In this document: positions 1 to 64,000 of the stretch, piece after piece
Position numbering within the stretch: the stretch's first letter is position 1
How the letters are laid out: each line of letters starts with the position of its first letter
Source: a virus
Reading direction: 5' to 3' (one strand)
IMG/VR virus record: IMGVR_UViG_3300050821_002957
Coordinates: 143,192 to 207,191 of that record
Length of the DNA: 64,000 nucleotides
The notes under the pieces: generated by a model
Database searches by the model: none
Told to the model about the DNA's origin: nothing
The model's input: the letters and a program-made list of their open reading frames with translations, nothing else
Made by a program: the position numbers and the translations under genes

Positions 1-170
1 CTTCCATTGGAGAAGGAAGATACTTGGCTCCAAATGAAATCCAAGCAAAAACCATCATGCCGATCCAAGCACAGATCAAGAGAATTTCAGTTGATTGATT
101 TCTGACGCTATTTGGGGAGATCCAATGCATCACCTTCAGCTTACGCTTGACCGGCGTCTTTGGCGTCATG
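1..170 (-). CDS. partial ORF (start ATG at 170, runs off window); predicted small membrane protein
   Basis: Open frame MTPKTPVKRKLKVMHWISPNSVRNQSTEILLICAWIGMMVFAWISFGAKYLPSPME with no stop before the window edge and a hydrophobic stretch. Confidence 0.3.
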
Positions 171-213
171 ACTACGACAGTTGTGTTCACGGCATCCTTC
201 TTTACTGAAAGCA

Positions 214-591
214 TTAATTTCTCTTGTCCGACAAAGTGTGGCGTCCTCGAATTCTAACGTTCATTTTGCTCTCGATTTCATCTTCAATTTTGCCGACTAA
301 CTCTGTCACTGTATCACGATCACAAGAAAAGGCAAATCCCACTTTACTGTGCGAGGGGCCGCAATTAAAAACAATTTCATATGTGTGAGATAGTTCATCC
401 GTCTCAGGATTTTTGTATGTCGAATAAAGAGTAATCGTATCAATAATCCCGCCAGCCATCTCCCACAAAATTTTAAGAAACACATTGGTGTCCCACTTTC
501 CAGGATCGGTGAGAACAAAACAAATATCTCGACTGATCTTGGTGAGTGAACCGGCAGCAATAGGAACCTTGTTCAATCCAATGTATGTCAT
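214..591 (-). CDS. hypothetical protein
   Basis: 125-aa ORF with ATG start; same strand and operon-like packing as the downstream minus-strand genes. Confidence 0.5.
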   Translation of the reverse strand: MTYIGLNKVPIAAGSLTKISRDICFVLTDPGKWDTNVFLKILWEMAGGIIDTITLYSTYKNPETDELSHTYEIVFNCGPSHSKVGFAFSCDRDTVTELVGKIEDEIESKMNVRIRGRHTLSDKRN

Positions 592-639
592 GTGATTCTC
601 CTATGAAGGGAGCCTCCCAAAGGAAGACTCCCAATTCAT

Positions 640-2502
640 TTACTGCTCGATGGTGCCGAGAACGATTTCGACACGGCGGTTCAATGCACGCTCAGAAGGT
701 GAATTCTGATTTGCGTTCGGATGAAGAGGCTCTTCCTGACCATGAGCGTAGGTGCGAACGATGTTCTTCACACCCTTGTTCTTCAGGTATTGAGCAACCG
801 AATCTGCACGAGCCTGAGAAAGCGTAACGTTGGCATCGGCATTTCCGGTATTGTCGGTATGGCCGTGAGCAGCCACGGCGTACTTGGTCAATACGATGTC
901 ATCGGCGAGTTGATTCAACACACCGTAAGAAACCGGCAGAATCGTAGCGCTGCCAACCGAGAACTGAATGCTGTAGTTCTTACGGCCTTCAATGCTCGAC
1001 ATGGACTTCGTGGACTTCGTGACCACGACATCTTCGGCATTGTTTGTCGGCAGAACATTCTTCGCAGCAACCGCAGCCACATATTGCGTATCCAAAATTT
1101 CTGAAACCGCAGGATAAGTCGCCATGATGTTAGGATACTGCTGGACATCGATCTTACCGAAAGTGTTGTACGTGGCAGCAAAAAGATTCACGCCGCCGTT
1201 CAAACCGAAGGACTGCATCGCATCGGCAAGATTGGCAACAGAAGAACCACCGAGATGGACACGAACACCCAATGCATCCGGTTCAGTAACACCCTTGTAG
1301 TATCGAACCCAATAATCCGCCGACTCTTCGTTATAAAGAGCGTAAGCGACCTTGCCGTATTCGGTCAAAGCTGCCGGATTCACACGCATCTGATCGGCAC
1401 CCTCGAAAGCTGCTGACAACATCTTTACGATGTCTTCTTTGTGAGCACGATCCCAGCGACGAAGGCCGATAAGCACACAAGGCATCTGGAATGCAGACTG
1501 TTGAGTGGTCATGATCGGCACGACTCCACCCTTCTTCTTCGCCACAGTCACGTCACCGGGCGTCCAGGTAACCACGGCATCGGCACATTTATGAATCTTG
1601 CCGCCACCGATGCCCTTTACAGTGAAGTCAGCACAGGCCACGCCGTTTGCGAAGTCCGCTGCCGCATCAGTATACGATTTGGAATCAATCCAGTTCATCG
1701 CAGTCTTGTCGTAGGTGTTAGTGTCCGGGTTATTCGGAATGTTGCACTGACCCAACTTCTTCAGAGCGATATTCCAGTCGCCGTCACGAAGCACGCCAAC
1801 GGTCACACCGCCACGCATTGCTTCACAGTTGTTCTTCCACTCTGCCGGTCCCCAGAAACCATCCTCACCACGGCTGTAACCGATAGTAGCGATAACTTCT
1901 GCAATCATGTCGGGTGCGATCTTCGCCAACTTCGGATTGATCGTCGCAAAGAAAGCCGGATCGCCATCACCCATGTCCGTAATGAACTTCACACCGCTGG
2001 CATTCGGGTCACTTGCAAGACGCTGCGCTGTATCCAACAGATCAGCTTGCATCTGATTGGTGTCATCCTGACGAGTGATACGAACGTTGACGCCATACTT
2101 CTCCATCAACGATCCTTTGCTGGTCTGAATGAACTTGGATTTACCGCTCTGCCCAACAGAGCTACCAACAGCATAGTCCAGACCGCCGTTCGCATTCCAG
2201 GCCCATTGCTCGATCTCATGAACGGGGCCTGCAATGCAATTACGAATGTTGCCGTCCATGCATGGCTGAACTGCCGTCGAAGTCGGAAGCGGAGCCGCCT
2301 TCACGTTGCCGGGGTTGGTTTCGAGCACATTCGCAGTGATCTCTTCGGCCTTGACCGGGATGTAAGCCTTCAGTGCGTTCGGGCGAGGGATGAGTCCAGT
2401 GTAGACGGCATGACGATAGCCGAATACCAGACCACCAACCACAAGCAAGAACAAAATCAGTTTCGGTAGCGGTTTCATTTTCATATGTTTGTTCCTTTTC
2501 AA
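640..2502 (-). CDS. membrane-anchored OmpA-family peptidoglycan-binding protein
   Basis: N-terminal basic + hydrophobic anchor (KLILFLLVVGGLVFGY). C-terminal OmpA_C-like segment (TDNTGNADANVTLSQARADSVAQYLKNKG...NRRVEIVL). Confidence 0.75.
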   Translation of the reverse strand: MKRNKHMKMKPLPKLILFLLVVGGLVFGYRHAVYTGLIPRPNALKAYIPVKAEEITANVLETNPGNVKAAPLPTSTAVQPCMDGNIRNCIAGPVHEIEQWAWNANGGLDYAVGSSVGQSGKSKFIQTSKGSLMEKYGVNVRITRQDDTNQMQADLLDTAQRLASDPNASGVKFITDMGDGDPAFFATINPKLAKIAPDMIAEVIATIGYSRGEDGFWGPAEWKNNCEAMRGGVTVGVLRDGDWNIALKKLGQCNIPNNPDTNTYDKTAMNWIDSKSYTDAAADFANGVACADFTVKGIGGGKIHKCADAVVTWTPGDVTVAKKKGGVVPIMTTQQSAFQMPCVLIGLRRWDRAHKEDIVKMLSAAFEGADQMRVNPAALTEYGKVAYALYNEESADYWVRYYKGVTEPDALGVRVHLGGSSVANLADAMQSFGLNGGVNLFAATYNTFGKIDVQQYPNIMATYPAVSEILDTQYVAAVAAKNVLPTNNAEDVVVTKSTKSMSSIEGRKNYSIQFSVGSATILPVSYGVLNQLADDIVLTKYAVAAHGHTDNTGNADANVTLSQARADSVAQYLKNKGVKNIVRTYAHGQEEPLHPNANQNSPSERALNRRVEIVLGTIEQ

Positions 2503-2517
2503 ATTGATTCGACGAAT

Positions 2518-3606
2518 TTACTTTTTCTTAAACAGATCGCCGTATTCGTCACCGGAAGTCTGTTGCTGTGCAGGCACGTACATCGGTTTGCCACTCGTCA
2601 TGCTCATCGTCAAAGCCGCAGGCGTAGCTTCGATCTGACGAGTAGCGTCGGAAATGATGTTTGCCTTGCTTACCTGATTGCCGTTGCCGCCTAACTGTAC
2701 ACCGGCATTCTTATTCTGCCATGCGTCCAACATCTGCATAGCCTTCTCAGTATCCACGCCGTCCTGTAGATCGGACTGCTTGAGAATGTCTTTCGTCACG
2801 TCGAGGAAGTTTTCGACTTCACCCATCGCAGCGGTATAGTCTTGTTCCAATTTGACAGTGGCTTCATCCCACATGTCTTTTTCAGGAAGACCCTTGAGAA
2901 TCGCCATTGCACCACGAACCACGCCACGGTCGGCCTTGGCTTCTTCACGCTCTTCTTCACGGAACTTGATTTCGTTGCCCATGTCGATGATCGTGTCGCT
3001 GCACAGATGATAGTAGCGATCCATGATAGTGATCAACAAAGTCAGGCGCTTCATTTCTTCGATGTAGCGAGCCTTCTTCGCTTCCAGGCGGGTGACCTGT
3101 TTCTTGTTGATGTTCATCCCGCTTTGATCGTTGTTTTTCACGGCCTGATTCAAAAGACCGTAAGTATTTTCCAGTTCTGCATCATTGGCTTGCTGACGAC
3201 GTTGAACCTTGACACGCTGCCCTTTCAGAGCATCGAGAGATTCCTTCATCTCATTCAGCTTGCCTTCCATGCGTTCCTTGTAAGTCTTCAGGATACCGAT
3301 AGGGTCGATGCTAATGAATTGACTGGTAAGCCAGCGCATCATCGAGCGATACAAGTAGAAGACCATATTTCGCAGTTGCCCATCGACGACAAGCCAGCCG
3401 AGCAGCGCAATACCGATGCCAACCACAAAAAGATGGAAAATGTTGTCCACTGCATTGACCATGTAATCGCCAATGGAGCTTCCGAAAAAGTAAAGAATCA
3501 ATGCGACCGCTGCGACTGGAATACCGTAGCTAAAAGCCTTGGTTAAACCATCTCCCGGTCGAGTTCCTTTAGTTACTGTTGAAAGTGTGTTAAGTTCGCC
3601 TGCCAT
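2518..3606 (-). CDS. membrane protein with two TM helices and a long coiled-coil domain
   Basis: Hydrophobic helices (IPVAAVALILYFFG, IFHLFVVGIGIALLGWLVV) followed by K/E-rich heptad-like sequence. Stop lies 16 nt before the start of the OmpA gene. Confidence 0.65.
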   Translation of the reverse strand: MAGELNTLSTVTKGTRPGDGLTKAFSYGIPVAAVALILYFFGSSIGDYMVNAVDNIFHLFVVGIGIALLGWLVVDGQLRNMVFYLYRSMMRWLTSQFISIDPIGILKTYKERMEGKLNEMKESLDALKGQRVKVQRRQQANDAELENTYGLLNQAVKNNDQSGMNINKKQVTRLEAKKARYIEEMKRLTLLITIMDRYYHLCSDTIIDMGNEIKFREEEREEAKADRGVVRGAMAILKGLPEKDMWDEATVKLEQDYTAAMGEVENFLDVTKDILKQSDLQDGVDTEKAMQMLDAWQNKNAGVQLGGNGNQVSKANIISDATRQIEATPAALTMSMTSGKPMYVPAQQQTSGDEYGDLFKKK

Positions 3607-3645
3607 ATTGTTCCTTTGTTGTTGTTCCTTTCGATTCGATGCTGA

Positions 3646-4329
3646 CTACTTCGCCGTCGATGCAGAGGAAGGCATCGGGGAGTAAATCTTCAGCTTGTTC
3701 AGCGAATCGTTGATTTCGGCAGTGACTTGCTGAGTTGCCGTGTCGAGACTGGTTTGCATGACACCGATCTCTGCACGCTGTTCGATCACTTGCGTAGAGA
3801 GTTGATCACGCTGCTTGGAAAGTTCTTCGATCTGATTATTGATGCCAGTGATCGAATTTTCACGAGTGGTCACTTCTTTTTCGGTCTGGGCCTTGATTGC
3901 GCCAATGATCTTACCGTGTTCTAATTCGATGACATTGAGCATCGCATTGAACGCTTCGGCCAATTGCGCCTGAGTAATGTTCTGTGTCTTCGCCAATGTC
4001 TTCAGGGCCGCACGAAAACGACCACCTTCGTCCTTGATGGCGTCTTCAAGAGACTCAGCAATCGTCAGAAACGACTGAATTGTAACTGCATTTGGCGACA
4101 ATGCCAATTTCGCACGGAACTTGGTCACAAAGTCAGTGACTCGGCCAGGATCGACCGCTCCGTTCAAAATCGGAGTTGAAGTTGTCGGTGCATTTCCACG
4201 AATCGACTGAGAAATCGAAGACGAAGGTGCAGCGGCAACAGGTGTTTCGGTTTTCTCGGCATCGGCAGCAGAATGATCAAATAATGCATCACCAAGCGCC
4301 GACCCAATAGAGCTAATGTTAAATTTCAT
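3646..4329 (-). CDS. coiled-coil protein
   Basis: 227-aa Q/E/K-rich ORF with heptad character; first gene of a three-gene minus-strand block. Confidence 0.55.
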   Translation of the reverse strand: MKFNISSIGSALGDALFDHSAADAEKTETPVAAAPSSSISQSIRGNAPTTSTPILNGAVDPGRVTDFVTKFRAKLALSPNAVTIQSFLTIAESLEDAIKDEGGRFRAALKTLAKTQNITQAQLAEAFNAMLNVIELEHGKIIGAIKAQTEKEVTTRENSITGINNQIEELSKQRDQLSTQVIEQRAEIGVMQTSLDTATQQVTAEINDSLNKLKIYSPMPSSASTAK

Positions 4330-4391
4330 ACGGGTCCTTTCAATCTACTCACAAATTTTCTACAACGTCAAGTATTTCGTACATTAACGTT

Positions 4392-4634
4392 TTACAACTT
4401 GAACACCAATCTCAACGCTGACTTGCCGGTTTCTTGCATCGACACTAATTCCTCAGCAATGAGTTCTTGCTTTTGCTTGGCCGTCAACGAGGAGTCATCG
4501 TACAGACTAACTATTCGCTTCAGATACTCGTCCATTCGTGTCAACTGCACTCTGAACGCTATCTGTTCCGGCGTCGGTTTTGATGGTTTCTTTGTCATTC
4601 CGTCTGCGTATCTCTGCCCACAATTGCTGCACAA
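4392..4634 (-). CDS. hypothetical protein
   Basis: 80-aa ORF. Confidence 0.4.
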   Translation of the reverse strand: MCSNCGQRYADGMTKKPSKPTPEQIAFRVQLTRMDEYLKRIVSLYDDSSLTAKQKQELIAEELVSMQETGKSALRLVFKL

Positions 4635-4815
4635 GAAAATGTTCGGGACCTAATGACTTTTCAAGTTCATATGATCACCAACCAACTTCTCAAGCGGCTG
4701 TTCATGGAGAGGAATGTTTAGATCATTCATCTTGACATTCTTTCCTTTCATTTACTCAGGTGTTTGACCTAATTCATACATCAAACCTAACATGACAATA
4801 CCTGCCTGTCAAGAA

Positions 4816-5181
4816 CTAGATGCACCTTTGTGTGTTCTTTTCTTTGGCACTCACTTTTAACACTGACTCACGACTAATACGAATAGGATTAGGACACTTC
4901 GCTCCGGGCACATCAGGACAGTTATGTGCTATGCGGTCACCAAACTCTTCTTCTAACTCTGCCTGTCGTTCAAGTAAAATAGTCAAGTTGTAAATGTGTC
5001 CTTCGATACCTTTGAGAGTGACAAACCACTGATTAACTTTCATCCTAACTTGATGGCGCTCCACATTCTTTACGATAGCAATACCACCGCAGACATCACG
5101 TTCACCCTGTTCAATGTACCAACTAGAGTCTATGTACAGTTCGTCTCCTGGTCTAACTTCTGACGGATTTTTCTTCGACAT
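4816..5181 (-). CDS. hypothetical protein
   Basis: 121-aa ORF. Confidence 0.5.
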   Translation of the reverse strand: MSKKNPSEVRPGDELYIDSSWYIEQGERDVCGGIAIVKNVERHQVRMKVNQWFVTLKGIEGHIYNLTILLERQAELEEEFGDRIAHNCPDVPGAKCPNPIRISRESVLKVSAKEKNTQRCI

Positions 5182-5498
5182 TCTTCATCTACCTCCCAAT
5201 TATCGGCGTGGTTTTCACAACAAAATAATCGATACCGGCGCACAGGATCAAATAATTGTTTTACGTAATCATCCAACAAAACAATGGCTACGGTGCTGTC
5301 CTTAAGACAAAAAAATTCATGACAATAATCACACTCAGCCTGTGACGACCAATCGCCAGGAAGACGCAATGGAGGATCAAGACGTTCACCCGCCAACATC
5401 CGAATGACAATCTCACCGTGTTCTTTCACACGCTTCGGACGATGTTTTTGATGAACGCCTCGACTTCCACCAGTCTGTAATGAAGTACGCTTATACAT
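5130..5498 (-). CDS. hypothetical Cys/His-rich protein (possible zinc binding)
   Basis: Start MYKRTS overlaps the upstream stop as TAATG. C-terminal half carries CDYCHEFFC...FCCENHAD. Confidence 0.45.
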   Translation of the reverse strand: MYKRTSLQTGGSRGVHQKHRPKRVKEHGEIVIRMLAGERLDPPLRLPGDWSSQAECDYCHEFFCLKDSTVAIVLLDDYVKQLFDPVRRYRLFCCENHADNWEVDEECRRKIRQKLDQETNCT

Positions 5499-6106
5499 TA
5501 CGTCGCTATCATCACCTGATCCGGCTGCACGACCGTCGCCGACAATGCTTCGATGGCAATGCGAGCTTCGTATTCTTGAATGTATTCGAGATGAACTTTT
5601 TCGATTTTCGCCACAACCTTTTTCGGAAGGTCGGCTTTCACAGCAACCTTGACGACTGCCGGGGTTCCCTTTACCGGGCATCCTTCAGTCTCACCACCGC
5701 AGGCGCAGGACTTTGCATGGACACCTTTTTTGATGGCTGTTTTGAGGATACTGGCGTAGACGAGTTTCTTGGCTTTTTCAGGAGGGATGTTTTCGTTTTC
5801 TTTCCACTCGTAAGAGCGACGAACACCGATGTTAAGATTCTTGATGGGATTGTTCTGCTTACGTTTGTCTTTTTTCTTTGGTTGAGGATTTGCTTCCATC
5901 AAAGATCCGGCCAGAATTGTAATCGGCTCCAAGATGCCCTGATATTGTCGGTAGAGATTGGTAATCGTCTCTACTTCCGCCGCATACTCAATCTGCAACG
6001 TGGCAATCTGCGTCTTCAATATTTCGACACGATCCCCTGAACGGCGAAGCAAATCTATTACTGTGGCTTCATCGGTTTTTTCACCGAGGTTTAAATTTTC
6101 AATCAT
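5498..6106 (-). CDS. hypothetical protein
   Basis: 202-aa ORF with a lysine-rich middle segment. Confidence 0.55.
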   Translation of the reverse strand: MIENLNLGEKTDEATVIDLLRRSGDRVEILKTQIATLQIEYAAEVETITNLYRQYQGILEPITILAGSLMEANPQPKKKDKRKQNNPIKNLNIGVRRSYEWKENENIPPEKAKKLVYASILKTAIKKGVHAKSCACGGETEGCPVKGTPAVVKVAVKADLPKKVVAKIEKVHLEYIQEYEARIAIEALSATVVQPDQVMIAT

Positions 6107-6187
6107 AGTTGTTCCTTCCGGTCTCGATAGACCTTTCCTGAACCATCATAAAACATCTACATCTACTTTGTCAAGCAGATACATCAA

Positions 6188-6451
6188 GTGCTAGATAGCA
6201 ATATGGTTTGTCTCTTTGATCGTTTCCTCACCGAAGAACTCTCGGTGCCATCAGATGCTATTCTCAGCTTTTACGCCCATCCTCGAATTCAAGTCCAAGT
6301 ATACGATGATTCGCCCTGTTATACGGCACTTTTCTACGTGGACGGCAAACCGACACTCAAAGAAAATCTAATCGACGGACTCTCAAAATTTTTTGAACGA
6401 ACAATCATCGACGCAAATTTTCACGCCTTCCTAATTGAAATTGTCTCATAA
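6188..6451 (+). CDS. hypothetical protein
   Basis: 87-aa ORF. Confidence 0.45.
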   Translation: MLDSNMVCLFDRFLTEELSVPSDAILSFYAHPRIQVQVYDDSPCYTALFYVDGKPTLKENLIDGLSKFFERTIIDANFHAFLIEIVS

Positions 6452-6471
6452 AACGCTGTCTAAATGGATGC

Positions 6472-7080
6472 ATGAAGACACCAGAAGTTCTCTACCACTA
6501 TACCACCGGCAACATTTTCCGCAAGATCCTTCATCAAGGTGCAATCGAACCAGATCGTACCGAACCAAAAAATGAAAATGAAGTTCCGACCGTCACTTTT
6601 TCGAGCAATCCTGTTTGGGAGCGCACTCGTTTTCGTGTTGGTAAACTGCCTGACGGCCAATTGATCATGATGAGTCAGCAGCTTTTGAAAGAATTTGATG
6701 GCGGTGTATTTCGTATTTTGGTGCCTGGAGAGCTTGCTCCGCTTACTTGGCACGACATGAAAGACACCTGCGGCATCAGTAAAGAAGCCATGAAAGGCAT
6801 CTACGATTTTGCACTTCAGGTTGGCGCAAAAACCTCTCAATGGTTTGCCACGACCGAACGAGTACCTGAAGATGTATGGATCAATGTCGAAAAATTGAAT
6901 GACACTGGGGAATGGGTCGAACTGGCTGAAGATGAAATTCCTGAACCATCTGCCGAAGAATCTGGTAACATGGGATTCAATACTTCCAGTCCCATAGAAA
7001 TTGGAAACAAAGAAGAATTGGTTCCTGTGACCGATGAAAATGTTCTTCGTGAAGCCGGATCATTGGTCTCCGCAGAATAA
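6472..7080 (+). CDS. hypothetical protein
   Basis: 202-aa ORF. Confidence 0.55.
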   Translation: MKTPEVLYHYTTGNIFRKILHQGAIEPDRTEPKNENEVPTVTFSSNPVWERTRFRVGKLPDGQLIMMSQQLLKEFDGGVFRILVPGELAPLTWHDMKDTCGISKEAMKGIYDFALQVGAKTSQWFATTERVPEDVWINVEKLNDTGEWVELAEDEIPEPSAEESGNMGFNTSSPIEIGNKEELVPVTDENVLREAGSLVSAE

Positions 7081-7227
7081 AATTTTCCGCAGAAAGATTC
7101 TGAAGAACTTAAAGTTTCTGGAGAATTTCTTTCGCTTCACTGGAGATTGTAGCGAATTTTTCAGGAATGTCAAGTAGGTCAACTTTTCTCTTGGAAATAT
7201 TACCGAGTCTGTGATAGTATTCTGCCC

Positions 7228-7692
7228 ATGAGCGAAAGACCGCTACCAGGAAAACCACAACCAAGAGAACGCAGACCGTTGGCGGAACCGGAATGGGATG
7301 GAAATGCTTGCCTCTTTATTACGGCACATGCAGCCCGTCGTATGGAGGAACGTTTTGGTCTCACCCGGCTTCGGACTACACCGTTTGAAATTCAGACGAT
7401 GTATTGTGAAGCAACCGACATTGACCGGCCTGTCTGGGCACTTCGGATCAGCAATGGAAAATCAAATGGATGGATTCTTGGCAGATGGGAACTCGCCGAA
7501 CCCGTTCTGGCCCGAGGAATCTACAAATATTGGTTTGTCGGCACCACAGTTATCAACGACAAACAGTTCAATTATTCCCGGCTAGAGGTTCGTAAGACCA
7601 TCAGAATCAACGTCAAACGAATCATCAACGAATCTTCACGAATACGTCCAAAAAGTGAAGATACATCTATTGACATTTACGACCAACTCTGA
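7228..7692 (+). CDS. hypothetical protein
   Basis: 154-aa ORF. Confidence 0.55.
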   Translation: MSERPLPGKPQPRERRPLAEPEWDGNACLFITAHAARRMEERFGLTRLRTTPFEIQTMYCEATDIDRPVWALRISNGKSNGWILGRWELAEPVLARGIYKYWFVGTTVINDKQFNYSRLEVRKTIRINVKRIINESSRIRPKSEDTSIDIYDQL

Positions 7693-7698
7693 TACGAT
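7660..7698 (+). promoter_or_regulatory. promoter family copy 1: GATACATCTATTGACA, 17-bp spacer, TACGAT, 6 nt, ATG 7705
   Basis: Exact TTGACA, 17-bp spacer and -10-like hexamer; the start codon sits where the transcript would begin (leaderless). Confidence 0.55.
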
Positions 7699-7704
7699 TG
7701 GTTC

Positions 7705-7986
7705 ATGGTTCCAAAGACGATAAAGCAAATTCAGGACGATGTGTCCCGGATTCATTTTATGACACGAGATTTTGCGATCCATGTTCGTAAGTTGAAACTG
7801 GCTCACAAGAATCGTGTCGTCGAGCAACAGCGTATGTCGGATGAAGGCGTGCCCGGAAGTCAGGAGCCTTTCAATGTGCCAGCGTTTGCTTTGGAATATC
7901 AAGCTGACGCACTTATTGATCTCGCCAACCAAATCAAGGAATCGGCCAAGTTCTTACGAAATACGCCGGTAGATGAATGGAAATGA
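7705..7986 (+). CDS. hypothetical protein
   Basis: 93-aa ORF directly downstream of a promoter copy. Confidence 0.55.
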   Translation: MVPKTIKQIQDDVSRIHFMTRDFAIHVRKLKLAHKNRVVEQQRMSDEGVPGSQEPFNVPAFALEYQADALIDLANQIKESAKFLRNTPVDEWK

Positions 7987-8198
7987 ACCAATACGAAAAG
8001 ATGGTCAAGGCAAAAGAGTTACTCATCGAGGCTCGCAAACTTTGGTTCGAGGCAGCTTGTGGAAATTTTAATCCTCCAATCGAAAAGCACAATGCGATGG
8101 CCGGTCACTCATTACAGGATGAAGGTGTGCGTCCAATGATCGACACGCTGATCCTCATGGCGGAAAACGAACTCGTCCATTACGTAAAGGAATCCTAA
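7977..8198 (+). CDS. hypothetical protein
   Basis: 73-aa ORF overlapping the upstream gene. Confidence 0.45.
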   Translation: MEMNQYEKMVKAKELLIEARKLWFEAACGNFNPPIEKHNAMAGHSLQDEGVRPMIDTLILMAENELVHYVKES

Positions 8199-8377
8199 TG
8201 CCACAGTCGCAAGCCAGCACCGCCGATCAACTTGAAAAACTGAAGGTTCTCGTCGCCGATCAGGAATATGATCTCGACAATCTTGGTCCACATGATCTTC
8301 GGGCCATTGTGAAGATTGCGAATTTCAACGGTTTGTACGATGCCGCTGACTTCGTAAGAAATCAGGCCGGAAAATAA
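8198..8377 (+). CDS. hypothetical small protein (59 aa)
   Basis: TAATG overlap with the upstream stop; clean ORF MPQSQASTADQLEKLKVLVADQEYDLDNLGPHDLRAIVKIANFNGLYDAADFVRNQAGK. Confidence 0.4.
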   Translation: MPQSQASTADQLEKLKVLVADQEYDLDNLGPHDLRAIVKIANFNGLYDAADFVRNQAGK

Positions 8378-8559
8378 AAAATCACATTGGAGTGGAAATG
8401 AATCCTGAACACTACCCGACTTGGGCCGCACTATCTTATGAATTTTGGGCGTTTGCCTCGATTCATCCTTTTGAGGCGACCGTTTTCGTATTGGCTACAT
8501 TGACTGTTATTGGTTGGTGGGTCCGAAAAGACTAACGAAGAATGACAGATTGAAAACCT

Positions 8560-8763
8560 GTGGTACGATGTGTCATGACTTTTGATCCGCACGATTTCAA
8601 ACCCACGACGCTTGGACTTTGCGAGATTTGCGCCGAGCACAAGTACCATCCTTCGCACCATGAATTTATTCTACATCCCACGTATAGAGGACCCGGCTGC
8701 GCTCATTGTGGAAAGCCGGAAAAAGGTCACAAACCAGCCTCAAAAAAAGTTGAAAAAAATTAG
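8560..8763 (+). CDS. small Cys/His zinc-finger-like protein
   Basis: CEICAEHKYHPSHHEF...CAHCGKPEKGH. Confidence 0.45.
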   Translation: MVRCVMTFDPHDFKPTTLGLCEICAEHKYHPSHHEFILHPTYRGPGCAHCGKPEKGHKPASKKVEKN

Positions 8764-8801
8764 ATACATCTATTGACATCAACCCAGTTGTTTGGTATTC
8801 T
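8763..8801 (+). promoter_or_regulatory. promoter family copy 2: GATACATCTATTGACA, 17 bp, TATTCT, 6 nt, ATG 8808
   Basis: Same box, same spacing and same 6-nt gap to the ATG. Confidence 0.55.
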
Positions 8802-8807
8802 TGATTC

Positions 8808-9176
8808 ATGAGCACAACGACCAAGACGACCAAAAAGACTGCGGTAAAGAAGACGGTTTCCAGGGCGAAAACGACCTTGGTGATGAACCGGGACAAAAAG
8901 GCCAAGCCGGTAACAACAGCCAAGAAGAATGCACTGACGGCTCGCTCGCCTTTTGCTCCGAAAGTTTCCAAGCCTCGTGTGTTTGTTCCGGTGAATCAGC
9001 TTGGTGTTGTCGATCAGATCACCAATGCGTTTGCCCGTCACAACATGTTCGCTACGGTTTTGGGGGTCCTCATCGGCAGTTTCGTTCCGGTTGCGGTTTG
9101 CCGGCGCATTATGGTGTTCAGGTTCATCCGGCTCTATGGGTTCTGGTGTTGGGCGGTCTGGTCTACTCAGCGCTGA
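8808..9176 (+). CDS. lysine-rich (histone H1-like N-terminus) protein with TM segment; apparently continues in the -1 frame to 9400
   Basis: MSTTTKTTKKTAVKK... then a TM helix. The 8792..9400 frame encodes a further multi-TM, lysine-rich C-terminus with no in-frame ATG. Confidence 0.5.
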   Translation: MSTTTKTTKKTAVKKTVSRAKTTLVMNRDKKAKPVTTAKKNALTARSPFAPKVSKPRVFVPVNQLGVVDQITNAFARHNMFATVLGVLIGSFVPVAVCRRIMVFRFIRLYGFWCWAVWSTQR

Positions 9177-9400
9177 CAGTTTTCAAGTGGGGTGTTGCTG
9201 CGTTTTCGTCGCCGGTCAAGAGCGTCGGCTTTGTGCTGCTGCTGGAAGGTACGTTGACGTTCAGTAATGAACACGCTTTGGCTTTGGGTGCTTTAGCAAT
9301 TCTGGCATTCATCAACGCAGTAGCGACGGCTTGCAACTTGATCGCTCAGAAGAAAGAAGCGAAGCAGGAAGCAATTGCAGCAAAGAAAGCAGGAAAGTAA

Positions 9401-9568
9401 ATGTTATCACCTATAACTAAAGCTGATCTAGAGAAATTTTTGCAGGAGAATAGTCATCTTCCTGGTGACACTCCCATTTACATCATTTACGGTCTCGGCC
9501 CTGCCAAGATGGACCAGATGTATGTTGATGATGAGATGTGTGAAGAAGTGGCAATCTTTTTCCAGTAA
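9401..9568 (+). CDS. hypothetical small protein (55 aa)
   Basis: ATG immediately after the upstream stop. Confidence 0.35.
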   Translation: MLSPITKADLEKFLQENSHLPGDTPIYIIYGLGPAKMDQMYVDDEMCEEVAIFFQ

Positions 9569-9580
9569 AGGAATGGGAAC

Positions 9581-9766
9581 ATGATCGAACTTTCAGTAAT
9601 ATTGTCGTGCGGCCACGTTGCTGTCGTAGAGTCGCCGGTTCCCTTTGATATTTTGGATCGGATGGGATTTGCATCGGCATCATGTCCTCAGGGATGTGGT
9701 TATCGAATGATCATCAAGGAAAATAAAGACACATCTTCTATTGACAAACCGAAGAAGGTGGGATAG
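9581..9766 (+). CDS. hypothetical small protein
   Basis: 61-aa ORF with a Cys pair. Confidence 0.4.
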   Translation: MIELSVILSCGHVAVVESPVPFDILDRMGFASASCPQGCGYRMIIKENKDTSSIDKPKKVG

Positions 9767-9769
9767 GCT
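9728..9769 (+). promoter_or_regulatory. promoter family copy 3 (variant box GACACATCTTCTATTGACA, 17 bp, TAGGCT, 7 nt, ATG 9777)
   Basis: TTGACA, exact 17-bp spacer and a -10-like hexamer directly before the ATG. Confidence 0.45.
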
Positions 9770-9776
9770 AAGAACA

Positions 9777-10118
9777 ATGACGATTCAACAGAATGGTGGT
9801 TTCAAATCGAGTGGAGAAGGGCCGAAGGAAGTGCGCCCACCGGAGCCAGTCAGCTTTATTGTAAAGTTTACATACTGGCCATCGATGACCAAGGATTGCA
9901 GTCCTTCGGATAGTAAGATCATCGTTCAGGCAATGAGCTACGACGAGGCTGTAGAGAACTCCAAGAAAGAACTCAAGGCTAAGAAAATGTGGCGGCAGGT
10001 TATCGCTATTCACTCGGTGAGTTTTGTTTGTGATGGTTGGGGTCGAGCGATCAAGCCGACAAGTTCCAATCGAGGGAAACTTCAATTCGAGGAAAGTGTC
10101 GCTGAATATCTACTATGA
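9777..10118 (+). CDS. hypothetical protein
   Basis: ATG just downstream of promoter copy 3; 113 aa. Confidence 0.55.
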   Translation: MTIQQNGGFKSSGEGPKEVRPPEPVSFIVKFTYWPSMTKDCSPSDSKIIVQAMSYDEAVENSKKELKAKKMWRQVIAIHSVSFVCDGWGRAIKPTSSNRGKLQFEESVAEYLL

Positions 10119-10321
10119 CCCAACAAGAGGTCGTCGAAAAAATTGTTCAGTTGAGAGAGGAACGGTGTGATTGTGTTTTGTCCGTCCGTATGCCCTCAAC
10201 TTGTCGCCGATGTTGGGATCTGATGTTTTACACGGAATTATTGAGAGATTGGAAAGAAAACGAAGAATTGACTTGGCCGGAACTAACCGTCACTTGTCGT
10301 GAAGAAAAGATGGAGGATTAA
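10115..10321 (+). CDS. hypothetical protein
   Basis: 68-aa ORF with an ATGA overlap. Confidence 0.45.
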   Translation: MTQQEVVEKIVQLREERCDCVLSVRMPSTCRRCWDLMFYTELLRDWKENEELTWPELTVTCREEKMED

Positions 10322-10324
10322 AAA

Positions 10325-11752
10325 ATGAATTTTGAAACTTTGAAGCACACAAACTATGGGGCAACTGTCGTAACGCTCTCGAAGTTTGTTGCATTGGAAA
10401 AGGGTGATGGTGGCCGTCAGGCGTGCGACAACGTGAAAGCTGCGTTGATTTTTGGTATGCAGGTTATCGTCAGCAAGGATGTCGAAGCTGGTTCGGTAGG
10501 TCTGTATTTCCCTGCGGAGACTGCGCTGTCAGCAGAATTCCTGGGTCAGAACAACCTCTATCGCAAGGCCGAGTTTGGCAACACCGATCCCGAAAAGAAG
10601 GGATTTTTCGAGCAGCATGGTCGTGTCCGTGTCGTGAAGTTCCGTGGTCACAAGTCGGAAGGCTTCTGGATTCCGCTGGACTCACTCAAGTATCTGGGCC
10701 TGCCGCTGTCGGAATTTCCAGTTGGTGCTGAATTCGATTTTGTGAACGAACACGAAATCTGCCACAAGTACATTCCTCGCCGTAACCGGGTGTCGAATCC
10801 TTGTGCGCCTCGTGGCCGTAAGGCTCGTGTCGAAGACAAGCTGGTAGACGGTCAGTTCCGTTTCCATATCGATACGGCGCAGCTTCGTCGTAATGCTCAT
10901 CGTATCGAACCGGACACGTTAATCTCGGTGTCTGAGAAGTGGCATGGTACGTCGGCCATCTTCTCGAACATCCTGGTAAAGCGTGATCTGGCGTGGTATG
11001 AGCGTGCGCTGAAGTGGCTGGGCACGAAGATCCAGGAATACGAATTCGGTTTCACCTGGGCGTCTCGCCGTGTTGTGAAGGGTGTGGATGGCGAAGCAAA
11101 GAAGGATGCCGTTCATTTTTACTCGACCGACATCTGGGGCACGGTCGCAAAGGAAGTCCAGGAATTCATTCCGAAGGGCTTCACGATTTACGGCGAAATT
11201 GTCGGCTTTACGCCGGATGGTGGTGCGATCCAAAAGGGTAAGACTGGTGTTTACCATTATGGTTGCCAGCCGGGTACGCATCGCTTCTTGGTGTATCGTG
11301 TCACGTCAACGAACTACGATGGTAAGGTCGTAGAACTGGCGTGGCCGCAAATGAAGGAATTCTGCCGCAAGTACGGTCTCGAAATGGTCAAGGAACTATA
11401 CTATGGCCGTGCGGATGGATTCTTTCCGATGGATCGAGTTGAAGCGTTCGACAACGAAGGCTATTCAATCGGTAATCGCAACATGACGCTCGACGAATGG
11501 CAGGAAGGTTTTGTCAAGGCGCTTGAAAAGGCGTTTGTCTATGACCAGATGTGCCAACACAACAACATGGAAGTTCCGGCAGAAGGTGTCGTGGTCCGTG
11601 TTGAACGCTACGACGAATGCGAAGCCTTCAAACTGAAGTCGTTCCTGTTCCTCCAGCACGAGTCTGATCAGTTGGACAAGGGCGAACTGGACATGGAAAC
11701 GGCAGAAGCCGAAGGTGGCGCTGACGAAGTTACGGAAGGCGCAGAAGCATGA
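10325..11752 (+). CDS. putative RNA ligase (Rnl2/Rnl5-like nucleotidyltransferase with N-terminal extra domain)
   Basis: 475-aa ORF. Segment SEKWHGTSAIFSN matches covalent nucleotidyltransferase motif I (KxHGxN type of the Rnl2 family). An approximately 200-aa N-terminal domain precedes it. Confidence 0.45.
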   Translation: MNFETLKHTNYGATVVTLSKFVALEKGDGGRQACDNVKAALIFGMQVIVSKDVEAGSVGLYFPAETALSAEFLGQNNLYRKAEFGNTDPEKKGFFEQHGRVRVVKFRGHKSEGFWIPLDSLKYLGLPLSEFPVGAEFDFVNEHEICHKYIPRRNRVSNPCAPRGRKARVEDKLVDGQFRFHIDTAQLRRNAHRIEPDTLISVSEKWHGTSAIFSNILVKRDLAWYERALKWLGTKIQEYEFGFTWASRRVVKGVDGEAKKDAVHFYSTDIWGTVAKEVQEFIPKGFTIYGEIVGFTPDGGAIQKGKTGVYHYGCQPGTHRFLVYRVTSTNYDGKVVELAWPQMKEFCRKYGLEMVKELYYGRADGFFPMDRVEAFDNEGYSIGNRNMTLDEWQEGFVKALEKAFVYDQMCQHNNMEVPAEGVVVRVERYDECEAFKLKSFLFLQHESDQLDKGELDMETAEAEGGADEVTEGAEA

Positions 11753-11783
11753 TTGGGAAGTTGACACGCCTGCAATTTGCGGT

Positions 11784-12311
11784 ATGATTGTAGGCGTGTC
11801 AATCCCTAAATTATCGAACAAGCAAATTACTCTCAATGCAGTCCTCCCTCTGAAAGGCGTAACATTCACCGACCGAGAAGCAATGGATGATGCATTTTTA
11901 CCGTACTTCGCACCACTCCAAAATTTCTTCCACGGCGAAGGACATCGTGATCTTGTTGATCGTCTGATTCGTTGTGGATGGATCACTGTAGATCGAGTCA
12001 AAGGCACATTTACCGTGGTGCTTGAAGAAGGCATCCAAGTTGCAATGCAGGCGACCGACCCAACACAAGGCCCGACTCCTCGCACAGTAGAAATGTCATT
12101 TCTGGAAGAACATCAGCCGGTGACGCAACTCACTTTCGTTCAGATGCAAATGATCGATGAAGTCGGGAAGCATACATCATATGATCCAGGCCCCAATGAA
12201 CCGAAGCGAATCGCCATTCTTGAAACTCTTATCGATGCAGGTTTGGTTCAAATTTCATATTCATTGACTCCATTGGGCATTGCAGAATTCAAAAAACTCG
12301 GATCTATTTAA
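11784..12311 (+). CDS. hypothetical protein
   Basis: First ATG of the 11715 GTG-initiated frame; 175 aa. Confidence 0.45.
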   Translation: MIVGVSIPKLSNKQITLNAVLPLKGVTFTDREAMDDAFLPYFAPLQNFFHGEGHRDLVDRLIRCGWITVDRVKGTFTVVLEEGIQVAMQATDPTQGPTPRTVEMSFLEEHQPVTQLTFVQMQMIDEVGKHTSYDPGPNEPKRIAILETLIDAGLVQISYSLTPLGIAEFKKLGSI

Positions 12312-13363
12312 TGCGTCTGAAAAAAGCATTTTCGTTCGACGACGTGATGCTCGTGCCACGTCTTAGTCACATGAACACCAGGAGCGATGCCGATCTCTCT
12401 ACGACTGTCGCTAGTGTACCGTTAAAAATTCCAATCATCGCCGCCAACATGTCTTCCGTGTGTGAAGCAGATATGGCTATTGCTTTGGCACAAATCGGTG
12501 GTCTTGGAATTATTCATCGCATGTGCTCTGTAGATGAACAAGCAGCAATGGTCAGACATGTTCGTGGAAGTGCTGGAATTGTACGTCCTCTTGAACCACC
12601 TGCTGTACGAGTTGGGTTTTCCATAGGCGTTGGTGAAGATTGGCGTGACCGTATGGATGCTTGCCGACATCATGCTGATATTGTATGCTTAGACATTGCA
12701 CATGCTCATCATCAGCGGGTCATTGAACTGCTCGACAAATATTTTGGAATTTACAAAGACTATCCGATCATCATTGGACAGGTAAGTACGGCTGCTGCGG
12801 TTCGTGATCTTCTCCGGTCGAATCATGTAGCAAAACATTTACCGACGATTGCGTTCAAGACTTCTATTGGCGGCGGCTCGCTTTGTACGACTAGAATCAA
12901 AACGGGATTTGGTGTGCCGACACTTCAGTCAATCATGGACATTCACCAAGTATTTCCTGAAATTAACATCATTGGTGACGGCGGCATCAAAGAATCTGGT
13001 GACATCGTAAAGTCGCTGGCCGCAGGCGCAAGTGCTGTGATGCTTGGCAGTCTTCTTGCCGGAACCGATGAAGCCCCTGGTAGAATCGTAAAGAGTAAAG
13101 ACATCATGTTCAAGGTCTATCGTGGTTCGGCGTCGTTCGGTGATAAAGCTCTACGTGGAGAAAAGACACGAAACGTCGAAGGCGAGGAAGCTCTTGTTCC
13201 CTACAAAGGTAGTGTTCATCGTGTCGTCGAAAATTTACTCGATGGAATTCGTAGTGGATTTTCTTACGGTGGTGCTGCTACAATAAATGAATTACAGGAC
13301 GGAATCGAATTCATTGAAATTTCAGCCCACGGTTACCAAGAAAGCCTACCGCATGGTAAGTGA
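12311..13363 (+). CDS. guaC: IMPDH/GMP reductase family enzyme without CBS insert (GuaC-like)
   Basis: FDDVMLVP start, GGLGIIHR, catalytic-Cys loop [34 protein letters not shown]; 350 aa. Confidence 0.8.
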
Positions 13364-13549
13364 AGAAGAAGTACTGAAAGTATGTGCTAAAGAGCGCCCA
13401 GAGTGGAGAATGCGCTACAGTCATCGGTATTTCTACATGTCCTGGGGTGCTGATACACTCGCTGAATTGCGGCGGATCGTATCTAATAAAGGTCTTAAAT
13501 TTGTGATTGATAATTCAAAATTTTGATACGAATTATTGTTGGAGTTTTC

Positions 13550-13579
13550 TTGTGTTTTGCTACCATATTCGTGTATTAT
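13550..13579 (+). promoter_or_regulatory. candidate promoter TTGTGT, 18 bp, TATTAT upstream of coaD
   Basis: Hexamers by eye. Confidence 0.3.
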
Positions 13580-13613
13580 GGTGTTCTAAGCTGGGTCGTA
13601 AAAAAGAACAGAA

Positions 13614-14132
13614 ATGATAGAAGATAGAACGGACTCTCAACACGCAGTTTACGCCGGGACGTTCGATCCATTTACAAAAGGTCATGAGCATGTACTGATG
13701 CAGGCGAAGCCACTCTTCGACCGGATCACACTTGCAATCGGTGTGAACCCAGGTAAGAAGACGATGTTCACGTTGGAAGATCGCCTCGCTATGTTGCGTG
13801 ATGTAGCAAATCAGCACAACAGAATGAAGGTCTCCTCTTTCGAGAATTTGTACCTCATGGATTATGCCGAGAGTATTGGTGCCCGGTATGTAATCAGAGG
13901 TCTCCGTAATGCAGCCGATTTTGAGTACGAGCTTTCGATTGCTCAAATCAACAAAGGAATTAATCCTCGTATTCGTACAGTATTTTTCATGGCAGATCGT
14001 GAATTCGCCGACATCAGTTCCAGTGTCGTCAAAGGTCTCATCGGCCCGAAGGATTGGCAGAAAGTTATTAAAGAATATTTGCCGATGGAAATGTGGGAAC
14101 GTTTTTTCAAAATACTTGACAAGAACTCATAG
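13614..14132 (+). CDS. coaD: phosphopantetheine adenylyltransferase
   Basis: YAGTFDPFTKGHEHV (HxGH nucleotidyltransferase motif), RGLRNAADFEYE, ISSSVVKGL; 172 aa. Confidence 0.85.
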   Translation: MIEDRTDSQHAVYAGTFDPFTKGHEHVLMQAKPLFDRITLAIGVNPGKKTMFTLEDRLAMLRDVANQHNRMKVSSFENLYLMDYAESIGARYVIRGLRNAADFEYELSIAQINKGINPRIRTVFFMADREFADISSSVVKGLIGPKDWQKVIKEYLPMEMWERFFKILDKNS

Positions 14133-14144
14133 AGAGGTTAACAT
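14116..14144 (+). promoter_or_regulatory. promoter TTGACA, 17 bp, TAACAT, 8 nt before ATG 14153
   Basis: Exact -35 and 17-bp spacer. Confidence 0.45.
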
Positions 14145-14152
14145 CAAAACTA

Positions 14153-16540
14153 ATGACGAACGGATCAACCAATCATAATAGCGCTCTCGAAACCGTCTTA
14201 ACCGGCGAAGCGAGTAAGCTGCTTCATACACACAGTGCCACTGTCTTGGCGAAATACGGAAGCCTTAGGAAGGAATTGGAAGCTCTTCAGAATGCTGTCA
14301 ATAAGCATGAAGAGAAAATTTCAAAGTTAGTCAGAACCGCAAAGAAGCAACTCGATCCGTTTTACGATAGGTTTGATCCGACCAGCAAAGCAGGCGTCGA
14401 AGACCTCTCGATTTTCCGGTTCATTGATAACGTCGGCGGCAGTCTGATCAACTTCATGTCGAACAGCAGTGCAAGATTGCAGATGATCCAGATGTATAGT
14501 GATCTTCTGCTTCCGGCGCTTCAACACAAGACCAGTGAACTGTCAGACATCGTTCTGGCAGAAGACAGCGGATCTGAATTGATTCGTACCTGCTCTGCGG
14601 AATTTCAACAGACTGTACTTGGTTTCGAGAAGTTGTTAGCTTCTATCTACGTCGGCACTCGTGGTGAATACAAGAAGCTCCGTCGTAAGTTCTTGGGCGG
14701 AAGTGCGGCCCCTGATAACGATAACGTCGAAGATCAGTTGCTCATGTCCTTCTTTGGAACCAAACCGCCGCAACGTGAGACGACTGGTCCTGCAACTGCT
14801 CTGATCGATGAAAACTGTGTTCTGACTCAGTTGCTCATTGACATCGGTGAGAATCTTCCTCGTTTTTACGAAAAGGTCACCCCGATTTTGAAGCGTGGAA
14901 AGTTGTCCGGTAAGACCAAGACGACCAAAATTCTTGACCAGGGTGAAATTGAAGACTGGGCCGGTACGTTGACTTCAATTTCCAATCCGATCTACTGGAA
15001 GTACGTCAATAATCCTGGCGAACTGACCACGACCATTCTCAGTGTTGTAAAGGCATTCCAGACTGAATACACACAGATTGCAACTGCTCTGCACGCTCTG
15101 GTCATGAAGGCCAATCTCGAACACGAAGAGAAGCGGCGCATCATCGACGATCCGGCTGCGTTGACCAAGCAGTACAATCGTATCAACTTTCTGTCGATCA
15201 GACCGTCTGCTGAAGACATTGCTCCTCGCACCAAAATGGATGCAGATTTGGCAGCAGCACGTACCAAATTGTTTGTCCAGTTGAAAGAGACCATTGATCT
15301 TCTATCTCAGATGGATCACCACGAACAGACCACGGAAGATTTCGCTATCGACCGTGTAAGAAAGGCCATCGAACTGAAAGAAGCGATGGATGACATTCAG
15401 CGTACAGAAGCTCAGAAGCATCTCAAGCGCAATATTGCTGACGACAATGAATTCTACGTCGGCAAGTCGGGCAATCTTGGTTCGATTAGTTCCGAGCGTG
15501 AACCTGCTCCTCGCATCACGTATGACGATGTGATTGGTGCCAGCTTCATCAAGGCCAAGCAGCACGTCGATGAAGTAATCAAGGTTGCTTCTCATCCTCA
15601 CTTGATGCGTCTTTCGGCTCCTCGTGGAAATGTGAAGAGCAATTTGCTGTTCATTGGGCCTTATGGTTGCGGTAAGACGGAAATAGCTCGTGCTATCGGT
15701 GGTGACAAACGTATCATCGGCTTCAACGTTGCTGTTGCAGACATGTTGACTGCTTACATGCACGAATCGGTCAAGAACGTCAAGCGTGTCTATGATTGTG
15801 CCAAGGATCTCCGCAAGGGTTCTCGGTACACCAAGCCGGTTGCAATTTTGATGGACGAGTTTGATCGTCTCTTCAATTACGGCGAAGGTGTTCATGCTGC
15901 CTATGATGGCGGTCGCATGACTGGTGTTCTTCAGGAAATGATGGACGGCGTTGTGGACTACGAAGGTGTGTTCTTGGTCGGCATGACGAACGTTCCGAAG
16001 CAAATTCCTGAAGCTGTTCTGCGTCGGTTCAAGTACGTCGATGTGGTCGGTCAGTTGACGCAGGAAGAGCGGGTCAAGTTGTTCAAGATGTTCCTGACTC
16101 GTGGTCTCCCGGTCGATGAATCCGTCACCGAAGCCGATTATCTGAAGTGGGCCGATATGATGAATCACGCTCCTGGTGATGTCATTGGAAAGGTCACCGA
16201 CGAAATTCACTTCAAGTTCATGCATGAGCTTGTAACCCGAGACGAAAAAATCATCGCCACTCTAGAAAAGTCTTTGTCCAAGAAACTTCGTGATCGTGAA
16301 GCCAAGAAAACCGACTACACATTCCTGAAGGCAGCACTGGCGAAGCACAAGACGATTGGCGCAGCCGACATCACGACCGCACTGGAAGCAGTCATCGTCC
16401 AGCCACAAGTAAAGATGCAAATCAACAAGGCGAAGCAGACCTACAAGGATGCAGAAGACATCATGAAGGGTTTGAGTGCAATCGGCGAGTCGGACCACGG
16501 TTTCCACGGTCTGAAAAAGTCCCAAATCTGGGGCCAGTAA
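14153..16540 (+). CDS. large AAA+ ATPase-domain protein
   Basis: 795 aa. C-terminal AAA module with Walker A GPYGCGKT, Walker B ILMDEFD and SRH-like EAVLRRF. Confidence 0.8.
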   Translation: MTNGSTNHNSALETVLTGEASKLLHTHSATVLAKYGSLRKELEALQNAVNKHEEKISKLVRTAKKQLDPFYDRFDPTSKAGVEDLSIFRFIDNVGGSLINFMSNSSARLQMIQMYSDLLLPALQHKTSELSDIVLAEDSGSELIRTCSAEFQQTVLGFEKLLASIYVGTRGEYKKLRRKFLGGSAAPDNDNVEDQLLMSFFGTKPPQRETTGPATALIDENCVLTQLLIDIGENLPRFYEKVTPILKRGKLSGKTKTTKILDQGEIEDWAGTLTSISNPIYWKYVNNPGELTTTILSVVKAFQTEYTQIATALHALVMKANLEHEEKRRIIDDPAALTKQYNRINFLSIRPSAEDIAPRTKMDADLAAARTKLFVQLKETIDLLSQMDHHEQTTEDFAIDRVRKAIELKEAMDDIQRTEAQKHLKRNIADDNEFYVGKSGNLGSISSEREPAPRITYDDVIGASFIKAKQHVDEVIKVASHPHLMRLSAPRGNVKSNLLFIGPYGCGKTEIARAIGGDKRIIGFNVAVADMLTAYMHESVKNVKRVYDCAKDLRKGSRYTKPVAILMDEFDRLFNYGEGVHAAYDGGRMTGVLQEMMDGVVDYEGVFLVGMTNVPKQIPEAVLRRFKYVDVVGQLTQEERVKLFKMFLTRGLPVDESVTEADYLKWADMMNHAPGDVIGKVTDEIHFKFMHELVTRDEKIIATLEKSLSKKLRDREAKKTDYTFLKAALAKHKTIGAADITTALEAVIVQPQVKMQINKAKQTYKDAEDIMKGLSAIGESDHGFHGLKKSQIWGQ

Positions 16541-16547
16541 AATCCTC

Positions 16548-16593
16548 TTTACAATCGTTCATGGATCTGTTAGTATTTGGTCCATGAACGATT
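16548..16593 (+). promoter_or_regulatory. promoter TTTACA, 17 bp, TAGTAT, 7 nt, ATG 16584, embedded in a perfect 12-bp inverted repeat (aatcgttcatgg / ccatgaacgatt)
   Basis: The IR arms bracket the -10 element and include the start codon. Confidence 0.5.
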
Positions 16594-16793
16594 CCCTAAA
16601 AGGCACAATGAATTTGAATGAACTGATCATGGGTGTTCGGGCGGAACCGGCATTTAATGGTAAGGTTCGTCTTAAGTATCTTGCAATTTCAGGAGGCTGT
16701 GGCCCGGAACTGAGCATGGACTTCGATTTAGCAAGAAAAACCATCATGGCATTGGAAACGGCAATGGCGGGTGGAACCTACGAAAGCGAATAA
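16584..16793 (+). CDS. hypothetical small protein (paralog of the next gene at its N-terminus)
   Basis: MNDSLKGTMNL resembles MSDSFLNGSMPG of the 16844 gene. Confidence 0.5.
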   Translation: MNDSLKGTMNLNELIMGVRAEPAFNGKVRLKYLAISGGCGPELSMDFDLARKTIMALETAMAGGTYESE

Positions 16794-16794
16794 A

Positions 16795-16853
16795 GGTACA
16801 TCTACCTGTTGACAATCGCTCATGAGCCTGCTAGAATGGGTTCATGAGCGATT
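16795..16853 (+). promoter_or_regulatory. promoter family copy 4 (GGTACATCTACCTGTTGACA, 17 bp, TAGAAT, 6 nt, ATG 16844) with 12-bp inverted repeat (aatcgctcatga / tcatgagcgatt)
   Basis: Same architecture as the 16548 element. Confidence 0.5.
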
Positions 16854-17185
16854 CCTTTTTGAACGGTTCAATGCCTGGAGATTACGTCGAGCTAGGCGAT
16901 GTCTGCCGAAAACGCCTGGGAATGCAGTGTCAATACGGCTCCCGGTACGCTAACGATCTCTGCAAAGACCTTCGTTACATCGGAACAACCGCCGACTACC
17001 ACTCGATGCAGATTCACCGAGATGACGTTGAAGAGTATGTCGGTCGAGTGGCCATCTATCGCCATAAAATTGGTGCCATTGGGGAAGCCGAATCATTTGC
17101 GTTGTGTCCTGCCGCTCATAGATTTGATTCGCATATTTTTGATGTGGTCGCCGAGTTCATTCGCAAAAAGGACGTAAAATGCTGA
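16844..17185 (+). CDS. hypothetical protein
   Basis: 113-aa ORF. Confidence 0.5.
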   Translation: MSDSFLNGSMPGDYVELGDVCRKRLGMQCQYGSRYANDLCKDLRYIGTTADYHSMQIHRDDVEEYVGRVAIYRHKIGAIGEAESFALCPAAHRFDSHIFDVVAEFIRKKDVKC

Positions 17186-17364
17186 GAGTAGGAGATCGTG
17201 TTCGCCGAGAAAAAGAGCTAGGCCGGATTCGGATGACACCAGCAATGGAATACGGTCGATATGAAATCGAATTCGATAACGGTGTGACACTATTTCTGAA
17301 CGCCGACGAATTTGAAGACGTTCCTTTACCACAATTTTGCAGGGATATTTTTGAGGAATTATGA
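17179..17364 (+). CDS. hypothetical small protein
   Basis: 61-aa ORF overlapping the neighbouring genes. Confidence 0.4.
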   Translation: MLRVGDRVRREKELGRIRMTPAMEYGRYEIEFDNGVTLFLNADEFEDVPLPQFCRDIFEEL

Positions 17365-18008
17365 ACGAAGACACCATCGAGACACATCCAAGTTACGCCC
17401 AGATCAGTGCCAGCCGAGTGAGTTCAAACCCCGGCGCAACAATGTACGGTTCCAAACTTCAGCATGGTCGTTATATCATCATCACAATCTCGGAATCGGA
17501 ACTGCATCGCTCGATTAATTCGGATCGTTACCATGATCGCAAGCAATTGATTCGTGTTCGTCTGACAGAAAACCAGTTCGCAGAATTCATTACGTCATTG
17601 AACAGCGGCGGCGGCGCACCTTGCACTATTGAACGGCAAAACGGCCAACAAATTCCTTCGCCACCATTTCGTGATGAAGTTGGCACCGTCCGAAACGAGT
17701 TTGAAGCCAAGGCCAAGGAAGTCGCCAAGACTCTGGCAGATGCACAGAAGCGTCTCGCTGTAATGATTGCACCGGGTGGCAAGGCTTCCAAGGCCGACCT
17801 GAATACTCTTCAAAGCGAAATTGACAAAGCTGTGCGGGAGATCGGTGCAAACATGCCGTACATGGCCGAGTGCTTTGTCGAAACGATGGAAGAAGTCGTG
17901 ACCGACGCCAAGGCCACCATTGAAGCCTTCGCTGCCGACCGTCGTCAGTCTGGTCTCACCGAAGCTCCAGTGTTGACTTTAAACGCCGTCGATGAGGACC
18001 CAAAATGA
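17361..18008 (+). CDS. hypothetical protein
   Basis: 215-aa ORF. Confidence 0.55.
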   Translation: MNEDTIETHPSYAQISASRVSSNPGATMYGSKLQHGRYIIITISESELHRSINSDRYHDRKQLIRVRLTENQFAEFITSLNSGGGAPCTIERQNGQQIPSPPFRDEVGTVRNEFEAKAKEVAKTLADAQKRLAVMIAPGGKASKADLNTLQSEIDKAVREIGANMPYMAECFVETMEEVVTDAKATIEAFAADRRQSGLTEAPVLTLNAVDEDPK

Positions 18009-18271
18009 CACTCAAAATATTGGTCATGTCGGCTTTGGAGACCATTTCCGAAGACGGAGGGTTTCTTCCGGCTACCAAAGATCCTGTCAATGCAACATCG
18101 AAGCGAGTGAAGCCAAATCCGTATGCTGGGTATGCTCCGCTTGCCGACGACATAATCAAGGCTTGGGATGAAGATCCTGACCAGATCGTTACTCCCGATG
18201 CCTATGAAGACGTTTGTATCGGCATTCATGAATACGCAAAAGCACGCCCACCAAAAAAGAAAGCGTCATGA
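18005..18271 (+). CDS. hypothetical protein
   Basis: 88-aa ORF with an ATGA overlap. Confidence 0.5.
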   Translation: MTLKILVMSALETISEDGGFLPATKDPVNATSKRVKPNPYAGYAPLADDIIKAWDEDPDQIVTPDAYEDVCIGIHEYAKARPPKKKAS

Positions 18272-18786
18272 TCCTCGACATTCTCAAAGCGCAAAACCCA
18301 GCAGACTTCACTTTCCTGAAAAAGAAAGCTGCTGATGTCACTTCATTCGGTGAAGCAATACAAGCTCTTGCCGACCAGATGATTGAAACCATGCTGGCAC
18401 CAAATGAAAATGGAGATCCCAGAGGCGTCGGTTTGGCTGGTCCACAAGTTGGTGTTGGCTTGAACATCTTCGTCATGCGTACCCAACATGGAATCGAACA
18501 TGACACTCGTGAATCGATGGTTATCATCAATCCTCACGTCCTAATCGAAACCAATGGCACCGAGGAAGAGATAGAAGGCTGTCTGAGCATTCCCGGCCTC
18601 TTAGGGAAGGTGAAGCGACACAAAGAGCTTGGCGTGGTGTTCTATGACGCCTACGGCCACCGCAAAGGCATGGCCTTGAGCGGTTTCATTGCCCGAGTCT
18701 TCCAACACGAGAAAGATCACCTGGACGGCATTCTCTTTACCGACCGAACCAAAGATTTGTACGTCCCAAAAAAGAAGGCATCATGA
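18268..18786 (+). CDS. def: peptide deformylase
   Basis: GVGLAGPQVG, EGCLSIPG and QHEKDHLDG motifs; 172 aa. Confidence 0.9.
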   Translation: MILDILKAQNPADFTFLKKKAADVTSFGEAIQALADQMIETMLAPNENGDPRGVGLAGPQVGVGLNIFVMRTQHGIEHDTRESMVIINPHVLIETNGTEEEIEGCLSIPGLLGKVKRHKELGVVFYDAYGHRKGMALSGFIARVFQHEKDHLDGILFTDRTKDLYVPKKKAS

Positions 18787-19007
18787 TCATCCTGGTAAAG
18801 CCGTGTGTTCGACCAGAAGACAATTTGAAAGTGGATTATCACGATCAAAATGGTGGATGCTGGTATCGAGCCATCAATGTTGCTGGTCAGTTGTGTTTTG
18901 AAGCGACAGGCGGTGAAGAAGAAGTCGGCGGCTTCATCACGTTAGTCATGCTTGGTGAAGGAATGCAAGTCGGTAACGAATTTTCTTTGACTTTAGTTCC
19001 GGCCTAG
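18783..19007 (+). CDS. hypothetical protein
   Basis: 74-aa ORF. Confidence 0.45.
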   Translation: MIILVKPCVRPEDNLKVDYHDQNGGCWYRAINVAGQLCFEATGGEEEVGGFITLVMLGEGMQVGNEFSLTLVPA

Positions 19008-19016
19008 TGGTATTCT
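18987..19016 (+). promoter_or_regulatory. candidate promoter TTGACT, 18 bp, TATTCT with GGAGGG RBS before ATG 19041
   Basis: Hexamers and Shine-Dalgarno by eye. Confidence 0.35.
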
Positions 19017-19040
19017 TTCTTTGGAGGGTTCAACAAACCT

Positions 19041-19271
19041 ATGGCTGACGAAAACAGCGGTCCCCAGATTCAGGGCAAACCGGCAAAAACTGCTTCTGCA
19101 ATAGAAAAGGCGCTTCTCGGTGAAATGGCCGAAGCTCGCATCAAAGAGTTCCGTAACAAGCTCAAGGAACTGGTAGTCGCTCGTGACGCCGCACAGAAGG
19201 TACTCGACGGAAAGAACGCAGAGATCAAGGCGCTTTCCGAAGACTACAGCGACGTTCTAGCACCTGAGTAA
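19041..19271 (+). CDS. small coiled-coil protein
   Basis: 76-aa ORF, strong RBS. Confidence 0.5.
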   Translation: MADENSGPQIQGKPAKTASAIEKALLGEMAEARIKEFRNKLKELVVARDAAQKVLDGKNAEIKALSEDYSDVLAPE

Positions 19272-19286
19272 TTTCATTCAACCGGC

Positions 19287-19976
19287 GTGCAACATCACAT
19301 TGAAGATCCCGAAGACAATTGGGGTTATGAAATGATTCCCACGCCGGAATACTCCAAAGAAGATTATGAATACCAGGGAAAAGTGAGCCGCCGCAGAATG
19401 TATTTTGTGAAACCAGTGAAATTTCCGTACAAAGTCGTACTGAACGACAATGACGAAAGTGAATTCCCAGAACCTATGTCTAGCAAGGCAGAACAACACA
19501 CACGATGGTACAATTCAATAGCATTGTATGAGATGGTTCACAATAGCCAGATCGTACTCAATTTTGGTGGATTGCATTATCTAGCCGAAGATCTTGCAAA
19601 AGCAGGCTGGACGTGTAGAATCACATACAATCCCTATGGTGGTCGCACGAAAGTAGTGTTTAATAGCGCCGACCGTCGATCCACATTGTGTTTCCGTGTG
19701 GACCGATCAAAACAAGATTTCAAGTCAAACGACCATGCGCTTCTAAAGCGTCTTGGTGAGGGCACATTCAACATCGTCCCCAAGATCCTGGTCACTGAAA
19801 AGGTCATTCAAAAAGAAGTGGTCACGGAAGTAGTCAAAGAAGTGATAACTGAAGAAGCATCTGATTTTGAACTTTTGGATCGTGTCAATCAGAACATCCA
19901 AAAGCGTCTCAAGGCTCGACCGAAGAGAAAAGCTGTTCCAACTGAGGTTCCGCAGGTAATGAAAGCGGCATCATGA
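19287..19976 (+). CDS. hypothetical protein
   Basis: 229-aa ORF. Confidence 0.55.
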   Translation: MQHHIEDPEDNWGYEMIPTPEYSKEDYEYQGKVSRRRMYFVKPVKFPYKVVLNDNDESEFPEPMSSKAEQHTRWYNSIALYEMVHNSQIVLNFGGLHYLAEDLAKAGWTCRITYNPYGGRTKVVFNSADRRSTLCFRVDRSKQDFKSNDHALLKRLGEGTFNIVPKILVTEKVIQKEVVTEVVKEVITEEASDFELLDRVNQNIQKRLKARPKRKAVPTEVPQVMKAAS

Positions 19977-20380
19977 TAAACAGACTGACCCACGACGAAG
20001 AAACTGGCAAACGCTTTCTGACGAAGGAAGAGCTTGAAGACGGTGCTTATTACGTCGGACATTGCCGGAATGCGTCTGTGGCTCGTTGGAACGCCGAGAA
20101 ACAACAATTCTATCACTGGCGAGAGAAGTGGGGAATCTTTTCCACTGAGACTATCAAACATCCAGTCGATGACGAGAAATTTGATGTTTTTCTTCCACAT
20201 CGAAAACTCGAAGAACCAAAATTTGAAATCCCATTCGACGAGACTGAGTTCAAAGGGGATAAAAAATTGCTTTATGAGCACAACCTTGAAGTTTGGTGCT
20301 ATTGTGGGTTAACCGGCAAGTGCATCCATTGCAAATGTGATGCCCGAGAAAGAGAGCTACAAAACGATGTCGATGCATAG
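19973..20380 (+). CDS. hypothetical protein with C-terminal Cys cluster
   Basis: 135-aa ORF; WCYCGLTGKCIHCKC. Confidence 0.55.
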   Translation: MINRLTHDEETGKRFLTKEELEDGAYYVGHCRNASVARWNAEKQQFYHWREKWGIFSTETIKHPVDDEKFDVFLPHRKLEEPKFEIPFDETEFKGDKKLLYEHNLEVWCYCGLTGKCIHCKCDARERELQNDVDA

Positions 20381-20651
20381 TTACGTCCAGGGAATCAAAC
20401 CTCCAGACGAAAAGTTCAACCAGATGCTTACAATTTGGAAGGCATGTATTGATGCAAACGTTAATCCGCCTGCCGCTGTCCATGAATTTTTTCGGGGTGA
20501 TGTTCCTGATGAAAAGGGCGTCATTGTGGACTTACAAGACGGTCATCCAGCAGTGCGGGAATATAAAGTAGACATGCAAGACGGCTTTGAGATCGATCTT
20601 CGCAAGCTGCCGGAAGACATCAAGATCATTCGATTCGTGAATTCGTACTAG
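20370..20651 (+). CDS. hypothetical protein
   Basis: ATG overlapping the upstream stop. Confidence 0.45.
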   Translation, partial: SMHSYVQGIKPPDEKFNQMLTIWKACIDANVNPPAAVHEFFRGDVPDEKGVIVDLQDGHPAVREYKVDMQDGFEIDLRKLPEDIKIIRFVNSY

Positions 20652-20662
20652 GGAGAAACATC

Positions 20663-20827
20663 ATGATCGCTACGAACATTTCTGAAAAAGAAGCAGAGAA
20701 GATCGTGGATAAACTCATCGACGACTTACAGGGCCGCAGCGGTCTGGGTAATGTCTGGGATGAGATGGATGATGAGATTCGTCGGGATCTCAAAGACGCC
20801 TGGATTGAAATCGTAATGAAAACATGA
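20663..20827 (+). CDS. hypothetical small protein (54 aa)
   Basis: GGGAG RBS; ATGA overlap with the next gene. Confidence 0.4.
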   Translation: MIATNISEKEAEKIVDKLIDDLQGRSGLGNVWDEMDDEIRRDLKDAWIEIVMKT

Positions 20828-21198
20828 CGCAAATCCCGGTCTCTCGGTTGATTGAATTTTACAATCCGTTCGAGTCACCATCGCCTTGGTATGATGTCGA
20901 ATTGGATTCTAACCAAAGACTCTCGATGCAGGTTATAAGTGAAGCAATCCGTCGTGAACGTTTCATTTCGTCAAATTGTTACGGAGAAAAATTTGACGAC
21001 CGCATCTGTCGAATTGCTTACCTTGTGAAATTCGGATGGTCGGATGCAATTTCACTGAAGATCACAAGTTCAAATTGTAAAATTGAAGATGGCAATCATC
21101 GCTTCGCTGCCGCCATTTTCCGTAAAGATACCTACATTTCTTGCAATCTTTCTGGACAAGTTGGGTATTGTTTCGCTTTGTTCGGAGTCAAACCTTAA
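20824..21198 (+). CDS. ParB/Srx-like nuclease-domain protein
   Basis: IEDGNHRFAAAI resembles the DGHHR motif of ParB-like nuclease domains. Confidence 0.4.
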   Translation: MTQIPVSRLIEFYNPFESPSPWYDVELDSNQRLSMQVISEAIRRERFISSNCYGEKFDDRICRIAYLVKFGWSDAISLKITSSNCKIEDGNHRFAAAIFRKDTYISCNLSGQVGYCFALFGVKP

Positions 21199-21590
21199 GA
21201 CAGAAACTTCGGTTCCAGATGAATGGCGAAGGGGATCTCATGGGTATAGCCTTTACCGATCAGATCATTCGAGTGAACCGGCTTCATTTTCTTTCCACGA
21301 TCTAAAGACAATGTGATGTGATAGAGCTTTCCATCTGGACGCTTGGTGCTCCCGTTGATTTCGACGACGAGAGCTTCCAGGCCATCTTGGGATGCATAGC
21401 CGACAACATGAGCTTCCTTTACAGCAGGCGGCAAGGGATCGCTGCTGCTGGCCGGGAACTTATACGTGACATGGTGACAAATCACTTCAGGATTTTTTGG
21501 CTGATAGTGATGCAACAATTCACGTCGGCTCGCATCAGTCAATTCGTATGCTGTGTACCCCATTTTATTAAACGCCTCGAAGGTAAGCAT
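21195..21590 (-). CDS. hypothetical protein
   Basis: 131-aa ORF. Confidence 0.5.
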   Translation of the reverse strand: MLTFEAFNKMGYTAYELTDASRRELLHHYQPKNPEVICHHVTYKFPASSSDPLPPAVKEAHVVGYASQDGLEALVVEINGSTKRPDGKLYHITLSLDRGKKMKPVHSNDLIGKGYTHEIPFAIHLEPKFLS

Positions 21591-21598
21591 AGCACAAA

Positions 21599-22576
21599 TT
21601 AGTATTGCTTTGCGTCTGGTGCGAACGGGCCAGCTTTGTGGTGAGCCATGAGTGAATCGTGATGTTGGACGCCTTTGGTAATGTGCGAGTGCATCGATTT
21701 CAAATCTGTACCGCCATCATGAAATGCACCACCACGCCATGAGTGTTTATCAGGACGGCCCTTGTGTGTAGTCGTCACTAACTGGACACCTGATTTCCAA
21801 TGATGATCTGGTTGATATGTATGGACAGTCGTTGCGCCTTTCTTCCATGTACTCTTATGTTCCAGACCAGCTTTTGTAGCTTCGTCGTGCCACGGATGAC
21901 GTTCTTCTGGCTTTACATCTTTTGCATCGGTTAAGGTAGAATGGGCTTCGTTCATTTCTTCGTCCTCATTTCTAAGTCTACCAAATTCGATGTTTTTTTT
22001 GCGACGTTCAAGTGCCAAATCCCGAACTGCCTTTTGCTTCACAATTGGATCAGCACTCAACAAACTGGTGTTGATGTTCTTTCGCAAATTATAAAGTCTA
22101 CGAATTTCCATAAGACTTTCACCGTTCGGTCCAACTTCTTCGTGTAAACTGCGGAGATGATGTTGAAGATCACGAAGTGGAGTTGCATTACCGCCGACAC
22201 CCCGTTTCTTTCCTGCCTTTACGTGATTCCAGCTACGATCATCACCAAAAGTTAGAGTATGACCGGATTCATGCTTCCAAGTGTTCGGCGAGCCTTTGAC
22301 ACGTTTGTACTCGTGCTTTCTGGCGTGATGCTCCTGGCGTTCTTTGATGTGCGCCATACGCTCTGCTTTACGACTCTCTGCGGCTTCCTTCTTGGCGTGC
22401 AACTTCAACAATGCTTTATACTTAGGATGTTTCGTGCCGTACTTTGAACTAGCCGACTTGATGTGACTTTTGAGAGTTTTGAGATCCCGAATTTCGTTCA
22501 GGTTCATTTCATCCAACAGGACGAGTTCTTGCAGTTCTTCCGCAAGCAATTGACCGAGTTCTTTAGCGTATGACAT
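21599..22576 (-). CDS. hypothetical protein with His/Trp-rich C-terminal tandem repeats
   Basis: Start taken at MSYAKELG. C-terminal repeats of H-x-x-W-(K/R)-x-G (EHKSTWKKG, DHHWKSG, DKHSWRGG). Confidence 0.55.
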   Translation of the reverse strand: MSYAKELGQLLAEELQELVLLDEMNLNEIRDLKTLKSHIKSASSKYGTKHPKYKALLKLHAKKEAAESRKAERMAHIKERQEHHARKHEYKRVKGSPNTWKHESGHTLTFGDDRSWNHVKAGKKRGVGGNATPLRDLQHHLRSLHEEVGPNGESLMEIRRLYNLRKNINTSLLSADPIVKQKAVRDLALERRKKNIEFGRLRNEDEEMNEAHSTLTDAKDVKPEERHPWHDEATKAGLEHKSTWKKGATTVHTYQPDHHWKSGVQLVTTTHKGRPDKHSWRGGAFHDGGTDLKSMHSHITKGVQHHDSLMAHHKAGPFAPDAKQY

Positions 22577-22629
22577 GTCTGTATTTAGAACAACTTGACA
22601 GAACCCAAATTCGTGTTGAAATAGTTGGC

Positions 22630-23112
22630 ATGAGTCGTACAATTCCAGATTGGGACAGCTACTTCATGGGGATGCTTGAACCAATTTCTCGTCGTAGTAA
22701 AGATCCTAATACACAGGTCGGATGTGTAATCACAGGATCAGATCACAACATTAGATCGACGGGGTTCAATAGCTTTCCACGAGGCATTCAAGACGATGTT
22801 CCTGAACGTCTTGAGAGGCCCGAGAAGTACTTTTGGATTGAACATGGAGACCGTAACGCAATTTATGCCGCCGCCAGAGTTGGAACACCACTACAAGGTT
22901 GCAAAATGTACCTTACTGGTTTGCCATGTATGGATTGTGCCCGAGCCATTATTCAGGTGGGAATCGTCGAAGTAATCTATGATGGCAACCGACAAGACGA
23001 ATGGGCAAAAACCACACCAAAATATGTACCAGATTTTGAGCGAGTAAAAATCTTGTTGCACGAGGCAGGTATTATACTGACCGAGTGGCGAGAGAGTCCA
23101 TGTTCTTCATAA
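22630..23112 (+). CDS. cd: dCMP deaminase (CDA fold) with atypical HGD in place of HAE
   Basis: N-terminus WDSYFMGMLEPISRRSKDPNTQVGCVIT and zinc motif LPCMDCARAI are classic dCMP deaminase. The first zinc motif reads EHGDRNAI instead of HAExNA. Confidence 0.7.
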   Translation: MSRTIPDWDSYFMGMLEPISRRSKDPNTQVGCVITGSDHNIRSTGFNSFPRGIQDDVPERLERPEKYFWIEHGDRNAIYAAARVGTPLQGCKMYLTGLPCMDCARAIIQVGIVEVIYDGNRQDEWAKTTPKYVPDFERVKILLHEAGIILTEWRESPCSS

Positions 23113-23549
23113 CGGTCTTTCCATTGTTTGCTGCTTTTGTCGGTGGTGTTTTGGTGATTTATGCTGCGTTCCACAAATCTAACGAATCAGGAACCATCGA
23201 AGGCAAAATTAGAAATCTTCGGGTGAGTCGGCCACTTTACAAGAACACCAAGCGAGCCGGGACACGGTTTGATTTTCAGGTCTGGGTGGAGAACAATTCC
23301 GGGCGTGATGTCATATTCGGCTTTCCGACCATAGAAATCAATTTGAAAGACGGCAAGGTTCATGAATGGAAACTTCCTGACCAAATTGGATTCGTACCTA
23401 AAGAAAGTTACGTACTAATTCCAAAAAGCAGAAGTGAATTCATCAGATTGTATCTTGATGATGTGGATCAATCGGCACTTGACCTGAAGTCGTTGTCGGT
23501 GAAAGTTAAGGATAATAAAGGAATGTTGTATGTTTTCATTGAGGAGTAA
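23085..23549 (+). CDS. hypothetical membrane-anchored protein
   Basis: N-terminal TM helix; 154 aa. Confidence 0.5.
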   Translation: MARESMFFITVFPLFAAFVGGVLVIYAAFHKSNESGTIEGKIRNLRVSRPLYKNTKRAGTRFDFQVWVENNSGRDVIFGFPTIEINLKDGKVHEWKLPDQIGFVPKESYVLIPKSRSEFIRLYLDDVDQSALDLKSLSVKVKDNKGMLYVFIEE

Positions 23550-23579
23550 GAGACACCGCTAGACCGCTAAATAGTAGCG

Positions 23580-23873
23580 ATGGCAAGAACCACCAATCAA
23601 CTGGCCGAAGGTTTCAGTTTCGCCGGAACGTTTCTCTTCTCGCAGAAAGCGGATGCTGAGGGCATAGCAGCAATGTTAGGTCTTCAGGGTGCCTTTCCGA
23701 TGCAAACCGATGAAGGTTTGTTTTGGATGCCCGGAACATCATACGACGAACTTCTTCAGCGCATCTATTCTGATTGGACGTTACCCGACAAAGCCACGGT
23801 TCCTCTAGCCCATCCTCAAGATCCAAACAGACTGACGTTTCTTGCTTACCTAGATACTCAGGGAGAGCAATAA
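23580..23873 (+). CDS. hypothetical protein
   Basis: 97-aa ORF. Confidence 0.45.
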   Translation: MARTTNQLAEGFSFAGTFLFSQKADAEGIAAMLGLQGAFPMQTDEGLFWMPGTSYDELLQRIYSDWTLPDKATVPLAHPQDPNRLTFLAYLDTQGEQ

Positions 23874-23879
23874 AACTAT

Positions 23880-24158
23880 ATGCCAATTTACGAATACGGA
23901 TGCTCCAATTGCGAGACACTATTCGAGAAGATTCTGAAGATGAGTGAGATGGAAGAGCCTTTGCACAATCCATGTCCTGAATGTGGTTCCTTAGGGAGCA
24001 TTACACAAGAGGTCACAGCGGCAAATTTCGGAGATCCCGTTCGCATGGGTCGAGTAAAACCCGATGCTGGATGGAATGATGTCTTGAAGAAGGTAAAGAG
24101 TGCTCACCCGAAAGGCAACTGGGGGAATAAGAAATTTACCCCGACGCAAGGGAGGTAA
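23880..24158 (+). CDS. FmdB-family zinc-ribbon protein
   Basis: MPIYEYGCSNCETLFE...CPECGS. Confidence 0.55.
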   Translation: MPIYEYGCSNCETLFEKILKMSEMEEPLHNPCPECGSLGSITQEVTAANFGDPVRMGRVKPDAGWNDVLKKVKSAHPKGNWGNKKFTPTQGR

Positions 24159-24197
24159 TGAGCACAGTTAGAAATTAATTTTAGGAGAACGCAAGGA

Positions 24198-24953
24198 ATG
24201 TCCAAGCGCAAAAGAACGGCAAACGGCGACCAACACAACAACCAGTCGCTAGACCAGAGTTTCAGATTGAAGAAGATTTCTCCGATGACCGATACGCAAT
24301 CCGACGTATTCGATGCGTATTCAGAGGATTTGAATCTTTTCTTGTACGGCTGCGCCGGAACGGGAAAAACATTCATCTCGCTCTATCTTGCTTTAAAAGA
24401 AGTTCTGAATCCAAATTCGCCATATCGCAAGGTTTACATGGTGAGGTCGTCTGTGCCTTCCCGAGACATGGGCTTCATGCCGGGTAACAAGCAAGAGAAG
24501 ATGGCTGTCTACGAAGCTCCTTACATTGCGATGGTCAACACATTGTTTGGTCGGGGTGATGCCTATCAAGTTGCCGTCCAAAAAGGTGCTTTTGAAATGC
24601 TTTCGACATCCTTCATGAGAGGCGCAACGCTTGAAAATTGTATTGTGATCGCCGACGAAGTTCAAAATTATTCCTTCCAGGAGCTTGATACCCTTGTCAC
24701 CAGACCGGGACAAAACTGCCGTATGATCATGTGCGGCGACGTAGAACAGTGTGATTTGATCCGTAACAAGTACGATACTACTGGTTTGCCTCAGTTCATG
24801 AAGATCGTTGATTTGATGGAGTCTTTTGAGTTTATCGAGTTCATGCCGCAGGACATCGTTCGTTCGGGTTTTGTCAAAGAATATATAATGGCAAAGCGTA
24901 AGGTTGAACACGGTGAGACATCAGAATTTCTCCCGTCCGAGGAACCAGCATAA
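24198..24953 (+). CDS. phoH: PhoH-like P-loop ATPase
   Basis: LYGCAGTGKT Walker A, IVIADEVQN, MCGDVEQCDL; 251 aa. Confidence 0.8.
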   Translation: MSKRKRTANGDQHNNQSLDQSFRLKKISPMTDTQSDVFDAYSEDLNLFLYGCAGTGKTFISLYLALKEVLNPNSPYRKVYMVRSSVPSRDMGFMPGNKQEKMAVYEAPYIAMVNTLFGRGDAYQVAVQKGAFEMLSTSFMRGATLENCIVIADEVQNYSFQELDTLVTRPGQNCRMIMCGDVEQCDLIRNKYDTTGLPQFMKIVDLMESFEFIEFMPQDIVRSGFVKEYIMAKRKVEHGETSEFLPSEEPA

Positions 24954-24956
24954 ATT

Positions 24957-25175
24957 ATGGAATATTATTGCCCATCATGTCGAGATTGGTTCGACACCAC
25001 ATACTGTGCATCACACTATGAAAGTGTTCACGGTCAGTCTGACGTAACATTTGAAAAGTTGAGACAACGCATGAAAGTGGTTGGTGGGTTAGACGTTAGA
25101 GACGAAAAAGAGGCCGCACTTGAAGAAGAGGAGCGGCCCGTTTTCGTGACAAATAATTTCAGACATCAATTGTAG
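24957..25175 (+). CDS. hypothetical small protein
   Basis: 72-aa ORF. Confidence 0.4.
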   Translation: MEYYCPSCRDWFDTTYCASHYESVHGQSDVTFEKLRQRMKVVGGLDVRDEKEAALEEEERPVFVTNNFRHQL

Positions 25176-25189
25176 AGATAGAGGAACAT

Positions 25190-25519
25190 ATGACAACAAT
25201 CGCAACATACAATCAAGCTCGTTCGCTGGCACATGCCCTTGGAGAGTTTAATATCGGCATAAAGCCTGAAACCTTCGAGATGACAACCTCTGGAATCTAC
25301 ATTCCTCGTTGGATAGGTTATAGCCGGATTCCTCATGAATTCGATCCTATCACTGGTGTCGCTCAATGGTATTTCTTTTTCCGTTTTGTCAACACAGCAA
25401 CCGCCGATCTCAATGTCGGAGAAGCTCTTGACTTCCAAAACGGAAAACCGTCTGGCGCTCGTGGAATGGCTGCATTGGTCAACAAGATCAAGTCAAACGT
25501 TCGTGTCGTAAAACCGTAA
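25190..25519 (+). CDS. hypothetical protein
   Basis: 109-aa ORF. Confidence 0.5.
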   Translation: MTTIATYNQARSLAHALGEFNIGIKPETFEMTTSGIYIPRWIGYSRIPHEFDPITGVAQWYFFFRFVNTATADLNVGEALDFQNGKPSGARGMAALVNKIKSNVRVVKP

Positions 25520-25520
25520 C

Positions 25521-25548
25521 TTGACGTTTTGAGATTGTGCGGTATGTT
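25521..25548 (+). promoter_or_regulatory. promoter TTGACG, 16 bp, TATGTT, 6 nt, ATG 25555
   Basis: Same leaderless geometry as the box-promoter family. Confidence 0.4.
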
Positions 25549-25554
25549 AGGATT

Positions 25555-25953
25555 ATGCCGCCAACACGAAGACTTGAAGCACGAGATACACCACTACTCG
25601 GTATTGCCAAACTTTCTGAAGGTGTTCCTCGCATTGTTGAAATTTTAGACAATCTGTTCAAATATGCTTCGATGATCGATCCCTACTCTATTTTGGGTGG
25701 GGCGGCGTATCTTGTCTATTTGGATGAATTAGGAATCTATTGTAGTGACATCGGAGCTTTGTTTAGGCGTTGCAACCAAAATGTTCTGGAGATGGCAACC
25801 GTATTACGTGCCTATCAATTGGGCATTCTGACTGACACCGAAATTCGTTCAGTTATTGATTCTAAACATGGATTTAATACTCAGGCTCTTTTTACCGCCG
25901 TCCAAGCGGAATTGCCGGGTTTTGGACAAATGTCCATACAGAAAGATGAATAA
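25555..25953 (+). CDS. hypothetical protein
   Basis: First ATG of a GTG-initiated frame; sits 6 nt after the -10 element. Confidence 0.5.
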   Translation: MPPTRRLEARDTPLLGIAKLSEGVPRIVEILDNLFKYASMIDPYSILGGAAYLVYLDELGIYCSDIGALFRRCNQNVLEMATVLRAYQLGILTDTEIRSVIDSKHGFNTQALFTAVQAELPGFGQMSIQKDE

Positions 25954-26617
25954 GACTTTTACTCATCTACCACTGCAAACTCCTCTTCCTGAGCTTTCCG
26001 CAGACACTACAGACCACGGACGTTTTTATACTACACCGGCAGGAAACGTTTATCCTTCTATCACCACAGTCCTTTCTGTATTGAGCAAAGAACACATTGG
26101 TAAGTGGAAAGAAAAAGTCGGCGAGATCCAGGCTAAAGAAATTTCAGAACACGCTTCCAATCGAGGAACGGAGCTTCATGCAATTTTAGAGTCGTATCTC
26201 AATAATGAAGAATTGATTTTTCCGACTGATCCCAAAAGCAAAGTGCGGATCATGTTCAATCGCATGAAACGTGTCTTGAACAACGTCGATAACGTCATAG
26301 CTCAAGAAGTTCCATTGTATTCTGATGAACTTGGTATTGCAGGCCGGTGTGACGTGATCGCTGAATGGATCAAGAAATTGTCCATCATCGATTTTAAAGG
26401 ATCGACCAAGGCAAAGAAGGTCGATTGGATCTCTGGTTATTTTATGCAAGCGACCGGCTACTCTCTTATGTTTGAAGAACGTACCGGGATTAAGATCGAC
26501 CAAATTGTAATTTTGATGTCGGGGGAAGATGACTTCTCTTGTCAGGTGTTTGTTGAAGATCGAGAGAAATTCATTGAACCTCTGAAAGAGACCATTGCAC
26601 TATTTCACAAACAATGA
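25946..26617 (+). CDS. PD-(D/E)XK-family nuclease (phage exonuclease-like)
   Basis: RFYTTPAGNVYPSITTVL, GRCDVIAEW, IIDFKGSTK (D...D-x-K); 224 aa. Confidence 0.5.
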   Translation: MNKTFTHLPLQTPLPELSADTTDHGRFYTTPAGNVYPSITTVLSVLSKEHIGKWKEKVGEIQAKEISEHASNRGTELHAILESYLNNEELIFPTDPKSKVRIMFNRMKRVLNNVDNVIAQEVPLYSDELGIAGRCDVIAEWIKKLSIIDFKGSTKAKKVDWISGYFMQATGYSLMFEERTGIKIDQIVILMSGEDDFSCQVFVEDREKFIEPLKETIALFHKQ

Positions 26618-27048
26618 GCAACCACACTCTTACGTACAAAGAAATCATGAACATTCCAGCGGGACGCATCATGAATACATTTATCAATGAATACGTCCTT
26701 GGTCAACATCCAGAACGCTGGAGCAATGGACAACAAAAGGAGATCAGAGTCCATTGGTTTGAAGAGCATCCTCGTGCGTGCGCTGAGGATGACGGGGGCT
26801 ACTGCTCTGCGGATAGCATATCAAAATTCAGCACGGACATTTCGGCAGCAATGGCACTGGCAAACGTACTATTTGGAAAAACCTTGACAACCAAGACCAT
26901 CACAGATAAAGATGCGACGGTCGTCAATCAATGGGCCACGTTTTCAAATGTAGGATTTGGAGATCCTAACTACAACTGGAAGCAGGCGTGGGCAGTCGGA
27001 GAAACGATGGCTTTAGCAATATGTAGAGCCGCATTACTAGCAGTATAA
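26614..27048 (+). CDS. hypothetical protein
   Basis: 144-aa ORF. Confidence 0.5.
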   Translation: MSNHTLTYKEIMNIPAGRIMNTFINEYVLGQHPERWSNGQQKEIRVHWFEEHPRACAEDDGGYCSADSISKFSTDISAAMALANVLFGKTLTTKTITDKDATVVNQWATFSNVGFGDPNYNWKQAWAVGETMALAICRAALLAV

Positions 27049-27060
27049 CTATTAACAACT

Positions 27061-28227
27061 ATGAAACTCATCTCAAAACTCACAGCAATTCTCGCCCTGT
27101 TTACAGCAGCGGCATTCGCACAACAGACGTATCCATTCACTCTCTCTCCAAATGGTGGTGTTTCGGCTACTCTGAACAAGTACACATCTCCTAGCATCGT
27201 TCAAATTCCGACGCCCGTAGTCGTATCTCTGGCAAGTGGTGTTGTCGGCAATCACGTCGTCAGTGTCAACATGCCGCCGACTGTCGATGTCAACGGAAAC
27301 ATCAATACAGCGATGTTCAGCTTTACAATTACCAACGCTGATGGTTCCTATAACGGATCACAAGGTTTGGTTCTTGGATCAGGTGGCCCTACATCAGTCT
27401 ATTTGAATGTCAACGTTGCTCTTCTACCGGCTACCTCGGGTCAACCTCTTGGTATTCCAATGTACGTCACGGATGCTTCGTCGGGATTGACATCAGCAAT
27501 CTTTTTCTACATCACCAATGTGGATGGTCGCACTTACGTCTACCCAGCGTCGAATGTTCGGGCACTCCCACACGTTGCAAGTGGTGTAGGTTGGCAGACA
27601 ATCGTAGAGTTCACAAATCAGAATTCTTCAAACACTCAGGTTCGTGTTGACTTCTCTGATCAATCTGGAAATCCTTTGGCGCTGCACTTAGCTGACGGTC
27701 GCCAAGCATCTTCCATTTACGAAGACATCAATGCTCATGGAAATGCAAGTATCACTATCGCCGATTCAGCCGCAACCTCGACGATCATTGCAACCGCTTT
27801 GGTCACTCCAACGATTGGTTTTCCAGTTGGCGTTACTGAAATTTTCAATACGACAAACGTTCCGCATTCGGCTGGTGTTGCGGCACAGCTTATCAATACC
27901 GATAGTTTGACATTCTTTTATGACACAACCAACGGCAATGCAATTGGTCTGGCTCTTCTCAATTCGTTGAACTATGCCGAACCGTTGACATTGACCTACT
28001 ACGATCAGTTCGGAAATCAACTGGCACAGACTACAGAGACATTGTGCGCCGGATGCCAGATCGCTCGTACACTCACCGCAGCAGTCGTTCCTGCTATTCA
28101 AGGTAAGACTGGCACGATCACAGCATCCTTCCCGGCTGGTTTTTCGGCAATGACTGGAATTGCTTTCCGTTTTGATTCTAATTTCTTCTTCATTCCGATT
28201 CTTCCTATCACCAACACAATTCAGTAA
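27061..28227 (+). CDS. secreted T/S/N-rich protein (signal peptide)
   Basis: MKLISKLTAILALFTAAAFAQQ signal sequence; low-complexity body. Confidence 0.65.
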   Translation: MKLISKLTAILALFTAAAFAQQTYPFTLSPNGGVSATLNKYTSPSIVQIPTPVVVSLASGVVGNHVVSVNMPPTVDVNGNINTAMFSFTITNADGSYNGSQGLVLGSGGPTSVYLNVNVALLPATSGQPLGIPMYVTDASSGLTSAIFFYITNVDGRTYVYPASNVRALPHVASGVGWQTIVEFTNQNSSNTQVRVDFSDQSGNPLALHLADGRQASSIYEDINAHGNASITIADSAATSTIIATALVTPTIGFPVGVTEIFNTTNVPHSAGVAAQLINTDSLTFFYDTTNGNAIGLALLNSLNYAEPLTLTYYDQFGNQLAQTTETLCAGCQIARTLTAAVVPAIQGKTGTITASFPAGFSAMTGIAFRFDSNFFFIPILPITNTIQ

Positions 28228-28236
28228 AAAGGAAAT

Positions 28237-28258
28237 GGGACGTTCTTCGGAGCGTCCC
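28237..28258 (+). terminator. UUCG-tetraloop hairpin (GGGACGTTC-TTCG-GAGCGTCCC)
   Basis: 9-bp stem with a C(UUCG)G loop of the type abundant in T4 transcripts. Confidence 0.4.
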
Positions 28259-28266
28259 AAACTTTC

Positions 28267-28650
28267 ATGGGATATTACACAAAATTTTGGTTGACTATCG
28301 AACAAGGTCTCATTGATGATTTCGGGAAGGTTTATGATCTTCTCAGTAAAATTGTGACGGATGGACAAGGTTCTCCGTTTTATTACGAAGCCGACAGCGA
28401 TCAACTCAGTAGTGATGACACCATGACTTGGTACGATCATGATGAAGACTGTGCCGAAATGTCAAAGTCATTTCCTGATGTCACATTTTGCCTGGAAGGT
28501 CAAGGTGAAGAAGCCAGTGATACTTGGAAAAGTTATTATCGAAATGGTTTAATGCAAATCAGTCGGGCGATCATTACGTATCCACCATTTGATCCAACAA
28601 AGCTGAAGTCAGTATTTGAGGCTCAATCAAATGACAACGGACGACCTTAA
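28267..28650 (+). CDS. hypothetical protein
   Basis: 127-aa ORF. Confidence 0.5.
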   Translation: MGYYTKFWLTIEQGLIDDFGKVYDLLSKIVTDGQGSPFYYEADSDQLSSDDTMTWYDHDEDCAEMSKSFPDVTFCLEGQGEEASDTWKSYYRNGLMQISRAIITYPPFDPTKLKSVFEAQSNDNGRP

Positions 28651-28680
28651 AGCAAAATCATTAAAAACGGGAATTAAACA

Positions 28681-29076
28681 ATGCCTATCACCGATCTTTG
28701 GCTCGACGATGATCCAAGAAGAAAACTTCCCATCTGTGGAATTAGCTGGACATGGGTGCGTACCGCCGATGAAGCCATACTAGCTCTCCAGACTGGCACT
28801 GTAGAATTTGCCTCGCTCGATCATGATCTGGCTGACGAACATTACGTCAAGTTTTTTGAAGCTGAAGAAAATGGCACAGAACTAGACACATCCGACTGCA
28901 AAGAACGAACCGGATATGACGTTCTCCTGTGGATGCGAGAGAACAATGTCTGGCCCTCTGAAGGTGTCCGAATCCACACAATGAATACCGTCAGAAAACC
29001 CATTATGTTGGCAATGGTCTACGAGCATTATGGGCGCACTTTTCAATATCAATACGCCGGGACGCACAATGTCTAA
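28681..29076 (+). CDS. receiver (REC)-like domain protein (cyclic-phosphate-processing receiver type)
   Basis: LWLDDDP...SLDHDL...IHTMN pattern resembling CheY-like fold variants found in phages. Confidence 0.35.
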   Translation: MPITDLWLDDDPRRKLPICGISWTWVRTADEAILALQTGTVEFASLDHDLADEHYVKFFEAEENGTELDTSDCKERTGYDVLLWMRENNVWPSEGVRIHTMNTVRKPIMLAMVYEHYGRTFQYQYAGTHNV

Positions 29077-29108
29077 CAACTTGACAAATAAGGGAAATTT
29101 TTGATAGA

Positions 29109-29696
29109 ATGGGTTCTGAAAAAATGGTAAGAAAAATCGGTCTCGCCGGAAAAAGCGGAAGCGGAAAAGATGTGGTGGCCGACTATTTAGGAGACCGCTA
29201 CAGCTACAAGAAAATTGCTGTTGCCGATGCGATCCGTAATGAAGTAGCTGACTTTTTTGATCATGCATTAGGATCGTGGTTTACCCACATTCCCGGATTC
29301 GTCACTGTCATCAAAGCATTCAAAGGCATGGTCTGGGAAAAACCTACACACTCAGCCATGCGTGTTCTGTTACAGTGGTGGGGTACAGAATATCGTCGTT
29401 CACAAGATCCTGATTACTGGACCAAAAAACTAGCTGCTCGTCTTGACAATAATGAATGGATAGTTGTATCTGATGTTCGTACACCCGAAGAAATGCGTGT
29501 AATTCGTGAAGCTGGTGGCGAAGTTTGGTTTGTATCTCGTCCTGGTGTTGCGCCGGTCGGAATTCCGAATCATTACACCGAAGTCGCCTTAGAGGGTGCA
29601 ACGTTCGATCAAACAATTTTGAATGACGGAACCTTAGAAGATTTGTTCCAACTTGTTGATTGGAAAGCAGATAGTTTCTGTAATTGCAAGTCCTAG
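29109..29696 (+). CDS. deoxynucleoside monophosphate kinase (T4 gene 1-like)
   Basis: P-loop GLAGKSGSGKD. C-terminal VVSDVRTPEEMRVIREAGGEVWFVSRPG...HYTE...ILNDGTLEDLF mirrors the T4 dNMP kinase segment DTRQDHE...VIHVVRPG...THITE...ITNDGSLEELF. Confidence 0.75.
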   Translation: MGSEKMVRKIGLAGKSGSGKDVVADYLGDRYSYKKIAVADAIRNEVADFFDHALGSWFTHIPGFVTVIKAFKGMVWEKPTHSAMRVLLQWWGTEYRRSQDPDYWTKKLAARLDNNEWIVVSDVRTPEEMRVIREAGGEVWFVSRPGVAPVGIPNHYTEVALEGATFDQTILNDGTLEDLFQLVDWKADSFCNCKS

Positions 29697-29766
29697 TACT
29701 TTAGTCCAATTGATGTATCTCTTGGGGTATGCTAGAGTGGTTTCCAGTGTGGAGACACTCTTTTCA

Positions 29767-30441
29767 ATGAAGACTATCAAACTGTTTTTCGCAACTATTT
29801 TTCTTGCCTTGGCTTCTAATGCCGTTGCAAGCTCTGTAACCATCGACTTCACTGCGCTACCCGGTCAGACCGCTGGTGGTGAGTACGTCGGCTTCTCACA
29901 GGCGACGATCATCACGCCGACTCAGACCTTCACCAATTTCGATCTGATCTGTGACGATTTCGAGCATACGACCAACATGCCAAGCGGCCCGTTCACTTAC
30001 GATGTATCGACGCTGCCTACGTTGTCGAACGTTCGTTGGACGCAATCACCGGAACTAATGGACTATGAATTGGCGGCAATCATCGTCTACACTTTCAACG
30101 GACTTGGTTCTGGTCAGAGTGCAGCCGCAGGAGCTTATAACTTTGCTTTGTGGGACCTGTTCGATCCGTCTGCTCCGACCTTTACGGGATCGGCGGCAGT
30201 ATTGAGTGCAGCGCAGACTCAGTACAATCTGGGCGCAAGCAATGCCGCAAACATTCATGCGTACAATCAGATTCAAATCTTCACTCCGGTGGGCGATTCT
30301 GCCAGCAACCAGGAGTTCTTGGGACTCTCTGGTACGCCGATTGGTGGGCCGCAGACACCTGAGCCTACCTCGATGCTTTTGTTGGGGTCTGGTCTGGTGT
30401 TCTTCGGCGTGATCGGTCGCAAGCGTCTCGCCAAACAGTAA
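29767..30441 (+). CDS. secreted protein with C-terminal PEP-CTERM sorting signal
   Basis: Signal peptide MKTIKLFFATIFLALASNAVA. C-terminus PEPTSMLLLGSGLVFFGVIGRKRLAKQ (PEP motif, TM helix, basic tail). Confidence 0.6.
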   Translation: MKTIKLFFATIFLALASNAVASSVTIDFTALPGQTAGGEYVGFSQATIITPTQTFTNFDLICDDFEHTTNMPSGPFTYDVSTLPTLSNVRWTQSPELMDYELAAIIVYTFNGLGSGQSAAAGAYNFALWDLFDPSAPTFTGSAAVLSAAQTQYNLGASNAANIHAYNQIQIFTPVGDSASNQEFLGLSGTPIGGPQTPEPTSMLLLGSGLVFFGVIGRKRLAKQ

Positions 30442-30454
30442 TTGGTGTGATATA

Positions 30455-31051
30455 ATGGCGAATGTGATGACCAAAGAAGAGCTTGACCGACGCATTAAAG
30501 AGCGAGCGCCTCATAGTGAAGCAGTCCGTGAAGGCATGGAGCTTGTCGAGCGAGCACGCACATTCGCCATTAAAAATCACGGTGACCAAAAGTATGACAC
30601 CGAACCCTATTCAGTGCATCTTGACGCCGTAGAGAACGTTCTAATCGAATTTGACCACATTTCCTCAGTCTTACGTGCGGCAGCGTGGCTTCATGATCTT
30701 GTCGAAGACACGAATGTTTCCCAGGCCGAAATCGACATCGAATTTCCTGGCTATGTTGCATTGATCGTTGGTGCTGTTACTTCAGAACCAGGGAAAAATC
30801 GTCGTGAACGAAACATTAAGACGTATCCAAAGATCGCACAGTACCCCGAAGCAATCATTCTCAAATTGGCCGACCGCATTGCAAACGTCCGCAACTGCAT
30901 CGCCACTCAAAGCGATTTGTTGAACATGTACCGCAAAGAGTATCCTGCCTTTCGTCTTGCGTTGAAAAGCGATAATCCCGACGTAAAACGGATGTGGTGG
31001 TATCTTGATTTCCTAATGAGTTACAATGACGACAGCAAACAAAGCCAATAG
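30455..31051 (+). CDS. HD-domain (p)ppGpp hydrolase of the SpoT/Mesh1 small-alarmone-hydrolase type
   Basis: NHGDQKYDTEPYSVHLDAV, WLHDLVEDT, ADRIANVRN. Confidence 0.7.
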   Translation: MANVMTKEELDRRIKERAPHSEAVREGMELVERARTFAIKNHGDQKYDTEPYSVHLDAVENVLIEFDHISSVLRAAAWLHDLVEDTNVSQAEIDIEFPGYVALIVGAVTSEPGKNRRERNIKTYPKIAQYPEAIILKLADRIANVRNCIATQSDLLNMYRKEYPAFRLALKSDNPDVKRMWWYLDFLMSYNDDSKQSQ

Positions 31052-31328
31052 AATAATCTTTCTTGCACGTACCAGCGAAACACGAACACGTCAAGCCATG
31101 ATCGATGCCAAGATCACATTGGCAGGCGTGGAGGCAATGTATGATGCTTGGGTTCGTGAGTATAACAGTGATCCTGACAACTTCGAGCCGGGACCGGGAT
31201 TTCATCGACCCAATCCGTACAATGTCGAAAATGCACAAGAACAAGTAAAGCGAGCAGAAGAAGCCTATAACGAAGCACGAGAGACACTGGAATTTGCAAC
31301 TGATGAATTTGTTCGCCGCCTTGTCTGA
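31026..31328 (+). CDS. hypothetical protein
   Basis: 100-aa ORF. Confidence 0.4.
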   Translation: MTTANKANRIIFLARTSETRTRQAMIDAKITLAGVEAMYDAWVREYNSDPDNFEPGPGFHRPNPYNVENAQEQVKRAEEAYNEARETLEFATDEFVRRLV

Positions 31329-31749
31329 CGAAGAAGAGCCTCCGGTTACACGTCTAGTCAACATCCGAAAGAAAAAAGATAGCATTTGGTACACCTGTGA
31401 TGTTAGAATAGATCGAGGTAGCTATTGGGGAAATCCTTTCAGTCATCTTCGAGCGAGTGCCGCTAAGTATCTTGTGGCGACCAGGAAAGAAGCCATCGAG
31501 AGTTATCGAGACTATGTTTTATCTCGCCCGGACATGATGGCTAGATTGGGTGAACTTAAAGGAAAGACGTTAGGGTGTTGGTGTGTATCAAAACCTTGGA
31601 CCTTTGGTGATTCGCCGCCAGAGGACTATGTGTGTCATGGACAAATTCTGATACAATTGATGCATGGATCGGCGCACACTAGCAGCGATTGGAATGAAAC
31701 TGGAAGAAGGAAGACTGAAGATGGCGGCAGCGAAGAAAAAGAAGTCTGA
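31303..31749 (+). CDS. DUF4326-family protein
   Basis: WGNPF...GKTLGCWC...CHG signature; first ATG of a TTG-initiated frame. Confidence 0.55.
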   Translation: MNLFAALSDEEEPPVTRLVNIRKKKDSIWYTCDVRIDRGSYWGNPFSHLRASAAKYLVATRKEAIESYRDYVLSRPDMMARLGELKGKTLGCWCVSKPWTFGDSPPEDYVCHGQILIQLMHGSAHTSSDWNETGRRKTEDGGSEEKEV

Positions 31750-32101
31750 AGTCAAAACGGAGTCATACAACGAATTCCGAGAGCGAGTTCTGACTGTCTG
31801 TGCTCGTGAAGCGCCGGATCAAGCGATCACTGAGGTCAGCACAAATACTGTAAGAAAAACGGTTCTGTACTATACGAACCCGGCCAAAAACAGTGACAAG
31901 GTTTACATCGCCGAAATCCTTAAGAGTAAAACATCGACTTTGTACGACGTTGTTTTTCAGTACGGAAGACGGGGCGGAACTTTGAAAGATGGCTTCAAAA
32001 AACGGAGTGTCGTGTGGTCCGAAGCGTTTCATGCCTACAACAAAGTGCTCGACGAGAAATTGAAAGAAGGATATACCCAAGACATTAAGGGTGGTTTATG
32101 A
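31721..32101 (+). CDS. hypothetical protein
   Basis: ATG preceded by a GGAAGAAGGAAG RBS; 126 aa. Confidence 0.5.
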   Translation: MAAAKKKKSEVKTESYNEFRERVLTVCAREAPDQAITEVSTNTVRKTVLYYTNPAKNSDKVYIAEILKSKTSTLYDVVFQYGRRGGTLKDGFKKRSVVWSEAFHAYNKVLDEKLKEGYTQDIKGGL

Positions 32102-32346
32102 AAAAATGCGTTAATTGCGGTCAAAACGACGCTAAGGCCGACTCTGTAATTTGTCAAGCGTGTGAGAACAGCGCTGCTGGATTACCTAAAGAATTTGCCG
32201 ATCAAGTCAAAGAATATGGCCGGATGATGAAAGAGTCGATGGACAAATGCGAAGCTGCTTGTGGCGTCGGATCTGGTTGTGTTAAAATTGGCAACTGTAT
32301 GGCTCATGCTCCAGGTTGTAAAAATGGTATTGGAAGTCATTTCTAA
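32098..32346 (+). CDS. small Cys-rich protein
   Basis: CVNCG...CQACE...C...C pairs. Confidence 0.45.
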   Translation: MKKCVNCGQNDAKADSVICQACENSAAGLPKEFADQVKEYGRMMKESMDKCEAACGVGSGCVKIGNCMAHAPGCKNGIGSHF

Positions 32347-32347
32347 A

Positions 32348-32506
32348 ATGAGCTACGACACGAAATGGCTGCTTTGTTTCTTGGTTGTGTTGGCCTCTGC
32401 AATCGTAATTGATTGTACTCCTAACCTTTTGATTCAGAGTGTGTCGGGATGTGCCGGTATTGTCGCAACCGGATTTGTGCTGTATAATTATTATAAGTCA
32501 TTATGA
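32348..32506 (+). CDS. small membrane protein (52 aa)
   Basis: Hydrophobic ORF. Confidence 0.3.
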   Translation: MSYDTKWLLCFLVVLASAIVIDCTPNLLIQSVSGCAGIVATGFVLYNYYKSL

Positions 32507-33039
32507 GCCTGTTTCTCAGAGCATTGGTGCGTAGCGAAGGCAAGAGTTGCGAAGGCAAACTCAAGTATCCTCGTGAGGACTCTGCTGTCCGTAATGCTCT
32601 CGCAATGACCGAAAAGAAAAAGAAGCTCCACGCTGCCGAGGGCCGGGAGTCAACCGAATTTTTTGAGACGTACAAATGCAACTTTTGTGACGGCTGGCAT
32701 ATCGGTCACCAAACCAACTTCGATTGGATTCCACAGTCACACCGGGCGCAGCATTTGATGATGAATAAGTACGAGTGCTTCAGCAAAATCGATGAAGTCG
32801 TGTGTGGCAAAATTTGGATCAGCAACACAGTTTTCTCGAATCGAATTCTGGAGCATTTTCCGAACGTCAAAGATGAAATGGAGCGTCTTGTTATTTGTCC
32901 GAAATGCAAAGGAACACTGTACAAGAATCATGGCCGTCTTTGGGTGAATCTGGAGACGATCAACCCAGAATCCACTGAAACCATCGAAGCACTTTGGGCC
33001 AAACAAGATGTATCTGTTGACAATCTCGCCGAATCGTGA
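32503..33039 (+). CDS. hypothetical protein with Cys pairs
   Basis: 178-aa ORF. Confidence 0.55.
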   Translation: MSLFLRALVRSEGKSCEGKLKYPREDSAVRNALAMTEKKKKLHAAEGRESTEFFETYKCNFCDGWHIGHQTNFDWIPQSHRAQHLMMNKYECFSKIDEVVCGKIWISNTVFSNRILEHFPNVKDEMERLVICPKCKGTLYKNHGRLWVNLETINPESTETIEALWAKQDVSVDNLAES

Positions 33040-33045
33040 TAGAGT

Positions 33046-33261
33046 TTGTTCATGACGTACCGTATTCGTTTTCGCAACATAGGTTCCTTGCACGAATCGG
33101 AACCAAAGACTTTCAATGAGGCATGGGTTATCGCCATCAATCTCTCCCATTGGAATCAGCGTGTCGATATTATTGACGCTGAGACCGGCGAAGTACTCAA
33201 ATCCTCAGAACCGTACTCCGAGAATGGGGCACGGCAACTTGAAGCGATGCTGGCGCAGTAA
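33046..33261 (+). CDS. hypothetical small protein
   Basis: 71-aa ORF. Confidence 0.45.
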   Translation: MFMTYRIRFRNIGSLHESEPKTFNEAWVIAINLSHWNQRVDIIDAETGEVLKSSEPYSENGARQLEAMLAQ

Positions 33262-33395
33262 AGGCCAATCCTGGTGATTCGTGGAGCCTCTGCTGTTCGA
33301 GGCTCTCCCCACCGGGGTCTTATAAATAAAAACGTGGCAACCCCACATAGGAGGTCATCAATGTCAAGATTTATAGCTTAGGAGGCTTTAAATAC

Positions 33396-34304
33396 ATGCG
33401 TGATGACATCGTAAAACTCATTTACGAAAAAGAGCGGGGAGGATCTCGTTCAAAGTCCCTCAAGACTGGAAAGAAACTCGATCCTCGCATTGACTATGAC
33501 GACGATTTTGATTGGGGTCCGAAACGGATTTCCATAGCTCGTCGTAAAGAATATGGTTGGGACTGCAAGAGTCTCAATTACAATTTGCGTCCTCTCTATC
33601 GGTTCCTGGATCAGTCTGTGGGCCGACCTTGGAATGACGTACACAGCGAGATCCACAGTCAGATTGATCCTCGCACAGCCAACGGCCACACCATTTACAA
33701 ATGCATGGATCACCACGTTGACTCGCATGGCAATGGTGTAGTAAGCTGGCGGCGTTACGGCGGTGGTTTGTACGTCGATGATGACGGTATCCTTTGCAAG
33801 ACCGAATACCATCCTCGTCAACGTCCTGAAGTGCCTGTGACTTCGCTGCACTGGTACGATAATATCTGGTTTCAGCTTCACACTTTTAAGACCAAGGCAA
33901 AGTGTGGATGCGTTCACTTCAAGGAGCCGGTTCATCCTGAGGATGCTGATAAACCTCGTTGGTATCGTCCGTATCGAAACGAGCCTGCCGTCTGCATCCA
34001 CGGTAACGAACCTCTCACTCGTGAAATTTGGTACGTTGTCGAATACGTCTACCACAAGCCGGATGAAATCTACATGGTTCACAAGCTCGAAGACTATCGT
34101 CAACCTGGAGGCGGTCTTCGGCGTGGCTATGAGAAGTGGGGCCTGAGCGAAAGCTACCCGGTTCACTATGTCTACTATCGTGACGTTCCTGAGAAAATGA
34201 AGGACCCAATTGAAAAGTTGACCAAGCGCCGCACTGCAAACCGCAAACACTTGAAGCTCATTCGTAAAGCATTGGAAAAGGCCGCTGGACAAAAAGCGGC
34301 CTGA
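33396..34304 (+). CDS. hypothetical W/Y/H-rich protein
   Basis: Strong AGGAGG RBS; 302 aa. Confidence 0.65.
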   Translation: MRDDIVKLIYEKERGGSRSKSLKTGKKLDPRIDYDDDFDWGPKRISIARRKEYGWDCKSLNYNLRPLYRFLDQSVGRPWNDVHSEIHSQIDPRTANGHTIYKCMDHHVDSHGNGVVSWRRYGGGLYVDDDGILCKTEYHPRQRPEVPVTSLHWYDNIWFQLHTFKTKAKCGCVHFKEPVHPEDADKPRWYRPYRNEPAVCIHGNEPLTREIWYVVEYVYHKPDEIYMVHKLEDYRQPGGGLRRGYEKWGLSESYPVHYVYYRDVPEKMKDPIEKLTKRRTANRKHLKLIRKALEKAAGQKAA

Positions 34305-34319
34305 TGCTACAATGAGTGC

Positions 34320-34526
34320 ATGAGATTTCTGTGTACGTTCCTTTTCTTTTTTGCAATTCTCTTGGGTGCCGAGACTCTTGCTAACAGTCACCATTTTATG
34401 GTGACCGGCACAGTACGAAATTACACAATCACAGAATTTCAACCTTCAAAGAACACACATTGTTACGTACTTGAACCTCATTACGATAGCAACTCACCAT
34501 CGATCAGTTGCGTCGTCGAGCCATAA
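34320..34526 (+). CDS. small secreted protein
   Basis: Signal-peptide-like N-terminus. Confidence 0.4.
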   Translation: MRFLCTFLFFFAILLGAETLANSHHFMVTGTVRNYTITEFQPSKNTHCYVLEPHYDSNSPSISCVVEP

Positions 34527-35089
34527 TGAAACCTCAAACACAAGAGCAATTCCATTTTTTCTATGGAGGTCCGTTCTCACAATGGGCCTTCTCGCCGTTC
34601 ACTGTCAATGGCATTTACTACAAGACCGCCGAGCATTACATGATGTGGTACAAAGACCAACTTTTCGGTGGTACACTCTCCGATGAAATTCTTGCTGTCG
34701 ATCATCCTCGTGATGCAAAGTTATTGGGCCGGAAAGTTCCAAATTTTAACATCAATGTTTGGAATGCTGTCGCCAAGCCGGGTGTCTATCGTGGCAACAT
34801 GGCGAAGTTCACACAAAATCCTCTCATGCTTCAACAGTTAATGGAGACCTATGGTTACACGTTGGTTGAAGCCTCGCCGACCGATATTGTCTGGGGAATC
34901 GGTTTGGGGGAGCATGATCCGCTGCGTCTTGACCGTTCAAATTGGCGTGGAACGAATTGGTTGGGTGATGTACTTATGGATGTTCGAGACACGTTGACGC
35001 TTGCCTATCGTTGGCATGATGATCCTTCTGAGATCGGCAATCCAACAATCATCGAAGGTGAGAATTTGATTGGATCGGTCGAGCTATGA
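34526..35089 (+). CDS. NADAR-domain protein (YbiA / DUF1768 N-glycosidase family)
   Basis: FFYGGPFSQWAFSPF, TAEHYMMWYK, GRKVPNFN, LVEASPTDIVWGIGL, WRGTNWLGDVLMDVR. Confidence 0.75.
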   Translation: MKPQTQEQFHFFYGGPFSQWAFSPFTVNGIYYKTAEHYMMWYKDQLFGGTLSDEILAVDHPRDAKLLGRKVPNFNINVWNAVAKPGVYRGNMAKFTQNPLMLQQLMETYGYTLVEASPTDIVWGIGLGEHDPLRLDRSNWRGTNWLGDVLMDVRDTLTLAYRWHDDPSEIGNPTIIEGENLIGSVEL

Positions 35090-35445
35090 CCGCAAAAATG
35101 ATATTGGAATTAGAAGACGTTTTGGACAGAAAAGAGTCTCAAGAACTGACTCGTACTTTATTGTGTCGTTTGCTGGCAAAGTACCGAGCGGCAAATTTCT
35201 TCATAAAGTATCACATCTCGTTGAATCGTACATATCCACAAATTATTTTGCAATATCCAGACAGCCGAAAAGAACGCTGGCTGTACAAAGAAAAAGGACT
35301 TGAACTGATTCCTTTTGGATTGCCAATCGTCTATAAGGTTCCTACCACAGTACGAAAGTGTGGGCAAATACATAGTTGTCGTAATGGATGTTCCCAATGC
35401 TGGGAGATCACCAAAATTGAAAAGGGGTATACCGAGGTAAGATGA
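35086..35445 (+). CDS. hypothetical protein
   Basis: 119-aa ORF. Confidence 0.45.
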   Translation: MTAKMILELEDVLDRKESQELTRTLLCRLLAKYRAANFFIKYHISLNRTYPQIILQYPDSRKERWLYKEKGLELIPFGLPIVYKVPTTVRKCGQIHSCRNGCSQCWEITKIEKGYTEVR

Positions 35446-36029
35446 TTTACTCAGGAACCGGCCATCGACTGGAAGTGTTGCGTGGGGCCGACGAAACTAT
35501 CGATCTAGAAGTTATCCACCACAAAGCTGTCAGGTATGCGAAAAGCATTCTTCCATCTTACGCCGACATCACTCAAGGTATTTCAGGAATGGCAATTGGA
35601 TGGGACACTGCCTTTGCTCTAGCTCTGCTCGATCACGGTGTCCCAGTGATCGCTGCCATTCCGTTTATTGGTCAAGAAAGCATTTGGCCGGAACATGCCA
35701 AAAAACGTTATCACGAAATTCTTGACAAGTGCGCCGAGGTCCATGTTGTCTGTGAAGGTGGTTACGCTCCGCACAAATATCATGAGCGGGACAAATGGAT
35801 GGTCGAGCGGGGTCAAAAAATGATGGCTCTATGGAACGGTCATCCAAAAGGTGGAACTGCTGCGACCGTGCGCTATGCAAAGAAGGCAGGCAAAGAAATT
35901 GTCAATGTCTGGCCGGGATGGGAAATTTTTGAAATTGGATGCCCATGCGGATGCGGAGCCGATAGCGAGTCACATTGTTGGAATGCTTCTACGTGGGATA
36001 ATGAAGGTGGTCAAACTCAAATTTTTTGA
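35442..36029 (+). CDS. SLOG-superfamily Rossmann protein (LOG/DprA/YpsA-like)
   Basis: GISGMAIGWDTAFALALLDHGVPVIAAIPF and a later GGTAATVRYA segment resemble the LOG-family PGGxGT region. Confidence 0.45.
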   Translation: MIYSGTGHRLEVLRGADETIDLEVIHHKAVRYAKSILPSYADITQGISGMAIGWDTAFALALLDHGVPVIAAIPFIGQESIWPEHAKKRYHEILDKCAEVHVVCEGGYAPHKYHERDKWMVERGQKMMALWNGHPKGGTAATVRYAKKAGKEIVNVWPGWEIFEIGCPCGCGADSESHCWNASTWDNEGGQTQIF

Positions 36030-36325
36030 TACGACGTATACCCATACCGTTTCCGAATTGCATTATGAGCCTTCTCTTGTAAAACTGAATCAACCGTTGG
36101 ACTAGACCATGTATAAAAAGTTGCTTGAGTTGTTCGATTGACATGATCCACTGTGATCACACCATGCTGAAGAGAACGGTGATCGTCAATGCCATGATCG
36201 TCGGCTAGAACTTTATGTGATTCTTTGTCGGTGCCGATTACGTAACGGTCAAAATCTAAAATGTATGGATAAACTTCCTTAACCAATTGAGAATGTTTTT
36301 TCATTGAATTCGTGGTATACTTCAT
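36017..36325 (-). CDS. hypothetical protein (lone minus-strand gene)
   Basis: Protein-like ORF; no alternative plus-strand ORF covers this stretch. Confidence 0.35.
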   Translation of the reverse strand: MKYTTNSMKKHSQLVKEVYPYILDFDRYVIGTDKESHKVLADDHGIDDHRSLQHGVITVDHVNRTTQATFYTWSSPTVDSVLQEKAHNAIRKRYGYTSYQKI

Positions 36326-36338
36326 CCCAGAAATATTT

Positions 36339-36695
36339 ATGCAGAGAATCACTCCAGACCCAACCGGAAAAGACGCTCCAACCCCAGAAACATTGGTGAA
36401 TATGCTATATGGCAGAGTCGAGGAACTTGAAGCCATTGTGAAACGCCTAGAGCCTCAACCGCATTGGTCGGGAGCATCTAAAAGTCTTGTGATGCGTCTG
36501 AGAGGCATCTACGCAATAGGCCCAAACGCAATGCAAATGGGACCCAACGACAAACCAGAATTTGGCTGGCGCACTTTCGACCAAATGCCTCCAATCCAAT
36601 TTGAAGCGGCAGCACGCATTCAAGAATTGGAAGACAGACTTCAAAAATGCCTTGAACGATTTTTCAAACAGGAATGTGATCTTCGAGGAATCTGA
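36339..36695 (+). CDS. hypothetical protein
   Basis: First ATG of a GTG-initiated frame. Confidence 0.45.
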   Translation: MQRITPDPTGKDAPTPETLVNMLYGRVEELEAIVKRLEPQPHWSGASKSLVMRLRGIYAIGPNAMQMGPNDKPEFGWRTFDQMPPIQFEAAARIQELEDRLQKCLERFFKQECDLRGI

Positions 36696-36913
36696 TGTCA
36701 CAAGGCGTTTTTAGTTCTTGTGGTTTTTGTGGACTCCATCTCCCTTTGACTTTTGATGAACAAAAAGATGCCGACCGAGCATGGAAATTCAGCGGAATGA
36801 ACATCCATGAATGGCATCGCCGCAAGTTTCCAAATTACCATCCCCGGTTGACATTCAAGGTTCCGCTTGATATCATTGAGAAATGTCAAAGCCAGACAAA
36901 AAAGATTCAGTGA
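36695..36913 (+). CDS. hypothetical small protein
   Basis: 72-aa ORF. Confidence 0.4.
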   Translation: MSQGVFSSCGFCGLHLPLTFDEQKDADRAWKFSGMNIHEWHRRKFPNYHPRLTFKVPLDIIEKCQSQTKKIQ

Positions 36914-37863
36914 TCCTTACCGGGACCATTGGATCTCATAGCTACGGAACGGCCACGCCGACTTCAGATTACGACTACATGTCCGTCGTGATTGCATCGT
37001 CTGACGTGTACCTGGGTCTTGACAATTGGGGAACTGCTGGAACCAAAGACGACGTTTACGAAGATCCCGAAAAGAGTCTGGTCGAACATCGGTATTTTGA
37101 ATTGAAAAAGTTCGTTGGTATGTGCGCCGGAATGAACCCAAATGCAGTTCCGCTTTTGTGGCTGCAACCGGAGCACTACGAAACCATGTCGGCGGCTGGT
37201 AGAAAGCTCGTCCAGGCCCGAGAGATTTTTAATTCCAAAAAAGCATACGATACGTTCTCTGGTTACGCTCATGGTCAGCTTCAAAAAATGGGCGGCGTGT
37301 TCAATGATGCCGAAGAGTCGAACAAACTCTTGAAGCAAGGTCATATCAAATTTCAAGACTGGTCTGAAGACATGATCAAGCTGCTTCGGATGATTCGTGA
37401 TGGAAAGTCACCGATCCCTGAAGACGCCAAGCCTGCGGACATTTACATTTACGACGAAGGATGGTTGAACGCTCTTATTGCCTTGAAGACTCATTCCAAG
37501 GAAGAGATCAAGCGTATCAAAGACGGTCCAATCACCGGGCGCATGGGAGCGAAGCGGAAAGAGCTTCGTTCTCAATATGGTTTCGACACTAAATTTGCTT
37601 TTCATACGATTCGACTGATGAGAATGTGCGTCGAATTTCTTACGCACCCTGAAGAAGGTCTGAAGGTGTACCGCAAAGACATCGATGCTGACTTCTTGTA
37701 CTCAATCAGAACCGGCGCTGTCTCACAAGAAGACATCAAGAAGATGGCCGACGACCTGTTCGCTCAAGCCAAAGAAGCCTTGGTCACCACGTCTCTTCCA
37801 GATAAGCCTGACACCGAAGCAATTCATAACTTGACGATGGACCTGATTAGATCATCCATTTGA
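36883..37863 (+). CDS. predicted minimal nucleotidyltransferase (PF10127-like)
   Basis: LTGTIGSHSYGTATPTSDYDYMSVV (GS...D-x-D motif); 326 aa. Confidence 0.5.
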   Translation: MSKPDKKDSVILTGTIGSHSYGTATPTSDYDYMSVVIASSDVYLGLDNWGTAGTKDDVYEDPEKSLVEHRYFELKKFVGMCAGMNPNAVPLLWLQPEHYETMSAAGRKLVQAREIFNSKKAYDTFSGYAHGQLQKMGGVFNDAEESNKLLKQGHIKFQDWSEDMIKLLRMIRDGKSPIPEDAKPADIYIYDEGWLNALIALKTHSKEEIKRIKDGPITGRMGAKRKELRSQYGFDTKFAFHTIRLMRMCVEFLTHPEEGLKVYRKDIDADFLYSIRTGAVSQEDIKKMADDLFAQAKEALVTTSLPDKPDTEAIHNLTMDLIRSSI

Positions 37864-37907
37864 CAGATCACAACTTTCCATAGCAGCTATATAACTAATA
37901 GACTGCT

Positions 37908-38372
37908 ATGGATATTACACAGTACATTTCGGTGGGTTTGAGTGCCTTGGGACTTGTAGGTGGTTTATTCTCCTACGTTCTAAGCCTACGTATCAAACAC
38001 GACATTCTAGAGAACAACGAAAAACTTGAAAAAGACATTCAAGCTGCAAAGGACGCAGCTACAGTTGGACTATCTCAACTTAGGAATGATTTACTTCGAG
38101 AGTTTGGAACCAATCAGGATAAGGGCGACGAAAAACGAGAACGCCTTGAACGTGAATTGGGCGATCTCCAGGCCGGTCTTACAGATCGTATTCTAAATGC
38201 AGTAAATGGGAAGTATGTAAGGATCGATATTCATCAACAAGCTATAGCCAATATTCAAGATCGTTTCCTATCCATGAAAGAACTTATCGAAGTCAACATG
38301 GGTAAGATTGAGCAAGGTCTGGATCGGCAAATTTTAGACTTGAAGGATCGAATCTTTCATCAACCCAAATAA
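37908..38372 (+). CDS. membrane-anchored coiled-coil protein
   Basis: N-terminal TM helix and heptad repeats. Confidence 0.5.
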   Translation: MDITQYISVGLSALGLVGGLFSYVLSLRIKHDILENNEKLEKDIQAAKDAATVGLSQLRNDLLREFGTNQDKGDEKRERLERELGDLQAGLTDRILNAVNGKYVRIDIHQQAIANIQDRFLSMKELIEVNMGKIEQGLDRQILDLKDRIFHQPK

Positions 38373-38382
38373 GGGGTAAGCA

Positions 38383-38541
38383 ATGGCCGATAAAGCTGTA
38401 GCAACGAAAAGAGAGAAACTTACCATCGATCCCCGAGAATTGATGTTGTATGAGCTTCAAAAGGTCCGTAAGACATTCGCAGACGTAGCGGTCCAAGTAT
38501 CCAAGGATCTTACGAAAGTGATGCCTACAAACTTGACATAA
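38383..38541 (+). CDS. hypothetical small protein (52 aa)
   Basis: AAGGGG RBS. Confidence 0.3.
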   Translation: MADKAVATKREKLTIDPRELMLYELQKVRKTFADVAVQVSKDLTKVMPTNLT

Positions 38542-38628
38542 TCCGTCGATGTGCTATCGTGGTGTTGTGAAGTTTCAAACAATGAGCTAGGACAACCTTG
38601 TTCATATCTAGGAAAACAAAAAACAAAC

Positions 38629-39117
38629 ATGAAAAATTTAATTGCATTATTTGTATTGGCATTGGGCACTGTCTTTGCACAGTCCGCAGTACCGCAGAAT
38701 GAAGTTTTTGGCAACGTAGGTCTGTCGTTCCCTCGCACGCCTGCAATCACGACCACCGTCAGCGCAACCGCAGGTTATGGTCGGACTCTGGCAAACGAAA
38801 CCTTTGGCAGCACTGAAGTGATCGGCACTTATGATTTCACTCGTGCTACCCCGAAGGGCGGCGTTCAGTCTTTCTTGGGTGGCGTGAAGCAAAACTTCAA
38901 GAGCACTCTTCCGGGCATCGTTCCATTCTTGTCGGTCCAAGTCGGTGAGGCAACATTGCTTCGTAAGACCAGCTTTGCAACCGAAGTAGCTGGCGGCGTT
39001 CGGTTCACCAAGCTGTGCCCATTGTTTGGCGTCGATCTTGGCGTCAAGGGTACGAAGGTTGATGACAAGACACCGATGTATGGTGGTGTGTTCGTCGGCC
39101 TCTCGAAGAGCTTCTAG
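38629..39117 (+). CDS. secreted beta-barrel-like outer-membrane protein
   Basis: Signal peptide MKNLIALFVLALGTVFAQS. C-terminal GVFVGLSKSF ends in Phe (OMP beta-signal). Confidence 0.5.
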   Translation: MKNLIALFVLALGTVFAQSAVPQNEVFGNVGLSFPRTPAITTTVSATAGYGRTLANETFGSTEVIGTYDFTRATPKGGVQSFLGGVKQNFKSTLPGIVPFLSVQVGEATLLRKTSFATEVAGGVRFTKLCPLFGVDLGVKGTKVDDKTPMYGGVFVGLSKSF

Positions 39118-39176
39118 TTTTAAGAGCGTCTAGAATCGTCTAGACAATTTCAACGAGGGTGTGTTAGTATGAGAAC

Positions 39177-39869
39177 ATGAAAACTCTGCTAACCGCCCTC
39201 GTTTTATTTGGTGTTGCTGCTTCAGCGCAGACATCGCAAGAAAAGCCGTGCCCAAATGGTGGCTACGGTCCAGATTGCATCGTTCCCGGACTATTGCAAC
39301 TTCCTTCCGAAACCACGACCACTCCTAAGTCCGATAAGATTTCTGACGGATCAACATCAAATGATCTGTTCTTCATGGTTGGCTCCGATTTCGACCGTCC
39401 TGGTTTGCTGCCTCGTGCAAATTACAATGTCGGCCTGGGTCACACTTTCTCCTTCTTGACCAATTCTCCTGTTCATTATTTCGGCGATGAAGTTACCGTT
39501 GCGTACACTTACGAAAACGGTGGACCGAAAGGTTTCTGGCATGGTCCTACAAGCACCAGCACTGAAAGCCTTGGTCTGATGAAAAACATCAGCATTCCGC
39601 ATACGAAGAAAGTTACTGTCTACACTTGGCCGCAACTCGGTCTTACATCCATTTTTACCGGAAAGCCAGCGACAATACTGGATACAAAAGTGGTTGTTGA
39701 TGGTGTTCCTCTTCCTCCCACACAAAATCGTCTGTATGCCGGTTTTGCTATTGGGGCGATCATCCACCTTCCACACAACACGTCCATTTGGATTCAAGAG
39801 AGCTACAACAAAGTCGTGACGGTGCCGTGGTACACAACGACTTCGATTGGCTATACGATCAGCTTCTAA
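39177..39869 (+). CDS. secreted beta-barrel-like outer-membrane protein
   Basis: Signal peptide MKTLLTALVLFGVAASAQT. C-terminus SIGYTISF ends in Phe. Confidence 0.5.
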   Translation: MKTLLTALVLFGVAASAQTSQEKPCPNGGYGPDCIVPGLLQLPSETTTTPKSDKISDGSTSNDLFFMVGSDFDRPGLLPRANYNVGLGHTFSFLTNSPVHYFGDEVTVAYTYENGGPKGFWHGPTSTSTESLGLMKNISIPHTKKVTVYTWPQLGLTSIFTGKPATILDTKVVVDGVPLPPTQNRLYAGFAIGAIIHLPHNTSIWIQESYNKVVTVPWYTTTSIGYTISF

Positions 39870-39989
39870 TGATACTACAATCACTAAAACAATTTTTGGG
39901 ACGCATTATGTTTTAGTCTCCTTGGGATGTTCCCTTCGGTATTTAGTTGCTAGAATATTTCTTCCGGCATAGGAAAATTTTATAAGGTA

Positions 39990-40018
39990 TTGACAGGATA
40001 CGGGTCTTGTGCTATAAA
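39990..40018 (+). promoter_or_regulatory. sigma70-type promoter TTGACA, 17 bp, TATAAA driving the tmRNA precursor
   Basis: Consensus -35, exact 17-bp spacer and near-consensus -10 lying 7 to 8 nt before the acceptor piece. Confidence 0.6.
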
Positions 40019-40025
40019 TAGAGTC

Positions 40026-40325
40026 GTAGCAGATAGTCGAAGTGAACGAAGAACGCTTCTTGGACATGGGTTCAATTCCCATCGGCTCCACCAAAATTCT
40101 GATTTTAGGCATCAGAGAACTTATGGGGCCGCCCCGGTTTCGACAGGATGAGATGTTGCGTAAGCAGGGCTACCGTGGTCCTTGTCCACGTTATCCAGAA
40201 GGAATCATAAACGCTAATGCACCTGCATTTGCTTTCGCTGCCGCTGCCTAAACAGCGCTCGAACGAAGTCGGAGAACTTTGTTAAAGAACTCCCAACAGA
40301 AGGCCGGGGCAACTCGGCCTTTTGC
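40026..40325 (+). ncRNA. ssrA: circularly permuted (two-piece) tmRNA: acceptor piece ends in CCA at 40093, coding piece starts GGGGCCG at 40125, tag frame 40213..40251, terminator 40301..40325
   Basis: T-arm GGGTTCAATTCCC. 3' acceptor strand CGGCUCC-A-CCA pairs with downstream 5' GGGGCCG, giving G3-U70 and discriminator A (alanine identity). Tag ORF ANAPAFAFAAAA + TAA. GC hairpin followed by a T-run. Confidence 0.75.
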
Positions 40326-40490
40326 TTTTTGAAAGGTTGTGTTTATGAGACGACATTTGAAAATGGTCCATCACCACGGCAAACGAGCACTAAAGTCTAA
40401 GTACGGACAGGTGTTCATCATCCTGTGGTTCGTGCCGGAAGCCATTGCACTTTTTGGTTTGATATGGGCTGCATGGCGACACCTTGTAAA

Positions 40491-40841
40491 ATGAAGTTTC
40501 TTCTGTTCATTCTCTTATTCTTCGCATCAAGCGCCTGGGCCGCAGAGAAGCCTCTTGTCGAAAAATGCTTCAAAGTCCAGTCTCTCATCAAGGCAGATCC
40601 AGAGCATTATTGGGCTACCTGGAAGAACGCCTGTCCGTACATCATTGACTCGATCTACGTAAACGTCGATTTCAAAGACAAGGCCGGAAGCATTCTTGGA
40701 CATGGAGTCTGGTCGCTACATTATGTCAAACCGGGCGAGGGCCGCTACATTCGATTCTCAACTCCATCCTTGACAAGTGACTATTTCTCTGTTATCTTAA
40801 AAGAGATTACTTTGGACGCTTTCAAAGCTCTACGGTACTAA
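40491..40841 (+). CDS. small secreted protein
   Basis: MKFLLFILLFFASSAWA signal peptide (the listed ORF starts upstream at a GTG). Confidence 0.5.
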   Translation: MKFLLFILLFFASSAWAAEKPLVEKCFKVQSLIKADPEHYWATWKNACPYIIDSIYVNVDFKDKAGSILGHGVWSLHYVKPGEGRYIRFSTPSLTSDYFSVILKEITLDAFKALRY

Positions 40842-40932
40842 ATACGAACATGGTACGTTTTTCCACCATCACGACAAGCACTACCACGACCGTCTAGTTC
40901 CTCTAGAACGGTCCACTTCCCATTTCAATTAA

Positions 40933-41008
40933 GCCGAATTAGCTCAGTTAGCAGAGCGCCGCCCTCGTAATGCGGAGGTCATGAGTGCAACTCTCATATT
41001 CGGCTCCA
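40933..41008 (+). tRNA. tRNA-like gene, anticodon CGT (Thr), with noncanonical T-loop (TGCAACT) and 31-39 mismatch; CCA encoded
   Basis: Cloverleaf by hand: acceptor GCCGAAT/ATTCGGC, D GCTC/GAGC, anticodon loop CTCGTAA, T-stem ATGAG/CTCAT. Confidence 0.45.
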
Positions 41009-41011
41009 AAT

Positions 41012-41085
41012 GCCGCCTTATTTCAATGGTAGACTCTATCTCTGGTACAGATAGGATTTGGGTTCGATTCCCAAAGGCGGCTCCA
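41012..41085 (+). tRNA. tRNA, anticodon GGT (Thr) in the best parse (alternative parse CTG/Gln); weak D-stem; CCA encoded
   Basis: Acceptor GCCGCCT/AGGCGGC, anticodon stem TATCT/AGATA with loop CTGGTAC, T-arm TTGGG-TTCGATT-CCCAA. Confidence 0.55.
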
Positions 41086-41139
41086 CATAGTTTCGGAAAA
41101 TCGATGTGTCTAAATATCCAATAAGAGGATATTCCGAAC

Positions 41140-41766
41140 ATGACACGCAGCGAAGCCGGAAGGTTAGGTGGACAAATTATAGGGCAAAGAAATCGTGATG
41201 AGTCGTTTGCTCGATATTATGCAAACCCAAAATATTGTTTCCAGTGCGGATCGATCATTAAAATTCCACTGGGTAAGAGATACCAGTCCATTGCAAACAA
41301 GAAATTTTGTACGTCAAGTTGTTCGGCAACGTTTAACAATGCACAACGAGGACGGAAGGAACGGCTATGCAAGCGATGTAGCGCTGTCATCTCAAATTCC
41401 AACAAAGAATTTTGCAGCCATGTTTGTAGCAATCAATTTCGATACGAAAGATTCATTAAAGAGTGGCGAGCCGGGGACACATCAAAGGCTTCAACTTGCG
41501 ACGGACTATCCATCAGCAACCATATCCGTCGCTATCTGTTCGATAAGTATGAATCGAAGTGCTGTAAGTGTGGCTGGAACCGAGTCAATTCGGTAACTGG
41601 AAGAATTCCTCTAGTCGTCAATCACATCGATGGGCACTCGGAGAATAATTTAGAAAGCAACCTGGAGCTTATCTGCCCATCTTGCGATAGCCTAACGCCG
41701 ACCTACATGGCTCTGAACATTGGTCACGGTAGGAAGGCTCGTTACCGGGCAAAGGGTCCAAAATAA
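41140..41766 (+). CDS. HNH homing endonuclease
   Basis: CCKCGWN...PLVVNHIDGHSENNLESNLELICPSCDS (HNH motif); located immediately after the tRNA pair. Confidence 0.7.
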   Translation: MTRSEAGRLGGQIIGQRNRDESFARYYANPKYCFQCGSIIKIPLGKRYQSIANKKFCTSSCSATFNNAQRGRKERLCKRCSAVISNSNKEFCSHVCSNQFRYERFIKEWRAGDTSKASTCDGLSISNHIRRYLFDKYESKCCKCGWNRVNSVTGRIPLVVNHIDGHSENNLESNLELICPSCDSLTPTYMALNIGHGRKARYRAKGPK

Positions 41767-41833
41767 TTTTATAGCTTCGCTTGACAGGTTCTTTTCCTTA
41801 GTGTATTCTTAGTTCAGGCTTAGGGAAAATTTA

Positions 41834-43051
41834 GTGCAACAAACTAGAACATCGACGACTTTTCGTGTTAAACATACTCCGTGGAATAAAGGTAAGAAGA
41901 CCGGAGTTGGTGGACCTAAAGGGAGAAAATGGACAACAGAAGAGCGTCAACGAAGTTCTGAGGTACGGAAAGGACAAACCCCTTGGAATAAAGGGAAGAC
42001 GGGAATTGGTGTGTGGTCCTCACAGCGCCGCAAACAACATACCGAAAAGATGAAAAAACGGTGGGCTGTTTCCCTGCAAACACGAGATGAAAAATTATCG
42101 GTTTCTATGAAGAAAGTTCTATCAACAGTGGATTACACTTTCATTAGTCACTATAGAGGAATGACCGGAAAGTGGCCGCTCGTCCGAATCATCTACAAGT
42201 GTACAAAAGGACACAAAATTGATGCTTCATGGCCTGCTGTTAAACGAGCCATAGAAATTCGTGGATCAAATTGTCGCTTGTGTTCAATTCAGGTAAAACG
42301 AGAACATCCTTTTCCTGGTAGAATACACATAAAACCGTTTTCTACATATGCCTTACTATTCAAAGAAGCAGGAGCAACTCTTCTTTCAATTGAATACAAT
42401 CCTAAAAAGGAATTTCATTATGTGTGTCGGTGTGGTAAACGTTGTAAAACGACTCACTACCAACGTTACCAGTGTCGAGAGTGTGGAAACAAAGCCGGGG
42501 CACAAAAAAATCGAGAATTTATTAGACCTATAGGATTAGCCGCTCCTGGTCATCTTGGACAAAAGCGTGCTTCTAGACTCGAACAACTTCAAGCAGAATT
42601 TTTAGCAGCCGGATGTAAGATAACAAAATATGTAAATTGCAAGCGAATGTACTACATTTGTTCATGTGGAGGGTTTGGTGTTTCCACTTTGTGGAATTGG
42701 CGTCGGGGCGCACGATGTTCAAAATGTTCGTCTAGACGACAAGGCAAACAGAAGTCGTTTAAAGAAATTCTAGCCACATTCTTGAAGGCTGGATGTGTCC
42801 CTTTGTTCGATCAATATCTGAATGCTCATGATCCTTTACGATTTCGTTGTCGATGTGGTCGCATTGCCCAGAAAGGCTTCCAAATGTTCGAGCATCATCC
42901 GCACTGCATTCATTGTGGGCGAGAAATCCAAGCCCAACAGGGACAGCGTATCACTAAAATTAGAAAATTCTATCAAGAGGCAATTACTAAAATCAATGTT
43001 TCCCGAGAATTGAAACGTGTCCTGAAAGGGGTCAAGAAGATGGGACCATGA
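41834..43051 (+). CDS. Cys-rich protein with PWNKGK repeats and four tandem zinc-ribbon-like repeats (homing-endonuclease-type DNA-binding modules?)
   Basis: HTPWNKGKK / QTPWNKGKT repeats; repeated (Y/F)xCxCG...CxxC units. Confidence 0.45.
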   Translation: MQQTRTSTTFRVKHTPWNKGKKTGVGGPKGRKWTTEERQRSSEVRKGQTPWNKGKTGIGVWSSQRRKQHTEKMKKRWAVSLQTRDEKLSVSMKKVLSTVDYTFISHYRGMTGKWPLVRIIYKCTKGHKIDASWPAVKRAIEIRGSNCRLCSIQVKREHPFPGRIHIKPFSTYALLFKEAGATLLSIEYNPKKEFHYVCRCGKRCKTTHYQRYQCRECGNKAGAQKNREFIRPIGLAAPGHLGQKRASRLEQLQAEFLAAGCKITKYVNCKRMYYICSCGGFGVSTLWNWRRGARCSKCSSRRQGKQKSFKEILATFLKAGCVPLFDQYLNAHDPLRFRCRCGRIAQKGFQMFEHHPHCIHCGREIQAQQGQRITKIRKFYQEAITKINVSRELKRVLKGVKKMGP

Positions 43052-43287
43052 AGGTACTACAATTCCCTAAACCGCAACTGATTCAGTCAGTCGCACCCGG
43101 CCAAGTCTACGATGATTTGTATGTGATGGAAAAAACAGATCGTCGCCAAGGTGGACATGTGATCTGGCAATGTCGGTGTCAATGTGGGCGTATCACATAC
43201 GTCACAGCCTACCGATTAAGATTTCGAGTTATTAAATCATGTGGCAAATGCCGCAAAGGACAACATCATGAACAGCATTACGTTTAA
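43048..43287 (+). CDS. small zinc-ribbon protein (same repeat type as the upstream gene)
   Basis: WQCRCQCGRITYV...CGKC. Confidence 0.4.
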   Translation: MKVLQFPKPQLIQSVAPGQVYDDLYVMEKTDRRQGGHVIWQCRCQCGRITYVTAYRLRFRVIKSCGKCRKGQHHEQHYV

Positions 43288-44002
43288 GAACAAATTGCGT
43301 CCCTTATCGGACGAGATCAAGAATGAATTGGCAGCAGTTCGGGACCAGGGCAACTCTGTTTTGGATTCTCTCCAGAGCGTTTTGCTCAAAGCACTCGTCT
43401 CGATCCACGGTGCATGGCGACAGGAACCGATCCCGAACAAGAAAGCGATGTGGGATCATGTTTCAAAAGAAGCGAAGCGTATCCTCGTTGACAAACAACA
43501 TGGCGGCGGGGCCGATCATGGTTGGACATTAGGCACCTTCCAGAACTACATAAGTCGGGTGAAGAAAGCCATTGTATTTCAGGTGGACATCTACACCGCC
43601 GAAAGTGAAACCACGGAATTACTTCGTGAAGCTCAAATTCGTGCCGAGAAGCTGGCCGAAGACGCTGGCAGCATGAAGACCGAAAAGTTCATGGTGGCTG
43701 CAATTAAAGCCGTCAAAGTTGATCGTGAAGCCAGAGCAAAAGCGAACGCCGAAAAGGAAGCAGTGGGACATGGATTTCATGGTCTTCCAAATCCGAATGA
43801 ATTCAAGGACGACGAAGCGCTCGCCCTTGGAACCATCAAGCAGTTCTATTCATATCTTGGATACATCCAAGATCGCATCAAAGGTGACAGCGATGCCGAG
43901 AAGCTGCTTCGCAAGATTCAGAAACAAGTCGTCACCTACAAGGAAGAACATTCTTCTGAGTTTGCTGAATTTGAAGAAGTGCTGGCTTCGGCGGCAGCTT
44001 AG
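43241..44002 (+). CDS. hypothetical protein
   Basis: 253-aa ORF. Confidence 0.55.
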   Translation: MANAAKDNIMNSITFKNKLRPLSDEIKNELAAVRDQGNSVLDSLQSVLLKALVSIHGAWRQEPIPNKKAMWDHVSKEAKRILVDKQHGGGADHGWTLGTFQNYISRVKKAIVFQVDIYTAESETTELLREAQIRAEKLAEDAGSMKTEKFMVAAIKAVKVDREARAKANAEKEAVGHGFHGLPNPNEFKDDEALALGTIKQFYSYLGYIQDRIKGDSDAEKLLRKIQKQVVTYKEEHSSEFAEFEEVLASAAA

Positions 44003-44268
44003 GTCTCTCTTTTTCCGAAGAGGGTCATTTTGGCCCTCTTCACTAATCTAAGGCGTTGTATTGATCACGAAGTTGAGTCTTTGTTAATCGTCCGTTTTCG
44101 TAATCCTCCAATAGTTCTGTCAATTTGTTTTCTCGTTCTTGTAGTGTCGATAAACAGCGCTCGACAGCCGGAAAGTTTGTTTTGAGATAAGTCACCAGAA
44201 TATTTAGTCGTGGTAGAAATGGCTTTTAACTCCTTTTGTTTCAAGTAAATAGAGGTATCCCTTAAAAT

Positions 44269-44490
44269 ATGATGGTTAAGAAAACAAAGTTGGCGGATGG
44301 CGTGAGTAGTATCGAATTTTTAGATCGATACGACAAGCCATGCATCCTGCTCCGAGATACTTTGCCAGACGATGCCATCCCTGGGATTACATTTGTGGTG
44401 ACCGGACAGATTCATTTAGATTTGGATCAAGTACGATGGCTGGCTCGTGAATTGTCTCATTTTGCTGAATGGGGGAAATTTTTAGAATAG
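44269..44490 (+). CDS. hypothetical small protein
   Basis: 73-aa ORF. Confidence 0.45.
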   Translation: MMVKKTKLADGVSSIEFLDRYDKPCILLRDTLPDDAIPGITFVVTGQIHLDLDQVRWLARELSHFAEWGKFLE

Positions 44491-44520
44491 GATAAAAAAT
44501 GCATCTACACCTATTTCCAT

Positions 44521-45240
44521 TCAAATCAATCTCTGAGCAAGTAACGCCATGATTTCCTTCTCTTCCTGAAGCGAATGGCGTAACATCTCGTCGATCACGT
44601 CAACAGGCTCTTCCTGAGGTTCTGGCGGCTCTGGTGGGGTTGTTGGGGCCGGTGGTGGTTCTGGGGCCTTGGCCTGTTCCTGAACGTTCTGAGGCTCTGG
44701 CTGGCCGAACATTGGATCGAATTCATCCAAAAGAGGATCGTAAAAATCTGTAAAAGTTGGTCGCCGGGTTTGCGGTCTTGGCCACAGTTCAAACCGATAG
44801 GTCATTGAATTGAAAAAATGATCAAGTTCTTCGGCATCGTTCCCGGCTGGTCGAGTGCTATTTGACGGCTTGAACACATGCATACATGAAAACGCACCGA
44901 AGTAATGTGCTGTCATGTAAATTTCTTCGTTCGGTCGTGTAGGATTTCTGTAGATGCGACCGTTGCTTGAAAAGGTCTGATAGATCCAGCCATCTTGTTT
45001 CAACCGATCTTCCATTGCGACCACAGTTCGATGTAATTTGTTTTTTGGTGGTGCCGTTGTCGGTTTTGAAACAGGTGGCGACGGCGGTTTATAATCGGCC
45101 TGGGTAAAGATCGATGGAAAGTTGTATTTCGTCGCAAGTTCAATGGCCCGAGCACGAGCAATTTCGCCTTCTTCGGGAGTGCCGGGTCTCAATGCAAGCG
45201 CTTCGAGACTACGGATTTTTTGCTCTATGTCGTGGGCCAT
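44521..45240 (-). CDS. hypothetical Pro-rich protein
   Basis: 239-aa ORF on the minus strand. Confidence 0.55.
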   Translation of the reverse strand: MAHDIEQKIRSLEALALRPGTPEEGEIARARAIELATKYNFPSIFTQADYKPPSPPVSKPTTAPPKNKLHRTVVAMEDRLKQDGWIYQTFSSNGRIYRNPTRPNEEIYMTAHYFGAFSCMHVFKPSNSTRPAGNDAEELDHFFNSMTYRFELWPRPQTRRPTFTDFYDPLLDEFDPMFGQPEPQNVQEQAKAPEPPPAPTTPPEPPEPQEEPVDVIDEMLRHSLQEEKEIMALLAQRLI

Positions 45241-45259
45241 CTAGAGAGCATTTAGCTCA

Positions 45260-45475
45260 TTAGAGAGTATGCTTGCATTTACGACAGCGCAGACCGACTT
45301 CATCATAGCTGCCATCGCCATTTTCTCGGAACAAACGATGAACTGTTGCACGATGACAAAATGGGCATAGAAATTGAAAGAGGGCTTCTTCAGACATAAT
45401 CAAGTCCTGAAGCAAGTCTTCGAGATCGTTCAAAAGGATTTCAGGTATTCCGTACATGGTATTATTTAGATGCAT
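45260..45475 (-). CDS. small zinc-ribbon protein
   Basis: CPFCH...CRKCKH. Confidence 0.45.
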   Translation of the reverse strand: MHLNNTMYGIPEILLNDLEDLLQDLIMSEEALFQFLCPFCHRATVHRLFRENGDGSYDEVGLRCRKCKHTL

Positions 45476-45508
45476 CTACTTGACAAGATCCGACGAATGT
45501 GATATCTT
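45469..45508 (+). promoter_or_regulatory. promoter family copy 5 (GATGCATCTACTTGACA, 17 bp, TATCTT, 6 nt, ATG 45515)
   Basis: Same geometry as the other copies. Confidence 0.5.
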
Positions 45509-45514
45509 CCAATC

Positions 45515-45868
45515 ATGGCTTACATAGCAATGAGCGCTTGTGGACAGTGCCATCAAATTTTTTCGTACAATCCACATCTTGTCCCGTCTTTGAACGATGT
45601 GCCGTTTTGCCGTAATTGTGTCGAACGTGCAAATCCCAAACGCATCGCCAACGGTCTGGAGCCGATCAACATCCTCCCTGGCGCATACGAATCGGTCGCC
45701 GAAACTCCCGCTGAAGAGATGGAAACGGATTATCAATGCGATCAAGAGTACTACGATCCAGAAGAGCCGATGACGCCATACGACAGCGACGATGAATTTG
45801 AAGATGAATTCAATGACGATATCGACCGGGACGATCTTGACGATTATCCACCGGCATTTCGCCCCTAA
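45515..45868 (+). CDS. Cys-containing protein with acidic tail
   Basis: 117-aa ORF. Confidence 0.5.
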   Translation: MAYIAMSACGQCHQIFSYNPHLVPSLNDVPFCRNCVERANPKRIANGLEPINILPGAYESVAETPAEEMETDYQCDQEYYDPEEPMTPYDSDDEFEDEFNDDIDRDDLDDYPPAFRP

Positions 45869-45874
45869 AAAGTT

Positions 45875-45913
45875 GATACATCTATTGACTTCTGAACTGA
45901 TCTACGGTAGACT
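45875..45913 (+). promoter_or_regulatory. promoter family copy 6 (GATACATCTATTGACT, 17 bp, TAGACT; 28-nt leader to ATG 45942)
   Basis: Box conserved; the only copy with a leader. Confidence 0.45.
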
Positions 45914-45941
45914 TGAAGAGTAGACAAAAGGACACCACCTT

Positions 45942-46196
45942 ATGAACGACAATCTCCCAATTCTTTACATCCCCGTCAACGGCCACAAAGTCGCAGACAA
46001 ACCCGGCTGGACTAATAGCGTCGGCATTCCTTCCCAGTCGAGCGATGCGCTTTACGTCATCGCCCAGCGCAAGACAAGCCGTGGTTGGGGCTGCTCTTGC
46101 CGTGGATGGATTCGTCATCGTCACTGCAAGCATCTTGAAGCCCTTCGCCTGCCTGCTAACGAACGTCCTTACGAAGTTCAACTGAAAGGCAACTGA
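45942..46196 (+). CDS. SWIM-type zinc-finger protein
   Basis: WGCSCRGWIRHRHCKHLEAL (CxC...CxH). Confidence 0.5.
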   Translation: MNDNLPILYIPVNGHKVADKPGWTNSVGIPSQSSDALYVIAQRKTSRGWGCSCRGWIRHRHCKHLEALRLPANERPYEVQLKGN

Positions 46197-46227
46197 TGAC
46201 AGCCGAAAACCAAAAAAAGAAAAATTA

Positions 46228-46527
46228 TTGTCTGGCGGCATCAAAAAAATCACGAAGAATCTGAAAATTCTAGAGGATTTGAAACAGACTCCTCTAGCGC
46301 AGGATCAACACAAAAGAATTGAAATAATGATCTCGGTCTTTAAGAGATGGCAGGAAATCATCACTCTAACTTTAGCGAAAATTGTTTTGACTGAGATCCT
46401 TATCGACGCCGCCACGCAAGACGCCATTGATTTCAAACAGGCAGAGGCAGCTTTGGAGGTCGAATACAATAAGGCCATCGATGAAGTGGATGCCTTTCTC
46501 GAATTTTGGATTGAATTTTCTGTTTGA
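46228..46527 (+). CDS. hypothetical protein
   Basis: 99-aa ORF. Confidence 0.4.
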   Translation: MSGGIKKITKNLKILEDLKQTPLAQDQHKRIEIMISVFKRWQEIITLTLAKIVLTEILIDAATQDAIDFKQAEAALEVEYNKAIDEVDAFLEFWIEFSV

Positions 46528-46605
46528 GGCTGATACTCGGGCAGAGCGAGGGTTTCTTGGATAAAACACTCTATCAGCGGTGCCAGGAAACCCTCAAAAA
46601 ATTTA

Positions 46606-46644
46606 GATACATCTATTGACATCTGGTCGGGAATGCGGTATCCT
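46606..46644 (+). promoter_or_regulatory. promoter family copy 7 (GATACATCTATTGACA, 17 bp, TATCCT, 6 nt, ATG 46651)
   Basis: Implies the real start is 46651 rather than the upstream ATG at 46633, which lies inside the spacer. Confidence 0.5.
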
Positions 46645-46650
46645 TTGAAT

Positions 46651-46947
46651 ATGAAGACACGGAAAACAGTCAACGTTGCGGAAATGCTTTTCACAGCGAA
46701 CTATTTTATGAAGCATTCCAAACCGGAGCAGGTTGGTGAGCGCCGGGGAACCGCCAGTTTGCTGGAATCGATGCTGCACGCCAGTGGCAACTACAGTGGT
46801 TTTGGCTACATCGAACTGACGAATGCCGGAACCAATCAGCAGAAGTTAGGTGACGAGAGCCGTGTGTTCTACTACGTTTCTCAGAACCTTCGGAATGACT
46901 ACAAAGGTGTCGAAGATCGCAAAGCTCAGGAAGGATTCGTTTACTAA
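46651..46947 (+). CDS. hypothetical protein
   Basis: ORF downstream of promoter copy 7. Confidence 0.5.
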
Positions 46948-46948
46948 C

Positions 46949-47350
46949 ATGGGACGCCGACTTGATCCTGAAGAACGAGATCGCCGAGCAGCCGAGCGAA
47001 AAGCTGCGACCTGGGGCGGCAAGACTCGTCTGACGTACAACCCCGACGAAGAAGGCTACGGAAGTCCCGAACTGTGGCGCAGACTCTTCTCCGAACGTAT
47101 GGGCCTTGATGCTGCTCGTGCGACGGTCGGCAAGAAATCGCCTCGTGCCATTCTTGGTCTTGATGAAGTTCGCATTTACACTCAAGCTGCTTGGGATGTC
47201 TTGAAGTCGGCCTTTCGTAAGCTGGCCTTCAAATTTCACCCAGACTACAATCCTGGATCTGACACCGCCGAAGCCATGTTCAAAGAGATCCGGGGCGCTT
47301 ACGAAATCCTGGAAGACGAATTCAAACGACACGGAGTTGATGCACGATGA
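46949..47350 (+). CDS. J-domain (DnaJ-like) protein
   Basis: [34 protein letters not shown] with the HPD motif. Confidence 0.65.
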
Positions 47351-47577
47351 TTTTACCGGACGATGTAAAGAAATTCGACAAGCTGTGTGCAGACTTAGTG
47401 AAGCTCATGAAGAAGATTCGTGAAACTTCACCAGAGGCCGAAATTTTCATGGAAGCCGAGGGTGGTTTAATGTTGTTCGATGGAAACAGCCGCATCGACG
47501 ACGGTGAAGATTTTAATTGGGAAGCACAACGAGGCAAATCACATTGGACGCCCGGTTTTGGAGGAGGAGCAATATGA
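47347..47577 (+). CDS. hypothetical small protein
   Basis: 76-aa ORF. Confidence 0.4.
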
Positions 47578-47822
47578 CACTTGAACAGTTCAAAGAAACT
47601 CGACATGGAAAAGCGTTGTTTGCAGTGTACACCCCAAAGGAAACTGGCATATGGGGCATCTACGGCGAGACAGACGATCCTGGTGGAAGCTGCTTCACTC
47701 CGCTGTTGGGCGTCTTCATTGGCACGATGGCCGACGCAATGGAAGTCGCTGTGGCACAGAAAAGATTTGTTTCCTGGGGCGGCGGTGGCGATTTACGAAA
47801 GTTGACGGTGCTGACGAAATGA
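47574..47822 (+). CDS. hypothetical protein
   Basis: GGAGGAG RBS; 82 aa. Confidence 0.45.
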   Translation: MTLEQFKETRHGKALFAVYTPKETGIWGIYGETDDPGGSCFTPLLGVFIGTMADAMEVAVAQKRFVSWGGGGDLRKLTVLTK

Positions 47823-48151
47823 CTCCATTTTCGCTCGCAGACACACTTCTCAAAAGCTCGACTGATGCCGAACTGTACGACATCATCGACAAAGCTCGCA
47901 AAATTTTGGCCGAACGTCGAGACCAAAAGATTGCCGAAGAGACTGCGATTTTGAAACCCAAGATCAAAGCTGCATATGAGGCTGTCGCTGCGATTCAAGC
48001 TGAGTACGATGCCGCCACGTTGTCGATTCAGAAACGAGTAATCAAGGAATGTCGCCTCGATCCGGCAATTCAGGTTCATGATGATCTCGCTGCCGAACTT
48101 TCAAATTTGGAATGGAAGTACCCACCGACCTCTGGAGGACCAATCGGATGA
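47819..48151 (+). CDS. hypothetical protein
   Basis: ATGA overlap; 110 aa. Confidence 0.45.
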   Translation: MTPFSLADTLLKSSTDAELYDIIDKARKILAERRDQKIAEETAILKPKIKAAYEAVAAIQAEYDAATLSIQKRVIKECRLDPAIQVHDDLAAELSNLEWKYPPTSGGPIG

Positions 48152-48429
48152 CACCGGAACAAATCGAAGAACACGCCGAGCAAGTACAAAAACGTGATGA
48201 ACACAAAGGCAAATGGCTTGTAGGGCACGGATGTCATCGTGGGGCGCTTACGAGCCGAGACAGTAGAGTCACGTATCACGATTCACTAGAAGCCTGTCGT
48301 GAATACATCCGGGAGCAAGAAGCATTTTATCTTTCCATCGGCTACATGATCTGGTTCGCCTACGCCATTGCACCGGGCAAGACAGACAAGGATCGTATTT
48401 CATTGCACCGGGGAAACTCGTACCAATAG
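48148..48429 (+). CDS. hypothetical protein
   Basis: ATGA overlap; 93 aa. Confidence 0.45.
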   Translation: MTPEQIEEHAEQVQKRDEHKGKWLVGHGCHRGALTSRDSRVTYHDSLEACREYIREQEAFYLSIGYMIWFAYAIAPGKTDKDRISLHRGNSYQ

Positions 48430-48512
48430 ACGTATCTGCTTCCTTGACAAACTCCACATCCATGTTGTAATGGTTCTGCCCTCGCTAAATAGAAACGAGG
48501 CATCCAAGACGC

Positions 48513-48806
48513 ATGGCAAAGAATTTACCTCAAGATCAGTACCACATTGAACTTTGCACTCAATTCTGCGCTGACGTTGAAGCGCTGATTAACGAGAGCA
48601 ACAAGAAAGCAGACGAAAGAGTCGCCAAGGCCGGAAAAGCTACGACACGACTCGGATACGTAGATGCAGTCCTCATTGTAGCGGAACGCCGGAAAATAGA
48701 ACCGGACCTCGCAGCCGCCTACCTCAACCCAGAAATCAAACAGAAAATGCAGCAAGAGTGGGAGAACAAACACATGCTCCCAAAGTCTGCTCGATTACCG
48801 TTCTGA
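48513..48806 (+). CDS. hypothetical protein
   Basis: 97-aa ORF. Confidence 0.45.
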   Translation: MAKNLPQDQYHIELCTQFCADVEALINESNKKADERVAKAGKATTRLGYVDAVLIVAERRKIEPDLAAAYLNPEIKQKMQQEWENKHMLPKSARLPF

Positions 48807-48807
48807 C

Positions 48808-49086
48808 ATGACGCAGACGTATTTCACATTCGGCCATGATGGAGTGATAGAATTTCAAGGCTATCTTGACACTCTTTACGGAACGGTGACGCCCGACGAA
48901 GATGACAAAAATGTTCATCGTCTGCCGTACAACCATTCAGTGCTTAATCGTGATGTCTGGAAGACTCAGGACGAAGCGATAGCAGCATACCAAGCCTCAG
49001 TGACCAAAGATGTTCAAAGTGTGATCCTACGTTATCGTAAAGCCTGTGAACAGTATCCTGGTTTCTTTGTGATGTGGCCTGAATGA
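48808..49086 (+). CDS. hypothetical protein
   Basis: 92-aa ORF. Confidence 0.45.
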   Translation: MTQTYFTFGHDGVIEFQGYLDTLYGTVTPDEDDKNVHRLPYNHSVLNRDVWKTQDEAIAAYQASVTKDVQSVILRYRKACEQYPGFFVMWPE

Positions 49087-49712
49087 CCGGATACGATGCC
49101 TGCCGCCGTTTCATGGCGTTGAACAATCACTTCTTCCAACCGAATTATGATTTCTTTAAGTACAAAGGTGGAGTACCTCTCAAGTTTGATACTTATGATG
49201 CCAAGCGCCAAGACGAAAAGCACAGATATGATCGACTAGGCCGAAAATTTCAATCCGACGAAGACCTTGAAAATTTCATGGTCGCCAATCTTCTCGAATC
49301 CAAGAAGAGGCTGTGGGTCGGCGCACTGTTTGGTGGTGAAGCAGACAACGTTTACATTCGCTGGCAAGGTCGAACTCAGGCGATTCAGTACAATCTCACC
49401 AGTGAAGTTAGACGGCTTGTAGACCGGCTGGAGAGTTTCAATGCTCTTTTCAAAGTAGCCGACAATGAACATCCTGAAATCTTGAAAGCCTATCTTCGGG
49501 GCGACATCTCTTTAGAGAGTTTTGTAGTCCTTGACCTTTGCATTGGTTTCATTGACAACATCGATGTAAAGCTCAGTGATGATCGAAATTGGACCATTGT
49601 CAAGCATAAAGCCATTAAGTACAGACCTTTCCTCGAACGGCTAAATATCGACATCCCGGCGCTCCGAAAAGCAGTGCTGGAGTCGATCCGAGGATTGGGG
49701 GTTACAAGCTAA
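49083..49712 (+). CDS. gp59: gp59-like helicase-loading protein
   Basis: Sits immediately upstream of the gp32 homolog, as in T4. ISLESFVVLDLCIGFIDNID parallels T4 gp59 ISFETFILLDSFLNIIDK. Similar length (209 vs 217 aa). Confidence 0.55.
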   Translation: MTGYDACRRFMALNNHFFQPNYDFFKYKGGVPLKFDTYDAKRQDEKHRYDRLGRKFQSDEDLENFMVANLLESKKRLWVGALFGGEADNVYIRWQGRTQAIQYNLTSEVRRLVDRLESFNALFKVADNEHPEILKAYLRGDISLESFVVLDLCIGFIDNIDVKLSDDRNWTIVKHKAIKYRPFLERLNIDIPALRKAVLESIRGLGVTS

Positions 49713-49984
49713 TGCCTGTTACAAAAGATACTCAATTGGACTACTTCATGGATGTCGTTCTTAGGAACTACTGTCGTGCTGCCGAAGAGTGCGAATTTTT
49801 ATACCAAGAAGCAGAAGATTTAAGGAATTGTCTGACAATTCTTTTCCAAGAAAATTCCGATCTTCGATTTCGATTGCAAGAGGCTGGGCTTGAAGTTCCT
49901 GTCTCAAATTTTGTCACGGCAGAAGAGGCTGCGGCAATGGACGATCAGGAAATGTTTCCAGTCGAAAATAACGATTTAGCCTAA
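49712..49984 (+). CDS. hypothetical protein
   Basis: 90-aa ORF. Confidence 0.45.
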   Translation: MPVTKDTQLDYFMDVVLRNYCRAAEECEFLYQEAEDLRNCLTILFQENSDLRFRLQEAGLEVPVSNFVTAEEAAAMDDQEMFPVENNDLA

Positions 49985-50135
49985 TGAATACGGGGCTGTC
50001 AGGCCGAAAACTTGACAGTCCTGAAAACCGTGAGATGCTAAATATGTTGAGAGATTATGAAGGCAGCAACGCAGTGAGTTGCTTGCAGAAAGGCAGTGGA
50101 TACAACGTTAAACATACGAGAGATACTACGAAAAT

Positions 50136-51143
50136 ATGTCGATTACAAAAAACACAGAGTCCCGTACACAGTACTTGGCCTCTCTCCGCAGCAAAGTCCA
50201 GGAGATGTCCTCTCCCAAGGGTTCCTCAAACAACACAAGACAGAATGATGATCGCTACTGGCGTCCAGAAGTAGATAAAGCTGGCACCGGAAGCGCAGTT
50301 ATTCGTTTCCTTCCTCCGAAGTCTGGTAATGCTTTTCCGTTCGTCCAGCTTTGGAGCCACGGTTTCCAAAATCCCGAGAACAGCAAGTGGTTCATTGACA
50401 ATTGCCCGTCCTCACTTGGTGGCCTTCCCTCTGATGTTTGCCCGGTTTGCGCCGACAACAACAGTTTGTGGAATGCAGACAAGGACAAGGAAAGTCCGCT
50501 GAAGAAGTTGGCTTCGTCTCGCAAGCGCAAGCTATCTTACATCAGCAACATTTTGGTTGTGAAAGATCCAAAACATCCTGAGAATGAAGGCAAGGTGTTC
50601 TTGTTCAAGTATGGCAAGAAAATCTTCGAGAAGATCAAGGACATGATTGATCCTCCAGCCGAATTCGCAGACATGCAGCCCATCGATCCATATGACATGG
50701 AAGAAGGCGCAAACTTCAAGCTCCGTCAGGTGAAGGTAGACAACTTCCCGAACTATGACAAGTCCAGTTTCGACGCTCCTTCGGCAGTCGGTGACGAAGA
50801 CTACATCGCATCAATCGAAGCACAGTTGATCGATCTGAATTCGTTGCTCGATCCGAAGCACTTCAAGCCATATGCAAAGTTGGCCGAACGCTTCACATTT
50901 GTAACTGGTGCAGCAGCCCCGAGCACCACATCTACAGGCGGCGACAGTGCTGTCTCTACTCCATCGGTTGAAGATGGAATGACCGATGATGAGCCGGTAG
51001 CAAAGCCAGCCGCAGCAAGGACCGCAACGTCTAAGCCTGCTGGTCGAACCGCAAAGCCGAAAGCAACTGCGGAAGTACCGGATGCAACACAAGATGACGA
51101 TTACTTCGAGAAGTTGGCCGCACAGTCAGCAAACGAAGACTAA
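50136..51143 (+). CDS. gp32: single-stranded DNA-binding protein, T4 gp32 family
   Basis: DKAGTGSAVIRFLPP, Cys/His zinc site, LWNADKDKESPLKKLASSRKRKLSYISNILVVKDPKHPENEGKVF (nearly identical to T4 gp32), acidic C-terminal tail. Confidence 0.95.
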   Translation: MSITKNTESRTQYLASLRSKVQEMSSPKGSSNNTRQNDDRYWRPEVDKAGTGSAVIRFLPPKSGNAFPFVQLWSHGFQNPENSKWFIDNCPSSLGGLPSDVCPVCADNNSLWNADKDKESPLKKLASSRKRKLSYISNILVVKDPKHPENEGKVFLFKYGKKIFEKIKDMIDPPAEFADMQPIDPYDMEEGANFKLRQVKVDNFPNYDKSSFDAPSAVGDEDYIASIEAQLIDLNSLLDPKHFKPYAKLAERFTFVTGAAAPSTTSTGGDSAVSTPSVEDGMTDDEPVAKPAAARTATSKPAGRTAKPKATAEVPDATQDDDYFEKLAAQSANED

Positions 51144-51163
51144 TCAGTAAGTTTGAAAAAGAT

Positions 51164-51194
51164 AGCGGGGTCTTCGGGCCTCGCTTTTTTGTTT
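51164..51194 (+). terminator. rho-independent terminator with UUCG tetraloop (AGCGGGGTC-TTCG-GGCCTCGCT + T-run) after gp32
   Basis: GC-rich stem, UUCG loop and a TTTTTTGTTTT run. Confidence 0.6.
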
Positions 51195-51284
51195 TAGACA
51201 GGTACTTTTGGTTCAAGAAGTTTTTTGATTCCCCGGCGTGCCATCGTGGTCAGCTTGGGAATTTTTTTGGTTTTGAACTGGTTC

Positions 51285-51335
51285 TTCTTTTTCTTCTTTT
51301 TCTTCTTTTTCTTTTTCTTCTTCGGTTTTGGTGGT
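51285..51335. repeat. polypyrimidine simple repeat (TTCTT/CTTTT)n
   Basis: ttcttctttttcttctttttcttctttttctttttcttcttc; would encode poly-Lys on the minus strand. Confidence 0.7.
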
Positions 51336-51465
51336 GTCAATCCTAGTGTCTTATAAATCGATTTCTTCTTCGGTGGCGACAGCAACGCCGAAGCATCAAA
51401 CTCTTTTAGAAACTGGGTGAATGTAAGCACTGGAGTATTTAGTTTTTGCGTGCCTAAATAGCAAC

Positions 51466-51717
51466 ATGAACGAAGCAATTGTATACCAAGTACGCTCAGT
51501 CGATGCTTTCGGCAAACAGAACGTGGTCCATTCCTATGAAACCGAAGAGGCTGCAAAGGTCGCTATCAAAATGATGCAGAAGCGAACACGAAAGCGGTAT
51601 GTTGTTCATCCTGTCAAGAATCGGCCTGCGGAACACTGGGGCATTAACTTTCCACCCAACCATCCGAAGCATCCAGACAATCTTAAAAACCCACCAAAGA
51701 GCCGCCGTTTAAGTTGA
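51466..51717 (+). CDS. hypothetical protein
   Basis: 83-aa ORF. Confidence 0.45.
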   Translation: MNEAIVYQVRSVDAFGKQNVVHSYETEEAAKVAIKMMQKRTRKRYVVHPVKNRPAEHWGINFPPNHPKHPDNLKNPPKSRRLS

Positions 51718-51748
51718 CAAGATTTGAACTCATGCGATCATAGTACGC

Positions 51749-52006
51749 ATGAATAACATTTTGCTGAACGATCCTGACACATTCATTCAATGGCGCAAAA
51801 CCGATGAACCCGGCGATAATCCAAAGTGGGAATCGCAGTGTGGTTATATCGAACAAACCAGCTTCGGGGATCGTCCAATATTCCAAGGATTTGTCGGCCC
51901 CAACCAAACACCCACTCAGACAAAGACCAGTCTAATTTCAATCAAACAAGAAGTCGAGCGGCTGTTTAAAAAGAATTATCAACTGACCTGGGCTTATCAA
52001 GATTAG
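51749..52006 (+). CDS. hypothetical protein
   Basis: 85-aa ORF. Confidence 0.4.
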   Translation: MNNILLNDPDTFIQWRKTDEPGDNPKWESQCGYIEQTSFGDRPIFQGFVGPNQTPTQTKTSLISIKQEVERLFKKNYQLTWAYQD

Positions 52007-55000
52007 GTCGGAATAAACATAGCGTTTTGATTGCGCTCATAAGATGTATCAGTGTTCTTTGCACGTAGGTCACCAGTATGAGTACTGTTATTGTTAGTGA
52101 TCTTTGTGGTCTGTGGTGCAATGATCTGATGTCCGGTTCCTGATTGTCCTGACGTTCTGTTCAATTCAGAATTTACCGCTGAGACTTGTGCCAATTGAAC
52201 ACCAGTGCTTTCAGGAGACAATTTCGGTGTATCAAGTCTAGGAGCAGCAGTATTTGTAGCTGTGGCAACCATTGCAGGCATTGACGTTGCTGTTGGTCGA
52301 TCTACAGGCTTTGGACTACGTGATAAAGCTGTCACCACATTCTTTTGATTAGCTACGTTCTTGATTGTATCGCCGTAACCTCTAGCCGTGGCATACTTCG
52401 CTCCCATGTTCTCAATGAACTTGTTTACATCTCCAGTCTTTTGATATTCGGCAAAGGCAGCGGCATACGGACCCTTTGGATTAGATAGGAGTTTTGCGTG
52501 AGCTATGAAACCTTCTTCCATAGTCTTGTAATCGGCAAACTCTCTCTTGACTGAAAATCTTTTTTTGCCTGACCAACCCATCTTCAAAGGAGAGCCATCC
52601 AACTCTGTTGCTGTAGCTGCTTCTTTCGGTTTTGATTTTTGAAATTGAGCGAATTCAGCGGGAGTCATGTCTTCCTGGGTCGTTCTAGTCTGACTCATCG
52701 TATCGCTTTTTGATTTGGTGACTCCAAATGCATTGTTACCAATCGAATGCTTACCCCAACCAGATTCTACGGCCCATTGTGCAATTGTTACTTGAGCCGG
52801 AACACCAGTTGCTTTTTCTGCATCCATTGCCATCTGTGCGATTTCTGGTGGAACTTCGCCCTGCTTGTACTTGATGTTTTTGTTCTGTGTTCCGCCACCT
52901 GTTCCAAGAATACCGATACCTGAACCACCAGCCGCCGTGACACCAGAAGATTGTGGCTGTGGCGTTGCAGGTGTCGGTGAGGTTGGTGAAGATGTCGGCG
53001 CAACTGTTTTCGTCTGTGTTGGCGATGTTGTCGGAGTGTGAAAGCTACGAGCAGTCTTTGCCAATTCAGGTGTAGATGAAATTGGAGTAGCAGGAGGCGG
53101 ATTCAATCCTCTACGTGGCGTTACAGTATTTTGTGTCTGTTGGGTCGGAGCAGGCGCAGCACTAGGAGCCGGTGCTGAAGTAGTTGGTGCAGGCTTGGCT
53201 GTTTCTGCTGTCTTCTTACCGCCGCCAAATGGATGTAGAATTGAATTGATCTTATCAGAAATCCAATCAATGACAGATTTGATAGCATCGGTTACTGACT
53301 GCAAGGCATCTGTCAAAATTTTGGTGTTTTGTGGGCCAATAATGTTTTCGACCATCTTCTTGATCGAATCGAAAACACTGGAGAAGGCCGTACTGATACT
53401 TGCAAACGCTTTGGTGATGGTCTCCATACCAGGGATCTTCATGATCTCTTGACCAAAGTTTTCAAATGATTTTGTGAATGCCTCGATTACCTTATCCAAT
53501 GCATCTTTGATGGTATCGAGATTGAACATCGTCAAGAACCATTTGCCAAGCGCACTGAACATTCCCAGTACACCATCTTTCAGTTCTTCTATTCCTTTGT
53601 CGAATGTCTTAGGATCAGACAAATCGGACAGACCATCGATGAACTTTGACAGTCCTTCAAAAAAGTCGCCGATGATCTCAATCATCTTGCCAAGACGTTT
53701 TGCGACAAACTCCAGGATCGGTCCCAGAACTTTGAAGATTGGTTTGGATGCCACATAGAGAGCACTCAAAATGGAACCAATTGCTTTGAAAATGCTGGCA
53801 AACGATTTTGCGCTGGTCTTTCCAAGTGTCTTTCCAATTTCTGTTTTGACACCTGCCAATCCGAGCACGAAATCAATAATTCCGAACAGACCTTCGACCA
53901 CGCCGCCTAAACCACCAGCGACCCGATCCATCATCGTCAATTTCTTTTTGTCTCCAAGATACTTTTCTGCGTGCATGAATGCCGGGATGAAATCGAAGAT
54001 AGCAGTGATTGCCATAATGACTTCGCCGACAACTGGAATGAAATCTAGGAATTCAGCCATTCGACCTGCGCCACCCAAGAGTTTTGCGCCCTTGAGCATC
54101 TCGCCGCCTTCGGCCAGGAGCTTAGTACCACCCTTTGCACCTGCTTCAGCACCTTCCCCGACTGCCTTTCCAACCTCTCCCAGACCCTTTGCGCCGTCCT
54201 CTACGGCTTCGATGCCGCTTGCCGCACCCTCAACACCCCTTCCAGCCCCAGAAGCGCCCTTGCCTCGTCCAAACCAGCGCTTGAACATGCCTCCTTCTTC
54301 AGCTTCAGCCCCACCTTTAGCAGTTTTGTTGCCGAGACCCAGCCACTTTCCAATTTTGCCGCCAAACAACCGTCCGATTCCGGCTTCAATGCCAGACATG
54401 AGACCGCCGAGCAAACCGCCCTTTTTCCCACCTGATTTTTTGGCGACATCAGCAAGCAATCCACCAGCATCGCCATCGGTTGTTTCCCGACGCTTTGCGT
54501 TCGCATCCAATTCGGATTGATCTAGTTGCTTTGCAAGCAATTTGTTGATTTCTTTTAGTTCAATCAACTGCTCTTCGTCTAATTTTGCGACTCTCGAAAG
54601 CGGACCTTCTTTGTCGCTGGTAAGAATGCTCAATTTTTTGTCTTGATCTTTTTGGACACCTTCCATGAGCTTGAGCAAACCTGCGGTATTACTTTGGCTC
54701 GCCAGTTTTTCAGGATGTAATGTCGGTTCATCCAAATCCATACGCCCGTTTTGAACAAGCTCTGGAGCCGCCGCCTTTTTCAATTGTGGTGGTGCTTCAA
54801 ATTTTTCTACGTTTGGCATCGCATGAACAGCAGCAGTCATCATTGCTTTGACTGGACTGTTGTACGGATTTTTCATGCGCTCCGCTTCTTGCTTTTCCAT
54901 ATGGGCTAAAGCAGTCGGTTTCGGATGAGATTCTTCACCAAAAATTTCCGGCCAATCTGGTGTGCCTGAAGGCTTTTTTAAACTATCTTCATGCTTCTTT

Positions 55001-56295
55001 TGTAATAGACCTTTACCATGCTTTCTGATGGACTCTAACCATGCATCACGTTCATCTAACTCTTGCTGCTTCTTTGGTGTGCTCTTCTGATAACCTGCCC
55101 AATCAGGAATTGCATTACCCAAGTGATCCCGAACCAATTGCTGAGGAGCCGAGGACACAGATGGTCCGTGAGCTACTGCGGTCGGAGACGTTGATCCTAT
55201 TGTTTGAAGTGGTGACTGAGATACTGGTGTTGACTGTCCTTGAGAACCAGCGGCACGTTCCCATAAAGGTTGATAATCAGGGCGCAACAATTCAGCACGC
55301 AAATTCTGATGCTGTTCTGTGCTGATCTTACCCTTAGCGTGCAAATTTTCAAGAGCGGAGTGGCGAACATCTTCGTCTTTGATTTTTCCAAGATGTTCCT
55401 TTACGGTATCATGATCATGTTTGACATCAGCATCGTCAAGCATCGGTTCATCCGGGCGTGGTAATACTTTTTTGATGTCACCGACTTTGAATTGATTAGC
55501 TTTTGTTTTCTGACGTGCTTCTCGACGATCACGCATTTTTTCGAGAATATACTTGGTAGCTAAACCGACAATCGGAGAGTGACCAGCCAAACCAGAGATG
55601 ACACTGACTGCATCAATATTTTGCTTCTGTAAGAACGAACCCATTTTACCGAGCAAACCTGTACGCTGACGTGTCTCTTGCTCCAATGCCTTTTGTAGAT
55701 TAAGAGTGGCATTAGTGAGAATCTTATTTTCGGTGCCGACAGTGCTGAATCGAACACTCTCTTGAATATCAGAGAGCTTTTTCTTTGCTCCTTCCAGTTC
55801 GTCCTTGCTGTACGTATGGTACTCGGACGCCATGCTATCAATATTTTCAGCGTGGCGTTTTCCTGCATCGGAATACACATTACCACGTCGTTGCTTAATC
55901 AGCTTTTCTTTGTCTTTCTTTTTTTGAAGCGCAGTAAGTTGATCGACGACTTTTTTGGTAGATGCTTCGACCTGACGAATCTTCTCGAAATCGTCATCAT
56001 TGTTGTTGCCACCAGTAGACTTTCTTGGAGACCTTGGACGACTGCCACCGCCACCTGAAGACGAGTTACGAGGAGCAGATCCACCGCCGCCACCTGAAGA
56101 CACGTTGCCATCCTTTAACATGTCTGCTAGGTCTTCGGCTGCGTTTTCAGTGGCCTGTTGAAATACCTGATGGATTTTGGTCGTCAGCTTCTTGGACAGA
56201 TCATCTAAGAGATCTTCTTTGTCCACAAGCGTCAGATTTGAAACATCAATCTGATTCAGGTCTACCCCGTTTTTTGTTGTCTTCTTGGATGGCAT
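52003..56295 (-). CDS. 1430-aa virion-associated protein, tape-measure-like, with FlgJ-type glucosaminidase domain (approx nt 52350..52850)
   Basis: IAQWAVESGWGK...NNAFGVTKS...EGFIAHAKLLSNPKGPYAAAF...GYGDTIKNV matches the mannosyl-glycoprotein endo-beta-N-acetylglucosaminidase domain. Long helical and Gly-rich segments, G/S-rich linkers. Confidence 0.75.
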   Translation of the reverse strand: MPSKKTTKNGVDLNQIDVSNLTLVDKEDLLDDLSKKLTTKIHQVFQQATENAAEDLADMLKDGNVSSGGGGGSAPRNSSSGGGGSRPRSPRKSTGGNNNDDDFEKIRQVEASTKKVVDQLTALQKKKDKEKLIKQRRGNVYSDAGKRHAENIDSMASEYHTYSKDELEGAKKKLSDIQESVRFSTVGTENKILTNATLNLQKALEQETRQRTGLLGKMGSFLQKQNIDAVSVISGLAGHSPIVGLATKYILEKMRDRREARQKTKANQFKVGDIKKVLPRPDEPMLDDADVKHDHDTVKEHLGKIKDEDVRHSALENLHAKGKISTEQHQNLRAELLRPDYQPLWERAAGSQGQSTPVSQSPLQTIGSTSPTAVAHGPSVSSAPQQLVRDHLGNAIPDWAGYQKSTPKKQQELDERDAWLESIRKHGKGLLQKKHEDSLKKPSGTPDWPEIFGEESHPKPTALAHMEKQEAERMKNPYNSPVKAMMTAAVHAMPNVEKFEAPPQLKKAAAPELVQNGRMDLDEPTLHPEKLASQSNTAGLLKLMEGVQKDQDKKLSILTSDKEGPLSRVAKLDEEQLIELKEINKLLAKQLDQSELDANAKRRETTDGDAGGLLADVAKKSGGKKGGLLGGLMSGIEAGIGRLFGGKIGKWLGLGNKTAKGGAEAEEGGMFKRWFGRGKGASGAGRGVEGAASGIEAVEDGAKGLGEVGKAVGEGAEAGAKGGTKLLAEGGEMLKGAKLLGGAGRMAEFLDFIPVVGEVIMAITAIFDFIPAFMHAEKYLGDKKKLTMMDRVAGGLGGVVEGLFGIIDFVLGLAGVKTEIGKTLGKTSAKSFASIFKAIGSILSALYVASKPIFKVLGPILEFVAKRLGKMIEIIGDFFEGLSKFIDGLSDLSDPKTFDKGIEELKDGVLGMFSALGKWFLTMFNLDTIKDALDKVIEAFTKSFENFGQEIMKIPGMETITKAFASISTAFSSVFDSIKKMVENIIGPQNTKILTDALQSVTDAIKSVIDWISDKINSILHPFGGGKKTAETAKPAPTTSAPAPSAAPAPTQQTQNTVTPRRGLNPPPATPISSTPELAKTARSFHTPTTSPTQTKTVAPTSSPTSPTPATPQPQSSGVTAAGGSGIGILGTGGGTQNKNIKYKQGEVPPEIAQMAMDAEKATGVPAQVTIAQWAVESGWGKHSIGNNAFGVTKSKSDTMSQTRTTQEDMTPAEFAQFQKSKPKEAATATELDGSPLKMGWSGKKRFSVKREFADYKTMEEGFIAHAKLLSNPKGPYAAAFAEYQKTGDVNKFIENMGAKYATARGYGDTIKNVANQKNVVTALSRSPKPVDRPTATSMPAMVATATNTAAPRLDTPKLSPESTGVQLAQVSAVNSELNRTSGQSGTGHQIIAPQTTKITNNNSTHTGDLRAKNTDTSYERNQNAMFIPT

Positions 56296-56298
56296 TCA

Positions 56299-56646
56299 TT
56301 ATCCGTTTAGTTGCTGTGGTCCATCAACTTTAGTAGTCGGATCGGGTAAAAGTTCATGCTTTGCTTGGTTACCCTTTTGGACGGCGTTGATGCGTTGCTG
56401 TTGAATGGTTGGTTCTGTCAAGTTCATTCTAAAGTTCAAGAATGTCTTTGCCGAACTGCGAAACCACGTCCAGGTCCATTGAGGGATCTCTTTGAACGAG
56501 GGCAGCATTTCAGGCATTGATCCGATGGTTGCCGACGCCAAAAGACCCAACATTAACTGGTTGTCTTTCGCCCAGGTTAGAATTTGTTCGATTGATGGCA
56601 TGATCATGGGACTATTTATGTCCAAGCCAATCAATAGATACATCAA
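56299..56646 (-). CDS. hypothetical protein
   Basis: 115-aa ORF. Confidence 0.45.
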   Translation of the reverse strand: MMYLLIGLDINSPMIMPSIEQILTWAKDNQLMLGLLASATIGSMPEMLPSFKEIPQWTWTWFRSSAKTFLNFRMNLTEPTIQQQRINAVQKGNQAKHELLPDPTTKVDGPQQLNG

Positions 56647-56838
56647 TAGTTTAGCGTTTTCTATTGTTCTCGTCGGCGATCCGTTTGTTTTCCGAATCGA
56701 TGTAGTCTTTGATGAGAACTAGATAGGCATCACGTTCCCACGGTATCATTCCCTCGACCTCAGTCAACGAATACTTATGGTGAAACATGAGACTGAAGTT
56801 CACCATGAACATATTCGGGAGTGAATTGTGGCTGAGGG

Positions 56839-57651
56839 CTATCCGAAAAAACTTGGAAGTCCCTCGATGTGGAGAGGTTCTTCATATCCACACTTTGAGC
56901 AATGGAACTGAGTATCATGTGCCAGCTTCGGAATTGATTCAAAAAACTTCTGAAGTTTGACAAACTGTGCCTGAGTTAGCTTCTCAACCCATTCTTGGAT
57001 ATCTTTGGTTGTAAAGTTGTTATAGACTGACTCTTCGTCAAAGACAGATTCGATACAAAGAGCAATAGTAATCAGAGCGTCGTTCACATTGTCCTTTGGA
57101 GTTACAACGGCCCCAGTCGCACGTAATAACTGTCTTGCCATCTTAAAATTTGGATAGCGCATGTTAACGCCAAGTGTTTCGGTCAAGAAAATCTGCTTCT
57201 GATGATCTTCGTTGAATTGTATCCTTACGTCATCCAGATTGATCTTAACTTTTACTACATGGTCACAATCGGCAATGATCGGTGCATCAGGATCATCATT
57301 GGACTTTTTGAAAATTCGACGTTTTTCAGCTTCTTCCGGCGTCAATGTCACTTTGTTGTGGCAACGATAACTCAATTCGACATTGGAATCTACCGAGCGT
57401 GAGCGCAATTGTAAGAAGATGAATTCCAAATCGAAATTTGCCAGTTCTTCTACTTTGATTGGCGAAAGAGCACATGACGTGACTACCTGGACGATAGCAT
57501 CGAGCATCTGCCTTTCATCTTCACCTTCCAATGCAATGAGCAACAGTTTCTCCTCTTTTACAAGGAACGGACGAAACTGGATTCCCTGGCCGGTGGACGG
57601 AATGATGATTTCAAAATGGGGAACGATCTTTTCGAGATTGGGTAATGGCAT
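56839..57651 (-). CDS. hypothetical virion-module protein with C-terminal CxxC
   Basis: 270-aa ORF ending ...CSKCGYEEP. Confidence 0.55.
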   Translation of the reverse strand: MPLPNLEKIVPHFEIIIPSTGQGIQFRPFLVKEEKLLLIALEGEDERQMLDAIVQVVTSCALSPIKVEELANFDLEFIFLQLRSRSVDSNVELSYRCHNKVTLTPEEAEKRRIFKKSNDDPDAPIIADCDHVVKVKINLDDVRIQFNEDHQKQIFLTETLGVNMRYPNFKMARQLLRATGAVVTPKDNVNDALITIALCIESVFDEESVYNNFTTKDIQEWVEKLTQAQFVKLQKFFESIPKLAHDTQFHCSKCGYEEPLHIEGLPSFFG

Positions 57652-57683
57652 ACTGATCGTATGTAGTCACCACAAAAACAACG

Positions 57684-58466
57684 TTATGTTAGTCCACCAC
57701 TTGTGCCCGGACCATTATTGCTGCCGGGACCATTGACGGTCTGTGTAAACGGAACGTTCGTACCTGTGGCAGAACGTATCGCTGTTGTCTGACCACCATT
57801 GTTAGAGCCACCATTGATGTAAGTCCAAGCACTCGCATATTTGTACGTAAAGGTCACTTGGATGGTCTGGAACGTATTGTTGTTTGCGTAAGCTAAAGGT
57901 TGTTGAGCAATGGCAATAGGATACGCATCGATCAAGATAGTATAATAATTTGGGCTTACTTGAGCACCGCCGACCGACCCAGACCCAGAGTTTGCAAAAT
58001 CTGGATATTGAACAATGGCAATGTCGGTGCAATATTCACTGATGTAGTTGAAATTGTTGGTGTTGAAATCCATCACCATGTACATCCAAGCCTCAAAAAA
58101 CCAACGCTCATTCATTTGGTTACCGCACATGAACGTCATAGTTGTGTCTTGATATTCCGGGCGATGAGGAATCTTGTACGATGGACCATAGGAACGATTG
58201 GTCTCCATTTGAAACTGATAGCTAGGAAGCTCAGACTGTTGACAATAAGCCTGTAATTCAATAGCCATCGTGGACGTGTCACCACTAAAATAGTCAGCCA
58301 TCCAATCTACAGCATCGTCGCTAAACTGGAGAATAGCGGATTGTGCATTGTAGATTGCGGTAGATCGCTGCGCCAGAGCTTGAGTAGGAATGGTAATGTC
58401 ATAACAATTTTGAACAGCCCAACCTGTGCTATTCAATTGTGATCGGAATGCGTCGATGTTTAACAT
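57684..58466 (-). CDS. tail tube-family protein (T4 gp19/gp48/gp54-like fold) - tentative
   Basis: N-terminus FRSQLNSTGWAVQNCYDITIP resembles gp19 AFESGDFARPNLFQVEIS; C-terminus NNTFQTIQVTFTYKYA resembles gp19 NNEIQTFEVTLALDYWE. N/T/S/G-rich. Confidence 0.4.
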   Translation of the reverse strand: MLNIDAFRSQLNSTGWAVQNCYDITIPTQALAQRSTAIYNAQSAILQFSDDAVDWMADYFSGDTSTMAIELQAYCQQSELPSYQFQMETNRSYGPSYKIPHRPEYQDTTMTFMCGNQMNERWFFEAWMYMVMDFNTNNFNYISEYCTDIAIVQYPDFANSGSGSVGGAQVSPNYYTILIDAYPIAIAQQPLAYANNNTFQTIQVTFTYKYASAWTYINGGSNNGGQTTAIRSATGTNVPFTQTVNGPGSNNGPGTSGGLT

Positions 58467-59653
58467 TATCGTCTCCTTTTTAACTTTTGAATCATTCGTT
58501 TGCTGTCACTCCAGACTCGTTCTTTCTTTTCTTTCTGGAATTGCTCGACCGGCAAGAACACTGCAATCTCCCAATCAACCGGCTCCACGTTGAGTAGTTC
58601 ACTCTTTACCTGTGATGCCAAGTAACGTTTGATCGTCGGTTTAACTTCAGGAAACTGTGCCACGTTCTTGATCAAACCATATGACATTTGCAATTTTGTA
58701 ATCTTATCTAATGATTTATCGTTCGCAAAGGAAAGTAGTTTGTCGAAGAGCTTTGCACGAAGTAACAATGGAAGATAATGAAGATTGAGACCCAGCCATC
58801 CGTCATCGTACAGTTCGACGACGAAGATCAAAGGAAACTTATCCCAATATGGAAGATCGTCTTTGGTCTTTGCATCATAAAAATACATGAACATCTTTCC
58901 GACCAATGCTTCGGCGGCTGTCTGCCCTTGTGAAATTAATCTGGTACGGTTCGGTGACTTTTTTGTCTTGTTAACATTGTCGGTCAGCCAGTTGCGTGCG
59001 CCTTTGGTTAATGACTTGATGCCATAACGACGAAGTTTGAGACGTATCTTTTCAAAGAACGTTGGATTCCTTGGATCTTTCGGGGGAATCCAATCGCCTT
59101 GTTTGATGTCTGGCTTCTGCGCTGGGGGAGGAGCACTTGGTTGACCACCACGACTGACTTGTGTCGGTTGGGGACCTTCCGGCGCAGTTATTTCAGGCGC
59201 ATATTGTTTTGCAACGTCTCTAATATCCTCTGGTGGCTTACTAGGATCGTAATAGCTCTTTACTGCATCTCGAATCGATTGAATAGAAGAGTTATGTGGG
59301 TCGAGTTTGTTCTGTTTGATGATCTGAATAATCTCGCTTTCAGAAGCCTTCTTGCCAATAGCCTTGATGTTTCGCCCGACCAAGTGTTTCAAGTCCTGCA
59401 TTGCGCTATGAGCAACAACCTTCTTCGCAGCTTCCTGGATCACTTTGTCATTTACGAGCGAGGATTTTGAGAGATGAGTTACAACGCTGGCAATGTCTTC
59501 GTTCGCAACGGGGCGATTCGGTACGAGTTTATGAAAGGCGTCAGATATCAAACTCTTGATATTTGGAACTTTGTTGGGATCGAAAGAGACACTACGGACA
59601 TACTTCGTCGCAATCTTTCGGATCTCTGCTTCACTAATAATTTGTTTTGGCAT
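58466..59653 (-). CDS. hypothetical virion-module protein
   Basis: 395-aa ORF with an ATGA-type junction to its neighbours. Confidence 0.55.
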   Translation of the reverse strand: MPKQIISEAEIRKIATKYVRSVSFDPNKVPNIKSLISDAFHKLVPNRPVANEDIASVVTHLSKSSLVNDKVIQEAAKKVVAHSAMQDLKHLVGRNIKAIGKKASESEIIQIIKQNKLDPHNSSIQSIRDAVKSYYDPSKPPEDIRDVAKQYAPEITAPEGPQPTQVSRGGQPSAPPPAQKPDIKQGDWIPPKDPRNPTFFEKIRLKLRRYGIKSLTKGARNWLTDNVNKTKKSPNRTRLISQGQTAAEALVGKMFMYFYDAKTKDDLPYWDKFPLIFVVELYDDGWLGLNLHYLPLLLRAKLFDKLLSFANDKSLDKITKLQMSYGLIKNVAQFPEVKPTIKRYLASQVKSELLNVEPVDWEIAVFLPVEQFQKEKKERVWSDSKRMIQKLKRRR

Positions 59654-60177
59654 TAAAAACCACTCAGGTGCTTTTCAGTCAAGATCATCCATTCCCATCC
59701 ATGCTGGTCGCAGAATTTTTTGGCTTCGGTCCACTTCGCTTGATTGATGATCCAATTTTTCTGTTCGGCGAAGTAACGACGTGTTTTTCGTTTTGGTTCT
59801 TTTGGGGGAACAGTCGCCGTACTCCATTTACATTCGACCAATCGAGTAGTGATCTTCCCATCCCGATTTTTGGTGATAACTTTGAAGTCTACGAAGTAAC
59901 GATGCATCTTTTTGTCGAGGGGTGAATAATATGGGATCACAGTCTCTTCGGAAGACCATCTCAGGACAGAAGGTTGGTCGTCAAGATACTTCATCATTCG
60001 CAATTCCATCTTGGACCGATAAGTGATCGTATTGATATCACCATCGTATTTTTCTGGGTGAAGTGGTGTAAAGAAGCCTCTACGTGTTCCGTGGGTCTTT
60101 CTGCGTTTGTTCAGTTTTGACGGAGCAATTTCTTTAGCTCTCGGTTCCGGTTTGGGTGTTGGTTGCTGTTGATCCAC
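59653..60177 (-). CDS. small PD-(D/E)XK-like protein, possibly a gp4-type head-completion nuclease
   Basis: IPYYSPLD...YFVDFKV...LVECK pattern (D...D-x-K ... E-x-K); position next to the structural genes. Confidence 0.35.
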   Translation of the reverse strand: MDQQQPTPKPEPRAKEIAPSKLNKRRKTHGTRRGFFTPLHPEKYDGDINTITYRSKMELRMMKYLDDQPSVLRWSSEETVIPYYSPLDKKMHRYFVDFKVITKNRDGKITTRLVECKWSTATVPPKEPKRKTRRYFAEQKNWIINQAKWTEAKKFCDQHGWEWMILTEKHLSGF

Positions 60178-60202
60178 ATACGTATTTAGCCCATATAAAT
60201 AA

Positions 60203-61264
60203 GTGCAAATGCCTGCTCAAACCAATTTCAATTCTTGGGTTCAAGCTCAACAGACGAACCAATCAAACGGTCAAGATGCCCCGCTTGCCGGAATCGACAC
60301 AAGTCAATATACGTATTCCAGCTTCATTTATCCGCTTGACCTGGGTGCTCCGGGCGCAGGCAAGGATCACTACATGGTGTTCCATATTAATGAAACTTCT
60401 ACGACACAATATCAGACCACAAATGTAAACGGGGCGGCTCCTACGGGTCAGCCCACAATTGTTGCTAACGCCCAACAGAGTCAAGCAAATGGAATGGGTT
60501 CGACAACAAATACTCCGTCGCAAAATGGAACCTCTACGTCGGGGCAGCAAGGCAATTCTGCATCAAATCCTTCATCAGTTGTGGCTTATCAACCGATCAA
60601 ACGAGTAGCAACCACAATCGTTTTGTACATCCCTCAACATCAAGTCAACTATCATGCTGAGTGGGAAGCAGAAAATCTTGGCGTGGCCGCAGACGTAATG
60701 GAAGCGATCAAAGGTTCAGAGAGTTTGAAAGATTTGTTTAAGTCGGCTGGTGCTTCTGGCCTGAAAAATGCCGGAACCATGTTGAACGAATTGACTGACT
60801 TGAATTTGTCTGCCGCAACATCCGCAGCAACTCGAATTGCAATCAACCCTCACATGGAAGTCATCTTCAATGGTATCGGATTTCGTCAATTCCAGTTCAG
60901 TTTTCGATTCACCGCTCAAAGTGAAGCCGAAGCGTTGAACATCGATAACATCATTCGAGCGTTCAAATTTTATGCAGCCCCGGAGATTTTAGCTGGAGCC
61001 GCAGGCCGATTCTGGATCTATCCGGCTGAGTTTGACATTCAGTTTTATTCCAATGGCACCGAGAATGATTTTTTAAACAAAATCAGTACATGTGCCTTGA
61101 CCGACATGCAAGTCAACTATACGTCGGCTGGTCAGTGGTCCGCACATCGCCCGTACAAATCGACACCAGGACTTGCAGGTTCACCTAGCGTCTGTACCGA
61201 CATTCAGCTTACATTCAAAGAACTCGAAATCATCACGAAGGAAAGAATTCTACAAGGATACTAA
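60203..61264 (+). CDS. hypothetical structural protein (Q/N/S/T-rich N-terminus; possibly tail tube/baseplate family)
   Basis: 353-aa ORF diverging from the minus-strand virion genes. Confidence 0.5.
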   Translation: MQMPAQTNFNSWVQAQQTNQSNGQDAPLAGIDTSQYTYSSFIYPLDLGAPGAGKDHYMVFHINETSTTQYQTTNVNGAAPTGQPTIVANAQQSQANGMGSTTNTPSQNGTSTSGQQGNSASNPSSVVAYQPIKRVATTIVLYIPQHQVNYHAEWEAENLGVAADVMEAIKGSESLKDLFKSAGASGLKNAGTMLNELTDLNLSAATSAATRIAINPHMEVIFNGIGFRQFQFSFRFTAQSEAEALNIDNIIRAFKFYAAPEILAGAAGRFWIYPAEFDIQFYSNGTENDFLNKISTCALTDMQVNYTSAGQWSAHRPYKSTPGLAGSPSVCTDIQLTFKELEIITKERILQGY

Positions 61265-61265
61265 A

Positions 61266-61481
61266 ATGGCTTACTCGCTTGGTGGAGATTTGTGGCCTTT
61301 GTGTACGTGTGGACATGGGTATTTGGCTCACGATGCACATAGTCTAAAGTGTCAAGATGACCCTTCCGATTGGGGATGTTGCTACTGCAAAAAGTGTGCT
61401 AAATGTCCTTGCGAGTACTTTACCGCAGACAAAGGATATTATGCCGCAGACAAAAGAACAACTCCATCAGATGTACGTTGA
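61266..61481 (+). CDS. small Cys-rich protein
   Basis: CTCGHGY...CCYCKKCAKCPCEY. Confidence 0.4.
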   Translation: MAYSLGGDLWPLCTCGHGYLAHDAHSLKCQDDPSDWGCCYCKKCAKCPCEYFTADKGYYAADKRTTPSDVR

Positions 61482-61744
61482 GTACATCGCTGAACTTCGA
61501 CGCCTCAAAAATGAGAAGTACGGCGAACAGTTGGAATTTCAATTTGAAGAGAAGGCATTGGACATACCAGCATGGCGCAAGAACAAGAACAAACAGAAAG
61601 AAGCAAAGTGATTGACATCGGCGAATGGAAGAAAGCACATGGACTTCCGTCGCCACCTTATCAACCGACAAATGAAACCACAACTGTCTTTGTGAACAAA
61701 TTTTCAAACCCGAGTTTTTGGACAGTTCCACCTAAACGACCATC

Positions 61745-62056
61745 TCAATAACAGATGATGACGAATGGGATGTCTTCAAGCTCACTCAGGCGCACATCTT
61801 GTTCTTCTCGACAGCAAATGTCATCGAAGAGTTTATCGTCTTTGATCTGGCCGCAGTCAAACGCTAGGAACGTTTCATCTTCGGTCTGGCCGGTCAAGCG
61901 TGTCCATTCACTCAGCGTGGCCTTGTAGACTGCCTCGTATGCATCCTTGCCTTCTCTAGTGCATCGGATGAATATGGCCTTGTCACACCCATGTGCCGTT
62001 ACCGGCTTCTTTCTTTTATTCTTTGTCTTCGTCGCACCACTCATCGATTTTCCCAT
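61745..62056 (-). CDS. hypothetical protein
   Basis: Start taken at MGKSMSG. Confidence 0.4.
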   Translation of the reverse strand: MGKSMSGATKTKNKRKKPVTAHGCDKAIFIRCTREGKDAYEAVYKATLSEWTRLTGQTEDETFLAFDCGQIKDDKLFDDICCREEQDVRLSELEDIPFVIICY

Positions 62057-62349
62057 TTTGTTGTGATGTCCTTGATTACTGTGTCTGGCTCCGTAGTATA
62101 AAGCCAAAAAAGTTGAACTGCGTTATTGCCCCGAACTTGCATTTTCAAACCACCGCTGACTGACGTGAACTTGATATGTGGTTGTGCTCCTGCTCGAACA
62201 GGAGTGATGATCCCCAGACCAATTTTTGTAACATGTGGTGATTCTTTTGCAGCAAGCACAACAGGGATAGCAGTAGGAATGACAGTCGAGTGGTTACCGG
62301 AAAACTTTGGTCCACGCAACAATCCTTTGAGTCCCTTATGACTGCCCAT
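62041..62349 (-). CDS. hypothetical protein
   Basis: 102-aa ORF whose 3' end overlaps the next gene. Confidence 0.4.
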   Translation of the reverse strand: MGSHKGLKGLLRGPKFSGNHSTVIPTAIPVVLAAKESPHVTKIGLGIITPVRAGAQPHIKFTSVSGGLKMQVRGNNAVQLFWLYTTEPDTVIKDITTKWENR

Positions 62350-62429
62350 GTGGATTATTTTGACACAGTACTAGGCCGCAGTGCAAGTGTATTCTTTCTG
62401 GAAGCACTCTTTGCGCTACATAACCTTAC

Positions 62430-62921
62430 ATGATCTGTAAGAAATGCCAAAATCGTATCCCTACTCGCATTGTAATCGAAGGCCGTCGCCGAAACCTTCA
62501 GCGCCGCAAGTATTGTTTAAAGTGCTCGCCATTCGGAGTCCACAACACTGGCGACCCACAAAAAATTTCTCTTCGAGGTACAGATCGAAAATGCGAAGGA
62601 TGTATCAACATGATAGAACGTCGAAGACGATATTGTTCATCATGCATAAGCCGGATGCGCCGTCACAAAAGAAAACAGGTTGGTGTAGATGTGTTGGGAG
62701 GAAAATGTATGGATTGCGGCTATAATCGATGTCTGGCTGCTCTCTCATTTCATCACCGTGATCCTTCAAAAAAGGAATTTACGATCAGTGAATTTTCGAG
62801 AACTACGATGTCTCGATTCATTGCCGAAGTAAAGAAGTGTGATTTGGTTTGTGCTACATGCCACATCGAGAGGCACTATTTGAAAGATGGAGCCGAGTGG
62901 GAGAATCGAACTCCCGAATGA
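62430..62921 (+). CDS. HNH homing endonuclease
   Basis: CGYNRCLAALSFHHRDPSKKEFTIS...CDLVCATCH. The 3' end overlaps the antisense tRNA by 34 nt. Confidence 0.7.
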   Translation: MICKKCQNRIPTRIVIEGRRRNLQRRKYCLKCSPFGVHNTGDPQKISLRGTDRKCEGCINMIERRRRYCSSCISRMRRHKRKQVGVDVLGGKCMDCGYNRCLAALSFHHRDPSKKEFTISEFSRTTMSRFIAEVKKCDLVCATCHIERHYLKDGAEWENRTPE

Positions 62922-62962
62922 TCGCTTTGCAGGCGAATACCTTACCACTTGGTTAACTCGGC
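62888..62962 (-). tRNA. tRNA-Cys (anticodon GCA), CCA encoded
   Basis: Cloverleaf GCCGAGT-TA-ACCA-AGTGGTA-AGGT-A-TTCGC-CTGCAAA-GCGAT-CATTC-GGGAG-TTCGATT-CTCCC-ACTCGGC-T-CCA. Confidence 0.7.
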
Positions 62963-62968
62963 GTAGAA

Positions 62969-63202
62969 CTATCGACGAGGAGAACGAAAGGCGTGTTCCC
63001 TAATAGCTTTAATCTCTGATCGCAAAGACTTGATTTCTGTTTGAAGAGGTTCGATCTGCTTATTGATGACATCAGTGATGAGATTTTTTAATTCTCCCAC
63101 AGCGTTATCGTCATCGGGAAGTTGTCCCTGGAAAACAGTATCTTCAGTTCTCTTCGAGAGAGCATAGAACAGATGAGCGAACAAATAATTTTGAGTGAAC
63201 AT
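62969..63202 (-). CDS. hypothetical small protein between the two tRNAs
   Basis: Coiled-coil-like C-terminus; start taken at MFTQNY to avoid the tRNA. Confidence 0.3.
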   Translation of the reverse strand: MFTQNYLFAHLFYALSKRTEDTVFQGQLPDDDNAVGELKNLITDVINKQIEPLQTEIKSLRSEIKAIREHAFRSPRR

Positions 63203-63219
63203 GGTAGTTATATAGAATT

Positions 63220-63296
63220 TGGAGCACCCGGTGAGAGTCGAACTCACTTTTCATCAGTTTTGCAGACTGTGCCCTCACCACTTTGGGTTCAGGTGC
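63220..63296 (-). tRNA. second tRNA with anticodon GCA (Cys), CCA encoded
   Basis: GCACCTG-AA-CCCA-AAGTGGTG-AGGG-C-ACAGT-CTGCAAA-ACTGA-TGAAAA-GTGAG-TTCGACT-CTCAC-CGGGTGC-T-CCA; U6-G wobble in the acceptor, 27-43 mismatch. Confidence 0.55.
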
Positions 63297-63442
63297 ATGA
63301 AAGAGATTGGTGTGCTTTTAACAGAAGTGATGAAGAACGACGGTCGTAACAATCGCAACGACGTAGGCTGCGAGAATTGACTTGATGATGTAACGTCCGT
63401 ATTCCATGTCAGTATCTATCTTCCCACAAATTTTGAATTCTG

Positions 63443-63721
63443 TCAATAGAGGTCTTCACTAAAAAGAATCGTGCCGACGTATTGTCCATCTTTTCCATAA
63501 CACGATGGCCTGCCGGAAGCCTTCTGAATCTGCATGGCTTCCTCTCGACCAACGAACCTACCCGTCGATGTCACAAACCCTTGTTCAGCCTTGAGAATGT
63601 CCAGCCGATTAACATCAGGCATGACACGCACTACGTCAAGACAATGATTGTGCCGGTGACCGTAGTACACTTCTCCATTCGGCATCCTGATCGCAGAGCA
63701 AATACAAAATTCAGATTCCAT
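63443..63721 (-). CDS. hypothetical protein
   Basis: 92-aa ORF. Confidence 0.4.
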   Translation of the reverse strand: MESEFCICSAIRMPNGEVYYGHRHNHCLDVVRVMPDVNRLDILKAEQGFVTSTGRFVGREEAMQIQKASGRPSCYGKDGQYVGTILFSEDLY

Positions 63722-63950
63722 TCTCCGATTCTAACATAGTCCGAACGTGATCAAGTTGAGCTTTGGCAAAATCCAATTCAAGTTGTGCCTTGGCTAATTT
63801 TTTGTAGAGGTTTTCCAAGATTCGCTCTCGGTTCCGGCGCAGTCTTACAGCTACCTGCTGCGGTGTCGGTTGGAAACAGCGTCGGGACAAACGTCGAATC
63901 AACCACCACAAAGCTCTCAGTCTCATAATGCTCTCCGCTTGCGATCCCAA
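63711..63950 (-). CDS. hypothetical protein
   Basis: 79-aa ORF with a coiled-coil-like C-terminus. Confidence 0.3.
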   Translation of the reverse strand: MGSQAESIMRLRALWWLIRRLSRRCFQPTPQQVAVRLRRNRERILENLYKKLAKAQLELDFAKAQLDHVRTMLESENGI

Positions 63951-64000
63951 GGCTTTCGTTCCGGCTTGCGCTTCTTGGTCTTGAACATCTCAGGCGCAAT

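What the first reader, a model, noticed from the sequence alone, without database searches (positions are those of the whole stretch)
62430..63296. Two distinct tRNAs that both read GCA (Cys) on the minus strand, with an HNH endonuclease ORF overlapping one of them antisense
The tRNAs at 62888..62962 and 63220..63296 have different sequences, but both anticodon loops are CUGCAAA (anticodon GCA), both encode CCA, and both have a 27-43 mismatch. Duplicate isoacceptors are odd for a phage. One may be a recent HNH-mediated acquisition, or a tRNA whose identity (for example acceptor and discriminator determinants) differs from its anticodon.

The last 34 nt of the HNH ORF (62430..62921, plus strand) overlap the 3' half of the first tRNA on the opposite strand. 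This arrangement is typical of homing-endonuclease insertions at tRNA genes.
Basis: seen in the sequence. Interest (0 to 1): 0.5.

Follow-up and report, generated by a model that had tools for sequence, protein, structure and literature searches.

The report
Phage tRNA-Cys pair beside HNH endonuclease
A large T4-like soil phage carries two different cysteine tRNA genes next to a selfish HNH nuclease gene of a family that habitually sits among phage tRNA genes; this is a real but largely ordinary arrangement.

Summary
Both minus-strand tRNAs pass the Rfam tRNA model: 62888..62962 scores 62.4 bits and 63220..63296 scores 40.8 bits (threshold 29). ARAGORN and Rfam's default filters miss the second one. 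Both have the loop CUGCAAA, U73, an encoded CCA and a 27:43 mismatch. The 163-aa ORF at 62430..62921 is an HNH endonuclease (phrog_2255, E=1e-35; Pfam finds nothing), and it overlaps tRNA 1 antisense by 34 nt.

In all nine contexts I examined, homologues of this HNH lie inside phage tRNA arrays, and they often run into the neighbouring tRNA. The overlapping C-terminal tail is not conserved.

The acquisition is not recent. Three sister lineages (baseplate protein gp48 53-59% identical, or HNH 67% identical) share the same module: one promoter, a non-canonical tRNA-Cys, sometimes a canonical tRNA-Cys, and a convergent HNH. Two of those lineages have an unrelated HNH family in that slot.

The two tRNAs are 68% identical, and each has a closer match in another phage. 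This suggests separate acquisition rather than tandem duplication. Nothing suggests a non-Cys identity. Why the phage keeps two is unresolved.

This is a new member of a known kind, of modest interest.

The parts
63413..63446 (-). Sigma-70-type promoter of the tRNA-Cys module: TTGACA, then N13-GTG-N5, then ATAGATA. This reads as a -35 box plus an extended -10 box.
   Evidence: This is the only copy in the 64-kb window (0.03 expected by chance). It is conserved in register upstream of the non-canonical tRNA-Cys in L002, L005 and L102. Among the 138 loci held at that point it occurred only in module-bearing ones. The same string is a common strong promoter form in other phages.
63318..63407 (-). 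Small, nearly leaderless ORF of 29 codons: MEYGRYIIKSILAAYVVAIVTTVVLHHFC. Its last sense codon is Cys, and its stop codon lies 21 nt before tRNA 2.
   Evidence: Read from the sequence. An ATG or GTG lies 5 nt after ATAGATA, and the M-E-Y start is shared with L102 and L005. A gene was called here on the ENA contig. Whether it is translated is not shown.
63220..63296 (-). tRNA 2: a non-canonical tRNA-Cys(GCA) of 77 nt. It has A8 in place of the near-universal U8, an A13.A22 mismatch, an A27.A43 mismatch, a 6-nt variable loop, U73 and an encoded CCA.
   Evidence: Rfam tRNA 40.8 bits against a threshold of 29. ARAGORN misses it. Its minimum-free-energy fold is a cloverleaf, but no more stable than shuffled sequence (z=-0.85). 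It is the positional equivalent of the long-D-loop tRNA-Cys in L002, L005 and L102. Across a 7-sequence alignment, 14 of 20 pairs show compensatory changes.
62969..63202 (-). ORFan of 77 aa that exactly fills the spacer between the two tRNAs.
   Evidence: ORF list. A gene was called here on the ENA contig. It has no PHROG family and no homologue other than itself among 5.8 billion proteins.
62888..62962 (-). tRNA 1: a canonical tRNA-Cys(GCA) of 75 nt. Its D-arm is ACCA-AGUGGUA-AGGU with an A13.A22 mismatch. It also has a U27.U43 mismatch, U73 and an encoded CCA.
   Evidence: ARAGORN and Rfam 62.4 bits. Its closest matches are tRNA-Cys genes of other soil phages: 80% to L094 (global alignment) and about 80% over 63 nt to Tunturiibacter phage Tunturi_5 (BLAST).
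62430..62921 (+). Free-standing HNH endonuclease gene (163 aa), convergent with the tRNAs.
   Evidence: phrog_2255, E=1.2e-35. 97 homologues. Conserved zinc-binding and catalytic motif. AlphaFold model with pLDDT 88, whose best PDB matches are mostly HNH nucleases. Pfam finds nothing.
62888..62921 (.). The 34-nt convergent overlap. The last 11 codons of the HNH ORF, including the stop (…GAEWENRTPE*), are read from the antisense of tRNA 1: its CCA, 3' acceptor strand, T-arm and variable loop.
   Evidence: Coordinates. In the family alignment the tails after the last catalytic His are not conserved in length or sequence. The model confidence drops to about 65 over the last residues. L002's unrelated HNH also ends 34 nt into its tRNA, in the same frame.
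62041..62349 (-). DUF2103-like gene (102 aa), the syntenic neighbour that bounds the module on the HNH side.
   Evidence: PF09876 scores 21.2 bits, just below the 22.4 cutoff. It is 60-65% identical to the neighbours of the HNH in L002 and L005. 137 relatives were found in metagenome contigs. None of the 80 fetched had a tRNA-Cys nearby.
40933..43051 (+). Context: the window's second tRNA locus shows the same association. It holds tRNA-Thr(CGU) at 40933..41008, tRNA-Thr(GGU) at 41012..41085, then HNH genes at 41140..41766 and 41834..43051.
   Evidence: ARAGORN and Rfam. phrog_1271 at E=4e-17 and phrog_559 at E=2.5e-12. The 41140 HNH is 36% identical (E=9e-37) to the HNH that sits beside tRNA-Cys in L002.

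Best explanation
This locus is a small tRNA-Cys expression module of a large T4-like soil phage. A free-standing HNH homing-endonuclease gene has lodged against it.

On the minus strand, a sigma-70-type promoter (63446..63413) precedes four elements in order:
- a short, nearly leaderless ORF;
- a non-canonical tRNA-Cys(GCA), tRNA 2;
- a 77-aa ORFan;
- a canonical tRNA-Cys(GCA), tRNA 1.

Both tRNAs carry the main cysteine identity marks (U73 and the GCA anticodon) and an encoded CCA. Both would most likely be charged by the host CysRS, and both would read UGU and UGC (inferred, not shown).

The plus-strand HNH gene belongs to a family that lives in phage tRNA arrays. By analogy with T4 SegB, it probably cuts relatives that lack it and is copied in together with the flanking tRNA genes (inferred). 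That would explain three features:
- two unrelated HNH families occupy the same slot in sister lineages;
- the tRNA next to the HNH comes and goes between lineages;
- the two tRNA-Cys genes look separately acquired rather than tandem duplicates.

The 34-nt overlap is incidental. The ORF has no stop codon of its own before the tRNA, so it reads a non-conserved tail through the antisense tRNA.

Keeping two tRNAs with the same anticodon adds no decoding range. The likeliest benefit is a robust supply of Cys-tRNA from two structurally different molecules, for example across hosts or against tRNA-directed host nucleases. That last step is speculative.
For: tRNAs:
- Both exceed the Rfam tRNA gathering score with GCA, U73 and CCA.
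- The cloverleaf of the non-canonical type is kept by compensatory changes in 14 of 20 pairs across 7 sequences.

Conservation of the module:
- The promoter string occurs once in the window. It lies in register upstream of the equivalent tRNA in L002, L005 and L102.
- The order tRNA, convergent HNH, DUF2103-like gene is shared with L002/L003, L005 and L102-L104.

HNH gene:
- phrog_2255 at E=1e-35.
- Invariant residues: two CxxC pairs, HH, and H145.
- HNH-like predicted fold.
- Homologues sit in tRNA arrays in every context examined.
- The window's tRNA-Thr pair is followed by two more HNH genes.

Turnover at the slot:
- The L002/L005 HNH is not similar to the window's 62430 HNH (best E=0.001, misaligned).
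- It is 36% identical (E=9e-37) to the window's 41140 HNH.
- The canonical tRNA-Cys is present in the window and L002/L003, and absent in L005 and L102.

Separate origin of the two tRNAs:
- tRNA 1 and tRNA 2 are 68% identical.
- tRNA 1 is 80% identical to an L094 tRNA. tRNA 2 is 72% identical to an L099 tRNA, a small margin.

Tail:
- It is not conserved and has low model confidence.

Codon supply:
- Cys makes up about 1.8% of a rough gene set, with TGC 154 and TGT 195. A single GCA anticodon reads both codons.

Precedent:
- SegB sits in the T4 tRNA cluster (PMC2330249).
- SegB-driven amplification of tRNA-Tyr lets phage escape a host defence (PMC13096335).
- HNH genes in tRNA clusters are implicated in tRNA repertoire diversity (PMC6409571).
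Against: - I found no relative without an HNH at this site, so homing is inferred from patchiness only. No cleavage site is known.
- The window's HNH has Thr where most homologues have the Asn of CxNCH. Activity is therefore unproven.
- tRNA 2 departs from the universal tRNA core: A8 instead of U8, G at position 21, and a probable A15/A48 pair. It scores 15-20 bits below its relatives, and its fold is no more stable than shuffled sequence (z=-0.85). It could be poorly functional.
- Expression and aminoacylation of either tRNA are untested.
- The host is unknown. Nothing can be said about how host tRNA-Cys differs, or whether a nuclease that cuts tRNA-Cys exists there.
- Only four related lineages were found, most on short contigs.
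Confidence: 0.65

Rival explanations
1. The second tRNA-Cys is a counter-defence isodecoder. The host, or a competing element, cuts or depletes tRNA-Cys. The phage supplies a structurally different tRNA-Cys, expressed early from a host-type promoter, that escapes the nuclease while still being charged.
For: - Phage tRNAs that escape tRNA-directed defences are documented (PMC10264068, PMC11555353, PMC11464382, PMC13096335).
- An M. tuberculosis VapC toxin that cuts tRNA is cited there (Cruz 2015 and Barth 2021, cited in PMC10264068). That its in vivo target is tRNA-Cys is from my own recall.
- The non-canonical copy is the constant member of the module and has its own sigma-70-type promoter.
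- In 6 of 8 phage lineages that carry a canonical 'GCCAAGUGGUAAGGU'-type tRNA-Cys, a second, structurally different tRNA-Cys is also present.
Against: - The two anticodon loops are identical (CUGCAAA). Documented escape changes are mostly in the anticodon loop.
- The host and its tRNA-Cys are unknown, and no nuclease has been identified.
- The 6-of-8 count is biased because the search pattern was chosen from a canonical copy, and the fetched loci are partial.
- In 12 other phage loci with a long-D-loop tRNA-Cys, it is the only Cys tRNA.
Confidence: 0.2
2. tRNA 2 is a decaying, non-functional copy. tRNA 1 is the working gene, brought in with the HNH cassette as its replacement.
For: - tRNA 2 has the lowest score of all the Cys tRNAs seen (40.8 bits) and is missed by ARAGORN.
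- It has A8, G21, an A27.A43 mismatch and an odd 6-nt variable loop.
- Its fold is no more stable than shuffled sequence.
- The -10 box of its promoter is weaker in the window (GAAGAT) than in its sisters (TAGTAT).
Against: - All four stems, U33, A37, G18G19, the T-loop UUCGA, G53:C61, U73 and CCA are intact.
- A similar A8-type tRNA-Cys exists in an unrelated contig, L099.
- The sequence is identical in two independent assemblies.
- The promoter and the position are conserved across lineages.
Confidence: 0.12
3. tRNA 2 is charged with an amino acid other than Cys, so its identity differs from its anticodon and it recodes Cys codons.
For: - Its core is non-canonical.
- Related oddities exist in other phages: the A8-type tRNA(GCA) in L099 has G3:U70, and L129, L130 and L112 carry tRNA(GCA) genes with a long variable arm.
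Against: - tRNA 2 has U73 and GCA, the main CysRS determinants (PMC5389517).
- It has A3:U70, not G3:U70.
- It has no long variable arm.
- It has a normal 7/5 acceptor and T-stem arrangement.
Confidence: 0.03

Closest known systems
T4 SegB, a free-standing homing endonuclease in the T4 tRNA gene cluster (PMC2330249, PMC13096335)
   Same: It is a free-standing endonuclease gene lodged between phage tRNA genes in a T4-like myovirus. Its distribution among relatives is patchy. It is expected to spread together with the flanking tRNA genes. SegB homologues are statistically enriched next to tRNAs.
   Different: SegB is a GIY-YIG enzyme, whereas this is an HNH. SegB's cleavage, preferential inheritance and tRNA amplification have been shown by experiment; nothing has been tested here. 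Here the gene is convergent with the tRNA and overlaps it.
HNH endonucleases annotated inside the tRNA clusters of FelixO1, Bastille and fHe-Yen9-04 (phrog_2255 relatives)
   Same: They belong to the same protein family (36-47% identity). They sit between tRNA genes. Their 3' ends run into the next tRNA by 7 nt in FelixO1 and 24 nt in fHe-Yen9-04. In Bastille the HNH is flanked by two divergent tRNA-Asn genes.
   Different: Those genes are on the same strand as the tRNAs and sit in large arrays. Here the HNH is antisense to a two-gene tRNA-Cys module. As far as I found, none of those enzymes has been characterised.
Phage tRNAs that counter tRNA-directed defences, such as T5 tRNA-Tyr against retron and Septu, tRNA-Lys against PARIS, and anticodon-loop variants (PMC10264068, PMC11555353, PMC11464382)
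   Same: A phage-encoded tRNA duplicates a function the host already provides. It is expressed from a host-type promoter and differs structurally from the canonical form.
   Different: No defence that targets tRNA-Cys has been identified for this phage. The two anticodon loops are identical. The resemblance is a lead, not a result.
selC* tRNA-Cys and allo-tRNAs, the non-canonical Cys tRNAs of Mukai et al. (PMC5389517)
   Same: They are minor tRNA species with GCA and U73 and a non-standard body. They occur in bacteria, including Acidobacteria, and in phages.
   Different: Those tRNAs have 8/4 or 9/3 acceptor and T-stems and a long variable arm. tRNA 2 has a 7/5 arrangement and a 6-nt variable loop.

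Membership tests
tRNA (Rfam RF00005) | The cloverleaf covariance-model score reaches the gathering score of 29 bits. | tested here: met
   tRNA 1 scores 62.4 bits and tRNA 2 scores 40.8 bits. tRNA 2 is found only with relaxed filters and is not called by ARAGORN.
tRNA (Rfam RF00005) | Universal tertiary-core nucleotides are present: U8, A14, G18G19, A21, a purine-15:pyrimidine-48 pair, T54-Psi55-C56 and A58. | tested here: inconclusive
   tRNA 1 has all of them. tRNA 2 has A8, G21 and probably A15/A48, but keeps A14, G18G19, UUCGA and G53:C61 (read). A similar A8 tRNA-Cys occurs in L099.
tRNA-Cys (cysteine isoacceptor) | GCA anticodon in a 7-nt loop with U33 and A37. | tested here: met
   The loop is CUGCAAA in both tRNAs.
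tRNA-Cys (cysteine isoacceptor) | U73 discriminator, the major CysRS determinant (PMC5389517). | tested here: met
   Both tRNAs end ...GGCU-CCA or ...GUGCU-CCA.
tRNA-Cys (cysteine isoacceptor) | Best score with an isotype-specific model (tRNAscan-SE), and charging by CysRS. | not testable with these tools
   No isotype models or enzymology were available. As a crude proxy, the nearest neighbours of both tRNAs among about 200 phage tRNAs of all isotypes are Cys tRNAs.
selC* tRNA-Cys / allo-tRNA | An 8/4 or 9/3 acceptor and T-stem arrangement, plus a long variable arm. | tested here: not met
   The acceptor stem has 7 bp and the T-stem 5 bp. The variable loop has 5 or 6 nt.
HNH (beta-beta-alpha-metal) endonuclease | Significant match to an HNH sequence profile. 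| tested here: met
   phrog_2255 at E=1.2e-35, with four further HNH PHROGs. Pfam PF01844 is not matched by the window protein, and only weakly by 3 of 16 homologues. The family profile matches the HNH motif of the PDB protein McrA at E=0.04.
HNH (beta-beta-alpha-metal) endonuclease | Catalytic His, Asn and His residues with zinc-binding CxxC pairs. | tested here: inconclusive
   C93/C96, H108/H109, C141/C144, H145, E147 and H149 are present. The Asn of CxNCH is Thr in the window protein, in P0001 and in P0009.
HNH (beta-beta-alpha-metal) endonuclease | A beta-beta-alpha fold. | tested here: inconclusive
   The AlphaFold model has pLDDT 88.3. Most of the best PDB matches are HNH nucleases (Cap5, T4 endonuclease VII, Gme HNH, Cas9 HNH domains), with probabilities up to 0.9. 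Their E-values are only 0.17 to about 1, and TM-scores are about 0.28.
Free-standing homing endonuclease (SegB-like behaviour) | An intergenic gene with patchy presence at an otherwise conserved site in related genomes. | tested here: inconclusive
   Two unrelated HNH families fill the same slot, and the flanking tRNA varies between lineages. No relative with an empty site was found.
Free-standing homing endonuclease (SegB-like behaviour) | Cuts the allele that lacks it, near the insertion point, and is then copied in together with flanking markers. | not testable with these tools
   This needs a cleavage assay and mixed infections.

The most novel reading that the evidence does not exclude
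The module could be a regulated counter-measure to loss of Cys-tRNA. It would work as follows:
- It is driven by a host-type promoter.
- A nearly leaderless mini-ORF rich in Cys codons lies immediately upstream of the tRNA-Cys. The mini-ORF is MEYCCSNT in L102 and MEYCCSKV in L005. In the window it is a 29-codon ORF ending in Cys.
- That mini-ORF would act as a leader peptide sensing the availability of charged tRNA-Cys.
- The structurally unusual tRNA-Cys would escape a host nuclease.

A leader-peptide attenuator controlling a tRNA gene would be a new arrangement.
Probability: 0.07. Interest if true: 0.7.

Novelty: new member of a known kind. Interest (0 to 1): 0.3.

Why it matters
- It adds a well-documented case, from an uncultured soil T4-like phage, to the known association between free-standing homing endonucleases and phage tRNA genes.
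- It shows that one HNH family (phrog_2255, which Pfam does not detect) lay in or beside tRNA genes in every context examined.
- It shows that two unrelated HNH families can replace each other at the same tRNA-Cys junction.
- It is a practical warning: a real phage tRNA was missed by ARAGORN and by Rfam's default filters.
- The recurrence of a canonical plus a non-canonical tRNA-Cys in several soil phages is a lead for work on tRNA-directed defence. It is not yet a result.

Tried and rejected
- Nucleotide search of window 60000..64000 and of tRNA 2 against cultured phages gave no match.
- Searching IMG/VR with the HNH protein gave no confirmed relative.
- Using the DUF2103-like neighbour as an anchor gave only the same three IMG/VR contigs. 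It also gave 80 metagenome loci, none with a tRNA-Cys nearby. That gene is therefore not linked to the tRNAs.
- An exact 21-mer from tRNA 2 gave no match in IMG/VR.
- One IMG/VR scan was wasted on a D-loop pattern that was one base too long. The corrected pattern found 12 new loci, each with a single Cys tRNA.
- A long-D-loop tRNA-Cys pattern in 185,579 species genomes gave only 10 hits, mostly Anaerolineales with a shorter D-loop. No host was identified.
- Codon supply is rejected as the reason for two copies. Both tRNAs have the same anticodon, and Cys is about 1.8% of residues.
- The conserved 'ATAGATA' promoter string looked specific to the module. The IMG/VR scan showed it is a common strong promoter form in other phages.
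- The 77-aa ORF between the tRNAs has no homologues and no family.
- Looking up the full-length source contigs for wider context did not return more DNA.
- The matching 34-nt overlap in the window and L002 is explained by the same reading frame through similar tRNA sequences, not by anything special.
Full report
**What the window is**

The flanking genes are T4-type structural genes:
- a baseplate tail-tube cap (gp48-like, 60203..61264; phrog_230, E=6e-57);
- a head-closure protein (59653..60177; phrog_218).

The best cultured relative of gp48 is Pelagibacter phage HTVC008M, at only 31% identity. The window's last 6 kb (58041..64000), which contains the locus, is 100% identical to part of a 178.9-kb Logan contig, and 62363..63417 to a 1-kb ENA contig. 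The ORFan in the locus is also recorded on a 405.6-kb JGI contig. The closest cultured-phage match to tRNA 1 is a tRNA-Cys of Tunturiibacter phage Tunturi_5, a jumbo phage of a tundra-soil acidobacterium. The DUF2103-like neighbour has many relatives in metagenome contigs whose names suggest soil or peat samples. I therefore treat this as a large, uncultured T4-like soil phage. The host is unknown.

**Checking the observation**

ARAGORN finds four tRNA-type genes in the window: a tmRNA, two tRNA-Thr genes, and tRNA-Cys(GCA) at 62888..62962 on the minus strand. It does not call anything at 63220..63296. Rfam with default filters also misses that site. With relaxed filters the site scores 40.8 bits on the tRNA model, against a gathering score of 29 (E=9e-7 locally; E=3.5e-5 for the whole window). 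tRNA 1 scores 62.4 bits.

In both alignments the loop is CUGCAAA, position 73 is U, CCA is encoded, and the 27:43 pair is flagged non-canonical (U.U and A.A). The two genes are 68% identical.

The plus-strand ORF 62430..62921 is as described and overlaps tRNA 1 by 34 nt. Pfam gives it no family. The other evidence supports an HNH endonuclease:
- PHROGs phrog_2255 'HNH endonuclease' matches at E=1.2e-35 over residues 2-160.
- 97 homologues share N-terminal CxxC...RKYCLxCSPF and C-terminal GGKCxxCGY...FHHxDP...KCxLLCxNCHxExH motifs.
- An AlphaFold model (pLDDT 88) has HNH nucleases as most of its best PDB matches, though at weak E-values.

One caveat: the Asn of CxNCH is Thr in this copy.

**Anatomy of tRNA 2**

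tRNA 2 has these canonical features:
- a 7-bp acceptor stem, including one G.U pair;
- a 3-bp D-stem plus an A13.A22 mismatch;
- a 4-bp anticodon stem plus an A27.A43 mismatch;
- a perfect 5-bp T-stem with the loop UUCGACU;
- G18G19, U33, and A37-A38.

It departs from the canonical core in having A8 and A9 (U8 is almost universal), G at position 21, and a 6-nt variable loop. Its minimum-free-energy fold is a cloverleaf, but no more stable than shuffled sequence (z=-0.85). A similar A8-type tRNA-Cys exists in the unrelated contig L099 and is 72% identical.

**Relatives show a conserved module, not a recent insertion**

Searching IMG/VR with gp48 found contigs whose gp48 is 51-59% identical.

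| Lineage | Non-canonical tRNA-Cys | Canonical tRNA-Cys | HNH at the junction |
|---|---|---|---|
| Window | tRNA 2, 77 nt | tRNA 1, 75 nt | phrog_2255 family, overlaps tRNA 1 by 34 nt |
| L002/L003 | 82 nt, long D-loop | 75 nt, 9 nt downstream | unrelated family, overlaps the canonical tRNA by 34 nt |
| L005 | 80 nt, long D-loop | absent | same family as L002, runs 59 nt into the long tRNA |
| L102-L104 | 79 nt, long D-loop, followed by a 65-aa ORF | absent | 67% identical to the window's HNH |

Sources. In the window, L002, L005 and L103/L104 a DUF2103-like gene follows the HNH divergently.

All four lineages share, in register, the string TTGAC(A/G)-N13-GTG-N5-ATAGATA upstream of the non-canonical tRNA. 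It occurs once in the window, at 63413..63446 on the minus strand. Among the 138 loci held at that point it occurred only in module-bearing ones. It reads as a sigma-70 -35 box plus an extended -10 box, so host RNA polymerase probably transcribes the module. A wider scan showed that the same string is a common strong promoter form in other phages.

So the constant members are the promoter, the non-canonical tRNA-Cys and a convergent HNH. The canonical tRNA-Cys next to the HNH is variable. The cloverleaf of the non-canonical type is kept by compensatory changes in 14 of 20 pairs across seven sequences.

**The HNH family lives among tRNA genes**

Every context I examined for homologues of the window HNH is a tRNA array or adjoins a tRNA:
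- L105/L106: tRNA-Glu, HNH, tRNA-Met, with a 39-nt overlap.
- L107: tRNA-Trp, HNH, tRNA-Lys.
- L108-L111: two tRNA-Ile, HNH, tRNA-Thr.
- Bacillus phage Bastille: tRNA-Asn, HNH, tRNA-Asn.
- Yersinia phage fHe-Yen9-04: the HNH overlaps tRNA-Ser.
- FelixO1: tRNA-Lys, HNH, tRNA-Ile.
- Vibrio phage VCPH: a tRNA-Tyr lies under the match.

Inside this window, the tRNA-Thr pair is followed directly by two more HNH genes (phrog_1271 and phrog_559).

The HNH beside tRNA-Cys in L002 and L005 is not similar to the window's 62430 HNH. It is 36% identical (E=9e-37) to the window's 41140 HNH, the one beside tRNA-Thr. Two unrelated, tRNA-associated HNH families therefore occupy the same junction in sister lineages. 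That is the pattern expected of mobile endonuclease genes.

The association is already described:
- T4 SegB sits in the tRNA cluster and drives its preferential inheritance (PMC2330249).
- SegB homologues are enriched next to tRNAs and can amplify tRNA-Tyr to escape a defence (PMC13096335).
- HNH genes in mycobacteriophage tRNA clusters have been linked to tRNA repertoire diversity (PMC6409571).

**The overlap**

In the family alignment, everything after the last catalytic His differs in length and sequence. Model confidence falls to about 65 there. The window's tail, GAEWENRTPE, is simply the antisense of the tRNA 1 acceptor strand, T-arm and variable loop.

The tails of two homologues (…GLEPV…, …RRDSNPRP…) also look to me like read-through of a tRNA T-arm; I judged this by eye. 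L002's unrelated HNH enters its tRNA in the same frame and also stops after 34 nt. This follows from the similar tRNA sequences.

I read the overlap as incidental. The ORF has no stop codon of its own before the tRNA boundary. Possible side effects, such as antisense pairing between the tRNA and the HNH mRNA 3' end, or the tRNA acting as a two-way terminator, are speculation.

**Why two tRNA-Cys genes?**

- Decoding range does not explain it. Both anticodons are GCA, and Cys is about 1.8% of a rough gene set, with TGC 154 and TGT 195.
- A tandem duplication is unlikely. The two are 68% identical. tRNA 1 is 80% identical to a tRNA in L094, and tRNA 2 is 72% identical to one in L099, a small margin.
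- Divergent same-anticodon pairs beside these HNH genes recur. Bastille's Asn pair and L108's Ile pair are each 55% identical.
- Multiple distinct tRNA-Cys genes also recur. Of five other contigs found with a canonical D-arm pattern, four have two to four Cys tRNAs.
- Counting the window and L002, six of eight lineages with the canonical type also carry a different type.
- This count is biased by how the contigs were found. In 12 loci found with a long-D-loop pattern, the Cys tRNA is single.

I conclude that the second copy was most likely gained by recombination at the endonuclease junction and then retained. The benefit, a robust Cys-tRNA supply across hosts or against tRNA nucleases, is inferred only.

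The counter-defence idea has good precedents for other tRNAs (PMC10264068, PMC11555353, PMC11464382). For Cys it rests on an M. tuberculosis VapC4 toxin cited in PMC10264068; that its target is tRNA-Cys is from my own recall. Here the two anticodon loops are identical and the host is unknown.

**Identity switch**

I found no support for it. Both tRNAs have U73 and GCA, which PMC5389517 names as the most important CysRS determinants. tRNA 2 has A3:U70 rather than G3:U70, no long variable arm, and a normal 7/5 acceptor and T-stem arrangement. It is therefore not a selC* or allo-tRNA.

**A lead seen in passing**

Five nucleotides after the ATAGATA string, three lineages have a start codon followed by Glu-Tyr:
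- L102 encodes MEYCCSNT followed by a stop.
- L005 encodes (GTG)MEYCCSKV followed by a stop.

Between those two there is a synonymous TAC/TAT change and a different stop codon at the same position. A conserved hairpin follows, and then the tRNA-Cys.

The window instead has a 29-codon hydrophobic ORF (63407..63318). Its last codon is Cys, and its stop lies 21 nt before tRNA 2. L002 has no such ORF.

A Cys-codon leader peptide in front of a tRNA-Cys gene would be new. It rests on two sequences, and I give it a low probability.

**Verdict**

The features are real. The homing-endonuclease reading is right in kind, but the event is old and the slot has turned over. The tRNAs are best read as two cysteine tRNAs of separate origin. 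This is a new member of a known kind, and interest is modest.

Noticed in passing
window 40001..40342 (ARAGORN); 40032..40251 (Rfam): The phage encodes a permuted (two-piece type) tmRNA. It scores 93.5 bits on RF04321 and also matches the betaproteobacterial tmRNA model below threshold. The predicted tag peptide is ANAPAFAFAAAA. It lies just upstream of the tRNA-Thr pair.
   Followed up: no
window 40933..43051: tRNA-Thr(CGU) and tRNA-Thr(GGU) are followed directly by two HNH endonuclease genes (41140..41766, phrog_1271; 41834..43051, phrog_559). The first is the homologue of the HNH that sits beside tRNA-Cys in L002 and L005.
   Followed up: partly
L102 1081..1107 (-); L005 10277..10303 (-); window 63318..63407 (-): Nearly leaderless mini-ORFs lie between the promoter and the tRNA-Cys. 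They are MEYCCSNT* in L102 and (GTG)MEYCCSKV* in L005, each with tandem Cys codons and followed by a conserved hairpin. The window has a 29-codon ORF ending in Cys. This could be a Cys-sensing leader peptide, but it rests on only two sequences.
   Followed up: partly
window 63220..63296: A methodological point: a tRNA scoring 40.8 bits is missed by ARAGORN and by cmscan with default filters. It is recovered only with relaxed filters.
   Followed up: yes
L099 1521..1598 (-): An A8-type tRNA(GCA) similar to tRNA 2 carries a G3:U70 pair in its acceptor stem. From my own knowledge, G3:U70 is the classical alanine identity element. This tRNA could be charged with Ala at Cys codons.
   Followed up: no
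L129 3797..3886; L130 3862..3951; L112 2153.. (91 nt): Two phage contigs and a contig from a genome assembly titled 'uncultured bacterium isolate RUG334' carry 90-91-nt tRNA(GCA) genes. They have U73, a normal 7-bp acceptor stem and a long variable arm, which makes them class-II-like 'Cys' tRNAs.
   Followed up: no
L096 10616..11946: One phage contig has four distinct tRNA-Cys(GCA) genes plus a CUA-anticodon (amber-reading) tRNA. CUA tRNAs also occur in L108-L111, L135 and L136.
   Followed up: no
window 62041..62349 (-); L013-L092: The DUF2103-like 102-aa protein has no Cys residues and scores just below the Pfam cutoff. It is highly conserved (63-81% identity in the 80 best loci). 137 relatives were found in metagenome contigs, some 200-530 kb long. 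Its function is unknown.
   Followed up: partly
L002 7057..7716; L005 7176..8378: In the sister lineages the gene right after gp48 looks like a GIY-YIG homing endonuclease. I judged this by eye from the motif only (YKITNTVNGKSYIGYTG). It is absent from that position in the window.
   Followed up: no
L159 5821..; L161 12212..; L180 11339..: In another phage group the same strong promoter form (TTGACA-N17-TGnTACAAT-AGATACT) sits 8 nt upstream of a tRNA-Cys(GCA) that is followed by other tRNA genes in the locus.
   Followed up: no
window 62969..63202 (-): A 77-aa ORFan fits exactly between the two tRNAs. L102 has an unrelated 65-aa ORF in the equivalent position.
   Followed up: partly
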